Below are positions 1 to 64,000 of a stretch of DNA of 64,000 nucleotides, one piece after another. The position numbers were made by a program, and so were the translations under genes. The DNA comes from Rhodosorus marinus CCMP1338 (Eukaryota > Plantae > Rhodophyta), in assembly GCA_029953675.1 (NCBI GenBank), contig JAMWBK010000003.1, positions 930,001 through 994,000 of the forward strand. The letters run 5' to 3'. The stretch's first letter is position 1. Each line of letters begins with the position of its first letter. The notes below the pieces were generated by a model that saw only the letters and a list, made by a program, of their open reading frames with translations, ran no database searches and had not been told where the DNA came from.

Positions 1-1184
1 ACCACTCGAAACTTAACACAGCCACACCTGTGACCAGGTGGTCACAGAAGACCTCTAGCCCTTCTCGCTTCTCGCACAGCTTTCAACGAGGAGCGCTACA
101 AGCCTTTTGTCTACTTCAGCCTGCCAATCTCCTCCCCGAACCCCTCCCCCGAAAAAGACAGACTTCGTCAGGTGACCTGTTTGGCCACACACTCTCTCTA
201 TAATGAAGAAGACCGAGCACCTTCCAACGGGAGGATGAACGGAATGGTATCTCTTTTCAACCTCTTAAAGAAGACCAGCAAAGAACCTTTTCAAAAAGAA
301 ACCACCTGAACAAGTATGCAGGTGAAGTGATTATGCCTTTTCACCCTCGAAGATGATGCAGTTAAGCCCATGCTTATCTATTGAAGAAGATGAAAGTGAA
401 TTCATGAACGCCTGTACAACGCTCGCGATCGTCCAAAGTCATGTCAACAAACAACTTTCACTGTTGATGGTAACCCTGACACCAGGTGGGCCTCTTGAGG
501 AAGAGGGTTTCCCCGCCAGTAGTTATGGGTTTGGATGGTTTGTGATAACAACAGTTGAGGAGGAATTCCGCGCGTTGTTGAAGCAACAGAATTGTTCTTG
601 CTTTCTCTCTCATCTGCAGCTTTGCTAAGCGTTGATGATTGTGCTGAACTGTTCAACATCAAGAAGGCGATAAGGACTGAAAATCTTTAGAGAAGAACGC
701 TTCCATATGGTAACCTCAAATGCCTGCTTTTGGATGAGAAATCCTGGTGTCAGGTCGTGCTGACTTGATCCGAAGCTCTTCGATTCACTCGACGATGCAG
801 ATTTATTTCCATCTTTCTTAGTGTAGACGAAGACGAAGATAAAAAGTAGATTAGCGGCAACGGAAGCCAACGTTCCGTGCAAATGTCTCGAGCAGACTTT
901 GCGCTCAGCATCCGATATCGTGACTCCTTGAAGGTCAACCCACAGAAGAAATTCGCCTTTAGCAAATATATTGTCGTTGACGGGTTGCCTTGAAGAGCTT
1001 CAAACGCGTACGCTTCTACAGCTTCTGGGAGCAGGTCAAAGTCTAGGACGTCGATTTGGTCGACTTGACTGTCTCCTCCAACGTCGCAACAAGAAGTTTG
1101 GGAATTTTCTCTCACTCTTTTGGTGCGTCTGCTGGTCGGGTTGTGGTTAGTTAGCCATCACTCGAGCTACGTACTACGGCTCTC

Positions 1185-1789
1185 TCACATAGCCCCGCTG
1201 TTTGGATCTCTGGCAAGCCTCCTCCGTCGTTTGTAGTAGTCATACATCCACGCTAGAATAGACAGATGTTGCGAAAGAACCGATGAGGTCAGTGAAAGCA
1301 TTTGTAAATGACTGTTAGCAACGGAAAGAGATCGTTTACCCAGCGATGCGGTCGGAATGAGGTCCGTCCCTGGGAGCATTTCCTCAGCGAAGCCCAGCAC
1401 TGCATAGAACACGGAACCTGAAACCACAAATAGTTCAATCCAAACCTTTTTGTATTCTGTTCGACAAGGTCGAGTGGGATGAAATTCCTATGCCTACCAT
1501 ACATTGCGTAAATAATCGAAGCAGAGAGAGGCGCCCACCACACTAGGAAGAATGAAGACGACCACATAAGAAAATATGGTATCAGAGCGGGGTGATTGCT
1601 CATATCCTGCTGCATGGGCTTACCGTCTGCCACCTCCCCAACAGCGGGGAAAAGGTAGGTAAAGCAGCCGACCAAGTCGACCAAAATGCTAAGAGCGAGC
1701 TTTACAGCTGGTGGCAACCGCCTAAACAGTCCGATGAGCCCAGCCCCGGAATCATCTGGCATCGAATACTGCGGCCTTCGCGATCCCAT
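1185..1789 (-). CDS. Small conserved membrane protein of unknown function, 4 exons (1789-1624, 1542-1498, 1417-1340, 1252-1185)
   Basis: Three GT-AG introns join one open frame: ...KLALSILVDLVGCFTYLFPAVGEVAD|VWWAPLSASIIYAMY|GSVFYAVLGFAEEMLPGTDLIPTASL|AWMYDYYKRRRR... with hydrophobic helices. It resembles a hypothetical family I recall from Bacteroidetes and algae. Confidence 0.75.
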
Positions 1790-2248
1790 ATCTTTTTTCT
1801 TAACAGAGATGAATCAAGCAAAGGTCGCATTTCAGAAGCTGATCCCCTGATCAATAATCCTCATCGGCTGACGGTCCTGACGTGGTCAGCATGCTCCATC
1901 CCTCACGTGACCTTGAATGACGTCACTCTTCTGTCACCGATGCTTTGCGTCGAACGTAGATTCTTGTCATCAGCTTGACAAATTCGACCATGTCCATCAA
2001 ATAAGAGGATCAAAGAAGATGATGGACAGATGGAATACATTTGTTTGACCAATACAAAGCCAGCTCGATTTGAGCAGAGATGCATCGATAGTCCACGGTT
2101 CTAAATCCGCGTACGCATTGACGTGTTCTTTCTTGTGTTCCTTGATGCTTGGACTGAGATATGATCTTTTACTAAGTTAGAATCGCTTTCCTAGGTCTGT
2201 TGTTCGGCATTTTCATCAATGCTCTCCTTCCAGAACCCTAGGTTCCCC

Positions 2249-2962
2249 TCATGCAGGGAATCCAAGTTCACTGAGCTTTATGTGAGATTCAATGTAGTCC
2301 GCGAAGAACGCACCCTCGTCCTCAGCATAGGTTGTGACCAACTTCTCAAGCTCCGGCTCGTCGCATAGGGCCTTGTCAGAGTCCAACAGGAGTAGCCCCT
2401 TGGTGTCACCGTTGATGACGTTCTTATAGTATTCGTTGTCGAAAACAAGGGGCTTGGTGGTCCATGCACCAACGAAACCAGATCGATCCTTATGCGCGGC
2501 TCCGAGACAGTGGGCTCCGCTCAGGACGACGATGTCCTTATCGCTGAGTCCCATTCTGTAAAAGACGTCGCGCAGATGAGGCATTCTCTTCGTGGCATCC
2601 GGGAGTCGGCCGTCGTTAGTGCATGCTTCGCTATCGATTCTTCCAAATTTGAACGGAATCACCGGACCACCAGCGGCCTCAATTGCGACCACGGATGCAA
2701 GCTGGTAAAGATCTGCGTAGCTCACAGCCGGATACTTGGCATGGAACGGCTCCAAGAAATCGACCGCCTTTTTCAATCCCGCGTTGGCACCGTGAAGGAT
2801 CTCGGGCTCGAATCGAATGGAAGCATTCGCCCCGCCGGTTTTATCCTCGTGATTGTAAGTACCAGCGTCGTGCCATGCCAACCTCACCAGGAGTGGGTGG
2901 CAAGGTACCTCAGACAAGAATGTCTTGATATCCTCTCTCAAAGCAGTCTCAAACTCCACCAT
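2249..2962 (-). CDS. APX: Ascorbate peroxidase (class I heme peroxidase, cytosolic type), intronless
   Basis: Distal motif RLAWHDAGTY; GGANASIRF; proximal GAHCLGAAHKDRSGF with the ascorbate-binding Arg; WT..PLVFDNEYY. Confidence 0.95.
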   Translation of the reverse strand: MVEFETALREDIKTFLSEVPCHPLLVRLAWHDAGTYNHEDKTGGANASIRFEPEILHGANAGLKKAVDFLEPFHAKYPAVSYADLYQLASVVAIEAAGGPVIPFKFGRIDSEACTNDGRLPDATKRMPHLRDVFYRMGLSDKDIVVLSGAHCLGAAHKDRSGFVGAWTTKPLVFDNEYYKNVINGDTKGLLLLDSDKALCDEPELEKLVTTYAEDEGAFFADYIESHIKLSELGFPA

Positions 2963-4497
2963 CCTTGTTCTACGCCAAAGAACTGATTACAACCGCCTCC
3001 ACAATGAAAGGATACAACTAGAAAAGTAACAAGAGAATTTTACAGATAAGCTCTGCGAACACGATGATCAAGTAACCTCCAGACTCTTTCTCGCATCGCC
3101 CTGCCAGCTAGAAGGTTGCTGGTCAGCTACACCTTTTATACACTGGTGCAATCATTTTAAGGTCTATTCACCCAGAAACCCGGGTCCTCCATCCAGTATA
3201 AATAGAAACTTCTACCCACCTCCTGATGGCTCTACCTATTTACATGTCCCATTCTCTTCTACCCCTGTACACTCACAACTATCGAATATTATATGAAAAT
3301 ATATAATAAAATAGCGTAAGGGGGGGTAGAAGGTGAAGAACTTGTTTCACTTACAATTTTCTCCATCTATTGCACCCCCCTTAACATTGCATTGGATTTT
3401 CTCACATGCTATTCATCCATTCCATCCACAAATCCTATTTCTAATTTCTTGGTCAAAAATGAAGGGGAAATGATTCCTGATAATTGATTGGTAAACGTAG
3501 TCGAATGGGGAGTGATACTACGGTTTGATTAGTAGATTTAATGTCATATAAACATTATTTAACCAATTAAATTATACAAACACGTTATGTCTAGTGTTAA
3601 GTGTTTTTATTGGTAGAACATCGCAACGGGCCGTGTGGCAGGTCCTGTTGGTTCCAGTCGGGTTGGAAAGGGAAGGGAGGGGGAAAAGGGAAGCTGGTAT
3701 TGTTTCGATACATACTTCTGGGAAGCGACTAATAATTCTCTGCTTGGGTGGTGGTTTTGGTTGAAGTGACGAAGTCCTCTTCTCATATGCTGCTTAGAAG
3801 AAGAAGTTACATATCGGATTGTCAGTCAGTACGAGCTGGTTGCTCTAAACATTTACGAACAGCGCTCGTGCAGAAAAATTACCGTCGGAATCTGCTTCCA
3901 AACGTTGAGCCCAGTTGCCGTCTCTTCAGTCAGCGAGATCTGGACACTACTCCTCAGACTCTGTTATGTGTTGCTTTTTCAGAGGCTTGCAGCGGCCAGT
4001 TTTTTTTGGGCTGCTTTGATTTCCACCTCGTCCGCTGCGTGATCTGGAAGAGGGCGCGCGGGATCCAATGCTTTGTCATGCCGAGAACGCAGCGAAGTTG
4101 ATGAGTCAAGGGACTATGCACACGTAGCTGACCGGATCAGGTAACATCTTACTGCTTCAGTCTCACTGCGGAACAGCTCTTCCTGGTAAAGCCGTTTCAA
4201 AGCTCAACGTCTATCCAAGTTTCACGAGAGCCGACGACATCTAACCTTCACTATGCCCGGAAGCTCAATTCTTTCTAAATTTCCGGGGACAACGTGAAGC
4301 GTTCGACTTTGATTGCGAACGCAGTCATCTTTCGTCCAATCGATGCATTGTGTTGACCAATAATGACTGATAAACCTGTTTCTAGGAAAATATAATTGAG
4401 AATTATAGTTTCGGGTTTGTGCGTTTGATATGAGGACATCAGGCTGAGGGACAGTTGACTTGCGGGAGAAGTGTGGAGACAGGGGCTCAATGAAAAC

Positions 4498-6276
4498 ATG
4501 ATAAGAAGCTTGCAAAGCTCCACAAGAATTCGTTTGGGAAGATCTGTCTTCTTAAGACGTCTTCAACTGTCATCAAGGACTGTTCCTCTGTCTCCCGGCG
4601 GATCTCTTCGAGTAAGAAGTACTGTTATGATTCAATAGGAGGACGGTCTGGTGATTGAAAGGTCCTGGCTGAGCGTGTTTCTGATTTACTAGGTTAAGCT
4701 TAGAGAATGGAAGTTGAAGCTACTGATACAGGATCATGACTTGTGGGATCGTGCGACTATCGAATGTCATGGACCTGAGAACGGTGGTGAATCGGAGCAG
4801 ATTGTAAGTCACTGCGTGATCGGACTGAACGCCAAGCAACTGTGGAGGTAGAGTCCCCGTTTACTGATGCACGATCTTCTGTTCCTTGAAGAAACCGGAG
4901 GAACCTATCCTGTTTGCTGACGAGAAGACGAACTCGGTGCGGCTTGAGCAGCCGACCTCGCAGGTAAGGCTAGGGCCTTCACTGGATTATATGTTCGAGA
5001 TTGCCTACCGGATGGCACCATTGCTTTTGTAGTCTCGTGATGGTTTTACCCGAAGCTACTTGTGGAAACTTCGTCAGCCGTCCGAGGTAGAAGTTGTTTT
5101 GAAAATACCTGGGAAAATCAGCCTTGACCTGGAGGGTGGCGGTGGTATGTCATTGAACGACAAATTTGAGGGTGAAGAGCACAAGATTGCGGTAACTGGC
5201 GGTGTCGCTTCCGTAGGGAAACTGCGGGGGATGAGAGTATGTAAATCGGCTCTGTAGAATAGACAACCAATAGATGGAGTCTCTCAAGAACTCGCGAGCA
5301 TCTGAGTACGGATCACAGCGCACCCTGTTTACCTTTTCCCTTTGTCCGTTTCCGCGCAATGCAGATAGTCATCCAGGCGTGTGAAGGACAGATTGTAGCA
5401 CGCCAGCTACTAGGAAGCTTGATTGTAAACACCAGAAAAACGGAGCTTGATATCAAACTTCTGCAGGTAAGGTGTCCTCGAGACGTTACCCGTGTGAAGG
5501 CGACCGCTTACTTGGTTGACCGCCCGCCGAACAAGCTCGCCATGCGACCAGCCGTACTGCCACTGTGTAAGATGAAGTTCCAAGGCCGAAGCTGAACAGT
5601 TCTCCCTGGACTTCTTCTTTCCCTGTGCAGGGTCCAGTGAACACTCTCTTCATGGACAAGAGCACTCTTGCTATCGGAGCTGGGTATACGGAAAGGATGG
5701 AGGTATTCGCCACACAGTCTTCTGTCTCGTTTGATCACCTGCGAGGCTCCACGCAAGTGATGAGCAGAGGAGGCGCCGTGAAAATTGGCAGCTGTGACGG
5801 CAGTCTACATGTAGGTCATCTAGTCATCCCGAGATCCCGAAAAGTCTTCGAAAAGTCTTGTATCTCCTTGCGCGGTGGGTCGTTACTCACAATCTATGAT
5901 CTTTGTTTCAGGTCGATTCCATCGATAGTATCGATGTAACGCTGTCCACTTTCGATCGTGTTGACTTACACTCTGAAAGGGACGTCCGCATTGGTATGCC
6001 AGACAGCCCCGATGCAGATCTTCACTGTTTCTCACCGTCAGTTACGGTCGACGAGGCCATAAATCAATCCGTTCGAACATACTGCTCGCATGATGAGATA
6101 TCGTATGGGAAGCTCGAGGAAAGGTATCGATGAGAGAGGCCAGGAGTTGTCATGGTCCAGAAAGACTGCCGGCCTTCCACTGCCACGACTTAAGCTTCTC
6201 TGACTGATTTCTTAGGAATGTGCCCGTTCTTGTCGCTCGTGGTGGGAAGAGCATCAGAGTAAGGCTGCGAGAATAG
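4498..6276 (+). CDS. FAM185A/DUF4097-like beta-repeat protein with a mitochondrial-type presequence, about 8 exons
   Basis: ATG 4498, MIRSLQSSTRIRLGRSVFLRRLQLSSR (Arg/Ser-rich, no acidic residues). GT-AG joins at 4611/4693, 4803/4892, 4963/5033, about 5237/5365, 5466/5631, 5810/5912 and 6123/6216 keep one frame. Repeats such as VVLKIPGKISLDL and SRGGAVKIGSCDGSLH; TAG at 6274-6276. Confidence 0.65.
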
Positions 6277-6499
6277 TTAATAGTTTTGCTGGTACTGACA
6301 CGAGTTGCTGAGCATAACTCTGCTTTGCTACTCGCAGGTGGAGCCCGCTATATGGATGAGCGGATTCGGCCTATCACGTCTCGACAGGAATTCTCCTCCA
6401 ACTGCTCGGACGTTGCGTCGGGACAGAACGGCCTGAAACTCATGTTCGTAACCGGAGAGGCCATCTTACGAGTAGTAAGTCCTAAGCCATGTCTTCCAT

Positions 6500-7135
6500 G
6501 CTAATGCAGCTTGGGAATAACCTGCTGGAAATCAGAATCAGAAAACGCAACCATGTCTGGGGATCTGATCCTCGCCTGCACAGGTCTAGATCCAATCTAA
6601 GTGCACAGGTACGCAATCACCAGAAGAGATTATCTCCTTGTTTTCTGCGTCATCGTGACATATCGTTGCGAAGCACATCGGTATCCTTTTTTTTCCTTTT
6701 TTTGGTTCGCTCTCCCCGAACTGCCCTAACAATGATTTCATCTCTCATTGCTCATCCTAAGGCCAGGATTGTCTCAACCATTCTACCGACTGATGTCTGC
6801 TTAACCACTCCACACTACCCCTTAGTCGCCAGGAAACTTATCGAATAATAGCTGGACGACCGGGCAAAACCTTGTTTCGTTTATTAATTCTTTTGGACTG
6901 TCTAAAGGGCTTGCAAGGCCATACCCATCCCAGGCAGCAACACCTACACTTTCGGAGACACAAACTAGAGCAGAAAAACATGCGAGTCTTCGATGGAGAT
7001 CTCTCCATTGCCAACTCCTTGTCCAATGACAGCAGTAGACTGGCCACCCTTGTTATCAAGTAACATCCTAACATTCTATTGATCTCCAATTCCGTGAACA
7101 AATCTCTAACCGCCATGGCCATCCATGGTTGGGGG
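6500..7135 (-). mobile_element. Possible highly decayed Ty1/copia pol fragment (protease region)
   Basis: Stop-ridden and frameshifted pieces: PWMAMAVRDLFTELE, LDNKGGQSTAVIGQG, KVLPGRPAIIR*VSWRLRG. These loosely follow the copia HMTGDRxLFxxLE...GxxxxVxGxG...VLxVPxLxxNLISV pattern. Confidence 0.25.
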
Positions 7136-7288
7136 GACTCCGGGCTCTACCAAATCCCTCCACCCCTCTCCCTGCGTGGTTGTGCGCGTAAGCTTATGCC
7201 TCGTATTCCTTTCCCAACCCCTTAACCAGAGGATCATGTCATCAAAAGCAGTCCTTTAAATTTGTAATTTTCAATATTTACTTGCGTG

Positions 7289-7289
<1 letters not shown>

Positions 7290-7318
<29 letters not shown>
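7290..7318. repeat. (TA)14 microsatellite
   Basis: Perfect TA alternation from 7290 to 7318. Confidence 0.95.
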
Positions 7319-7322
<4 letters not shown>

Positions 7323-9226
7323 ATACCTCCCTGGGTAGTGTTTCTTTAGTAGGGTTTCTCAAGCTGCCGGGTGCATGAACCACCCGGCAGCAGAACCAGT
7401 AGCATCCGAGGCTCTTGTGAAAAACCAGGCAACAGCAGATTCCACCCCGTGTCGGATTCTAATTCACCAAATAGTATCCTCGTCTATGGAAATATCTTCG
7501 CTTCTAATTATTTTTAATATTATTCATCTAATTATAAGTTTAGAAACCGGAGAAAAGAAATTATATATTGGAGTATATCTTCACATCTGGGATTTTTTAT
7601 TTATTTTTCATAGATTTTTGATGTGGAAAAGTATATTTTTTTGCGGGATTGCGAGAAATATCGGACTGGACGAGTCTCTTCGGCGGTTGGAGCTTGGATT
7701 TATTTTTTAATTTGTTTTGTAGGTTTCGCAGGTCCCGGACCTGTCAAGTGAAAAAAATTCTTAGAGCAATTTTTTTCTTTCTCTATTTGAAGTTCCCGTC
7801 TCGTTTTTTGCTCAAATGACTTCTTGGAAGGGTTCTCTCAAAAAAATCCAACGGAGCATTGATCTTCAAGAAAGAAACTAAAAAACAAAAACGTACGATT
7901 GAGCTATTGATTGAAACCTATCAGAATGCCCTCGACCTTTTTTCTGGGCTCTAATTGTTTCGATAAAAATTAGAGGGCTTCCCAACAATCCTATCAATAT
8001 TTAGCCAGCAAATTCTCACCACGTCCATGTCGCCGAGCTGTGCTAAACTAACTATGGATATGAGAAGAAGGGGGGGGAAGGAATGTTGAAACAAGAAATC
8101 CTGAACTGCGGCACCCTTTCATAAATTTCCGTTTTTACTAATCTCACTTGTATCTTCCGGGTTTTGTACGCTTGTTTTAAAGGGGTATATGCTTGTTACG
8201 GGATGAGAGAGCCAAAAGGACAGCCCCGACCACATTTAACATCCGCCTTCCGTTCCGAAATGAGAGGCGACGTCCATCCGCTCCAGTGATAGGGTTCAAG
8301 TTCCACTGAATCCAAAGGTAGACCGACTAGGACGCGTGCTAGATTACTATTGAAGAACGAAGACGAGTAGTTTCTAGTACCTCTAAAAGTTTCCTTTTTT
8401 CTAGCTCATGTTGTAGATACATGATGATGATTTTTTAATCGTGACCTTGGGTCATGCGATTTCTAGCTTTAACCCCCCCTGCGCTTTAAAGTTGTAACCA
8501 TGAAACTAAGCCAAAAGGATTTTTTTAAGGTAATCGGGCCGAGACATTGATCTTCGACTTACCCCCTTATATTACCCCACCGATCTCCAAACCTGTTTTC
8601 TGTTTAGAATATTTGGCAGTTTCGTTGGCTCGAAAATAGTTAGAAAATATTAGAATGGGTATGGACCGCTTTTAGGCAGTTGATAATGTTGATATCCTCC
8701 ACCAATGAAATTGCATCAGTTTATATCTCGATTTAAGGGATTGATAGTATATTTATTTGATTATAACATTTTAGAAGAAAAAAGGATATTGGGAGCTTTT
8801 TGGGATTCTATGCGGAGAGGTTAAAATTTCCAGGATTTCTTAATTTTCATTAATGATGTATTTAGGAAATGTAAATTAGTATTTTTGAGAGCAACGCCTT
8901 TCTGAATGTTGCTATTTCTTTACATCCAAGCGGAGAATGTTCATCTGTTCCATTGGAATTGGATTGCTGAGCGGATATATAATGGGTCCGGGCGGAACCG
9001 TTGGGGGGGGTGGGTGGGGCAGACAGGTTACCTGGGGAATGGGAGAGAGGTACAAGAATACTAGTTAGTAAACCCTTAAGGAGTACAGAGAAGTTTGGAT
9101 GTGGATTTGAGGACAGTCGAGAGGAGAGATTGTGGAAGCGGTTGTGGAGGGGAAGGGGTTTTTGTGCTGAGGTTGATTGACGTTTGCTGTTTTGTCGGGT
9201 GGAGTTTGATAAGGACTTCAACGTTC

Positions 9227-9772
9227 ATGGTATCGTTGGCGTACACGAGAGTGGAGGATGAGATTTCGTCTTCAAGCTTTGAATCGATGGATTCGGAGCA
9301 ACTAGATAGCCTCAATGAGCAATTATGGGAAACGTTTGGCGATACTCAGAATCTGATGACGCAAGATCATCTGTCTTGTGAGGTGTCGACAATTCATGCA
9401 GACGATCTGATTGCAGAGGAATCTGTGGAGCCTTTGATCGCGGAGGGTACTCCTCTGCAAACGGAGTTGGATTCGTTTGAGGCAAGCACTGCTGCTACCA
9501 TCAAATCAGAGTTGACGGATATGCCAATGCCAGATTTCCTCGATGGCTCCAAGCTTGACGACCTGAAACAAATCGAGTTGACGAGGATGTACAAGAAGAA
9601 ACTGCGCGAGGCCGCTACTCTGCGTCTGAAACGTAAACGCGATGAGCACAGGATGAGCGGAAAGGGTGCTCGTTATGCAGGACGTAAGAAGAGCGCAGAA
9701 GCCAGACCGAGGGTGAACGGGCGCTTCGTGAAGCGTGGCTCTGGATCCTCCGCCTCGGATGCAGATCATTGA
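9227..9772 (+). CDS. CCT-domain (CONSTANS/CO-like/TOC1) transcriptional regulator, intronless
   Basis: C-terminal LREAATLRLKRKR...RYAGRKKSAEARPRVNGRFVK matches the CCT motif, preceded by an acidic N-terminal region. The first ATG in the ORF is at 9227. Confidence 0.85.
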   Translation: MVSLAYTRVEDEISSSSFESMDSEQLDSLNEQLWETFGDTQNLMTQDHLSCEVSTIHADDLIAEESVEPLIAEGTPLQTELDSFEASTAATIKSELTDMPMPDFLDGSKLDDLKQIELTRMYKKKLREAATLRLKRKRDEHRMSGKGARYAGRKKSAEARPRVNGRFVKRGSGSSASDADH

Positions 9773-10839
9773 GTACTTTACTCTCTGAAATAGTTATCGG
9801 ATTACTGCCAAGTCCCTAAATTGCGTTTGTGTGAGTGCTTTGGGGCTGGTGAAAGAGCCCGCCTGAAAATTTTGTACGACTCAACTATCTTTTTTATTGC
9901 CTTGGCAAAGGGCTTATCTTAATCTTGTGGACATATAATTAAATGAACTGAGTATATTGTAAAACAGAGAAAACATCCACCTTCCAACGCGACCGACCGC
10001 ATTTTCGGTCTCCGCTACGAGCGACTACTTCCCTTGCCCCAGTTCAACAAAAGCCCAACACAACGAACTCAGCGTTCTTTCACGAGGCAACCCATAGTTC
10101 AATGGCAGCACAAACAGCCATCATCGGCCACTCTCAGAAGGCGCTCTACACCCAATCCGGACATCCAAACGGTTTGCACCTACTTCCCAGCTTCAATTTC
10201 TGGACAGACTGTCATAGTCATTTTGGACAATAACACGTCCAAGCTGTCCACCTGGGTACTGCCTCAATTATTCCAGAATTCAAAGTTACTTCGTCCTAAT
10301 TACTCCCTAATTAGGTAGTTTATCCCAAAACTAACTTTCCCTTTCTAACTTTGGTTCTTCTTCCTTACTTGTTTTCTTCTCTACCTTCAAGCGAACCTCG
10401 AAAGCATGCGCGATTCCATAGTATTTATACTCTTGCTTCATCGGGATGTGCAATACCACCGAGACTAAAATGAGTGTTGCACCTCCATAGATTCTGGCAC
10501 AGCCCGAGCATAATTTAGCTCAACCGGATATTGCTGTTTTTTTTTTTTTAAGGTTGAACTTGCTTGGAAGGCTGCGACGCCACAGACAAACTGTCTTATG
10601 AAAAGACAATCTGTCCTCGGTCTGTAGGACATTTTTCCGGTTTTGGGACGTCCCACAGCACAATCTGTCCTCGCTACACATTTTTCCGGGTTTGGGACGT
10701 CCCATGGCTTGGTCGTTGAGTCAAACGGATGGAAACCCACCATTTAGTGGAGCCGGGTGAGATGGCGATGGAGTTAGCAGCTACTCTTGGGTCTGTATCG
10801 GATCATTATCTTTGCGGAAGGTTGGAAGATAGAAACGCG

Positions 10840-12090
10840 ATGAAGAAGAAAATCAAGAGGAAGAAGAAGGCGGGAAGAGGTAAGGAGCAGCCGGCTCCTC
10901 GCCATGGAGATCAATCGGTAGAGCCGAGAGGGGATCAGGTCGTTTCGGAAAAGGGGATTGAAAAGGGTCGTGGAAGTTCGGATACGACGTATGGGTCTAG
11001 ACCTAGAACGCTCTCAAAGCTTCAGCTCGCTATGCGCAAGAGGTTGGAATCTGGATCGTTTAGGCAGATAAATGAAAGGCTTTACTCCGTGACCGGTATG
11101 ATGAAGTGTTACAGTTACCGATTTCAGTTTATGTCTATTAGAGATAGCTCAAGATTCTGGTTTTATGTTTCGAAGGTAAAGACGCGTTTAAGTTTATGGA
11201 AGATGATCCGAAGCAATTCTCAATATATCACAGTGGATATCGGGAACAGGTGAAAAAGTGGCCAAGAAACCCTCTGGACGATATCATTCGAATGGTCAAA
11301 AAGCAGCCAAGTTACTACGTGGTGAGAGACATGCCTCTTTTCTCAGGCGAGTATGTATTTAAGAAAGTGCCTGACCCGCATGTCCTGACTCGACAGGTAG
11401 CGGACTTTGGGTGCGGAGAAGCGCGTCTCGCTACGGAAGTAAAGCAGAGGGTACACTCATTCGACTTGGTCGCAGTCAACGAAAATGTAACAGCCTGCAA
11501 CATGAGACACACCCCGCTTCAATCAGATTCCGTGGACATTGCAGTCTTCTGCCTAAGCCTTATGGGCACAGACTACCCGGACTTCCTCACTGAGGCGAGG
11601 CGAATACTTAAACCTTCAGGAAAACTACTTATTGCAGAAGTGCTCAGCAGGTACACAATCCTTGTTACGAAGTTGGTAGCTCAGAAATTCGATAAGGGTG
11701 AACCCGGTGTCCTCTACCTTGGACTTCACCATCGAGCAGATTGTCCAAAGTACTGGCTTGTACAACACCGATGCTGCTTGTTCTCTGCAAAAGCTGGTTT
11801 GGATTGAAGCGTATCTCTTGGCTATTGCCATCATAGCCACGCTGACATTGAGTCATTCATGTTGCTAACAGTTAACCTTTTTCGTTGTGGTCAATTGAAG
11901 GTTTGAGGACAAGTCAGCATTTCTGAAGGGAGTGGAGAGGATGGGTTTCCTCAAGGAACATGAGAGGCTGCTGAGTGATTTTTTTGTGATCTGGTCTTTC
12001 CGTGTTTTCGGATCAGGGTGGAAGGAGAAAGGCAAGGCAGGGAAAAACGCGATGCCTTCCTTGAAAGGGAGTGTATATAAGAAGAGGTGA
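10840..12090 (+). CDS. RRP8: Ribosomal RNA-processing protein 8 / nucleomethylin (large-subunit rRNA m1A methyltransferase), 4 exons
   Basis: LESGSFRQINERLYS, YHSGYREQVKKWPRNPLD, SAM motif VADFGCGEA, DIAVFCLSLMGTD, C-terminal LKGSVYKKR*. Introns at 11096-11175, 11322-11396 and 11651-11900. Upstream in-frame ATGs (10729/10762) are possible. Confidence 0.93.
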
Positions 12091-12393
12091 AGGAACGAAC
12101 AGTGTTTTATCTTCAAACTACCGTTCTGGGTTTTTTTCTTGGGTCTTCCCTTTGGGAGACGAGACTTGAAAACTTGTCGTGGTCGGTAATTACATAGCAG
12201 AGCAAAATGATGCGTACCTCTTGTACAGAGCGTTCAAAAGGCGAGGAAAAATCGAAGCTATCAATCTTAAAAGATAGCTTTGCGTGATAATTCTAATAGA
12301 AAACCATTGGAGCCGCCCTCTTTGAGCCGGGCATGAGTCTCTCCCTCCGTTATGTACAAAAGTTTCAGGAGCATCGATGCCGGCGTGTAGGAA

Positions 12394-13145
12394 TTATGCT
12401 TTGCTCGTTGACTCGGCGTCTTGAGTCTCTACTACCGCGTCTGTCGACTCTAGCGGAGGGCCGGAGGAATCCTCTTCATTCAATGCTCCATTCTCCTTGG
12501 CCTCCTTCTGTTCATCAATCTCGCCAAGCTCTGCCGATGAGCGGAATTCTTTGTGGTAAAACTTCCTTCGCATTTTCAGAAACTCTTCATGGTTTCGGCT
12601 GCGGGGAGTTGACCCAGAAGACGATCCCTGCTGCTCGTTCATCTGCCTTTCCAAGCTCTCAAATCCTTCTAGCTGCTTCTCATCCATCCATACCATCTGA
12701 CTAGGCGATGGAGGCTCACTATCTCCGCGGCTACTTCCAGCAGTCCAGCTTTCGCTGTCAGATTGCGGTCGGTGATACGGCGTCTTGGGCTCATCGATCT
12801 TCATCTTCGGATTCCTAAAAGCCCACGGGAAATAGAACAAAATGCTACATCAGTGCGACAGTCGAAACCCCCACCTCCAAAAGCTAACCAACAGACCTCT
12901 GTACTTCTTTCCAGTTCTCCTCCAGATTTGCTTCATCCCAATGTAGCCTGCTCCTTAAAAACCAATGCGATGATAACCAAAAACGAAAAACAAAAAAACA
13001 TCTCAACACGAGAAAAAAGGTTGTTGACATCTTCGGTTTCTCTTGATATACCTACTTACTTTTTGTGAGAGTGATCGTCATAAGCGGTCTCTTCCTCGCC
13101 GTCCTCTATCTTCTTCAGAGCGCTTCTACCTTCAGCACCATCCAT
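12394..13145 (-). CDS. PPP1R2: Protein phosphatase 1 inhibitor-2 (IPP-2/Glc8 family), 3 exons
   Basis: MDGAEGRSALKK...|SRLHWDEANLEENWKEVQ|RNPKMKIDEPKTPY...FLKMRRKFYHKEF: the I-2 motifs LxWDE, MKIDEPKTPY and FxxxRKxxY. Confidence 0.88.
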
Positions 13146-13574
13146 AACGGAATACTTCACGATACAATTCAAAGTTGCCACTAACCAAGAAAGCTGATCC
13201 ACAAGCGTCCAGAACCAGGTGTTCCCAAACCGTTTCTTCAGAAAAACAAAAGAATGGCAAGCGAAAAGGTAGTCTTGAACCTTCGATCTTCAAAACCACA
13301 TCCTATACTGTACCTTCTCTCAACACCCTTTTCTAAATGACCAAAAGCTCCTCAGAATCGAGACTCTTGCTTCATATTTCTGAACCACCGGAAGCTCTCA
13401 ATAGCACTGCATCAAACAAAAAATCAGCAAACCCACGACCGCGCCTCCTCAATCCTCTCCTCCACCGACGAAGGAACCTGAACAACGTAAGCGTTTATCC
13501 TTCCATTCTGCAACCGAGAAACAGAAAGAAGAAAACTGCTTTCTTCCAGCTGGATACTCTGATATACTCTTATG

Positions 13575-14285
13575 GCCTTCTTCCTCGATCCAATAACGAG
13601 ATATGCTATATCTTGTTCCTCACGAGTTCGTCCTCATAATAGAGTTGTCAGGTTACTATGCTTCCATGTCGTTGACCCGATGGGACTGGGTTGGGGAAGA
13701 TGTCAAGTAAATGAGCATTTCTTTCGACAGACTCCCCTGAAATCCAATCCATCAATAGATTCCTGACCAGGTCCGGCTAGATACGTATCTTGTTCCTATC
13801 GAGTTCGTCCTATAGCAATAGAGGTGTCCGGCTACTGTGCTTTCATGTCGTTGCCCCGATGGGACTGGGTTGGGGAAGATGCCAAGTAATGAGTATCTAG
13901 TGCAACAGACTCCTTTGAGCTCCAAAAGAAAAAAATCCATCAATAGATGTAGATTCCCGACCCGGTCCCGCGAGATATATATCTTGTTCCTGCTACAATG
14001 TCGTTGAACCGATGGGACTAGGTTGGGATTCACTCCGTGGATTGGATGTTCAGACAAGCGTGTGGCGACATTTATTCATTGTTCGCCTTCTTCCTGGACC
14101 CGGTCTCCCATGAAACGCATCTTGTTCCTCACGAGTCCGTCCCAGTAAAAATGTTCTTGAGTTGCTATGCTTCCATCTCGTCCAACCGATGGGACTGGGT
14201 TGGGATTCACTAGGTGGATTGGATGTTCAGACAAGCACGTAGCGACAGTTATTCATTGCTCACCTTCTTCCCGACCGGTCCGACG
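13575..14285. repeat. Degenerate tandem array of four ~153-179 bp units
   Basis: Core GATGGGACT(G/A)GGTTGGG at 13679, 13858, 14011 and 14188; ATCTTGTTCCT and ATG(C)TTCCATGTCG elements recur in each unit. Confidence 0.9.
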
Positions 14286-14421
14286 AGGTGTGAATATTGT
14301 TAGCGCAATGTCGCTTCGGACTTCGCCCGCTCTTCTTTTGTAAGTCACCAGGTATTCACGAAATAAAGATAATTTAACAAAAATAAAACAATTCGGAGGA
14401 TGGAACCACTTCCGTATTGAC

Positions 14422-17400
14422 CTAGCTCAAGATCTCCTGAACTCTAGGACGTGCTTCCGGGGCAGAAGGAGTCTGCAGCGGATCAGCTTCATCCTGGGAG
14501 TCATCAAACTCCATCAGCTCCAGTGTCAGAATGTTAGACTTGTTATCATCCATCTTCCGGAGGACCCCGACTAGCGCGTCGGCCTTCTCGAAGAAGAAGT
14601 CTTTCAATGAGATGACAATCATCTGCAAGTCCGCTGCTCTCCTCCTAATGTATCCTGAAACCCGGGCGAGGTTGAGGTTGTCCAGAGCAGCGTCCACTTC
14701 ATCGAGAACCAGGAAAGGAGCGGGTCGAAAGTTGTGAAACGCAAACAGCAACGCCAGAGCTGCGACTGTTCTCTCGCCTCCACTCAGCTGGTCCATATCG
14801 CGGAATCTCTTTGTCGGAGGCATCGCGTTGTACTTGATACCTGATAAATACGGCTCTTCTTCAGATTCCAGAGTTAGATACGCCGTTCCACCCATCGGAT
14901 AAGCGGCTGATCGAGTGAGCTCCTTGTAAACGTCGCTAATGTTCTCTGCTACGTGATTGAAGCACTCCATGAACAGATCGTACCGCCGCTTCCGCACCTC
15001 TTCAAAGTCCTGGGGTAGAAGAACAGGATCATGAGCGGCTTGGAAGGTGTGAGCGCCGTCTCTCGCAGCTCGATGTAGAGGACTTACTCTTGTGAATTTG
15101 GACGCTTCCTTTCGTGCATCTTCAAACTCCCGGTTGATGCCCTCCACACGCTGCTCAATGTCCGTCATGTGCTCTGGGGCGCGGAGGTTGGGGGCAAGTT
15201 TGTCCAACTGGTTCTGAAGTGATTCACATTGGTTGGCAAACTTGGTCTCAAACTCTGCTCTGGCGTCTGACGTGCTGGCCTCGCGTTGACGACGGTTTAG
15301 GCTGGTTACATCCAAGACAACGTTTTGCGGGAGGTCTCCTGTTTCAACCTGGATACCGAAATTGAGTCACATTCAATGAGTTCCTCGAGATCGTAGCGAA
15401 GGCTTGCGTCTGCTGGGCTGCCAGAAACTCACCGCTGAAAGCTCAAAGGGCTCGACAGTCCCGTCCTCACTCTCACGGTTGAATCGTACTTTGATTTGCT
15501 CCATTCTGTAATATCTCAGCAACTCTTTCTGTCGGCTTCGCTGGCTTTCGACCTGCGTCTCCAGCGCCGTCACGACCTTCCTGTGCGAGCCGAATATCTC
15601 AGAAAGGTTGGTAAGCTCTGCCTTTCGCCTCGTCTGCTCAACCTCCAAAGTTTCGTATCTCGTGGCAATGCTTCTAGTTGAATCTTCTAGCTCCGTCAGA
15701 AGGCGCTCCCGTTTCTCCTTGTTCTGCTGAAAGTCCTGTTCTTCTCGCTGCAGCGCTTGGACCATGTCCGACTGTCCAGAGAGCGAGTCTTCGAGCCTCT
15801 TGACCGGGGACTCTACATCCTTCGATCGCAAGTAGTCCAAGTGAGATTCAACCTTACTAAGTTGCTGCTTGAGGCTCAGCTTTCGCTCCTCCAGCGACTC
15901 TACTCTCTGAAGAACTGTTTCCTCAAATTCGCGAATGCTGGCAGAGTTCGCGCGTTTGATGAAGTCGGTAAATACCCTTTCCTCGATGGTCTCAATACCG
16001 GTGCGAATCAAAGCAACTGAGGCGTCCCGCTCAGCCAGGGTCGACTCAACCTCAGTGAATTCACCCTCAACCGCCTCCAGGGCCTGCTCTGCTTCCTCAG
16101 CCACCGTCTGGAAGCGTGAAAGTCGTGCTTCCTTCTGTTTCAGATCGATCTGCAGTTGCGCCAAGGTCGACCTCGAATCCAACTCCTTCTGGACAGCTTC
16201 AGATTCCCTCCTCCTCTCCTCACTCGGACCGGGGAGCTCCTCCAGTTGTCTCACCGCATTATCTCTTCGCTTTTTTAGCATTTCGATCTCAGATCTGTCC
16301 CACTTGGACGTAGCTCCTTCCTCGAGCACAGACACTCCACCTGTGATGAACCCTGAGGGGCTTATCAAAGTACCATCGAGTGAGCAGATCTTTACCCGGA
16401 CTCCACGAGGCCCGAACCTTACTCTCCTGGCTTCCTCCAGGGTGTCGCAGATTAGTGCGCTTCCCGCTGCGTACTGTATGGCTGCCCTGAACTCTTGCCT
16501 AAAAGTCAAGATGTCCAGAACAGGGCGTACTGTTCCACCGAGTCTCCTGAAGTTTTCATCAAGTGGCGGTGGTCTCAGATCTGAGAGCGGGAGAAACGTA
16601 GCTTTGCCAGCTCTCTGTTCCTTCAGGTAGCTGATACACTCCTCTCCAGTTTGAGCATTGTCCACGACGATTGCATCCATGAGCTTGCCGAATACTAGCG
16701 CAATGGCCTCGCGATACTTTCTCTGAGTCGGTTTGCACAGTTCGCTGATCGCGCCCTTGACTCCAGGATACATTCTCTTCATCGACTGTAGCGCCTCCTG
16801 GAATCTTTGCTCCTTTGCGCTCTCTGCGGTATTCGCATTTGCCTCTCTCAGACTTTCACTAGTATCGCTAGCGGTTTTCTCAAGATCCTCCCGCTGCCTC
16901 TTCCGATTCAAGGCCTCCTCACGCATGCTCTCCAATTCTAGGCGAAGCGTTGATGCTGCCCCCTGAGCTGCGGCGAGTTTGGATTTCGATCGTTCAACTC
17001 CTTCTTGAAACGTCTGAATACAGCAATAGACGATGATACGCCAAAAAAAACACGCACAGTCTTAGCCTTCAAAATCCCCGGAACATGCAGCCACATGTCC
17101 GAGACAGAGACACTCCATTTCGGCAAACGAAGAGCGTCTATATTGACCTTTCTCTTGTACATCAACCACTGAACTGAGCGGGCCAAAGTCAATAGACAGG
17201 GTCGTGCTTCCTTACCGATATCTCAGCACTGGAGATCTCAAGTTCTGCCTTGAGCTGATCTCTTCGAGCTTCCAGAGTTGTTTTCTTCTGCAGCACCAGC
17301 CTTCTCGATCTCTCAGCCGCCGCCAGCTCGCGCCTTGAAATAGACGCCTGCGTCTCAACGCTGTCCTTGAGATTCTTGTATTCTCTGATGTTCTCTCTGG

Positions 17401-18588
17401 ACACCTCTGTACCCTGTGCATCAACGAGCTCTGCCTCAATCGTGGACATCGCGTCGCTCAAGTCTCTATGAGATGCTTCAAGCGAGGCCAGCTCCTGGGT
17501 GTGTTTCCGCTGCTCATCTCGTGCCTTCTCCAGAGCTTTCTCCTCCGCTCGGATCCGTGATCGTACCCTTTGCAGCTGAGTGAGGATTCTCACTCCGTCC
17601 GGCCGGTGTTTCTCACTCTCCGCGGCAGTGCTCTGCTTCCTCCTGAGCTTCACCGTCTTCTCCATGTTCATGCTCGCGAGTTCCTTCCGACCATTGTCGA
17701 TAGCTGTCTCAAGCTCATCAGTCTTTGTCTTCACCAAAGTCATCTCCCGGAGTTCCTCAGATAGGTTCTCCTCCAGGCTTTTCAGCTCCTTGTTCATGTG
17801 GTAGAGACGGAACGACGCCTGGTCCGACTTGCACTCCTCCAACTTTTCCAGTATTTTGTGATACTGTTGGGCCTCGTCCTGCTGCCTTTTGTACTGTTTT
17901 CTTTCCGAAATAAGGCCCCTTTTTTTCTTGAAAATGAATACGACGTTCTCCTCGGCATTGTCCTTGAGCTGCTTCTTGTTGTTGTACTCGTCTCGGAGCT
18001 CACCTGATCCTGACGCCAGCTCGAACACCGTCCCAAAGTCTTTCGGCGATTGATTTGCGATATTCTGAACCTGGAAGTTGTCACCACAACGAATCGATAT
18101 TTGGGTTAAGGGTGGCTGGGAAATTCCGGCAGGTCCAGTTTGGGCACCAACCTTACCTCATTTTGAAACACCAGAAAATTGCACCGCGCTCGGTTAAAGA
18201 TTCCAATGGATTCCAGAGATTTTGAATATACCTGGTGGGTGACTGTTCTACGTCCGATTTTATATTCGCTTGAACCAGACGGCGTGAGCCTTCTCGAAAA
18301 GCAGGTTTCTTTCCCAACATCATCCACGATAAAGAGCGAAACCTGGCAAGTCCTTGATCTCTCTGCGGAGGACTCTTCATCAGGCTTTCGATACGCAATA
18401 TCGCGCAGCTGCTTTCCCCGCAGCGTATGAGTCTTCTCACCCACTGCAAAACTAATCGCATCCATCAGATTGCTCTTCCCGGAACCATTCGGTCCCACAA
18501 TCGCCGTAAATGGCCTCAGCGGTCCCACAACCGTCTTCTCGGCGAAGGACTTGAAGTTCTCCATCTCAATCCGATCCAAACGAACCAT
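14422..18588 (-). CDS. SMC1: Cohesin subunit SMC1, 5 exons
   Basis: ENFKSF; Walker A GPNGSGKSNLMDAISF; hinge KRMYPGVKGAISELCKP...GFITGG; signature LSGGERTVAALAL; Walker B LVLDEVDAALD. Introns at 18071-18156, 17014-17215, 15349-15432 and 15010-15087 (in frame). Confidence 0.97.
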
Positions 18589-19078
18589 CTTTGTGTTTTT
18601 TCTTCTTTTTTTACATCACTTCCGAACGCTCACGCCCTCACACCGTAAAACACAAACAGACGTCCTTCTCAAAACACGTCCGTTCTTCAGCTTCCATCTA
18701 CCCATTCCATCGATACCAGCCCAAACCCAAGAAGGCCAGACCATACCCTCATCATCACCCCCGTCGAGGTTCCCTAACTATCCCTCAAAACAAAAACAAA
18801 CCACCAAATCATAAGCAATGGAAATCCGAAGTCGTCCCACGTCTCCTTTTTTGTTCCCGCTTTTCTTTACGCCCAATCATACAGATAAAACGATATTTAT
18901 ATTGTAAAATAGTTCTAAAAATATTTTTAAACGAAAATATTTCACCCTGTCATCAATAAAACGGTATATGAAAGCGATATATTTGGCGCGAAATATAGAT
19001 TTGATTGTAGTTTATAATTGGTGGATCAAGAGCTGACTAGAGTTTTGATTGGTTGATTTATAATTTATTGCAGAAAGT

Positions 19079-20104
19079 TTATGATGGTTTTGACGGTTTC
19101 GGTTTGAACAGTCTGTGTTGGTGGGTGGGAATGGTTGAGTTGGTTCGAAGTAGGTGCCATCCACGGTCCATATGGTATCCAATTTCTGTCGTTGAGACAT
19201 TACTGATCAAAGTTTTATACGTTGTAGCCGGATCTGCGTCTAGAACATGGCGTAGGGTTGATTTGATGACGAACCCGTGGGTGAAAACTAGCACCTGGGT
19301 GGAGCGAGAGGATGGGAGGATGTGCGTTAGTACCACCCCGCGGTCGACTTGGTTGAGGTTGTGTACGTTTTGGAATGAATCATTAGTTGTCAAGGGATCA
19401 AGGGCCTTACAGGTCTAGCATGGGGATCGGCTAACGCTTCTGGTATAGCTGTTTTCATTAGAAAGTCGAGTACCCGCCCCTCGACGTTGCGTTGGGATTC
19501 GCCTCCGGGCGCTTTGAAGTCGTACGGGTTTTCTTTCTGGATTTTCTTGACCTCCTCCGTATATAGCTCATCTCGGACTCCTACGAAAAGCATTGAGCAT
19601 GAGTATCAGGAACAATTCGTAGTTCGGCCAACTAGAACATGCGACTGTGGGAATTCCTTCACCTTCCTCCCATTCGCCGTGGTCGATCTCTAGCAGCGCT
19701 TCCTCGAGACGAATTCTATTTTTCTCCACGCCAATCTGCTCACACACCAAATTCGCCGTCTCGATCGCACGCGTTGCTGGAGATGAGTAGACCGAAGAGA
19801 AAGAATCCCCATTCACGCCCACCGACTCGCTCCAGAAATTGCCCAGGTCAAGCGCCTGCTCTCGTCCTTTCAGAGTCAGCTTGGTATGGAAATCCCTGAG
19901 CGATGTAGTAGTAAAGAACAACAGGAGTGAGGAAACCTACATGTTTTAGACTCTTTGACCAGCGGAGAAAGCGAAGCAACAAGCGAGTCCAATAAAAAAA
20001 CTTGAAACGTTTTGAGCCACCTACCTGCCAGCGATGTAAATGTTCTCGCGGGTATTAGCTTCTGATTCTCCATGACGAATCAAGATCACTCGAGCAAGCC
20101 GCAT
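19079..20104 (-). CDS. Histidine phosphatase / phosphoglycerate-mutase family protein, 4 exons
   Basis: LIRHGESEAN, LTLKGREQA, VYSSPATRAIETA, LLEIDHGEWE, PGGES, VFTHGFVIK, ISNVS. The 5' end is uncertain because a branch-like GACTAAC precedes the ATG. Confidence 0.88.
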
Positions 20105-22726
20105 CGTTAGTCAACTAGGATATCTTAGACGACCAACGTGATCAACTAAACGTGCCTTTTGCAGATCTTCCTCGAGCCCCACAATTCCTCATCGATGCTC
20201 CTTAGCAGTTTACAGCTACTTCAGACGACGTGGATCAGGGACAGAGCAGCTGTTGAGGCCTTCAAAATTCGTCCTTCCAGTGATTGCTCATCTTCTTCTT
20301 AACCAATTCCAGCTGCAACGAAGAAACTGATACGGTTGTCTGGAATGGCCGGGATTCGTCCTTGAGGATGAATCCCTAGAAGAACGCAATGGCACCCGGT
20401 CCTGTGAAAGTTCCAGCCTAGGAAATGACGCTGGGAAGAGGGTGGTTTGGAGCGGAAGAGGTGGCGTTGAATGTTCGGCGAGTGGAAAACGAGGTCATCA
20501 TAGGCCACAAACGAAGCATCTGCTGATTCCCCTCCGAGCCGCATTCGGAAGGTCAGGGCATTGCTTGTGGAAGTTCCAGACTGACTACAGCGACAGTGAA
20601 AAGGTTGAGGACGCAAGCCCGTGAGCAATAGCGAGGCTAAAACGCTCGCGTGAGTACAGGATTGACTTCAAAACGAGGGCGAAAGACGTCTAGTTGCTGC
20701 TTCCATGTTTTTAGCGACGCTATGTTTCTCGAATATAGGACTGACTTGCAGTCAATCCTATATTCAGCTTCGAGCTTTTACGTGTCTTTGTCCTCAACTG
20801 ATGAGTCCAAGAACATATTCCCGTCCTCAAAGTCTGTGACTTAACTTCATGCTCACAGTGCGAGGACAGGGATAGGATCTAATTCGACCGATAGCCAGCG
20901 TCAAATATCAACCTTTGTCGCTCTTGCTCTGTGTTGGGTCTGCAACTTCCTACGAGGTCCATCAGGGCCTCTCCACTTGGCTTTGTTTTTGAAAGCGAGA
21001 ATCGAGGACGGTCAGTTCGTTAACGGAGAATTCAGTACGAGCTACAAATTTCTGACCCAGTACACGTCGTACAACTCACAGCTCACTAACCAATATCAAG
21101 CTGGAGATTTTAGCTCACTCGTCTCGCTATGGTTCCAAACAAGGGGACGTGTGTCCACCAAGCCCGCTCGTTCCGAGACATCTAAATAAGAATTCCACCA
21201 CTTTTCTCTGTCCGTGAGTGTGACAGAGCAACATTTCTCTATATCTTTGCGCATTGGTCGCTGTTTGCTCATCGCAGAGAACTACTTAGGCCATTGCGCT
21301 TGCTCAGGCTTCTACCTCTGTTACACAGCTCATCTTGAATTCAGCCCTCAGATCAATTCCCGTACCGATCGTTGCAGGAGGTAGTAAAGGGCATGATAGC
21401 GGACCGGATCATGAGACATTCGTGGGTGTGGGTTGGCCTATCAGCTTGGTTGATTGCGATATGTCCTCCCCACCACAGGGTCCAGAGTGGTGCGACGGAC
21501 ACATCGATTGCGAGCAGAAAAGCCGAATAAGCGGGCTTCGCTTGAGAGAAAAAGCTGTCAACGTAGAAATTGCTTGCGGAGTCTCGGAATCGGGCTCGCC
21601 CTGGAGCGGTCCCGTTTCTTTCTTCTGAGGAATGTTTAGAATCGAGAACCAAGAGTTTGATATGCCTAAATTTTTTCCCATGACAAAAGTGCGCCGAGAA
21701 ATGCACATAAAACGTAGGTGCTACAAATCACGTCGGACAGTCCCACTTGTGCTATTGCCGTCTTAGGGTCCGATGTTTTCTACGCAGTCCCGGCTAAGTT
21801 TCTCACAGGAATACCTGATAACTCTTAGAGGGCAGATACGTGTGGCAACGACGTGGGCAACGCACTACCAAAACAAATTCATAACTCAACACGCCGATAG
21901 ACGTACAATCCGTTTCATTCGAAAACGAATTGCTGGTATGGCAGGGCGTCACTGAATGCCGTGCATCTCCGGAGGAGTCATTCAACACATGCAGTTTCAG
22001 TGGCGGGCACAAGATCGAATTCTTATCGTTCCAAGAGGTCTCTCTACCGTTGCATTGCTCCGCCTTTGATTCTGTTAACAGCGAACGATGACGAGAAGTG
22101 GTTAAGCAATAGGCATAAGGGTCTCTCTCTCGGGCACAGCTTCCTGTCACTGGGACAGAAAAAACAGGTACTCAAGCCACTATTGCTACACCAAACCGTC
22201 AACGATGACTACATCGTCCTGGGGTTTTGACCAAAACAACAACAACCGCCCATACGACCTCATTGCGGCCTTGCAACATGGCCCAAAGCGCTGAAACGGA
22301 TTCTTTACAGCAACGCCAAATCTGGGCTGCTCTCCAAAAACAAAATTAAAGAAAATAAGTTGATCCGCAAAAAAAATTTCCATGTCATTACACCATACTA
22401 GCAAAATTTATACATTAAAAGATTCTGGAAGACTTCCGTGCCCTTTCAATCATACCGACATTCTCCCAACTTTACCAAAAACAATCTACCCCCACGTAGA
22501 TTTATATATACTATCTTTACAAAGACTCAAAAAATAAACCATTATTATACTTTTGCATTGCCTAGTTCCTAAAAATATAGGGGGTACACCGGGCCCGGGT
22601 ATACAAAAAGAATTTTGATATATTTAAGACAGCACATCAAATTTATTTCTTAAAAAACCACTCGGTTTTTTTTATTTTTAGCTCCCTCCCGTTTTTCTCT
22701 ATCTATTTACAGCTAGTACACTGCGA

Positions 22727-23050
22727 TTTTGATCCGGCCCTCCCCTCCTTACTGTCTTTTACTGGTTGCGAAATATTTCTTATAAGAGAAATAATAAAAG
22801 GCTTTATTCACTTTCATGAAGGTTTTTTGTACCCTCCAGATTGATTGTATTAGATTTAGAAATATGGATTCACTGTTGGGACACTGGCAGCATATACTTA
22901 CTCTTTTGATCCTCGCAGACACCCCGCCCCCTTATATTGTTTTAGTGATTGGGAATATTTCTTATAAAAGAAATAATAATGGGCTTTATTCAATGTCCAT
23001 GAGGTTATTTTTATGCCCTCCTGCAATTGTTTTATTTAGAAACGTGGATT
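22727..23050. repeat. Degenerate direct duplication, period about 180-182 bp, AT-rich
   Basis: AATATTTCTTATAA at 22772/22954, GGCTTTATTCA at 22800/22982, TTTAGAAA at 22855/23035. Confidence 0.85.
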
Positions 23051-23999
23051 GGAGTGCAGAATCTCATCCCCGTTTATTTGTGGATGTTGAGGAGGGTTGT
23101 GTATGACAGTAGTTTATAGGAAAGGGTTTTGGTTCATCGAAAATTTATTTGAAAAACCTGGATATTACGTGATACTGCTCGAGGTGCGGACGATAGTGGT
23201 AGGTTCCAATCCTTCCGGGGTGACGAGAGCTTTGGATGGGCGGCTTGGGCGGGAGAGGGCTATGGCGGTTGTTGTGAGGACCTACTGACAATTTTTTTAT
23301 TCGCGAAATGGTGAACGTTGAATTTTCTGTCCTGACGATAGAGGTGCGGTTCCAAACATTTTTGGATGTTCAGGGATGATCGCTTGGGCGCTTGGCTTTG
23401 TGAGGGTTTGTCTTTTTCTTTTTGAGCTCCAGTGAAGATATTTATATGTGTGGGGTTCATGGTTGAACAGCAGCTGCAGGAGAGTCAGTAGGATAGGTGC
23501 GCATGAGGTGACCTGTTCGAGAGAACCTCATTCTGAAGAAGAAGGCGTTTGTACTTTTGATGAGGCGAGGGGGTTGTAGACGACGTACAACAAAAAATAA
23601 TTGAAAAATGGAGATTTCCGACGAGCGCAGGGATAGCACGAGGTTCGAGAGGATTTGGACGAGGGTATCGCACTCATCTGAAAAGGGTGACCTGGAACGA
23701 TGCGTCTCCGGGTACGAAGTCGTGGGTGTGTCATTCGTGAACGACTTTGAGGAGAAATCGCATCGCCGGAGATGGGTCGCTCGTCTGTCGTGGGGAGGTG
23801 TCTCAACCCGATTTGTATAGTGATTGTGTGGAACGGACTATAAGCTACTTAATTATTCTCGCCTTTGGCGCGCTTGATAGCAAGCAGTGCGTCCAATTTT
23901 TTTTGCATGAACAAAAAAACAAACCTTCCATTCATAAGGTTCAAAGCTCATAGTCTCGTGTTCCTGGTCAGTTCCTTACTCATTTCCCATGCCAAGAGG

Positions 24000-25741
24000 T
24001 CACTTGACTTGCTCATAAGTGTACTCAAGCCATTCACAAAGCGCCTGAAGGTCTTCAGCCTCTACAGTGGCACCACACCAAATCCGAAGTCCTGGAGGGG
24101 CGTCACGATAGCTGTTGATATCCAGAGCAACGTTCTCTGCCTCAAGAAGCTTCTCCATTTCCTTCACCTTTTCCTTGGGCAGGTCCAGAGTCAGGCACAC
24201 ACTTGTGTTGGATCTGTTAAACATCATTCCGCAGCAGAATCTGTTAGCAATACACGCAGCCGAAATTTGCTTGGGGAGACATTTTTATATCGTGGCTTGG
24301 CTAACCTTATCTTCTCATCAGCAGCCAAGAAGTGAATCCAGCTCCGACTGCCCACGAAGTCCTCAAGGACTTTGAGGTTCCCCATCGATTTGGCCTCAAC
24401 GCCGGGTACCCCGCCGAGGTCCTGGACCCACTTGAGGGCATCCAAGTAGTCCTCTACGCACATCATCGATACAGTGTTGATCACGCTTCCATCAAACAGC
24501 TTCTCATCAAGCTTTCCTTTCTTCGTCATCCTGAAAATTTTCGGCATCGGCCATGGTGGTGTGTAGCTTTCCAGCCTAGGATCATCCACGTAACCAGATT
24601 CGTTCGGAGCAGAAGGTTAGCACTGCGTCAGGCAATGAAATTTAGGGAGAACCTAAGTACCTCTCAATAGCTTTTGGTGATAAGATGATCATCCCATGCG
24701 CAGCTTCACCCCCGAGCACCTTCTGCCAGGAGTATGTAACGACATCGAGTTTGTGCCATGGAAGCGACATGGCGAAGATTCCCGAGGTAGCATCGCATAT
24801 AGTCACACCCTCTCGATCATCCGAAATCCATTCAGCGCCGGCGGGAACCCTTACACCGGAAGTTGTACCATTCCAAGTGAAGACGACGTCATGAGCTGGG
24901 TTGACTTTAGTCAGGTCTGGAAGTTGGCCGTAGTCTGCGGTGATCTCGTTGACTTCCTTGATCTTCAGTTCCTTGACAACGTCACCATACCACCCCTAGA
25001 TTTTCGTCAACAGGGATCCGAGCGTGAGACCTTCGAAAAGTTCATCTATTGCTAAAGAAGCGAGTCTAATCGGAGGCAGACCTTTCCAAAGGATTCCCAG
25101 TGGCAGATATCGACAGGCCTTTCTCCGAGCATGCTCCACATTGCCATTTCAACGGCACCGGTATCTGAGGCCGGCACTATCGCAACCTGATATCCCTCCG
25201 GCAGTCCCAAGAGGCTCTTGGTTAACGAATACGCTTCCCTTACGACACATAACAAGTAGTCAAATCAGCGACATGCAAAGGAGGTTTCGGTACTGGACGG
25301 AATCATTGTTCAGGCAACGAAACACCAAAGCAGGATTTGGATCTCACCTGAGCTTCCCTATGGCTAGCTTCGAGCGATGAGATCTACCCAGAGGAGCATC
25401 TGCGAGCGCATCCAATGAATACCCTGGTCGCTTCTTGCAAGGACCGGACGAGAAGCAGGGTGACAAAGGCTTCTGGGTCGGCTTGGAAACCGCGGCCGCC
25501 GGTTTTGAGTCAGAAATCACCTGCAGACAATACGACCATTCCTTAAGAAACGAGACAAAACAAACAGGCAATACATCGCGAAACCTCGAGTTCGGACATC
25601 GAGAACCAAAATCCTCACCATTCTCAATCGACCCGATCCCACCGCAGGTCTTCTATTTCTCACGAGAATATTCCTCTCTAATCCCGGACGAACAGCACTA
25701 CCTACTCCCAGAAACCCAGACACAAAACAAGATCCGTGCAT
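24000..25741 (-). CDS. serC: Phosphoserine aminotransferase, Methanosarcina/alphaproteobacterial type, with plastid transit peptide, 6 exons
   Basis: [56 protein letters not shown] lysine in [39 protein letters not shown]. Exon 1 is [12 protein letters not shown]...GRLRM. Confidence 0.93.
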
Positions 25742-27179
25742 CCTATTCCTTCACAACCGGTACCCTACCCGGATCTACTCACAGCCCTCAAACAAACAAA
25801 TCACACCTTGCCACCCCACCCGAAACCTCTTCAAAAACTCTCCTCCCCCTCCTCCCTTTCGGTCCGCCAGTTCCCCGACCCTCACCCAACTACTGGAGAC
25901 CAGATCCTCCTCAGTTTTTATCCTCCCAACCCGACCCCCCCCCCTACCTCCGCAAAACATATATATGTATATAATTTCCTAACCAAATTTCATCAGAGAA
26001 CGTGTAAACTTTCGATGACAAATCTTGTCACTCATTTCTGTACCGTTCCCGCGGGATTCTTTCTAAAAAGCCACCCACCGTCCATCAATGCCGTCCAACG
26101 CAAAACCCGATTAAACATTGAAAACATGAATAATCGTCATCTACTATTCAGTCAATTAAACTCTAAATAGCTCCTAATATAAATATAATAAATTATTTGG
26201 TGTCAAATTGACTAGATTGGAGTGTGACTCTTAAAAGTTTTTAGGATGAGGTCATCTTGTATCGTTCAAGTGGAATATATCGTTATAGTCGGAATACAAA
26301 CTAAATTATTGAAATATTATGGACTACTATTAAGGTTTTATCGGTCTGTCGCATCGGCGGATGGAAATCCCGACGGGGGGGGGAAGGGGTTGGAATCTAC
26401 TACTTTTTATTGCCATTTAGGACACGTGGCATTTATTTGTTAGTTAAAATTATGTTGGAGGAGTATAATTGGTGAAAAATGTCACCGGCTTTTTGCTAAC
26501 CAATTGTTTACGAGAATGAGATATTCAGTTGACCAATTGGATGGGTTGAAATGGATACAAGTTCAGATTGGAGTTTCGTGTGAAAAGCCATCGGAGATGT
26601 TGGTCAGCAGCAGTGGCAAGGTGTTGGAAAGGCTGGGGTTCCCATTCTCGAGGGGAACCATCAAGATCGTCGACATGAAGATAGAAGCAGGACGAGGTTT
26701 CCAGTTCTCACTGAGACTACTATCCCCTGCCACTCCACTCCACTGTTGTGAACGGACTAGTTTCTAAGCCCCACAACTACCTTGTGCCAGAGAACCAACA
26801 CCTCCCACGGGTCGCTGTGGTGGCCATCTTCTGCTGAACAGGCGAAGGTTTGGTCCAGATATTCCACAGCATTATGTTCCACTGAATTCTAGCGAAACTT
26901 GGCGTGTCTGTGTGATGTACCTACAAGAGAACTGCTGTTTCAAGACTAGCACCACGACATTCGCAGCTAAGTAGCCCAAGTGGGGTCCTAAGAGAGGTTT
27001 TCGAGGTGACTGAGGATTTTATATGAATGCTATAGAAGTAGGGCTGGAACATCTGGCGCGGATGCAGGGATCGGTTTGTGAGAAGGGCTGAGAAGCAAAA
27101 TTTTTGTTTTCGCTGTTTTTCATCTTTTACCGCAGACGTCTGACTATATCTACGCACGAATTGGGCTCTGCGTTGTTGA

Positions 27180-28619
27180 TCAAGAATGGTTTACCAGTCG
27201 CCACACTGTTAATCCAGCATGTGAGAGGAAGATTGCGCTGGCACTGGAGAGTACTCCGAGAGATATTTTCGTCTTGGTGTTGAGCTCAGCATCATCGACA
27301 TAGAACCTGTCCGTGGGCTTCTGATCCTCTCTGCCCCCGGTTCCCGGGCCGACATCTGCGACTGAGAAGGTGGTGGCATTGTGATAGACAAGAGGGGAAA
27401 GTTTTCGATCTTGGCCTTCAATGACCGCACAGGAGAGAAGATCATCTCCATCTGCTGCAATGTCGAGCAGTGGGCGTCTGAAGTTCATAGACTTCGGCTT
27501 GTAAAGCCAGTGCAAGAGATTCCACGAACGGGGGCCTTCAATCGAGAAAATTGATACCTTTCGAGTCTGCATTGAAACATCCGACACCGCAAGCATCTTA
27601 TCTGTCACCGCGATGCTGTGCCCGTAACGCCTGGGAGTCAAGCCGTACAAGAAGTAGTCGTTAACCACCAATTCCTGGATATCAGCTACCCCGCCAGCAT
27701 TAAGCGATGCGACTAGCACAGAATGTCTGAACTGGCAATTCTTGCACCCGAGAACAGCTTTTGTCCTGGAGACAGCCACAGAGCCTTTGAATTCTTTTTC
27801 TCCTGGAAGAGGTTCGTCTTTTCGTTCAGGGGTATGAAATGGCCAAGGAGGAAAGGATACTATTTCCGGAAACTTCATTACTCTTGCTGGCTTCCAACCG
27901 GATGCATCCCTGCTGAAGATCATGCCCAGTATTCGAACTTCTGAATGCAGTGCGACAATTCCCCACGAAATCCCGAATTCAAGCTCTCCGAAACTAGTTA
28001 CAGAGCCCAAAACACGCCCTGAATCTTCAAACCCTCCCAAGTGCTGAACAGTGCTGACGGGCAGCTGTTGCGAGAGCTCTAAACTCCCGCTTTTGGTGCG
28101 GAAGTACCATTGTATCAACTCCCTTGATGAAACGGCGAGAAATCTATTGCTAGCTGACAAACTCTGCCCAAATTGAGAGTGATCAGCTTCAACCACTTGC
28201 TTTTTCTGTCCGTCGTAGTACGCGGTTACTTCTCCGCCGTGACCCGGCCGGTATGCCCCAAAAAAGCTCCACATACCGAACACAGCGACGCCAGATGCCA
28301 CCCAGTCCTTCGCTTCTGTACTCGGGAACTCGACGGCAACGTTTTTCCAGGTTCCCTCGTCCTGCCTAAGGATAAACACACGCCCTCGTCCCGCGTGAGA
28401 GTTGGCACTGATTGCCATCCGACTGGAGTGCCACGCTACTGACGCCTGCTTAACTCCTGGTCCAAGCGGATCGTCCAGCACGTCTTGAATATCCAGAGGT
28501 TGGACATCCCTCCGAACCGCCAAAGATCTCGCGTCGAAGTTAAGCCCGTTAACAAGAGAACAGAGGCTTATGACCAGAAGAATCACCCAGAGGCTCCCTC
28601 CCTTCACCGTGAAACCCAT
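27180..28619 (-). CDS. Predicted type-I membrane protein with FG-GAP-like beta-propeller repeats, intronless
   Basis: Signal peptide MGFTVKGGSLWVILLVISLCSLVNG; repeats SQFGQSLSASNRFLAVS, RYGHSIAVTDKMLAVS, FKGSVAVSRTKAVLG; C-terminal hydrophobic segment ISLGVLSSASAIFLSHAGLTVW. Uninterrupted ORF of about 480 aa. Confidence 0.65.
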   Translation of the reverse strand: MGFTVKGGSLWVILLVISLCSLVNGLNFDARSLAVRRDVQPLDIQDVLDDPLGPGVKQASVAWHSSRMAISANSHAGRGRVFILRQDEGTWKNVAVEFPSTEAKDWVASGVAVFGMWSFFGAYRPGHGGEVTAYYDGQKKQVVEADHSQFGQSLSASNRFLAVSSRELIQWYFRTKSGSLELSQQLPVSTVQHLGGFEDSGRVLGSVTSFGELEFGISWGIVALHSEVRILGMIFSRDASGWKPARVMKFPEIVSFPPWPFHTPERKDEPLPGEKEFKGSVAVSRTKAVLGCKNCQFRHSVLVASLNAGGVADIQELVVNDYFLYGLTPRRYGHSIAVTDKMLAVSDVSMQTRKVSIFSIEGPRSWNLLHWLYKPKSMNFRRPLLDIAADGDDLLSCAVIEGQDRKLSPLVYHNATTFSVADVGPGTGGREDQKPTDRFYVDDAELNTKTKISLGVLSSASAIFLSHAGLTVWRLVNHS

Positions 28620-29581
28620 CGGCGAGACCCCAACTGAAGGACAGCGAGATTTTGGAGCTGAAAACGTCCTCCAGCGTTTTCTCAGCACTCACGAAACGTA
28701 CAACTCATCAGAAAACGCCAGCACTACGCAGCTATGGTTGGCTATCCCTCCCAACCCCAACCCCAAGGACACCCTACCATGTCATTATCCATTCTTATCG
28801 AGCCGACCAAAACACTCAATGGCAGTATCCCCAAAATTCAATTAATGAAAATTATTGTCATGCCCCTTCGTAGAACCCAATCATCACATGATGTGACAAA
28901 TCAGAAAATCTCATTATACAAATTAAAATTTGACGCGCGTCAAAGAGTCACCGATTGGAAAATAAATGACAGAAATACAACGTGAACGGATTCGTAGCAT
29001 AATTTGTACAGTATTATTATACTAGTGTACCAATGAAAACTCTTAATCGTGATTTATAGAATAAATTAGATCGAGTTCAGTTCTGATCAACCTAGGCGCG
29101 TTGGTTCTCTGTCGCTTTAGTAGGCGGAGCAACACTGTACGATCGGCCAGTGCGATTTCGCTAGATCTTTGGTCAGAGAGAACGATTGTTAAGCAAAGTG
29201 GACTGACTACCTGCAAGAAATGGATCTGTGCCCCTGACAAGATCCATTCTGTCGGGAGAATTGCTCAGTTTCGATGCTGAGGTAGCGATCTAAAGACGAC
29301 CACGAATGGTTTTAGTGATCAGTTGAAAAACTCGATTTGAGATCAGGTAGTGAGCATGAAGAAGCCTGGGTTACAGAGGACTAGGGGACATAGAGCCTCT
29401 TTTTTTTTAATTTGGTATGTTCGAAGTTTCAATCGATTCGAGCTCTTGATGCGGTGAAGTCGGGGTTGCAGTCGCTTTTGGCAAGACAATGGCTCTTGCC
29501 AAAAAGCCTCGGGACCACATACAATCTGTTCCTGGTTCGTTTAGAAGCGAGCAGGTGCCAACATGTCTGGAACTACTGAAT

Positions 29582-30724
29582 CTAGTTCTTCAACCCGTCT
29601 GCTGCGTCCTGGTCGATGAACCACGTCACTGAACCGTTGGAGGGCCTAACAAGTTTTGCGGGAAGTTCCGAGTTCGGATCCTTGCACGTACGTACAAAAC
29701 AGGTGTGTTTGGCAAAAACGACATTTGTCAGAAGACGAAAGTTTAAAGCGGAGAATTGATATGCGATCCCTAGCCATACCTTCAGTATTGACCTCATTGC
29801 ATCCTTCTTGGAGGACCCAGTGCTGACGAAAACGACTTCCTTGGCGGCGTTCAAAACGGGGTAGGTGAGAGTCACTCTCTCAGGTGGAGGCTTCGGAGAG
29901 TCTAGAATGTGTGCTACCGTCTTGGAATTCTCCTGCAACTATTCACGTTGAACAAGTTTGCAACGAACGGAGTTAGTCTAAGCACCGCATTTGTCTAAAC
30001 CGATCTCAGCTGCTTACCAAAGGATGCCCAGGGAAAAGGGAGCAGGTATGTCCATCCGGTCCAATGCCCAAGAACAAAAGATCTGTAGTTTTGAAACAAA
30101 GCGTTAGCGCATGGATGCCTTTGCTCAAAACTGAATTCGGGTATCTCACCGAAAACAGGAATTCCCTCGCCAATACCAGCCTCCAAAGATTTAGCATACG
30201 CAGCGGCACATTCTTCCGGGGTAAGAGAAGGATCAATGGGGTATATCTGGGAAAGAAGAAGGCCATCCTTGAGCAAATCCGGTGAACTCGCGTGGTTTCT
30301 GCGGAGCGAGCTCGCTTTTCGTCCATACCTGGTCTGCCGGAATGTCCACTTTGTCGAACAGCTCCGTTTTGGAAAGGCCATAGTTTGAATCTTCATGATC
30401 CAAGGGCACACATCTTTCATCAGCAAAATAAACATGCCAAGACGAGAACTCGGCGCGAGTTTTACAATCGTCCGTGACCAGGTCCTTAGCCAGTGTCTTC
30501 GGGAGCGATCCTCCAGAGAGCGCGACTACAAACTTCCCCTTTTCCCTTTTCGCTTCAGCTGCTTTCTGGATAACGAACTCGGCAAGCTGCTTCGAGAGGA
30601 CATCCTTTGTCGCAGAGATCTGCAGACTAATGCTTCCTTCCGCTTGCATCGTGACTGATCGACCCCGACTACAATTTTGAACTCTCCGTCGAAGTGTAAA
30701 GCTGTTACTGACAACAAATCCCAT
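29582..30724 (-). CDS. PGL: 6-phosphogluconolactonase with plastid-type transit peptide, 5 exons
   Basis: [73 protein letters not shown]-terminus [14 protein letters not shown]...SVTM. Confidence 0.95.
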
Positions 30725-31589
30725 GAGAAATCTTAGTCTCCTTCAATACCGTCACCTCGTGGCCCTCTCTCCTCTCCGTCTTTGAAGAGCATAAAGGCCA
30801 ACTGACTTTGCTTAATCCCGCACCGAGCTTGCATAGTGACACTTACATAAGAACTTATATGAATCTTCGTTTTTATTTCCATTACAACATATAACAACGA
30901 CGCAAAAGCTTTCTAAATGGATCAATACAAAGTGGTTGTGATAGTTACAATATTTTACTCTTTCGGTGTTTTTTTGTAGATTTTGGTAAGATATTTTGTA
31001 CGGTGCAGGTCGATTCATCTTGGTGAAGGTTTCCGTCGAAATAGGTCGCGAAGACAAGGTATTGTGAAGCTTGACTTGGACGGGTATGCCATATCGTCGT
31101 TAGCGATGCCTCATAATGATACAACCTTGGACTGTATAACTTGCTCCAGTACGAGCTTAATGCATAGGTCGCTAAAAACAAGAGTTAGCAGGGCCGAAAT
31201 GGGGAGAGGGATATGAGAGAGAAGAGGGGCAGCTGTGAATAAGTGCGATTTCCGGGATAATCTCTATCGTGGCTATGCGACTTCAGTCGACACCGCGCGG
31301 ATCTCTGCGAGCCGCTTCGGTGATTTACCAGTGCTCGCCCCAGCGCCGGAGTACTGGCTGCCATTGTCTACGACTGGACAGCTCAACGGACCTGACTACG
31401 GGAGGATTCCTGACCAGCTGATTTGTATTCCCCACGTTGGCGTCAACACGAAGCGCCCCAGTCGCTCCGGTCGGGGTTTACGGCTTTCAGAGAGTGTTCT
31501 GCCATTACGTTCATGGCGACTTCAGAAAACTCACAAACCCAACCGTGTTCGGGCGCGAGCGGAAAACCCGAACCCTTGCTTCGAATCTA

Positions 31590-32760
31590 CCGTACATCTA
31601 TCAGGACAGCTTCCAGCCTTGTGTCCTCACCACGCCGGGGCCTTGCATTGAAGAATCTCTCCTCCATTCCCGCAAATGGGTCCAGTCTCGCAGCCCAAAC
31701 CTGACAGCAAGTGCAAGGACAAGGCGGTGGGCAGGAGAGATTAGCCGAAAACTCTGCATCCATTCCGACGTGAGGCACAAATGATGATGCTGAATGTGCG
31801 TGCGGAAGGAAAACAGAAATAAACCGGGCTCATATCCTCTCCCGTCATTTCTGACTCCTAATGCTTGACTATGAAGACAAACTTTGTGTTTAAGACTTGT
31901 GATCCTTGGGTCTTGCTTCTGCCCCTCCGTTGAGTGCTGACATAGGGAAGTCAGTTCCTCCATCATTGCCGACCTCCGCAGCTCATTATCCGGGCTCGCA
32001 AAAGCTTCCTTTAGATTCTTCAGTCCCGGGTGCTCTTCTGTATTTGTGTGCATGACATCACCTGCCGCTGCTGCATGCCGTAGCTGACCCGTTCTCGGTG
32101 GGCTCATGACTTGTGTCCTGTGGCAGGTTCTCACTGCTATCTCTCATCAACTTCTCTGCCATTGGCCCGGCAGTATTTCCTGTAGCCTCATGGGCGTCAC
32201 GTGCCACGGCTTCCTTCACGTAGCTAACCTCGACGACTTTACTGAAGATGTAGTTTTGACCAAGTAGGTGTCCAAGAAAACCGTAGCGAACCCTGGTTGA
32301 GTACCCTCCGTCAGCCAATACTCCAAACTCCTACAACGCCTCTGATTCCAACAACTCCACAGGTTTGAGCCCAGGTGGAAAAACCTGTGGAGTTGTTGGA
32401 ATCTGAGGACACTAGAAAAATTCAAGCCAGGCTCGATCACCTACCGCTCTGTCAGAACGGGAGGACCGCAACAATTGAACGCCTAAAGATAATCCCCGTC
32501 GAGTTTGCCCAAGTCTTCCCAGAAACTCGGAGCTCGTGCTAGCCCTCAAAAGCCACACACTCAGTCCAGTGAGAACCTCAACCAAACGAATGTCGCCCAG
32601 GAGAAAAAGAAAAAAACTGACACCAAAAGCTGGGATGGTGTCTTTTTCTTCTTCCGGCAAACGGCCACTTCTCCACACACCACCCTGTGGCGTTCGGGGA
32701 GGGCTAAAAGAAAACAAAAAAAACCTGATTGTCGAGTAATATCCAAAATCGAAGTCAGAC
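31590..32760 (-). CDS. Probable multi-exon hypothetical protein; model unresolved
   Basis: Coding-like frames DIRLVEVLTGLS...SRSDRA|EFGVLADGGYSTRVRYG... joined by a GTAGGT...TTGTAG intron (32331-32444), plus HPGLKNLKEAF...SLKHK|VWAARLDPFAG. The join near 32060 needs a frameshift or a weak intron. Confidence 0.3.
32339..32408. repeat. Perfect 23-bp inverted repeat (28-bp stem with 1 mismatch, 14-nt loop)
   Basis: GATTCCAACAACTCCACAGGTTT (32344-32366) is the exact reverse complement of AAACCTGTGGAGTTGTTGGAATC (32381-32403). Confidence 0.95.
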
Positions 32761-32918
32761 ATAAAAAAAAACAAAAACACCCACTTACAAACCCAACCGA
32801 AGAAAAAATTTGCGGGGTTGTGGCGCATCCCCTTCAATCCCTTACCTTGCCCACCGCCCCCCCAAAAAAAAAAAAACAGAACGGGGCTCAAATTGCAGAA
32901 ACGCAACAACCTCCCTCG

Positions 32919-33124
32919 GATCCCTTGCCGAGCAAAAGAAAAGAAAAGGACACCTCTTCAAATGGCCAGAGCGGCATCGCTGGATCCATTGCCGATGGCA
33001 ACAAAAAAAGGGGAAAAAAACAGCTCTTTTCAAATGGCCAGAGCGGCATCGAGCGGGAGGTCCCTTGCCGAGCAAAAAAAGAAATAAGGCACAAGTTATC
33101 ACGAAATAAGGCACAAGTTATCAC
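32919..33124. repeat. Degenerate ~70-bp tandem units plus an exact 22-bp tandem duplication
   Basis: TCCCTTGCCGAGCAAAA at 32921 and 33061; CAAATGGCCAGAGCGGCATCG at 32959 and 33031; GAAATAAGGCACAAGTTATCAC twice (33081-33124). Confidence 0.85.
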
Positions 33125-33715
33125 CGCGCACTGTTTTTCAGGCTATTTTTTTTTTTACATCATATCCAATCGAAGAATTACTACTGTCAGCATGCCCTGG
33201 TGTAAAAAAACTCATCTTATCCAAATATCGTTTATTATTTTACATAAATACACTATTTATCCTATTATCCCCAAAAAGATAAGGTGGGGGGGGAAAATAG
33301 CTTTCAGCCGATGTACGTTGTACCAAAAAAAATGATGTTGGAGATATGCGTTAGAGGAAGTTAAGAGTCATCTGATTATTCAATCGTTCTACCTATAAAG
33401 GATTAATTTTAAATAATAATTAATATTGAGGATTTATTGGATTGAATATTGTAGTGACGATTAAAGTGGTGTTTAGGGTCTCGAATTGATGTAGCGAGCC
33501 TTGTTGGGATGGTGATGGTGCGGGAGTCTGGCTGCGAAGTTGGAAGGGTTTTGGCTGATGTAGAGGGAGGGTTTGACCCTATATGTATATGTGTTTGTTG
33601 TGCGTTGGGCAGGGTGGATGGAGAGTGAAGGGGGACTAAGTAAGGTTTAAACATATATTGAGAGTTGAGCGGGTTGTTTTTTGTTTTTGTTTTTGGTATT
33701 CGTGTACATTTTTGA

Positions 33716-33919
33716 ATGGATGTTGCTTTGATTGTGACGCTTTGCGTCATTGGAGGCCTCTTGCTCATTGCTTTTGCCATCTTTGGAGTGCAGAAGACGA
33801 TCGGTGGGATTGTGAGCGGGACACAGTTTGTTGTGAATGAAATTATTTGGGGTATACCGAAGACGCTGTTGGGCAGTCGGGAGCGGGAGAAGCAGCAGGA
33901 ACGGCAGGCATATGGTTAG
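33716..33919 (+). CDS. Putative 67-aa single-pass membrane microprotein
   Basis: MDVALIVTLCVIGGLLLIAFAIFGVQK...: an N-terminal TM helix, an amphipathic middle and a charged tail. A G/T-rich leader upstream matches the other genes. Confidence 0.5.
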   Translation: MDVALIVTLCVIGGLLLIAFAIFGVQKTIGGIVSGTQFVVNEIIWGIPKTLLGSREREKQQERQAYG

Positions 33920-34452
33920 TTCCTCGATTTTGATGAACGCAATGCAGACGCTTTCAGTTGTTTTCTGAACGTTTGATCTTTTCGGAATCTTCTGCTTATG
34001 TTCAATAGCGAATCCATATCCGCATGGGAAGGAGCAATCATGGTGGGAGTGGTTCACGAGTTGGTTCTCCGGATAGACAGTGGTATAGACAGTCTTGGCA
34101 GTGGATTTTTGCGGAAGTTTTAATTTCCTGATTCCAAGACGGCGCACCGCTGCGGAGGAATGTAGTCGGATACCTGTCGAATTTGGATGAAAAGAATCGT
34201 ATGACAAGGGTTTGTTTCTATCGAAGGGACACCTGATGCTGGAGTTACTTTTGGGGCTTGTCGGGGTGTCTGCTGTTTCGTACAGAACTCCGGCGTATTG
34301 TATTTAAGCCTACCGACAAGTAAAAGTTGTTTCCGAAACTTTGGAGTCGGTTTTATATGTACTTAGGCGTCAGTTTTTTATGTACAACAAGCATGTCTAG
34401 CTCTTGGCTACGAACAACAATGTGAGCACATCTTTGCTTGATACCTTATCAA

Positions 34453-34632
34453 CTAGCTCAACCTCCCGTCGCTAAGAGAGCTTCTCTGCAGCTCATCCTT
34501 TGACTTCTTCGCCTCCTCCAGTAGCTTATTCACCAATCTGTCCGCATGTTCACGTACTCTTGCTACCTGCTCGTCACATTCTCTTCGGAGATATTCCTCA
34601 ACGCTCATATCCACAGTCCGCTTTTCCGCCAT
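34453..34632 (-). CDS. 59-aa coiled-coil microprotein resembling the Survivin/Bir1/BORI C-terminal CPC helix
   Basis: MAEKRTVDMSVEEYLRRECDEQVARVREHADRLVNKLLEEAKKSKDEL; the ATG sits in a GCGATGG context. Confidence 0.6.
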   Translation of the reverse strand: MAEKRTVDMSVEEYLRRECDEQVARVREHADRLVNKLLEEAKKSKDELQRSSLSDGRLS

Positions 34633-35830
34633 CGCAAAAGTTTGGAACTTTTCACTTCCGAACTGAGTGCCAGCTTTCAATTCTCCTGCATTGACCACCA
34701 AGAATCGCAGAGCACGACCTTTGATGCAGCCCCAACTTCCCTCTGGGCCACTTTGCTGCCCATTACTTCCACGGCCGAACACTCATGAACATCCAAAACG
34801 AACTACAGAAATTCAAATCTTTTTCGTAACGGCAAAAGCAGAAAATTCAATAAGTTTATTTAAATTCGTTTGTTTCAGGGTGGGAAGCTAGCCTGCGTAC
34901 AGTTTTTAAATTGGGATGTACAACATATACGCTCTTGCACACTTTTCGATCGTTCGGCAAGTCAAAAAGGAATAGTCACGCGTCTTGATGAATGAGCTAC
35001 GTACTGGAGGAGGGCAAGAGGACAAACGATGAGCTCCAGATAAGCTCTCTCAGGGACTTGATGATGTTAACACTTTCTCAACTGGTGGCTTTTGTATGTT
35101 TTACGATTCTTTAATGGATTTGACAAATGGTTTTAGTTTTAGTTTGTCACCGTTCGCTGGATCTGGACTCGGAAGGAAAACATGTCCTCGTCGTACTGGA
35201 CGATCCCGCCATCATTGGGTTCGTTGTCAAGTATTCGGATGAACCTCTTGTTGCACGCAAGGCTGTCGGAAGCTGCGCAGAGACTGACAGATGGCGCTGG
35301 AGCAACTAGCGGGTCAGGTACAGAGTTTTGCGTGAAAGTACTGGATAGCGCAAATCTTACGTGCCTAGTGGTTGTCTCTAGTACCACAGGCCTGGCTGTT
35401 TAGCGCGCCAAGATATCAGGATTCCGAAAGGGCACGAAAATGTGACCGTAGGATTGCGAGGTTGTGCAGAGCGTCTTGTTTGTACTTGATTTGCGCTTTG
35501 TGTATTGTTGTCATCTTGTCTCCGCTGTCCGCTGTCAAGAATAACTTTGGAATAATGTGAGAGCAATCCGGGACGGAGACGCCGCTCTCACATTGCTTCA
35601 ATCACCTTATGTAGATAGGTTTATTTACTCCCACCTTCACATAGAAAACGGTTTTACTGGTTGAAGTCGGTTGGAAAGCCCAAATTACAATACATGGCAT
35701 ACACTATGTTGCTCGTGTCGTATTGTTGAGGCATTTGTAAAGAATCCAGTACGGAATCAAGAAAACAGACTCTTTCAAAATGTTTGCGGCAAGCTGGCGA
35801 ACAGAGCATAGTGCACACAGTAACCCGTCG

Positions 35831-36007
35831 ATCGCAAGTGTTCTGCTAGTTTCACGATATATCAAACCCTTGCAAAGTTAAGAAGTAATCTTCGTGATGC
35901 GTTGCCGGAGCATAGTGCCCCCAGTAACGTGTCAATCGCAAGCGTTCTGCTAGTTTCGCTATAAATCAAATCCTGGCAAAGTTAAAAAAGAAATCTTCGT
36001 GATGCGT
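35831..36007. repeat. Direct duplication of a ~72-bp segment (period 104 bp) spanning the YIPF6 stop codon
   Basis: ATCGCAAG(T/C)GTTCTGCTAGTTTC...GCAAAGTTAA...ATCTTCGTGATGCGT at 35831-35902 and 35935-36007. Confidence 0.9.
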
Positions 36008-37079
36008 CCCCTTCTTCGAGTATCACTTCGTCATAGTCTCCGACATCAGTAGCGTCTGCGGGGGTCTCGCCGGCTTGCGCAGGTGCCTGGCTATCGGCGG
36101 CAACTCTGTTATGCTGTTGGAATCCGATTAGAATCATCCAGGCTACGCTTAAATAGAAAAGAAGCACAGGATATAGAGCAAGCAATTTCCTTCCGTCCGG
36201 AAACCGCGCGTCAGCCATGAAGCTGGAAGATGCTGTTCGTTGAGGAATTAGGCAATCGTCAGCGAACACGACCCTGTTGCAAACTTTCGTTGGGACAAAC
36301 CTACCCCAGATTGACCAGCTCAAGGCTATTACAACTGAAACGAACTGAAGAATCTCTGCGATAGTGCCTCCGATCACTTTGTTCCAAAGAAAGCAAAGGC
36401 CGGTGCTTATCAGCAGCGGAAAGATGCAGTAGCCGAGCAGGCAAAGCGTCTGGAAGAACGATCTGTGCAGAGCAGGGGAAGCGGATGAGTTTTGCAAATC
36501 ATCAGAAAACTCAAGGAAGTGGGTTCAGATAGAATGGAGCTGCAAAAAAAAAAAACCAACATTTTTCCGCCTAGCAACTGGGCATTGATCGTCACTACTG
36601 CAGAACCCGCCCAGACGACTACGAAAATTACTGAGAACACTAGGCTTGCGTCATCGTTTGCTACAACACTTAGAATGATAGCCAGCGACATGCAGATGAA
36701 AAGCGGTCCCCACAGTTCCCAATCTCGAAGCTCAGCTTGGATCTGCTCCTATAAACGACGAAAAACCAGTTGCGGCCCCGGGGAGAGAAAGACGACTTAG
36801 TACACATACGACCGCAAAGCAAAAAATCTCGAGGCATAGCTCTTACCGTGGACAGCCCAGGTAGCACAACCAGCTTTAGCCTTCTACCGACCTGGATTGG
36901 ATCATCAGAGGAGACAACAGACAACGAACGGACTTCAGCCCAAGGCAAATCGAGGACGCAAAACAGCACTCTCACTAACATCCACCTACCTGAATAATAT
37001 CTCGCTTAATCGATTCCCAGACAGATTCATCAATTGTAGAATCCAAAGTACTTTCTTGCATTTCAAACGGATTTGCCAT
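35982..37079 (-). CDS. YIPF6: Yip1-domain Golgi protein (YIPF6-like), 5 exons
   Basis: TIDESVWESIKRD, LRDWELWGPLFICMSLAI, FVVVWAGSAVVTINAQLLGG, SFFQTLCLLGYCIFPL, LALYPVLLFY. Confidence 0.92.
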
Positions 37080-37799
37080 GTTTCCTCACCACCTGCAAAC
37101 CCCTCCACCCAAACCCCAGTTCTAACGATCCAAACAGCTACAATTCAAAACAAAACACGCTAATCTTCCACAGATATCCTCCTAAACATCATAACCCTAC
37201 TCCAAACAGAAAGATCCATCTCAGACGATAACCTAGGCGTTCCTATTCACCCTCTTCTTTCTAAATCGATCCCAAATCCATCCACAGTGAACTTCTTCAC
37301 CAGCACGTCCAAAAGCAACATAAACCAAATAATAAGAAAATCCATAAAAATTCCAATTGCCGAGTTTCTTGACGTGTGTCAAGACCGCTGACAAGAAATT
37401 TATTGGACAGGCTGTCCATTCAGAGTGGAAGAATTTGAATCTTAGCTTCTCCTTGGTCTCAGACTATGATCGAAAGTCAAGGTCAGAGCGAGCTTATGAA
37501 GGATAACGGGCATCGGGATGCCATAGCCATAGCTGACTTCACGGCCATGGAAGATCTACTTCAACTGGGAAAAAGATCACGAATGAGGCGACAGGCCCTG
37601 TCAAGCTGTGCCTTGCCGTATTGGCGCATCCGTTCAAGATGGTAGCCTGAAGCGACCGCCACTCCTGTAGCTTCAATCGTAATACCAGTGAAATTAGATC
37701 TTCGATCGCCGAAATGAACCTTGACTTTCGATCAGGAAAATGAAGTAAATTTCCCGATCTTCAGTTTGTAGGTAGTCCTTCTTAGTCCGTTAAGCTTCT

Positions 37800-39100
37800 G
37801 GCTTTTTATTCACGGGCGCATTAGCCAAGCACAATCGCTGGGTATTTATACTCGCGTGGAAACGCTCAGGAACAGGCAACTCGCGCCAGAGGCGCCTTTC
37901 TCAATGCTGAAAGCAAGGAAGCTATATGTTTAGAAACACCCGATTGTTCGTCAGCCCTTCCCTACAAGTCGCGCCTTGTACTTTGGAAAAAGCCCAGCAG
38001 CGTCTTTTATTCTGACCAAAACCCGTTTCATTCGGACCTAATCCTTTGCGGTTGGTAGCTCTCGTACGGGATTCCAGGTTTGCTTTGCTCTCAAGCTTTG
38101 CAAATCTGTTTGAACGGCACTTCGCCACTCCTCGTCGTCACAGAAAAGGTTCAATGATAAGAGGGAGTTTCCGTCGTCGTTGCTGTGCAGCTTCTGGGGA
38201 GCATGAAAGGACGAGTGAGTTACGAATTGATGACGATTTTGTATTGTTTGTTGCTTCAAAGTTTTGTTTTGCTTTCTTTTTGTTTGGCACCTTTTATTTC
38301 ATCATCCCGTTTGTGGTTAAGCCATCCGCCGTGGATGAGGCTCTGGTCTTTTCTGCGGTAGCGCGCTCATGCACCCCTTTTTTGGTTTTGGCCTATCTAC
38401 TGCGTTTTGGGTTTTGCTGTGTGGATAAGCATCTGTACGCTGCGAATGGTGCCCAATGCACGGTCGCAACTCCCTGCTTAACCTAGCGTCCGGGTCCGTG
38501 CCTGCAGGACCAAATCCGCCAAGAAAAGCTAGATTCGTCTTTATGAGAGGTTTCTTTCCCTTCAGCTTGAAATCAGAGTGAAAATTTTTTTTGGCCAAGA
38601 GGTTGTCTTCGGTCTCAGTGGACATTTGACAGCATCTGCTGATCACGGCAGGTTTTTTCGCATGTTAAACCTCAGGCTTGCTGGCCTTTTGAGACGGCGC
38701 CTAGGTATTATTCTAGTCGATTGAAAGCGCTCTGCACGCTGAGGGAATTCATCCGAATTCTGGATGTAGTCGACTATCGGACATCCGCTTGGCCCGGATA
38801 TGATACGCTCTGTCAAATTCCACCACTCTTGTTCTTGAATTCCTAGCACAAGGGACAGAACTACTGCCTATCCTGCCCAATCCCATCCACTAGGCACAGA
38901 TTGCCCTCTTAGACACGCTGTCCCAGAGAACAATGTGAGACCGTCTTGTAGCTAAGTGCATGTGGCCAGTTCTTCGCTTCGAGGATTGTCCTCAAGCACA
39001 TCTTCATTAGCTACGTAAAGACATCTGAAGAACCGCTAAAGTCGACGAATAAGCCTTTGAATTCTATATAGCACATACAAACATTTTCAGGAGGTGGATT
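37800..39100 (-). mobile_element. Decayed Ty1/copia LTR-retrotransposon relic (integrase then RT); boundaries uncertain
   Basis: EEWRSAVQTDLQSLRAKQTWNPVRELPTAKD*VRMKRVLVRIKDAAGLFPKYKARLVGKG* (38130-37951) follows the copia RT N-terminus, W..AM..E..SL....TW.LV.LP...RYKARLVAKG. Upstream RTRVVEFD / PQRAERF / LAFLGGFG pieces resemble integrase. There are many stops and frameshifts. Confidence 0.75.
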
Positions 39101-40997
39101 GCCCGGGAGCAGGTGGCCATGCAGAATCTACAATTTCGGAATTCCTGCTTGGTCCAAAGCTCTTTGGGGGCGCTGGTCTCACTAGGACATGTTTCCTAAA
39201 GCATTTCCAGAATACATCCGCTTGAGAATGCGGAATCTTATTATCACCGAATTCAATAGCTGGTTCCACCATGCTATTTCCGACAAGTAAAGGGGAGAAT
39301 TGAGCAGATAGGGCAGTCCAACTGTTGGAACTCCAACAGTTCTGGACGAAAAACAGAGAGTGGAGAAACTTCATGATATCCAATAAGTGAAAGTCTTTAG
39401 GCGGGAGAGGTTAGTGAAAGCAATAGTGCGGCGACTTCGATCAACTCTTCGCGGAAAAGCCCTCAGTCGTCGCCGGCTTACCCAAAAGGCTTGAAAGTCA
39501 ATATACCTGTTCGCCATTGGCTCATGGAGTGCAGTAATCGGGACATAATCAATTATATTCATACACATGTCCTATGACAAATTTTGATTGGATTGTTATC
39601 AATATTTAACAAAATTCTATTACCTATATGTACGAAGGTAATTCCATTTCTAGGTCTTTTTTCTTCTTTATTCAGTTTCAGCCAAAATTTGGCAATATTT
39701 CTGTACAGAAAATGGATCCTGAACTCAAATCCTTTTGAAATGTCCAACAGAGCCTGGCAATCCTCTGTGTATTGGACGACACAATTTGTTGTGGAAACAA
39801 AATGAAATGTAAGTTGTTCTAGAATGAACTTACATTTCCGAATCCAGCGTATAAAACTCGAGCTATTTAAGATTTATAATGATTGAACTCTTCATATTTT
39901 GACCAATAGATGTACCGAAACGTTTTATACCATCCAATAGATATCCTTCTTCTTCACGACATCACATCCTCGGATCTTCCGTGTTTGGAAAGTTTTTCCC
40001 GACCCTCACCGAAACTTCTCGTGCGTCGCAGAAAAAAATCAACTCCAAAAAAACCATGACATGAACAAATCCCCCCTTGTTTTTCTCAAGCAAAACTTGA
40101 ATTCCAAGAATCATGGGTCCCAAAAAGGATAGTAGGGGTATTGCAAGGTGCTTTTTTTTTTCTTTGGTTCTCACCCCATATGCTTCGTTGGAGGGGTGTT
40201 CGAGAAAGCGGGTAGGGAGCGGGTGAGTATTCAGTCCAAAACACAATCAATTAAAACAACAATTGTTCTTAAAATAATGGAATGTTCTGAAGCAGCCGTC
40301 TATTTTTTTTCTGTAAGTCAACGTTTTGACGAAAATGGTGAGAGAGAGGCTCTTTTTGTTGTGTTTTCAGAATATGCGTAAAAAATGCTAGGTTTTAGCG
40401 ATGGGGAGGAAGCCTAACGAAACCCAAACGGGCTTGAAAAAGGGGTTGTTTTTGAGGTTTCATTTACAAGGGTTGGAATTTTTTGTTGGGAAGGAGAGGG
40501 GAGGAGAGGGGAAAGGGGGGAGGAGTGGTGTTTTTTTAGTGTTGAAAGAAGGATATGTAAATTTTCGTGTTTAAATGTGGAGATTTTCTTGTTGGAAAAG
40601 GGGAAGAAGAGAGAATGGGAAGGGTGGGGTTTTTTGTTGTTTTGTTTTCGTTTTTTTTTGCTTTGTTTCGGATGAGGTTGGTTATCTGTTGAGTATTTGT
40701 TTGGATTGAGGATTGAGGAGGAGGAGGGTGTCCAGAAGTGTTGGTGGGGGAGGGGGGGGGAGGGTGCGTGGTGAAGGATTTGGTTATCGACGGAGGCTGT
40801 TCGGGTGGCTTTTTGTTGTTTGGGTTTGTTTTCGTTTTAATCGTTGATGTGGGTGGCGTCTTTGTTGAAGGTTGGGGTTTGGTGGTTTTGAGTTTCTCGT
40901 GTTTTTTTTTGGCCTTTTGAAGGTGTCCTCTCTGGGTTTGGATGGGTGAACTGAGGGGAAGGAAGGGTTCGTAAACAATAGATGGGTATCGCGGGGC

Positions 40998-43900
40998 ATG
41001 GACTCGCGCGATAGGGAGCGCTCGAAAAGAGGTAGGGAGCAGAGAAAAGCGTCTGAACGAAAGGACAGACGAAGACAAGGAACGAGTGGGGAAATTTCGG
41101 CTAGTCGTACAAGCGACGGAATAACTACGAACAGTAGAGCCGCTTCGGGTACTGGTACCGGACGGAGTCGCTCTACTTGTGCGCCCAGCTCTTCCACTGC
41201 GAAAAGGAAAGCTCGCGAGGTGAGGGGCTTCTACCCTGGCGCTCATTCGCCGCCGGGCAGGTCTCAAGATCCTCTTTGCGCACCTACCGGAGCGTTGAAG
41301 TTTTCTCGAGGCGAAGTGGAAGCGGAAGACAAGAAACCTGTCTCCCCTGAGAGGAACACCCGAAGCAGAGGTGAATCAGTTGTTAATAGTGAGAAGCCGA
41401 CTCTGAAGCAGACACCGGTGCGGAGAGGTAGACGGAGAAGGTCTGGTGGATTACAACGTGAGGAGAAGAACCGAGAAAACAAGCGTCCGCGCCCAGATAG
41501 ATCGCTGATGGAGCCAAGAGCTGGAAGCAGTGCGAACGATATTCCTATGAACCCTGATGATGACGGACCAAGTTCTGGTGACAGTGACCGCGGAGCAAGC
41601 GCCCTTAAGGGTCTCCTACATAGGCTTAGTTCGGTAAGATTAATGGATATGGTTCTCTTCAGGTTTCTGTCGGTAGCTATCATGCGCCTCAGAGCTGTGT
41701 AAAGAGTATCCCCCTACGCAGTCTTCCGTACGGGGCACTTCGTAGAGGTTCGTTGTGCAACACAGCTTGGGCGGTAATTAACGATTTTTGTTTTTCGCTT
41801 GCTCTCTGTTCCGTGTATTCTGCAGGGTTTCGACGACCTGCTCCCTGGAGGTGATCCCGGATTTTCAATGGTTCGGAGGATTCTTTCTATTCTGAACACT
41901 CCCTCAGGGGACACTCGAAAGATCCAGGCACTGACCGAGCTCTGTGAGCTAATTTCAGTTGGCACGGAGGAGAGTATGTCATCACTGTCCGTGGAGGCCA
42001 TCGTCCCCGTAGTGGTAGGGCATTTAGGCCCTGAGAACTCCCCTGATGTAAGGTTGCTGGCCGCTCGAGCTCTAACGCACCTTATGGACGCACTCCCGGC
42101 GTCTAGTGCGATCATTTCACACAATGGGGCGGCTGTGGCTCTATGTGCAACTTTGCACGCCATTGAGTACATTGATCTTGCCGAACAGTCTCTGTACGCG
42201 TTGGAGAAGTTGAGCGTCGATCATTCACAACCGATAGTCCGCGCTGGAGGATTCGCGGCTGCTCTCGTATTCTTCGATTTCTTTGCGCTTGGCGTTCAAA
42301 GGATTGCAGCGTCGCTGGCGTGCAACTTGTGCCAAGGAACACCTGCCGATTGTTTTTCCATGGTGATGGAAGTTCTTCCAATCTTTTCCGTGTTGTTGGA
42401 GTCTGAGGACCAGAGGATAAGAGAATCGGCAATGTGCGGATTCTCTAAACTTACTGATTCATTTAAGAGTGATTCGTCAAAGCTTATGACCATCTGCGGA
42501 ACTGACTTTGCCTTGTTGGACAAGACTATCAGCTTCATTACTGCGCTTTCGCCTACAAAGCTGTCGTCAACTGCTTTTACTGCGGCGCTGAGGATGCTGG
42601 GAATTTTTGCAAGGTGGAGCGCGGAGCTGTCCGAGGCAATGCTAGAAAGAGAGACCTTGCTTTTGGAGCTCAAGAGACTTGTTCAGGACATCTCCTCACC
42701 GGGAAATCCTGAGAGCTTGCTAGTAGCGGAATCGTTGCTACCACCCAGAGATATACAAGAGGATGAGGAGCTGAGCAAGCTTCGGAGGACAAAGGGAAGC
42801 CTTTCCAGCGGGGCGTTATTTACGAGGGCCGCTGCTGCGAAGCGAAAATTCCTGACGGAGAAGCCGCAGCTGTTGCAAAACTTTGGGGACTGTCTTTTCA
42901 AGTGCCTTTTATCGAACATGGATAGTTCTATAAGCTTCTTCCCAAAGAAGATCACTGTTTCAACATTGGCTAAATTCGTTCACAATGCTCCCGCGAATGT
43001 CCTAAATAGTCTGATCGTCTCAGGCGAAGTGATCGACTCTGAGAAGCAGGTTCCAACAGCACAATTTGCGTCTCAAGTGGCCAGCCTTTTGGGAGAGAAT
43101 GGGTTTTCGTTCGAGTTGATCGCTGGGATAGTCTTGCTTTCCTCTGCACTTGAGAAGCTAGGTGGAGAGTTAAGAATTTTGTTGATAAGAGAAGGAGTGT
43201 TGCATCATTTGCACCGACTTGCAACACTCGGTGGAGATAAGGAAGACGGAAATGAATCGAAAGCCCAAGGTTCTGGTAATGGGATGATCGAAGGTGTTGA
43301 CACTGAGAAGGATAGAGGGTCATCATTTTCGAAGTCCAAGAACGACTACATTGGGAAGACGTCAAGGTCAATTTTGTCGATGTACTATAGCGATGAGCTT
43401 ACCGCGAATGAGACCGCTGTGTTAACAGAATTCAAGGAAATCCGAAATCGTATGGAAAATCAAGAATCTTTCGAGGAGCTTCTGGCATCTCTCTCTCGTT
43501 TCAACGCAATGCTCAGCGGGTCGCAGGGAATGACGACCTATGAGCTTAAGGAGAGTGGTCTTATTGGTGCCCTTTTGAACTTCTTTGAGGCTGACGGTTC
43601 TGATTCACAGAAGCTAGACCGGTTAAAGATGTTTCAATCATGCTTTGCAACACCACAAAAGGAGTCCTTTGCGTTGCTTTGCGATCGCGTGTATGGCGTA
43701 CTGGCTGCGGAGGATAAGTTATCTGTATCCGTCAACGAGAGCTCAAGTGGGAATATGGTTTCTATTGCCTCGGGATTGCGGCAATTGACTCAGCCAATAA
43801 AGCTCAGATTGAAAAGGGCTCCACTAGGTGAAGGCGGCCAGCACTTGGAGGATTATTCACACAACGTAGTCGTAATCGAACCCTTCACGACGTTTCGGAG

Positions 43901-46745
43901 TGTTGAAGATTTTCTCTGGCTCCGTGTGAAGACTCCGGAGGCCGTGAACGTTATATCCGAGAAGTTGAGCGGGTCAGGAGCGGAGGAGAGACGAAGAGAA
44001 TCGGCCGAGCAGGAATTGGTCCATGAAAACATGTTTGAGGACAGCGAAGAGATTGTGAATGATGGCGTTTTTCATATCGAAGATGAGGATGATGACGACG
44101 ACGACGATGACGATGATGATGACGACGACGACGACGATGACGACGACGATGATGACGACGATGATGACGACGACGGCAATGATCCTCATCACGACGCCGG
44201 CTTTGAAGAGGAAAACGAAGATATGGAAATTGATAATGAAGACGAAGCATCTGCCGATAAATCAGGGTCGGAAGAAGGGATGGATGATGACGTGGATAAT
44301 GACGACAATGATGAGCTGAGCGTGGACACGGATGACTTTGGAGTTGAGCATATGGGTACGTCTTTGCCCGTTATCGAGCTCGACTTGGATCGTGTGCCAT
44401 CTCGTGGAAAGTCTCCAAATAGCAGAGTCTCTCGGGACAGTGTCCGAGATGGAACTGGCAGCTCCTCCTCGCCCAAGTCGTATGCAGCGGTAGCAAGCGA
44501 AGGGGGAAGCTCCTCCGGGCAAGCTCAGCGTGGTTCATCGAATGCGGAAAATCATGGCCATCAGTCCGCCGAAAAACTTGTCATCATGTACAACGGATCC
44601 AAAATATCTCGTGACTGGACAATTTTCCAGGGCGTTCTTTTCAAAACGAGAGCCGCGCGCACCGCAGAAGGTCACATACATAGCCATCATGGACGCCATA
44701 GTGGGAGGACTTGCTCGTACTTGTGGGAAGACATTCACACCCTGACATATGCACTTAGCACGGAGGTTAACCCCGAGGAAGCTGCGGAGAAAGGAGATGC
44801 TGTGGGATCCGAGATTGCAGACATCAAGACGGATTTCCCGGGCGTCTCGGAGCATTGGGTTAGAGTGGGCGATTCGAGAGCTCAGTTGCCGTCCTCGAAA
44901 CCGCTAGAGGACTCCTCCGATGAGATGCGGGAAACTATCCAGTTGTGTCAGTACTTGCATTGGGTAAATATTCACGCTGCAGATTTGAGCAATGAAGTAA
45001 CCTCGCAGCTACTACCAGAAGCTGCATTTGTAAGTAGGAGCTTGACAGGGAAATTGTTACGCCAGCTCTCGGATGCGATTAGCCTCTGCGGTGGTATGAC
45101 CCCGAAGTGGGTGTTTTCTGTGGCAAGAAATGTACATTTCCTTTTCACTTTTGATGCTCGACTGTCGCTTTTACAGTCCACGGCACTCGGGCTCGCGAGA
45201 ACACTTCACCGGCTGCAGGAACGGGCGGATGCGGCAAACGCCAGCGGCGGCGGTCGCAGTTCAGGCTCGCACCGTGAGGGTGTTAGACGCATAGCCAGAA
45301 TTCCTAGGCAGAAAGTCAGAATCGACAGATCTAGAGTACTCGAGTCGGCTTACGAGGTTATGAGCATGTACTCGAGCTACAAGAGTATGCTGGAGATTGA
45401 GTACTACAGCGAGGCTGGAACTGGCCTGGGACCAACACTAGAGTTTTATACGATGGTTTCGCGAGAATTGCAGAGGGAGGAGTTGGGTCTTTGGAGAAGC
45501 AAGGGGACGGTGAGAGTCCCATTGAGTAATGACGTGAAGTCGCTCCCGAAACTTCGCAGCAGAAGCAAAGCCTCAACTGAGGGATCGAAGAAAGCCTATG
45601 TAGAGTATATCGTGTCCACATCTGACGGCCTGTTTCCGTCACCCTTGGCCGGAGGGGAGTCGAAGGCGATCACTGCTGTTCTCGCGGCTTTTCGTTTCCT
45701 GGGAAGGCTCAGCGGCAAGGCGCTAACGGATGGAAGGCTGTTGGATTTACGAATGTCCGACGAATTCAATAAGCTCGTACTCCTTTGTGCTGCTGGTGCT
45801 AGCGGGAAGGAACAGAAAGCGAGGACTCACGACGACTTCCTTCTGCCAGAAATGCCGTTTGTTGAGTACGATCTTCGTGCGCTGAGCTCTGTGGACCGAA
45901 TTCTAGCCAAGTCCTTGAACGACCTCAAAGCCACGGACAGAGCTCTAGTTGAAGACCTGTGCCTCTTCTTCGTGTTGCCTGGGAATGACGATATCGAACT
46001 CGTCAAGGGCGGCAAGGACAAGGCTGTGACGGGGGAGAACCTCGATTCATATATTCATGCGGTTATCACCTACGTGCTCTTCGAAGGTGTGAAGAAGCAA
46101 GTAGCAGAGTTTGTTGAAGGTTTCAACGAAGTTATGGATTGTGAGGTATTGCTCTACTTCCAGCCGCAAGAGCTTAATATGATATTCTGCGGGCCTGAAC
46201 GAGAGGAGTGGACGGTGCCATTCTTAACTCAATCGACAAGGTCAGTTTCGCCGTCTACACCCGCTCATAGTTGAGTTTTTCCCCTTTTTTTGTCGCCCAC
46301 TTAGCTCTTCGTCTTTTGAATTCTCTTCGCAGGTGTGACCACGGGTACACCCAAGAAAGCACGTCCGTGCTGAACCTCTTCAGAATTCTGTCCGAACTTG
46401 ATACGGAGGATCACCGGAGGTTCTTGCAATTTGCAACAGGTTAGCAGATCGTTAATATTTCTGAACAGTCCTTTTTCGAACAGGTCGCTAACTCTCCAAG
46501 TCGCGAATACGTTTCCCGGAACAGGGTCCCCGCGTTTGCCTGTTGGCGGTCTTGCCAATTTACAACCTCGACTAACTATAGTGAAGCGGACTCCCGAACA
46601 GGGTCGGTCCGTTGACGAAACTCTACCTACAGTTATGACTTGCACAAACTACCTTAAGCTTCCCGACTACAGCTCTATCCACATAGCAAGAGAGCGGTTG
46701 TTGTACGCCATTCGTGAAGGTCAGGGAAGCTTCGACCTCTCTTAG
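40998..46745 (+). CDS. UPL3: HECT E3 ubiquitin ligase, UPL3/TRIP12/Ufd4 family (ARM repeats + HECT), 4 exons
   Basis: [78 protein letters not shown], catalytic [22 protein letters not shown]. Introns at 41634-41825, 46241-46332 and about 46440-46524. Confidence 0.96.
44088..44174 (+). repeat. Poly-aspartate tract (29 consecutive GAT/GAC codons) inside UPL3
   Basis: An 87-nt run of mixed GAT/GAC codons. Confidence 0.95.
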
Positions 46746-47205
46746 ATAGAACAAAGCAGTAAATAATACGAAACTGAGCCGCTTCCGGTAAAAATGAGTG
46801 GCCGTGGTGCCCTGCCTACCAAGCAGAGGTATCCCAAGCTTATGGACATTTCATCCTGTGGCAAAAGTCGCTTAGAATCTCATACATTTCTTGACAGGAG
46901 GAAGTGCTACACCCTCAAAAAAGTAGGCGCTGAAACTCTCCCACAAAAAAAAACAACGGATAGCAAAGTCCTTGGAACTCCGAGACAGTGCGTTAATGGA
47001 GCTAAGGTGGTGCAATCTACCAATTCATGCATCAGCAGTTTGAGAATTCGACGATTGAAGCATTGCAAGCCGCACTCCTAAGTCTCCAGGCTATCGTCGA
47101 AAAATCAAGGGTTCGCCAAGCGGGATCGTCCGGAAGAGCCACTCTCTCATGGACACCACACATCGCCCAGGGTTCAGCATGTCCTGTCCACTTTTTGCTT
47201 GCCGA

Positions 47206-49607
47206 TTAGACGGTGATGTTGAAGGAGAGTCCCAGATTCGCTGGTCCAACCCCAGCCGTGAATCCTGATTTTCAAATGCACCGCGGTCATACAAACAGGG
47301 TTAGCCGCGTGAAGCATCGTTTAGTCTCGTTAAAGAGGGCTTACCGTTTGGTCCAAGCAGAGATGACTGCTCATCGGGCACCATCGAGATCTGAATGTTC
47401 GTTCGACCTTGCTGGTATCTGAAATTCCAACAAGCGAGGATCATTTTAGAAGTGTTGTAGGATGACCGGGATACTTGCAATCGTGATCTTACCCAACGGA
47501 AATGTTCACATTGCTGTCTGGAGGTCGGTAGGCCGCTCCCACATTCCAGTTCCCACTAACTCCACCATAGTGCTGTTGCTGGATCTGCTGCATGCGAGTT
47601 TCCTGCATTTGCAGATACCTAATTGCTTGCCGGCTTTCTTGCGCAGCCTATGTACCACCATCCACATAAGGAAGAAAGTTGATTCAGGAACATCCACAGC
47701 GAACAAAACGACACCTCTTCCAATCAACATACCGCGAGCTGCTGGTCGTAGAGCCTTGTGCGCTGCTTGGAATACTCCTCCATGTAGGTATGGAGCGCTT
47801 TTCGCTCGTTCTCATAGCTCCAGTTGCTTCCAGGCATCACCGACTCATCAGCATCCATACCAAATTGGTTATCAACCTGGTAGAAAATGAAGTCCGTTGG
47901 CGAACCTCCTTCATCTGTGCTGCCCTTGAACGTAGCAATCGCTTTGTCCTTAAGCAGAAGGATCTGCTTTTTGAAGACTGCGTGGAGATTTGCATGTAAG
48001 AAGGTAACCAATTCTTGCTTCTTCCTCTGGACTGACGGGTCTTCCTCAAACCTAGAGAAATTAGTAACTTACTATATGAGAAACATCGAAGTGAAAGTGC
48101 TGTGTCAAGAAAAAGCGGGCAAGGAGCTTACTCAGATGTTTCACCGCTGAAGATCTCAAAGGCATCAGAAAGTACTTTTGCGCTCGTTTGGCCTAGAGAT
48201 TGGATCTTCTCTCCCATGTCCAGCTTCTCCTCGAGTGCGGCCTGCATGAAGACAAGACATACAGACAGCGCCTGGGCTTAGATCCCGCTTCCAAGAGGTC
48301 CGATCCACCACAGTTCTAGAGCTTCTCATGAGCTCTGAGAACAAAACTAAAAGTGAATGACTGGGTTCATGACATACTATTTCGTCGTGAGCGTTCTGGA
48401 ACGCAGCAGAAAATGCAAGATCACTCTTGACAACCGCATCGCTCTTTCCGGGAACTAAATCTGCTGCTGTTGCTCCAGGAGTCCTCTGGTACACCACCTC
48501 CCACAGGTTTTTTGCGTACGCAGACAAACCAGCAGCTGGGATGCCTAGAGTTCATGAACAAGTAAAGTAGTCATCTGTTAGCCGCAATCTGGAGAACTCC
48601 TTGGCACGGTTCTCAATTGCAAACTGTCGGAGAGAATCGGAGATGTACGTACTCTTTGAGTACTGCTCTTTGAAATAGACAGTTCTGGCTGGATCAAAGT
48701 TATCCCTCGCCGTCGCAAGAGCTGCTTCAAATTCATCCGCCATGTAACGAATATGAGGGAGCGCAATCAATTCCATATCAAACACTTCGTCTACGGATCC
48801 AGGTCCGCTTAGTCGCTCCCAAGTCTCCTGAGCGTCGGATACGAGCTTGGACTTGATCGATGAGCTGCTGGAGTCTTCATCTACGTCGTGGACAACGAAA
48901 AGCAGAAGGGACTTGATACTTCCACCACTTCTCCGGGCCTTAGCCTGCTCGTTCATAATCGCCTCAAGGCAAGTGTACGTAGCTGAGTTTACGCGGCCGA
49001 GATCATGATGCCACATATTCACAATCACCACGTCGGACAGAGAAGCCGCGAATCCACTGCACTTGGTGAGGAAAGTCTTGCCACTGCTTCCACGGTCACG
49101 TGCATCAGCACCTATAAACGAAAAACAAAACAAAATCCTCAACATTTAGGACTGATTGATATTATTTCTCTTAGGGCAAGTCTTTCCCTTTCGCTTTCTC
49201 GAGCTAGGAAGAACACAACCGCTAACCTTCGACATCTAAAGCTACGATGAGCCTATTTTCAGCTGGTTTCGAGGCAATGATTCCCTTTGTGGTCGAGGAC
49301 CCAATCGACCCCCTCTCGGCCACCTCAAACTCGGTTCCAAAGATAGCATTCATGAACGATGACTTGCCAGATCCCTGTCCACCAAGGATACTAACCACCA
49401 TAATCGAATCCTCACCCAATCGATCATCTTCCTCGAACCTACGAAAGATAGACCAACATCAACAATCGCGCAACGCAAGAGAGCAAAGTTTTTCTTTCCC
49501 TCAAAACACCAAAGGTACAAACAAACGATTCAAAAATGACGTCCTTACCAAAAATCCTCGGGTCTAATTTCCCCAGACTCATTCACAACCTGCACGATCT
49601 CAGACAT
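47206..49607 (-). CDS. Atypical RHD3/Sey1 (atlastin-like) GTPase, about 9 exons, with no C-terminal TM hairpin
   Basis: VQVVNESGE; G1 VVSILGGQGSGKSSFMN; G2 TTKGI; G3 LDVEG|ADARDR; SDVVIVNMWHHDLGR; LLFVVHD; IPAAGLSAYAKNLWE; WSYENE. It ends ...YQQGRTNIQISMVPDE...GFTAGVGPANLGLSFNITV* (TAA at 47206-47208). Confidence 0.85.
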
Positions 49608-51137
49608 CTTGACACAGAGATCTTCTAAAAAAAAATTCCCTAGATCAAAACCTCTTAAAAAATCGAGCTCTCCCCTTCCTCCCTGCCTCTTTCCTTATCT
49701 CACTATCTAACAGAGACGCTCTCGTCACATACCACTACCCACCTTCCCCTCCCAATCCCAATTGAATACCTCTCCCACAAACATCAACACCCAAGAACCA
49801 CTCCAGAAACTAAAATCCTCCAATTCCAATCCAGAAAGCCACATCCCCTCAAACCACTGCTAGTTTCCCACAATCTCGTATCGTCTCAGATGCCCCCCCT
49901 TTTCCAGTTCTCGTCGACCAAGACAAACCAAAAAATAAAACATAGTAATCCTAACATATCTTTAAAATAGAACTATTCTGCTCTTAAATATATTAACTAG
50001 GTTCTTACAAAGGGTGATCCGATGCAAAAAAAATTCCACTGCTTTTTTATGTTTTAGTTTACCCCTCCTTAGCACAACAATTAGGAGGTATTTTATACCT
50101 CAATTTGATATATAGAATTTAGTTTTTATGTAGGGAGGGTATCTTTTTAGGTATAAGGAGGAAGTCCGTCTACCCTACCTGTAAGACGGGGTGGAGAAGT
50201 ATATGATGTTAAATTCATCTAAAATATTATAGCACCAAGTTTTGGGGGTTTAAGGGAATGGGAGCACGGTCGTCGACTCGTGCAAATAAGAGATTCAGTC
50301 AATATATCGTCGAGAGGCATCGAATTGGATGAAATTTATATTTTCAATAATGCATGGACATATCCTGTTCACGGAAATTATTACAAAGGATTGCGTGGAT
50401 AATGACTGAGTAAACCCTTTTTTAATGTGTTCGCTTCAACGCGATTTGTTGTTTTCTCTTGATGTACGGAAGAAAAAACTGGACGGAGTTTTCCCACACT
50501 TTTCGCAGGCCTTGAAAACTATTCTACAATTCATGAATTTTGCTTGAGATTTCTATTGGTCGGAAGTAAAGCTATGGACGCGTGTCAATGCATGAGTGTT
50601 CAATAGACTTGCTGGTCTCGGGAATCCAGAGGATGGTCGCTGCTCAGCACCGAAGACCCCGGGAGCTTGAGACATTCTCAGTTTATTAAATCCTTCAGCG
50701 ATGAGAGATGGACTGCGATTTCCCAGAAGTAGTTCCATTCCGAGTCCTTCAAACTTTCGGGATTCAACAGAGGTTTCAAACTCTTTCTCCTCCGCGCAAG
50801 CTCAACTAATTAACCACCACTGGAAGTCAATATACAACAAAACTCGCTTCTTCTTTTCGAAGAAGAAATACCACAAAAAACAATTGCGCACTATCCCAAC
50901 CGAGGCCAAACCAAACAACCACCGTCGGGCATGATCATCTAATATGGTTTCTAGCAGCACTAGATATGAAGAAACCATTGACACGCTCTAGACCTGCAAT
51001 GTGAAACGGCGCGATCACCACGGCGATCGGCGCCCACCCCCCACTACACGAAGCCCTCGCTGTCGGCATCCTTGTTTCGCACGGGAGCTCCTCGCTACCA
51101 CTCTAACTGGTATCACGGGTGGACCCCTTTCTGTCAT

Positions 51138-52882
51138 CTATTCGAGTTTTTCAACAAGCCTGCGAACGCGCGTGAACGAGGAGAACGCTGTCAGGGACTT
51201 CCCTCTATTAAAGGCATTCCTTCCACTAGTGGTCGACGGTGTCACATACTTAGCCAGCCTGAAGTTCATCAGCAAATTGCGCGCAGCCTTGCTGTGATTG
51301 TAAGTCTCTCCATTGAAAGCCAGAGTGGCGTCACGACCTTTCCAGAACTTCAAGATTTGTGGTCCACCAGGATGATGGGCAAGGAAATCATCAACCTAAA
51401 AGCATCAGCAGACCACCACGAACTGGTATTGAGATTCTGCCTCCCAAAAACCTCTGGGCAATGCGCCAGCTAGCATACCTTGTAGACGATGTTCTCAATG
51501 ACTATTAAGAGTTCACCTTCCTCCGTTCTCCGTCTCACATCTTGCCAGGTCATTTCGTCCAGCGTCTCAATAGGACGTCCCCAATCGATCTCCTTCTTCT
51601 GCTGGTCTAACTCCTGTTGCTTCACCTGGATTCTCGCTTTCTTAATTTCATTGTCTGGGAAGACCAGCAGGCTCGAAGTCATTCCAAGTCTGTAACCATC
51701 GAAAACACCGAGGTAAGAATGCGAACGTCTTTGCCGATTCTTGATCTCCTTGAAATCTGGCACAGGACACACTTACAGGTTGCACAAAGCAATGACCCAC
51801 TTGGTCGGATCATACTGGTACCATCTAATGCCGTTCCTGTAGTCATGAGGGAATTCATGGTGATAGTTGTGATAGCCTTCCCCGAAGGTAACTAGCGCGG
51901 TAATGATATGGTCATAGGATGTGTGTTCCTGAATATTCGAAAAGAGACAGTTCGTCATCTGAAGATTGAGGATGAGCCTATTGGCTATCTGAGACAACAT
52001 ACGGTCGAGTAGGTCTGGCTCCCCAGCGTGTGAGCGAGGGAGTTGACACAGAAGGTTGCCTGGTGAACGATGAACATTCTACCCATGCAAGCATACACCA
52101 CACCTCCCCAGAAGTCATTCCAGCAAAACGAGGACACCACAACCGGCAGAACGAACGCAAAGCCAATCGCGATTGGCAGGTAATTCTTGTGTTGCCACAT
52201 TATGAGTTTGTCCTCGTTCAAATCGGTGATATCGACACGGCCCGAGCGCCCCTTTTCCTGCTTGAACACCATCCAGCCAATATGAGCGTACCAGAAGCCC
52301 TTGTGAACTGCATACGGGTCCTACGCCGAAAATCATGGAATTCAGATCAGGCTCATGCGGGAAAATTTGGTAAATCTCCAGTACCTTCTCGGTGTCCACA
52401 TATCGGTGATGAGCTCTGTGGTTTCTACACCACCACCTGATGGAGCCTTCAAACGCTGCAGCACCCCAGCACGCGAGCACCAGCTGTGTAAACATTCCGG
52501 CTTTGTAGCTCTTATGGGACCACAGTCTATGGTATCCTGCAGTAATGCCAAGTCCACTGAGAATATACTGAGCAAGCGCGAGTACAAGCGTCTGCCACTT
52601 GAGCTCAACAAAGAACATGCCCGCTACGAAGGCAATCAAGGGCGTGAAGATAATAGTCGTGGACAACCAGTTTATCCTTTGAAAGAAGGGCAGATCCTTC
52701 AGATCTCCATCTGTGACATACTTAGACGACTTCGTTTTCTCGTAAACGAGGCCATGGTTCGCGTCATACACATGATCCGCCGCAGCTACCATTCTGTCAA
52801 CGTAACCCCAGACAATACAGAAGGAGTACAACACTACAAACCCGACTAGAACCCCGATCAGCAACTACCTGAATATCCACAT
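51138..52882 (-). CDS. OLE1: Acyl-CoA delta-9 desaturase fused to C-terminal cytochrome b5 (OLE1 type), about 6 exons
   Basis: His boxes [21 protein letters not shown] and GEGYHNYHH; [15 protein letters not shown]; b5 domain HHPGG...GRDAT. The start is either ATG 52882 (with an intron) or ATG 52792. Confidence 0.94.
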
Positions 52883-54924
52883 TGTGAAGTACTCTACCAC
52901 ACGCTCCAACCCTTCTCCCACAACCCCTTCCCTACTTCCAACTTCGCAAATAAGAGACCAAGGCTCACAGGCAAATGGTATTTCCGTCCGCCAAAATCGG
53001 TCTACAGCGTCACCACCTCTTGATTCGCTAAAACAACATAAAATCTATTGTAATGATTGAAACCAAACTATTCAGGCAATTATCATCTAATATACTACAT
53101 CCGAGTCACAACCGTACTCATAATCTGTAAATAATTAGAAATAATATTGATTGATATTTGACAGTTAAAATATTCTTTTTGGCTGTTTCACGGAAAGTCT
53201 CAACAAGGGATGAATACCACTCACTGGCCAGCGCTGGCAGGCCCAAAATTCAGGACTTCTGCTCGTGGTACTCAATAGCTTGAAAAAGTTTTATTCTATT
53301 TAAAATACCAGCTCATGGAGGTCAGGAGACGACTGTTCGACAACCAAAATCAATCCCTCCCCTTCCCCCCCCCAAATATTTTTTGTCTGGGGATACCCTT
53401 CCCATTTGTTGAAAAACGCCTAGGGCCCTATCAGAATCGGATATTTAATGAATCATATTTAGTGGAAAAGATTTGATGGGATCATAAGGATATTAACAGC
53501 AGTGGAACCAGGGTTCAAAGATTCCTTTCCAGTCCCCTAAATATTCTCCGGCTGGGCCAATGATCCATTCCCACCCCCCAACCCCCTCACGCGCTTCTTG
53601 GCGATCCCTCGAAATGTACTGCTTGCTCGATGGAGAGAGCGAATCATATATATTTACATATATATATTTCATGTAAAATTAGATTGCCAGTACCGGTTAA
53701 AGGAAAAGCAGTTGCGAAATTCTTCTTTTCATAATTCTGTATTGGATCATATGATTGAGGCTTTTTTTTTTTTTTTTTTTTTGAGCGCGCCAATAAAGCA
53801 GTGGTCAATGGATCGAAATTCGTTCAAATGAGGAAAATGTATGGCTCAAAAAATATCGAGATATTTAGCTAACTCGTTAAGACCATATGCTTTCTGGTTT
53901 GAAAGGTTACTCAATTTCAAGAGATATTATTGAGGGGTTATGTGAATCGTCAATATTCAAATTGAAACTTCTAATTATATTATTAATACATGAGTTAACC
54001 TTGAATGGTACTTCTATCTACCCCTGTTGGGTAGTATTTTGTTTGGAGAGGAGCGGAGCGCTGTATCGCAAGCCGACGGAAAGCATTGATTTTAGTTCTA
54101 CAAAATGGACGGTTGGTCGTTTGGATGTTTTGATGAGTGGCCTTTTCACGAGTTTGGTGATTGAATTATTTTTACCTTCAATGTTTTTCTTTTGAATGCT
54201 GGGTGTTGTTGAATGATCGAACGGTTCCCGATCAGCTCGCGTGAGGTCTAAACGCCGTGCAGGCGAAACGTCCACTGAAGCCCGCCATTGGAAGAGACTC
54301 ACGCTAGTTCCGTTGCACCTAATACCCTGACTGCTGCAACTCTATTGAGATAGTTGGTGGGCGTTGAAGAAAAAAAGGCCTGAACGCATTTCAACTTGGG
54401 TATGGTTTAGGATCCGCCACCAAACAGCCCGCCCTCACAGTGCAGATCATCCTGAGAGCGCCGAATGGTAGAGCAATGGCATTGGAAATCTTATCCAGAG
54501 CCTTCCTTGAGATTGTGCATGATTGCAATGAAGCTCGTCCACGAGAACTCCCCGGCGCTGTCCTGTGAGGGTTATTTGGTAGAACTTCGAGCGCACAGCA
54601 CCCCTCTCTCTGCCTTGGCAAACGTGTGCTGTCCCGGGAGTAGTCTGTCTAGTCTGGAGATGTGCAGGTCCTGACAGAGAATATGGTAGTCTTCCTTGCC
54701 ATTTCCCCAGCAGATTCCAGAGCCTTTGCCTCCATTTTGAAACTTAGATAGTTTATTGTTACATTACATTCTACATACATGCGAAGTACAGATCTAGCAC
54801 AAACGCTCAGCATTCAAACTGCTCGCACTGAAAGGCTCAAGGCGAGCAGCTTGAAAGCTGAGCGGGGAGATAAAAGTATGAAGTTGTCCAAAATTGCCAA
54901 ATAACGTATTGATCCACTCACATC

Positions 54925-56103
54925 CTACAAAGCATTGTTCTTACCTTTCTCTCCCCACGGTTTCAATTTAACCTCAACCGGAGTTCGAGTTCTTGGACGG
55001 GCTTGGACTGCTTGTGGCTCGGTTCGTGGAGGGCGTCTCCTTGGCTGCTTGTGCATGTAATAGCACACAATGCCTTCTACGCAGTAGCCATTGGTCAGCT
55101 CATTTGGACACTGAAGCAAGTGCTTTCTCCTGCAGTTTTCTCCATCCGGGCAATATCCCTGCGAATCTGCATATTAGAAAAGCCTGGCTTCAAGGTAGGC
55201 TAGGCAAATAGTCCAAACTAACCACGACTGAATATCCTTCACAAAGGGATGCCTCTTCTCCATTGTAGACGTGAAGAAGCGGGCAATCCGTATGTGGGCA
55301 AATCGCTTCGAGGAACTTCTCGCACACTGGAATACGCTTCTTATCGGCTACATGCGCAAGCAAGCATTGCTTGTCTAAGCATGAGCTCATCAGATAGTTC
55401 AGACAAACAGACTTCTGTGATTGCGGAACGGTACAAGACGCAGAAAACGAACGTAGCTCTCACAACCTTCATACCCAGATACTGCAGAGAACTTTTTTTG
55501 CGTATTGGACTCCTCGCACCTTCTGTGGATCGTGATTCAAAGTACACTTCCTCTTATCACACTCTCCAAACCTCTGAAAGTTGAAACAGAAGTGCTTGTC
55601 CTGGTTGGTGACAGCTTGTTGAAGCGCTTTCGGGTTTACGTTTCCCTTCAGATTGACTTCGGAGTTCTTGGTCTTTTTCTGTATGCTTTGGGACAGTTTA
55701 GAGATCTCTTTTCTTAGCTCCGCTGTTTTTTTCTGCTTCAGTTGTAGTTGGAGGTTTGAACTTGTCGCATTTCTAGAAGTCTCAACCACCGCGGATGGTG
55801 GCTTCTGGCTTGAACCCTGCAGGCACAAAGAAACGAAGAGAAAGCACCCGGAAGAGCCGCAAAAGCAGTGAGCGAACGATCTTTCAACTCGCCTCCCTTA
55901 AGCCTGAGCACCCGTTCTGCTCCTCTTAAGGAACGGAAACCAAAGAGACCGAAGGGCAGCTCATAGGACCGAAGCGAGTCCAGCGGCAGTCTCACCCAAG
56001 GAGAATCTCGTGAGCTTTTGGACCCCTTCTGCGCCTTCAGCTTGGAAGCCAAGCGCTTGATTTTCTCTTGCAGTTCCTCTCGCTTCCTTTTTTCGTCAGA
56101 CAT
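54925..56103 (-). CDS. Tandem CCCH zinc-finger protein (ZC3H3/Red5-like), multi-exon; 3' end uncertain
   Basis: Five fingers: CFNFQRFGECDKRKCTLNH, CLNYLMSSCLDKQCLLAH, CEKFLEAICPHTDCPLLH, C...GYCPDGENCRRKH, CPNELTNGYCVEGIVCYYMH. N-terminus MSDEKRKREELQEKIKRL. Confidence 0.8.
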
Positions 56104-56706
56104 AATCTAAATATGTACATAAGGCACTCCTAGCTCCTCGGCTTGCTCGACAGCTCCCACGTCCCTCGACTTCCCACAGAGAGGAAGATTCTTCTAAACA
56201 ACTGGTTCGTTCATGTTCCACGGACACGTGGAATTCATTAGTTGGCTTATTCCAGTTTGGCGTGGGGATGGCGTTTAGTCTGCCGTGGACTTGGCCTGAA
56301 AAGTCTAAATTTGGCTGTCGTGGGCGGAAGATCGAAGGCTGTTCGATGCAATTTCTTTCTGGAGTTTCGTGTTGACGTACACTCCCACCCACAAAGCAAC
56401 CACGTGATACCATTTTATTCCCACGTACTGGGAAGTTCCGCCCTCAGCAACCCGGCGGTGGTCGCTTCTTGGGTTAAGATTTTTGCTTTTGTGGGATGAT
56501 CGATGATATTTGGCAAGCATAACGGTTCTGGAAGTGGCTCTAAGTTCCGTTCTAAATCACCTACTTCTTTGCATCCGCACGTCGGACGTTGCAAGATCGT
56601 GGAGAGTCTTTCATTCAAGACATCAAGTTTTCCTTGATACTACGCAGCTACATCACAATACCTGTCTAACGCACTCACCACAAGTACAATGGCGAAAAGC
56701 AACTCT

Positions 56707-57819
<1,113 letters not shown>

Positions 57820-59067
57820 TCAAAAGTTTTAAGTATCAACAAGATCCTTTACAATTATCAAATGATCTCCTCTCCAAGCCTTTGAGTTTCACCCTCCCCC
57901 GCCCAAGCCCCGATCAGATTCTATTCTACTCTCCAACTCTATAAATCTATGCATGTCACACGTCAACGTCCGAGTGACGGGTGGGAAAAAAAAAAGAAAA
58001 GAGAGCCTCATTTTAACGGAAATCGATGGCTTCTCTACCCCTCAGGGACTCTTTGAGGAACCAAAGCTGGATATGAAATGTAACTTATAAAAATAGCCTT
58101 TTTGCATTTGCGGGAGGTTTCTTAACCCGTCAGAGGCAGACATCCTTCCCATTATCTCAAATTCGAGCACTCTTAGGGAACCCCCGTCCTCTTGAATTTT
58201 TAAACTTTCTTCCACAGGTTAGGGGTGTAGATATATTCGTATCCAGTTGGAAACAAGAAAAACAGGAACTATTTCTAACACATACAATTTTTCACCTTTA
58301 GAAAAAGGTTTTTTTGCGAAATATCTCCAGCTGTAACCAATTAATAGGCAGTTAATTCTGAGAACTCGGATATCAGCCAATGACGATGAAGAATTGGTCT
58401 CTTGATTGTGTTAGAACTCTTCGGGGGGAGGTTCTCACAGATTGGTTGTGACAAGGACAAACTGTCCCTTCCGTCGGATTTTTTATATACAAAATTTGTT
58501 TTCATCGCTCAACTGTATAACCACCGATCCCCATCGACGACGAGTGGGTTATAAATTTACACTATTCAAATATTAATGTCATATTATTGATGTGGTATTG
58601 ATTATACAGGTAATGATATGGAATACTTGGTTATATATTGAACAAACAGAAGGGGTTACGCTCTGCTGATCGGGATGAATAGTATCATTCATGTTTTTTG
58701 GAGAAAATATGTCGATTTTGTTTCGCTTAGTAGAAATGAGGTGGTGCAAAATAGTGTGCTATGTGGTAACAGTGTGCGTGTACAGTGAGGAAGGCTTTGA
58801 ACCAGAGTGAGAAGGAATGCAATATGGCTCAAGGGCAATAGATTTCGCCCACAAAGTCCTGCACGGGCGTGCGAGTGAAAATGGTGCCATGAGGAAACTT
58901 GAAAACTGAGCTGATTAACGCGTACTGGTCGATACTATATAAGATCTGCAACGGTGGAAACATGTAACCCGCAGCTCTAGGCTGGGCAAAGACCAGCTTT
59001 GTAATGAGTTGGGCTCCGGACAACAGCCTCGGATGCTAAGAAGCAGACATCTCTTTTGATACGGAAA

Positions 59068-60322
59068 ATGGTGATTGCAACCGATACTGAGATGCCAACT
59101 ACTCGCCAAGTCGTGAGGCTTGGGATCATCGGCGCTGGGCGCATTGGACAAGTCCATTGCTTGGCTCTGTCGAGAAACCCCAAGGCGGAAGTCGTGATTG
59201 TCGCTGATTTCTTTGTCAAGGCGGCTGAGGCCTGCGCGCAGAAGTTTGGCATTCCGTCCGCTGTTCAGGTAGGTTTGCTTCTTGCTTGCAGTGTTTGCGC
59301 TTGTTGCCGTCTCCTTTCGAGCCGTTGCTAATTATGTTTTCTGCTTGGTCGTGCCGCGCTGAACAGGACTGGAAGGATGTGATAAGGAACCCAGCTGTGG
59401 ATGGTGTAATCATCTGCTCACCGTCGGACACGCACCATGAGATTATACTGGGAGCAGCGAAAGCTGGAAAGCACATTTTCTGCGAGAAGCCAATCGACTA
59501 CAACCTGAAGAGAATCGATGAGGCACTTGCGACTGTTGCGCAATCCGGAGTGAAATTCCAGCTTGGATTCCAGAGACGTTTTGACGCAAACTTCCAGCGA
59601 GTCCGACAAGCGGTTCAAGGGGGTAAGTTGGCATTTTGGGGAAGCAAGGTGATTGTCTGTTTGTGCAGTCTATAGAGATTGGGAATTAATGAAATCGTCT
59701 TTTCTTTGCTGGCTCAGGTGAAATTGGAGAGCCGTTCATGCTGAACATCAAATCATTCGATCCGGCGCCGCCACCGCTCGCGTACTTGAAGCAGTCTGGC
59801 GGACTTTTCTTTGACATGATGACACACGATTTCGACATGGCTCGGTTCGTAGTTGGCAGTGAGATTACTGAAGTTACGGCCACGGCGACTTCATTTGACA
59901 AGGAGATTACAGCTATTGGGGACATCACAACAGCAATTGTGTCGCTGAAATTTGAGAACGGAGCAGTTGGGGTTATCCAGTGTTGCCGCAAGGCTGTGTA
60001 CGGATATGATCAGCGCCTGGAAGTTTTGGGATCTGAGGGAGCAGTGGACATTAACAATAACTATCCGAACACTGCGACTGTATACGGCGCAGACAAGATC
60101 AAGCGTGACTTGCCGCTAAACTTTTTTATGGACAGATACAAGCAAGCATACGAGGATGAGATGATTTCCTTTGTGGACGCCGTTGCAAACGATACTCCGA
60201 CCGCAGTGACGGGAATGGATGGAAAAATCCCGGTCGTTCTTGCTTTTGCAGCGACGAAATCCCTGCAGGAGAATAGGACTGTGAAAGTGAACGAAATTCT
60301 GTATGGCAAATCTGTTATGTAA
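59068..60322 (+). CDS. iolG: myo-inositol 2-dehydrogenase (IolG, Gfo/Idh/MocA family), 3 exons
   Basis: IIGAGRIG, HIFCEKP, GFQRRFDANF, SFDPAPPP, GGLFFDMMTHDFD, YGYDQRLEVLGSEG, FFMDRY. Confidence 0.93.
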
Positions 60323-61125
60323 AATGATTTATTCTTTTCTTCGGTTTCAACCCACTGGTACGGGCAAAATATCCCGTTATCCTGTTCTCGTTGTACAGTT
60401 CGCCCATACACCATTAAAGCACTCTAGCCCGGAATACAGTCCTCGGCTTTTAGCTCACCCTTTCGACGACCTCTTCCTGTTCAGCGGACAATCGCACGGT
60501 CAACAGGATCACACGTACTTGAATAATAGAAAATTTAATGAGGGTTCTCCATCAATCCATCCTTTCTTCCAGGCTAAATTCCAATAAAAACGCCCTCAAT
60601 AATGACTGATAACCAATATTTATTTATTGATATTATATATACACAGCAGCAGTATCGAACAAACATTTGAAAATATGCAGTCATTTTTGAATCATCGGAT
60701 TTAGCGGAATCTTCCAAAATGTTGAGCTTGATTCTTCATCAACTAGAGAATCTAATATATAAAATCAAAATAAATATGAATATTGGACCATATTCTAGAA
60801 TATCTAGATATAAAATGGTATTGAATTGTCTTATTATGTGGGTCTCGAAGAATTGTGTATCTAGTTGGAAAATGGCATTTGTACTTATTTGAAGAATTGT
60901 GATAGGTAAAGATGAAGATCTCGAGGATACGCGATGGTTTGAGTGGGGCCGCAGCCACAATCGCCATCGAAAAATTTCTCATGAGGTAGGAAGTGGATGG
61001 TAGGTATAGAGAGTGGGTACTGAGGACTGCTTGAGTGGAAAGTTTCTGAAGATGAGAGAGTTCGGGCTTTTTTTTTCGGACTGTGAGGAAACGATAGTTT
61101 AAATGTGTTAGCAGAGAAGTTGAAT

Positions 61126-62512
61126 ATGGACGGTGGATTTGTTCCTGGTTGGAAGGTTGTTGAGAGGAAGGTGGGGGGCCGTCCGAGCACGTGCAGACGG
61201 AGGCGCGTCCCCAGGCCTGTCATTGTACGCAAGGCTGGTGAGGATATTGATGATGGTGGATGGAAATACATAGACTTAATGGAGAGGCAGAAGGATGACA
61301 AGCCTGGCTCGGCCCTGTGGCTCGGCGGGAGGTATTTTCAGAGGGAGCTTGCAGGAATATTTTCTCAGGTTTTTGATACTGCCAAGGGGGTGTTTGGGTT
61401 TAAAACACGACCTGTTCTTGCACATCAACTTGGCTTGAAGTTGGACAATGATATGGTAGGGTTATCGATTTCGACTGGATTTAATGAGGTTGCATTAACG
61501 CAACTCGGTGTCTGTGTGGTTCCAGGTTAGGGAACGCGAGCGGGTTCGAGAGGAGAAGACACCGCTGTACTCAAACAGCCCTCTTCCATCAAGAATAATT
61601 TACAGCACGGTGTGCTGGTTTCTTGACGCTGCTTATCACGAGCGACCGATTGCAAGGTGAACCGGCTTCCTTCCCCGCTCCATTGACGAAGGCAGCAGAC
61701 TCCTAGACTTGCAGACAGACGTGACCAGACCCCAGTGACTGAGAAAGATTTCCTCTTCCTCTTCGGTTGCCCTAAAACGTTGGTCGCTTCTAGGTTCTGG
61801 TTTCTGGAAACCGTGGCTAGGATGCCGTATTTCGCTTATCTATCCGTCCTCCACCTCTATGAAACGTTCGGATGGTGGCATGTGTCTGAACTTCGTAAGA
61901 TTCACTTTGCCGAGGACTGGAACGAGCTTCACCATCTTCTGATTATGGAATCACTAGGTAAGCTAGGGACTCTAGAGACCTTGAAAAATTCATGTAGATG
62001 ATAATCTGAAACGCTTGCTGGCAGGCGGTGATTCCGTGTGGTCTGATAGATTCCTTGCGAGTCACGCTGCTCTAATCTACTATTGGTACGTGAGCGATCG
62101 TTTCTTCTAGTCTACACACTCGGGCCTTACGTGCATTCTCACCCACAGGGTGCTGGTGTTGACGTACTTTTTGTCGCCGTCGATGTCATACAATTTCTCC
62201 GAACTTCTCGAGAACCACGCCGTAGACACGTACGGGGAGTTCATAGACGAAAACGAGGAACAGCTGAAGACCTTGCCAGCACCAGATGTAGCGAGGCAGT
62301 ATTACGAGAATGGGGATTTGTACTTGTTCGATACGTTCCAAACGGCGGTCCCTCTCGCAACTCGTAGGCCGAAGTGTGATGACCTTTACGACGTGTTTTG
62401 CAACATTTTCCGAGACGAGCAGGAGCACGTGAAGACCATGGAAGCCTGTTCCGATTACACCAAGCTCGGAATATTTATTCAGAGCCCACATCAGCGCTTC
62501 TACCAAGGGTAA
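61126..62512 (+). CDS. PTOX: Plastid terminal oxidase (PTOX/IMMUTANS, di-iron carboxylate), about 5 exons
   Basis: [52 protein letters not shown]...[23 protein letters not shown]. Transit peptide MDGGFVPGW... Confidence 0.94.
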
Positions 62513-62589
62513 GGCATACGGGGATGAGGATCGGTCTTTGGGTTTCCCTGGCTAACGAGACCATGCATCTTTTGTGGGCGGTGCAGACT

Positions 62590-62673
62590 GAAGGCAGAAG
62601 TGAAGGCAGAAGTGAAGGCAGAAGTGAAGGCAGAAGTGAAGGCAGAAGTGAAGGAAGAAGAGAAGGAAGAAGA
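62590..62673 (+). repeat. 12-bp minisatellite (GAAGGCAGAAGT)x5 plus two variant units
   Basis: Five perfect units at 62590-62649, then GAAGGAAGAAGA twice. Confidence 0.95.
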
Positions 62674-62910
62674 GAAGCAAGGGGAGGAGAGAGAGACACA
62701 AACAAAACCGCCCGCCCTCATGAGAGACGAGCGGCAAAAGTTCGAAGATGGAATGGGGCTATAATATAGAGAGATTCAAAAAAAATTTGACAGAAGTCCA
62801 CCGGTTGGTCGCTTCCGCAAATTTTCGGCAAGGAAGAAAAGGCTCGAAGGATGAACTGGCCACGACATAATCACAGACAACCAAAAAAAGGGGATCTTAT
62901 GGGCCTCATC

Positions 62911-63141
62911 CTAGACGGCGCATACTGAAGCCGATGAACCGGCATGTATCGTCGACGACCCCGCATTGAGGATCCAGTCATACACCCTCTCCTCCCCATA
63001 GTGCTCATCATGATCCAAATTGACTAGCAGATCGCCAGTTGCGAGGCTACCCGCCATAATTCCAATGTCCAATCGTCGCCTCCAAAACCCGTTCTCGTCA
63101 AGGCAGATATCCAGATCCTGAACAGCTATTTCCAAAATCAA
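62911..63141 (-). mobile_element. Possible copia aspartic-protease remnant
   Basis: YDWILNAGSSTIH resembles the copia WILDSGASxHM motif with Asp changed to Asn; no other context. Confidence 0.3.
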
Positions 63142-63789
63142 TCAACACCTTTTAAATACGATTGAAGGCAATGATTACCAAAGTCGATTTTGGGATACTT
63201 TTTTTGATCCAGATATTCAATCACACGGATATTTTGTCTTATGAATGCTTTTAATATACCAGAGAATCAACCAAAAAAATTGCAAGGAGGGCGCGATTAT
63301 TTTTGATTGAATATTGTGTATGGGACAATCATTATTATGCATGACATTGTTTTTATAAAGATTTACGATTACTACAAGTTATTTGTTTTTGGGAAGTTAT
63401 TTTGAGGAAAATTCGAACGGATGCTGTTTTTTATTTCGAAAACTTTGAAAATGCCGCCTACGGCTTAAAATTTGATTTTGGTCTTCGGAGTGTTTTGTTT
63501 TTTTTCCTGAGAATTTTGGTTGCAGACGAAAAAGGGTAATTTTGGATGTTCGAAAGCATCCAACCTTCTTTTTTGATGTCTTTTGAGCACATATGGGTGG
63601 CGGAACTAGGAGTATCGAATTTGCGCCATTTTCGATGGATTTTTCGAGAATGGCTGGGTGGCGGTTGGATGCATTGAGAGGGTTTTTGGATGTCTGTTTA
63701 GGGTATTGGGAGGCGGTCTTGGATGCTTATAAGTCCTCAAGGTTTGGATGGAGGTGTCAATGAGGGTGGTAGGTTTGTCTATTTGGGGT

Positions 63790-63900
63790 GAGGTGGGCTA
63801 AGAGGCGAAGTTTTAACGAGAGGTGTGAGGTGGGCTAAGAGGCGAAGTTTTAACGAGAGGTGTGAGGTGGGCTAGGAGGCGAAGTTTTAACGAGAGGTGT
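63790..63900 (+). repeat. 37-bp tandem repeat x3
   Basis: GAGGTGGGCTA(A/G)GAGGCGAAGTTTTAACGAGAGGTGT at 63790, 63827 and 63864; no spacers. Confidence 0.95.
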
Positions 63901-64000
63901 GGGGTTGGGTGAATGTGACAGAATGGTTGAGTGTTGCTTTGTTCCGCTTGGTGGAGGTCTGAATGGGGTGAGGAGGAGGAATCAGGGCGTGAGGGTTTGC

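Follow-up and report, generated by a model that had tools for sequence, protein, structure and literature searches.

In Rhodosorus marinus, a red alga, an open reading frame (ORF) of 59 codons on the minus strand appears to be a genuine gene that the genome annotation has passed over, and its product would be essentially one amphipathic α-helix of 45 residues, homologous to the helix of the Survivin/BORI family and a would-be scaffold of the chromosomal passenger complex (CPC). We give this reading as a whole a probability of about 0.55, with its parts standing at different strengths: coding constraint on the ORF is observed directly, homology to the Survivin/BORI helix is moderately supported by sequence comparison, and a role in the CPC is plausible by analogy with known complexes. 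The ORF lies in a 64-kb stretch of contig JAMWBK010000003.1 (assembly GCA_029953675.1; PMC10250338), hereafter the window, and a first-pass annotation of this DNA that had read it as a minimal, helix-only CPC subunit is thereby partly supported.

The product is MAEKRTVDMSVEEYLRRECDEQVARVREHADRLVNKLLEEAKKSKDELQRSSLSDGRLS (59 aa), and the minus-strand frame that the first-pass annotation had described is present, with the string that it quoted being exact. Starting at 34782, the frame stays open as far as a TAG (34455-34453), with the first in-frame ATG at 34632 (Table 1), and the gene calls of the assembly include none at 34453-34782, which leaves the ORF unannotated. On the ORF Pfam gives only noise (CdiI_2 and MDMPI_N, both at E=0.1), and look-ups of the exact product in its 59-aa and 109-aa versions found no record. 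Elsewhere in the window, which is eukaryotic in content, the Pfam matches include an SMC hinge, a Yip1 gene, and a HECT ligase resembling TRIP12, and further ORFs read as GAPDH and as an ascorbate peroxidase, the latter having an exact match on contig JAMWBK010000003.1. The TRIP12-like HECT ubiquitin ligase ORF (41799-46274, plus strand; 1,491 codons) includes an unbroken run of about 30 aspartates. Convergent with the helix ORF is an annotated gene whose product starts in a hydrophobic stretch resembling a transmembrane segment (MDVALIVTLCVIGGLLLIAFAIFG) and for which no Pfam family is recorded. Two repetitive tracts also lie nearby, namely a tandem pair of 104-nt units (86% matches) at 35804-36007, which overlaps the 3' end of Yip1 and runs slightly beyond it, and a low-complexity A-rich tract at 32400-33400 with 72-nt and 22-nt tandem repeats; the lysine-rich and phenylalanine-rich long ORFs on both strands of the latter tract are probably non-coding repeat rather than genes.

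Table 1. Features of the helix ORF and its neighborhood, in window coordinates.
Feature	Position	Strand	Basis
Helix ORF, 59 codons and stop	34453-34632	-	Sequence, ORF list, homologs, coding-type conservation relative to L001
Upstream in-frame open stretch, 50 codons without ATG	34633-34782	-	ORF list; tblastn against P0001/L001
Predicted single long α-helix, codons 11-55, 45 residues	34468-34602	-	AlphaFold2; hhalign to Survivin ~93-135
MSVEEYL, codons 9-15, most conserved motif of the family	34588-34608	-	Eight-sequence alignment, hhalign, hmmsearch
Inverted and degenerate copy, 73 nt, of codons about 33-55 (3' third of the ORF)	34985-35057	+	Repeat search, local alignment
Yip1 gene	35982-37079	-	Assembly annotation
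Annotated gene of 88 aa, convergent to the helix ORF	33716-34076	+	Assembly annotation

The evidence for coding comes from a counterpart in another genome. A full HMMER pass (phmmer) of the ORF against 1.84e9 representative proteins gave four matches, the best of which, P0001 (E=5.8e-10), is encoded on L001, a genomic contig of 3.3 kb (Logan SRR22824290) on which a Yip1 gene is also present. The Yip1 exon of L001 is 86% identical in protein sequence to the Yip1 of the window, which points to a related alga as the source of this contig. Read from its ATG, the L001 ORF has 60 codons, MKDLTVVDMSVEDYLRKECDEQVAKIRRRAEELVTKLVEEKEKSKLELKKVADMRTSPSV, and its ATG and stop stand at positions equivalent to those of the window ORF. 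Over the first 50 codons the two products share 30 of 50 residues (60%); identity at the first, second, and third codon positions is 72, 74, and 42%, respectively, and pN is 0.26 against a pS of 0.79, with synonymous sites saturated. Together, the codon-position pattern and the pN/pS relationship indicate that purifying selection acts on a protein encoded in this frame. Outside the helix ORF nothing is alignable between the two loci, the Yip1 exons excepted, and these non-aligning flanks argue against conserved flanking exons. It is this conserved counterpart, with its amino acid identity and coding-type substitutions, that raises the ORF above chance, for its length alone does not: 47 ORFs of at least 30 aa occur across the 3.5 kb around it, so that 59 codons by themselves are no better than expected by chance. 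Word-indexed homolog searches recovered nothing with the 109-codon frame and only P0001 with a four-sequence profile.

The coding region most likely begins at the ATG, with the open stretch ahead of it being a 5' leader rather than coding sequence. In tblastn comparisons the similarity to P0001/L001 fades upstream of the ATG, and the upstream stretch shares just a K-A-G triplet with them. A resemblance of a GPEGSWGC string in this stretch to a RanBP2 zinc-finger construct of Nup153 (E=1.3) was dropped: part of it falls on the tag-like GSSGSSG of the construct, the zinc-ligand cysteines are lacking, and the stretch is not kept in L001. The TGCAG acceptor that had been pointed out near 34690 does exist (34690-34686, minus strand), but an upstream exon spliced at this site is unlikely, as L001 has no conserved upstream coding sequence and the upstream ORFs have no domain match.

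Apart from P0001, the closest relatives of the window helix are longer proteins in which a helix near the N-terminus is followed by an FHA domain. Two of these, P0002 of 193 aa (E=1.3e-4) and P0004 of 216 aa (E=9.5e-4), were recovered in the same phmmer pass against 1.84e9 proteins; their FHA domains score above the Pfam gathering threshold and have the canonical GR, SxxH, and TNG residues. The remaining match, P0003 (1046 aa), was set aside as a repeat-summed artefact of ten repeated weak matches. Scanning metagenome contigs for the pattern of the four-sequence alignment added four more loci (L006-L009), each encoding ...DMTVEEYLRAQC... and then an FHA domain. All of these helix+FHA relatives, which come from metagenomes, are 33-44% identical to the window helix over ~45 residues. 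In the resulting eight-sequence alignment, five residues of the window protein (V11, E12, L15, C19, and E40) do not vary, and the window ORF shares with the helix+FHA relatives a motif at the helix start, (M/C)(T/S)VE(E/D)(Y/F)L...C. Within its MSVEEYL version, the V, E, and L are invariant in the eight sequences, and the counterpart in human Survivin is L96-T-L-G-E-F-L102. The contigs of L006-L009 are visibly G+C-rich and of marine type, and another helix+FHA contig (L004), 95 kb in length, is densely packed with genes.

In structural terms, AlphaFold2 run on the single sequence predicts one helix for residues 11-55, with a mean pLDDT of 88 and block pLDDT values of 95-99 in the core, a helix being an easy prediction. 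The predicted length is about that of the Survivin helix. In the Survivin/BORI family, the helix, of ~47 residues, is the defining feature (Komaki et al. 2022, PNAS, PMC9680938), and the window protein is modeled with the expected single, long, coiled-coil-forming α-helix.

For the comparison with Survivin itself, the human sequence was confirmed against PDB 1e31 (326.7 bits over 1-142) and used as the query for collecting tetrapod Survivins; the C-terminal helices of 12 of these constitute the Survivin helix set, and the comparison is thus with tetrapod Survivin alone. In hhalign, the eight-sequence family aligned with this set without gaps over 43 columns, placing MTVEEYL on LTLxEFL (Prob 64.9%, P=6.1e-5, score 26.4). 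None of 300 column shuffles reached this score (9.0 ± 2.0, maximum 17.9), and the reversed alignment gave 9.5. The six helix+FHA sequences on their own gave a Prob of 73% (P=3e-5), and the window ORF on its own gave a weak match (score 18.0, P=0.0033), for which a coiled-coil control of 93 59-residue SMC1 segments from the same genome gave 10.4 ± 2.6, with a maximum of 16.9. With an HMM of the Survivin helices, the scores were 26.6 bits for L007, 22.6 for L008, and 19.3 for both L006 and L009, over 46 ungapped positions in these four, as well as 9.0 for the window ORF (P about 1e-4 as a single comparison, Z=1), 8.2 for P0004, 2.9 for L001, and 0.3 for P0002; the L006-L009 proteins (19-27 bits) are thus far above the red-algal helix-only ones (3-9 bits). 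When the same HMM was run against the 2,915 six-frame pieces of the window, the helix ORF did no better than tie for first place (6.7 bits, E=1.8). In the hhalign register, the hydrophobic positions of the window protein and Survivin are in phase, namely M9/L96, V11/L98, Y14/F101, L15/L102, V26/I113, L37/F124, A41/A128, and L48/I135. The Survivin-type helix claimed in the first-pass annotation therefore holds up at the level of the family, which lies on the C-terminal helix of Survivin in the predicted register, and holds less well for the window ORF, whose own match is weak. We accordingly regard the similarity to the Survivin helix profiles as good for the family and, for the window ORF, as transitive through the helix+FHA intermediates, which on sequence grounds makes its membership in the Survivin/BORI family moderately supported. 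Such a situation has also been described for these helices by Komaki et al. (2022, PMC9680938).

Similarity between short amphipathic helices easily arises by convergence, and the ORF might encode a conserved helical microprotein with a different function whose likeness to the helices of Survivin and the FHA proteins came about in this way. This would account for the direct Survivin score of just 9 bits, for the Pfam noise, and for the outcome of sequence searches of the PDB, in which neither the ORF nor the four- and eight-sequence family profiles retrieved Survivin and all matches were to coiled coils and designed helices, at E>0.05. Nevertheless, convergence would have to produce helix+FHA relatives at E ~1e-4 among 1.84e9 proteins with a common invariant motif, and four of those relatives that match the Survivin helices in register and without gaps at 19-27 bits. 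In the hhalign comparisons, moreover, the shuffled, reversed, and natural coiled-coil controls all stay below the observed scores. We therefore consider it unlikely that the resemblance is convergent, and favor homology with the Survivin/BORI helix.

As to a phospho-histone reader, the first-pass annotation had stated that no BIR or FHA domain is encoded in frame, and this is upheld for the ORF; no reader domain is attached to the helix here or in the related L001. Pfam had no match for either domain in the ORF. A family-specific FHA HMM, which recovered its positive controls at 1.8e-38 and 8e-35, gave a best E of 7.2, far from the helix gene, in the six-frame pieces of the window and L001, and tblastn with the FHA parts of the relatives gave no match. 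An HMM of the BIR domain (from 12 Survivins) gave a best E of 2.7 at an unrelated place in the six-frame pieces of the window, a set that held no positive control, and it had no match on L001. Upstream of the helix ORF there is neither an in-frame ATG nor coding sequence conserved between the window and L001, and downstream the ORF stops 11 codons past the last aligned helix position. Hence, within the 64-kb window and L001, the protein is helix-only in two species: it lacks the N-terminal BIR domain that marks Survivin sensu stricto and the IAP family (BIRC5, fungal Bir1), as well as the FHA domain that follows the helix in the helix+FHA subtype.

The same data bear on whether the ORF might be only an exon, or a half, of some larger gene of Survivin/BORI type, with an FHA or other reader that is distant, spliced in, or encoded by a separate gene, such that the CPC would not be readerless. 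All the relatives found outside the red algae carry a C-terminal FHA domain directly after the helix, R. marinus genes do contain introns (e.g., the Yip1 gene), and at each of the two loci a GT stands just ahead of the stop codon (window, AG|GTTGAG; L001, AAG|GTAGCC). These candidate donors, however, sit at differing codon positions in the two species, which keep equivalent starts and stops and have no conserved coding segment on either side of the ORF; moreover, the family FHA HMM finds no match in the 64 kb or in L001, and the downstream space is taken by the convergent annotated gene. From the window and L001, we thus deem a larger gene quite improbable and favor the reading of a complete, helix-only protein.

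The locus also bears signs of rearrangement. The inverted copy listed in Table 1 matches 34468-34536 of the minus strand, lies ~350 nt upstream of the ATG, and is degenerate, with a 4-nt indel and stop codons ahead; its alignment score is 72, as against 19 ± 2 for the shuffle null. If both lay on one transcript, this copy and the end of the coding sequence would pair (641-nt fold, z=-4.7), giving a long stem. The copy was not found in L001 and is either a relic of local rearrangement or, possibly, an antisense or hairpin partner. The order of the two genes is likewise opposite: in L001 the helix (1145-1414) is followed by Yip1 (2509-3269), whereas in the window Yip1 (35982-37082) is followed by the helix (34453-34677), with both genes on the same strand in each case. 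This suggests a local rearrangement after the species split or differential loss following duplication, and since the same short ORF is retained in the two species, the helix-only state is older than the local rearrangement.

Such signs might be taken to mean that the ORF is the decaying remnant of a helix+FHA gene cut by a local rearrangement, or else an untranslated chance ORF: a frame-broken, inverted copy of its 3' end lies close upstream, its order relative to Yip1 differs from that in L001, and it is unannotated. The third-position-biased substitutions, the pN well below pS, and the start and stop kept in two diverged species point instead to ongoing selection, and L001, without any inverted copy, has the same short ORF. 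We therefore hold decay or chance to be very improbable as the explanation, and favor the reading of the ORF as a real gene.

The relationship with the helix+FHA proteins admits of a more speculative scenario. Stramenopiles and haptophytes have plastids derived from red algae, and the red-algal helix-only protein is closest to the helix of the helix+FHA type; conceivably, those lineages took the subunit from the red-algal endosymbiont and then gained the FHA domain, or the red algae lost it, and, as a separate matter, the inverted copy might act as a hairpin or antisense regulator. We regard these ideas as long shots. If the red algae had indeed lost the FHA domain secondarily, this would contradict the published view of the helix-only form as ancestral.

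That view derives from the survey in which short, helix-only Survivin/BORI homologs were reported from Rhodophyta, Amoebozoa, Discoba, Cryptista, and Metamonada, with this form proposed as the state in the last common ancestor of eukaryotes, and in which the layout of a helix followed by FHA is the type found in stramenopiles and haptophytes (Komaki et al. 2022, PMC9680938). The topologies seen here conform to that division: P0002, P0004, and L006-L009 show the helix-then-FHA organization, and the window ORF and L001 show the helix-only organization, in the lineage where Komaki et al. report it. Going by the published description, the window protein shares with the rhodophyte helix-only homologs the lineage, a single conserved helix (here 45 residues in 59 aa), and the lack of any other recognizable domain, and the present copy differs in being unannotated in the R. 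marinus assembly. It has the motif at the helix start in common with the helix+FHA type, but those proteins continue into the FHA domain where the window ORF stops. The plant BORI1/2 proteins belong to the same family by the published definition (PMC9680938), with their FHA domain preceding the helix. With animal Survivin (BIRC5, PDB 2QFA) the helix aligns ungapped to ~93-135 with ~15% identical positions; in Survivin this helix is C-terminal to the zinc-binding reader of H3T3ph, whereas the window ORF has no BIR domain and the helix is the whole protein.

In animals, the Survivin helix and the N-terminal helices of Borealin and INCENP form a three-helix bundle that holds the CPC together (PDB 2QFA, human core CPC). 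By analogy with this structure, and with the two-hybrid data of Komaki et al., we propose that the helix of the 59-aa protein may form an equivalent bundle together with the N-terminal helices of INCENP and Borealin. The protein would then be a scaffold subunit of the red-algal CPC that contributes the bundle-forming helix only, and the reading of centromeric chromatin would be left to other routes, such as contacts made by Borealin or INCENP.

The concept of a helix-only Survivin in red algae is already in print (2022, PMC9680938), and what is new here is an unannotated example from R. marinus, so that the gain is incremental. Routine annotation misses microproteins of this kind, and tables of CPC subunit presence and absence across eukaryotes therefore likely under-count them. 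Should the protein indeed hold the red-algal CPC together, it would be a concrete, 59-aa case of the helix-only Survivin that has been proposed for the last common ancestor of eukaryotes, in an organism with a genome assembly, and would offer a way to study how centromeres are found by a CPC in which no subunit reads H3T3ph.
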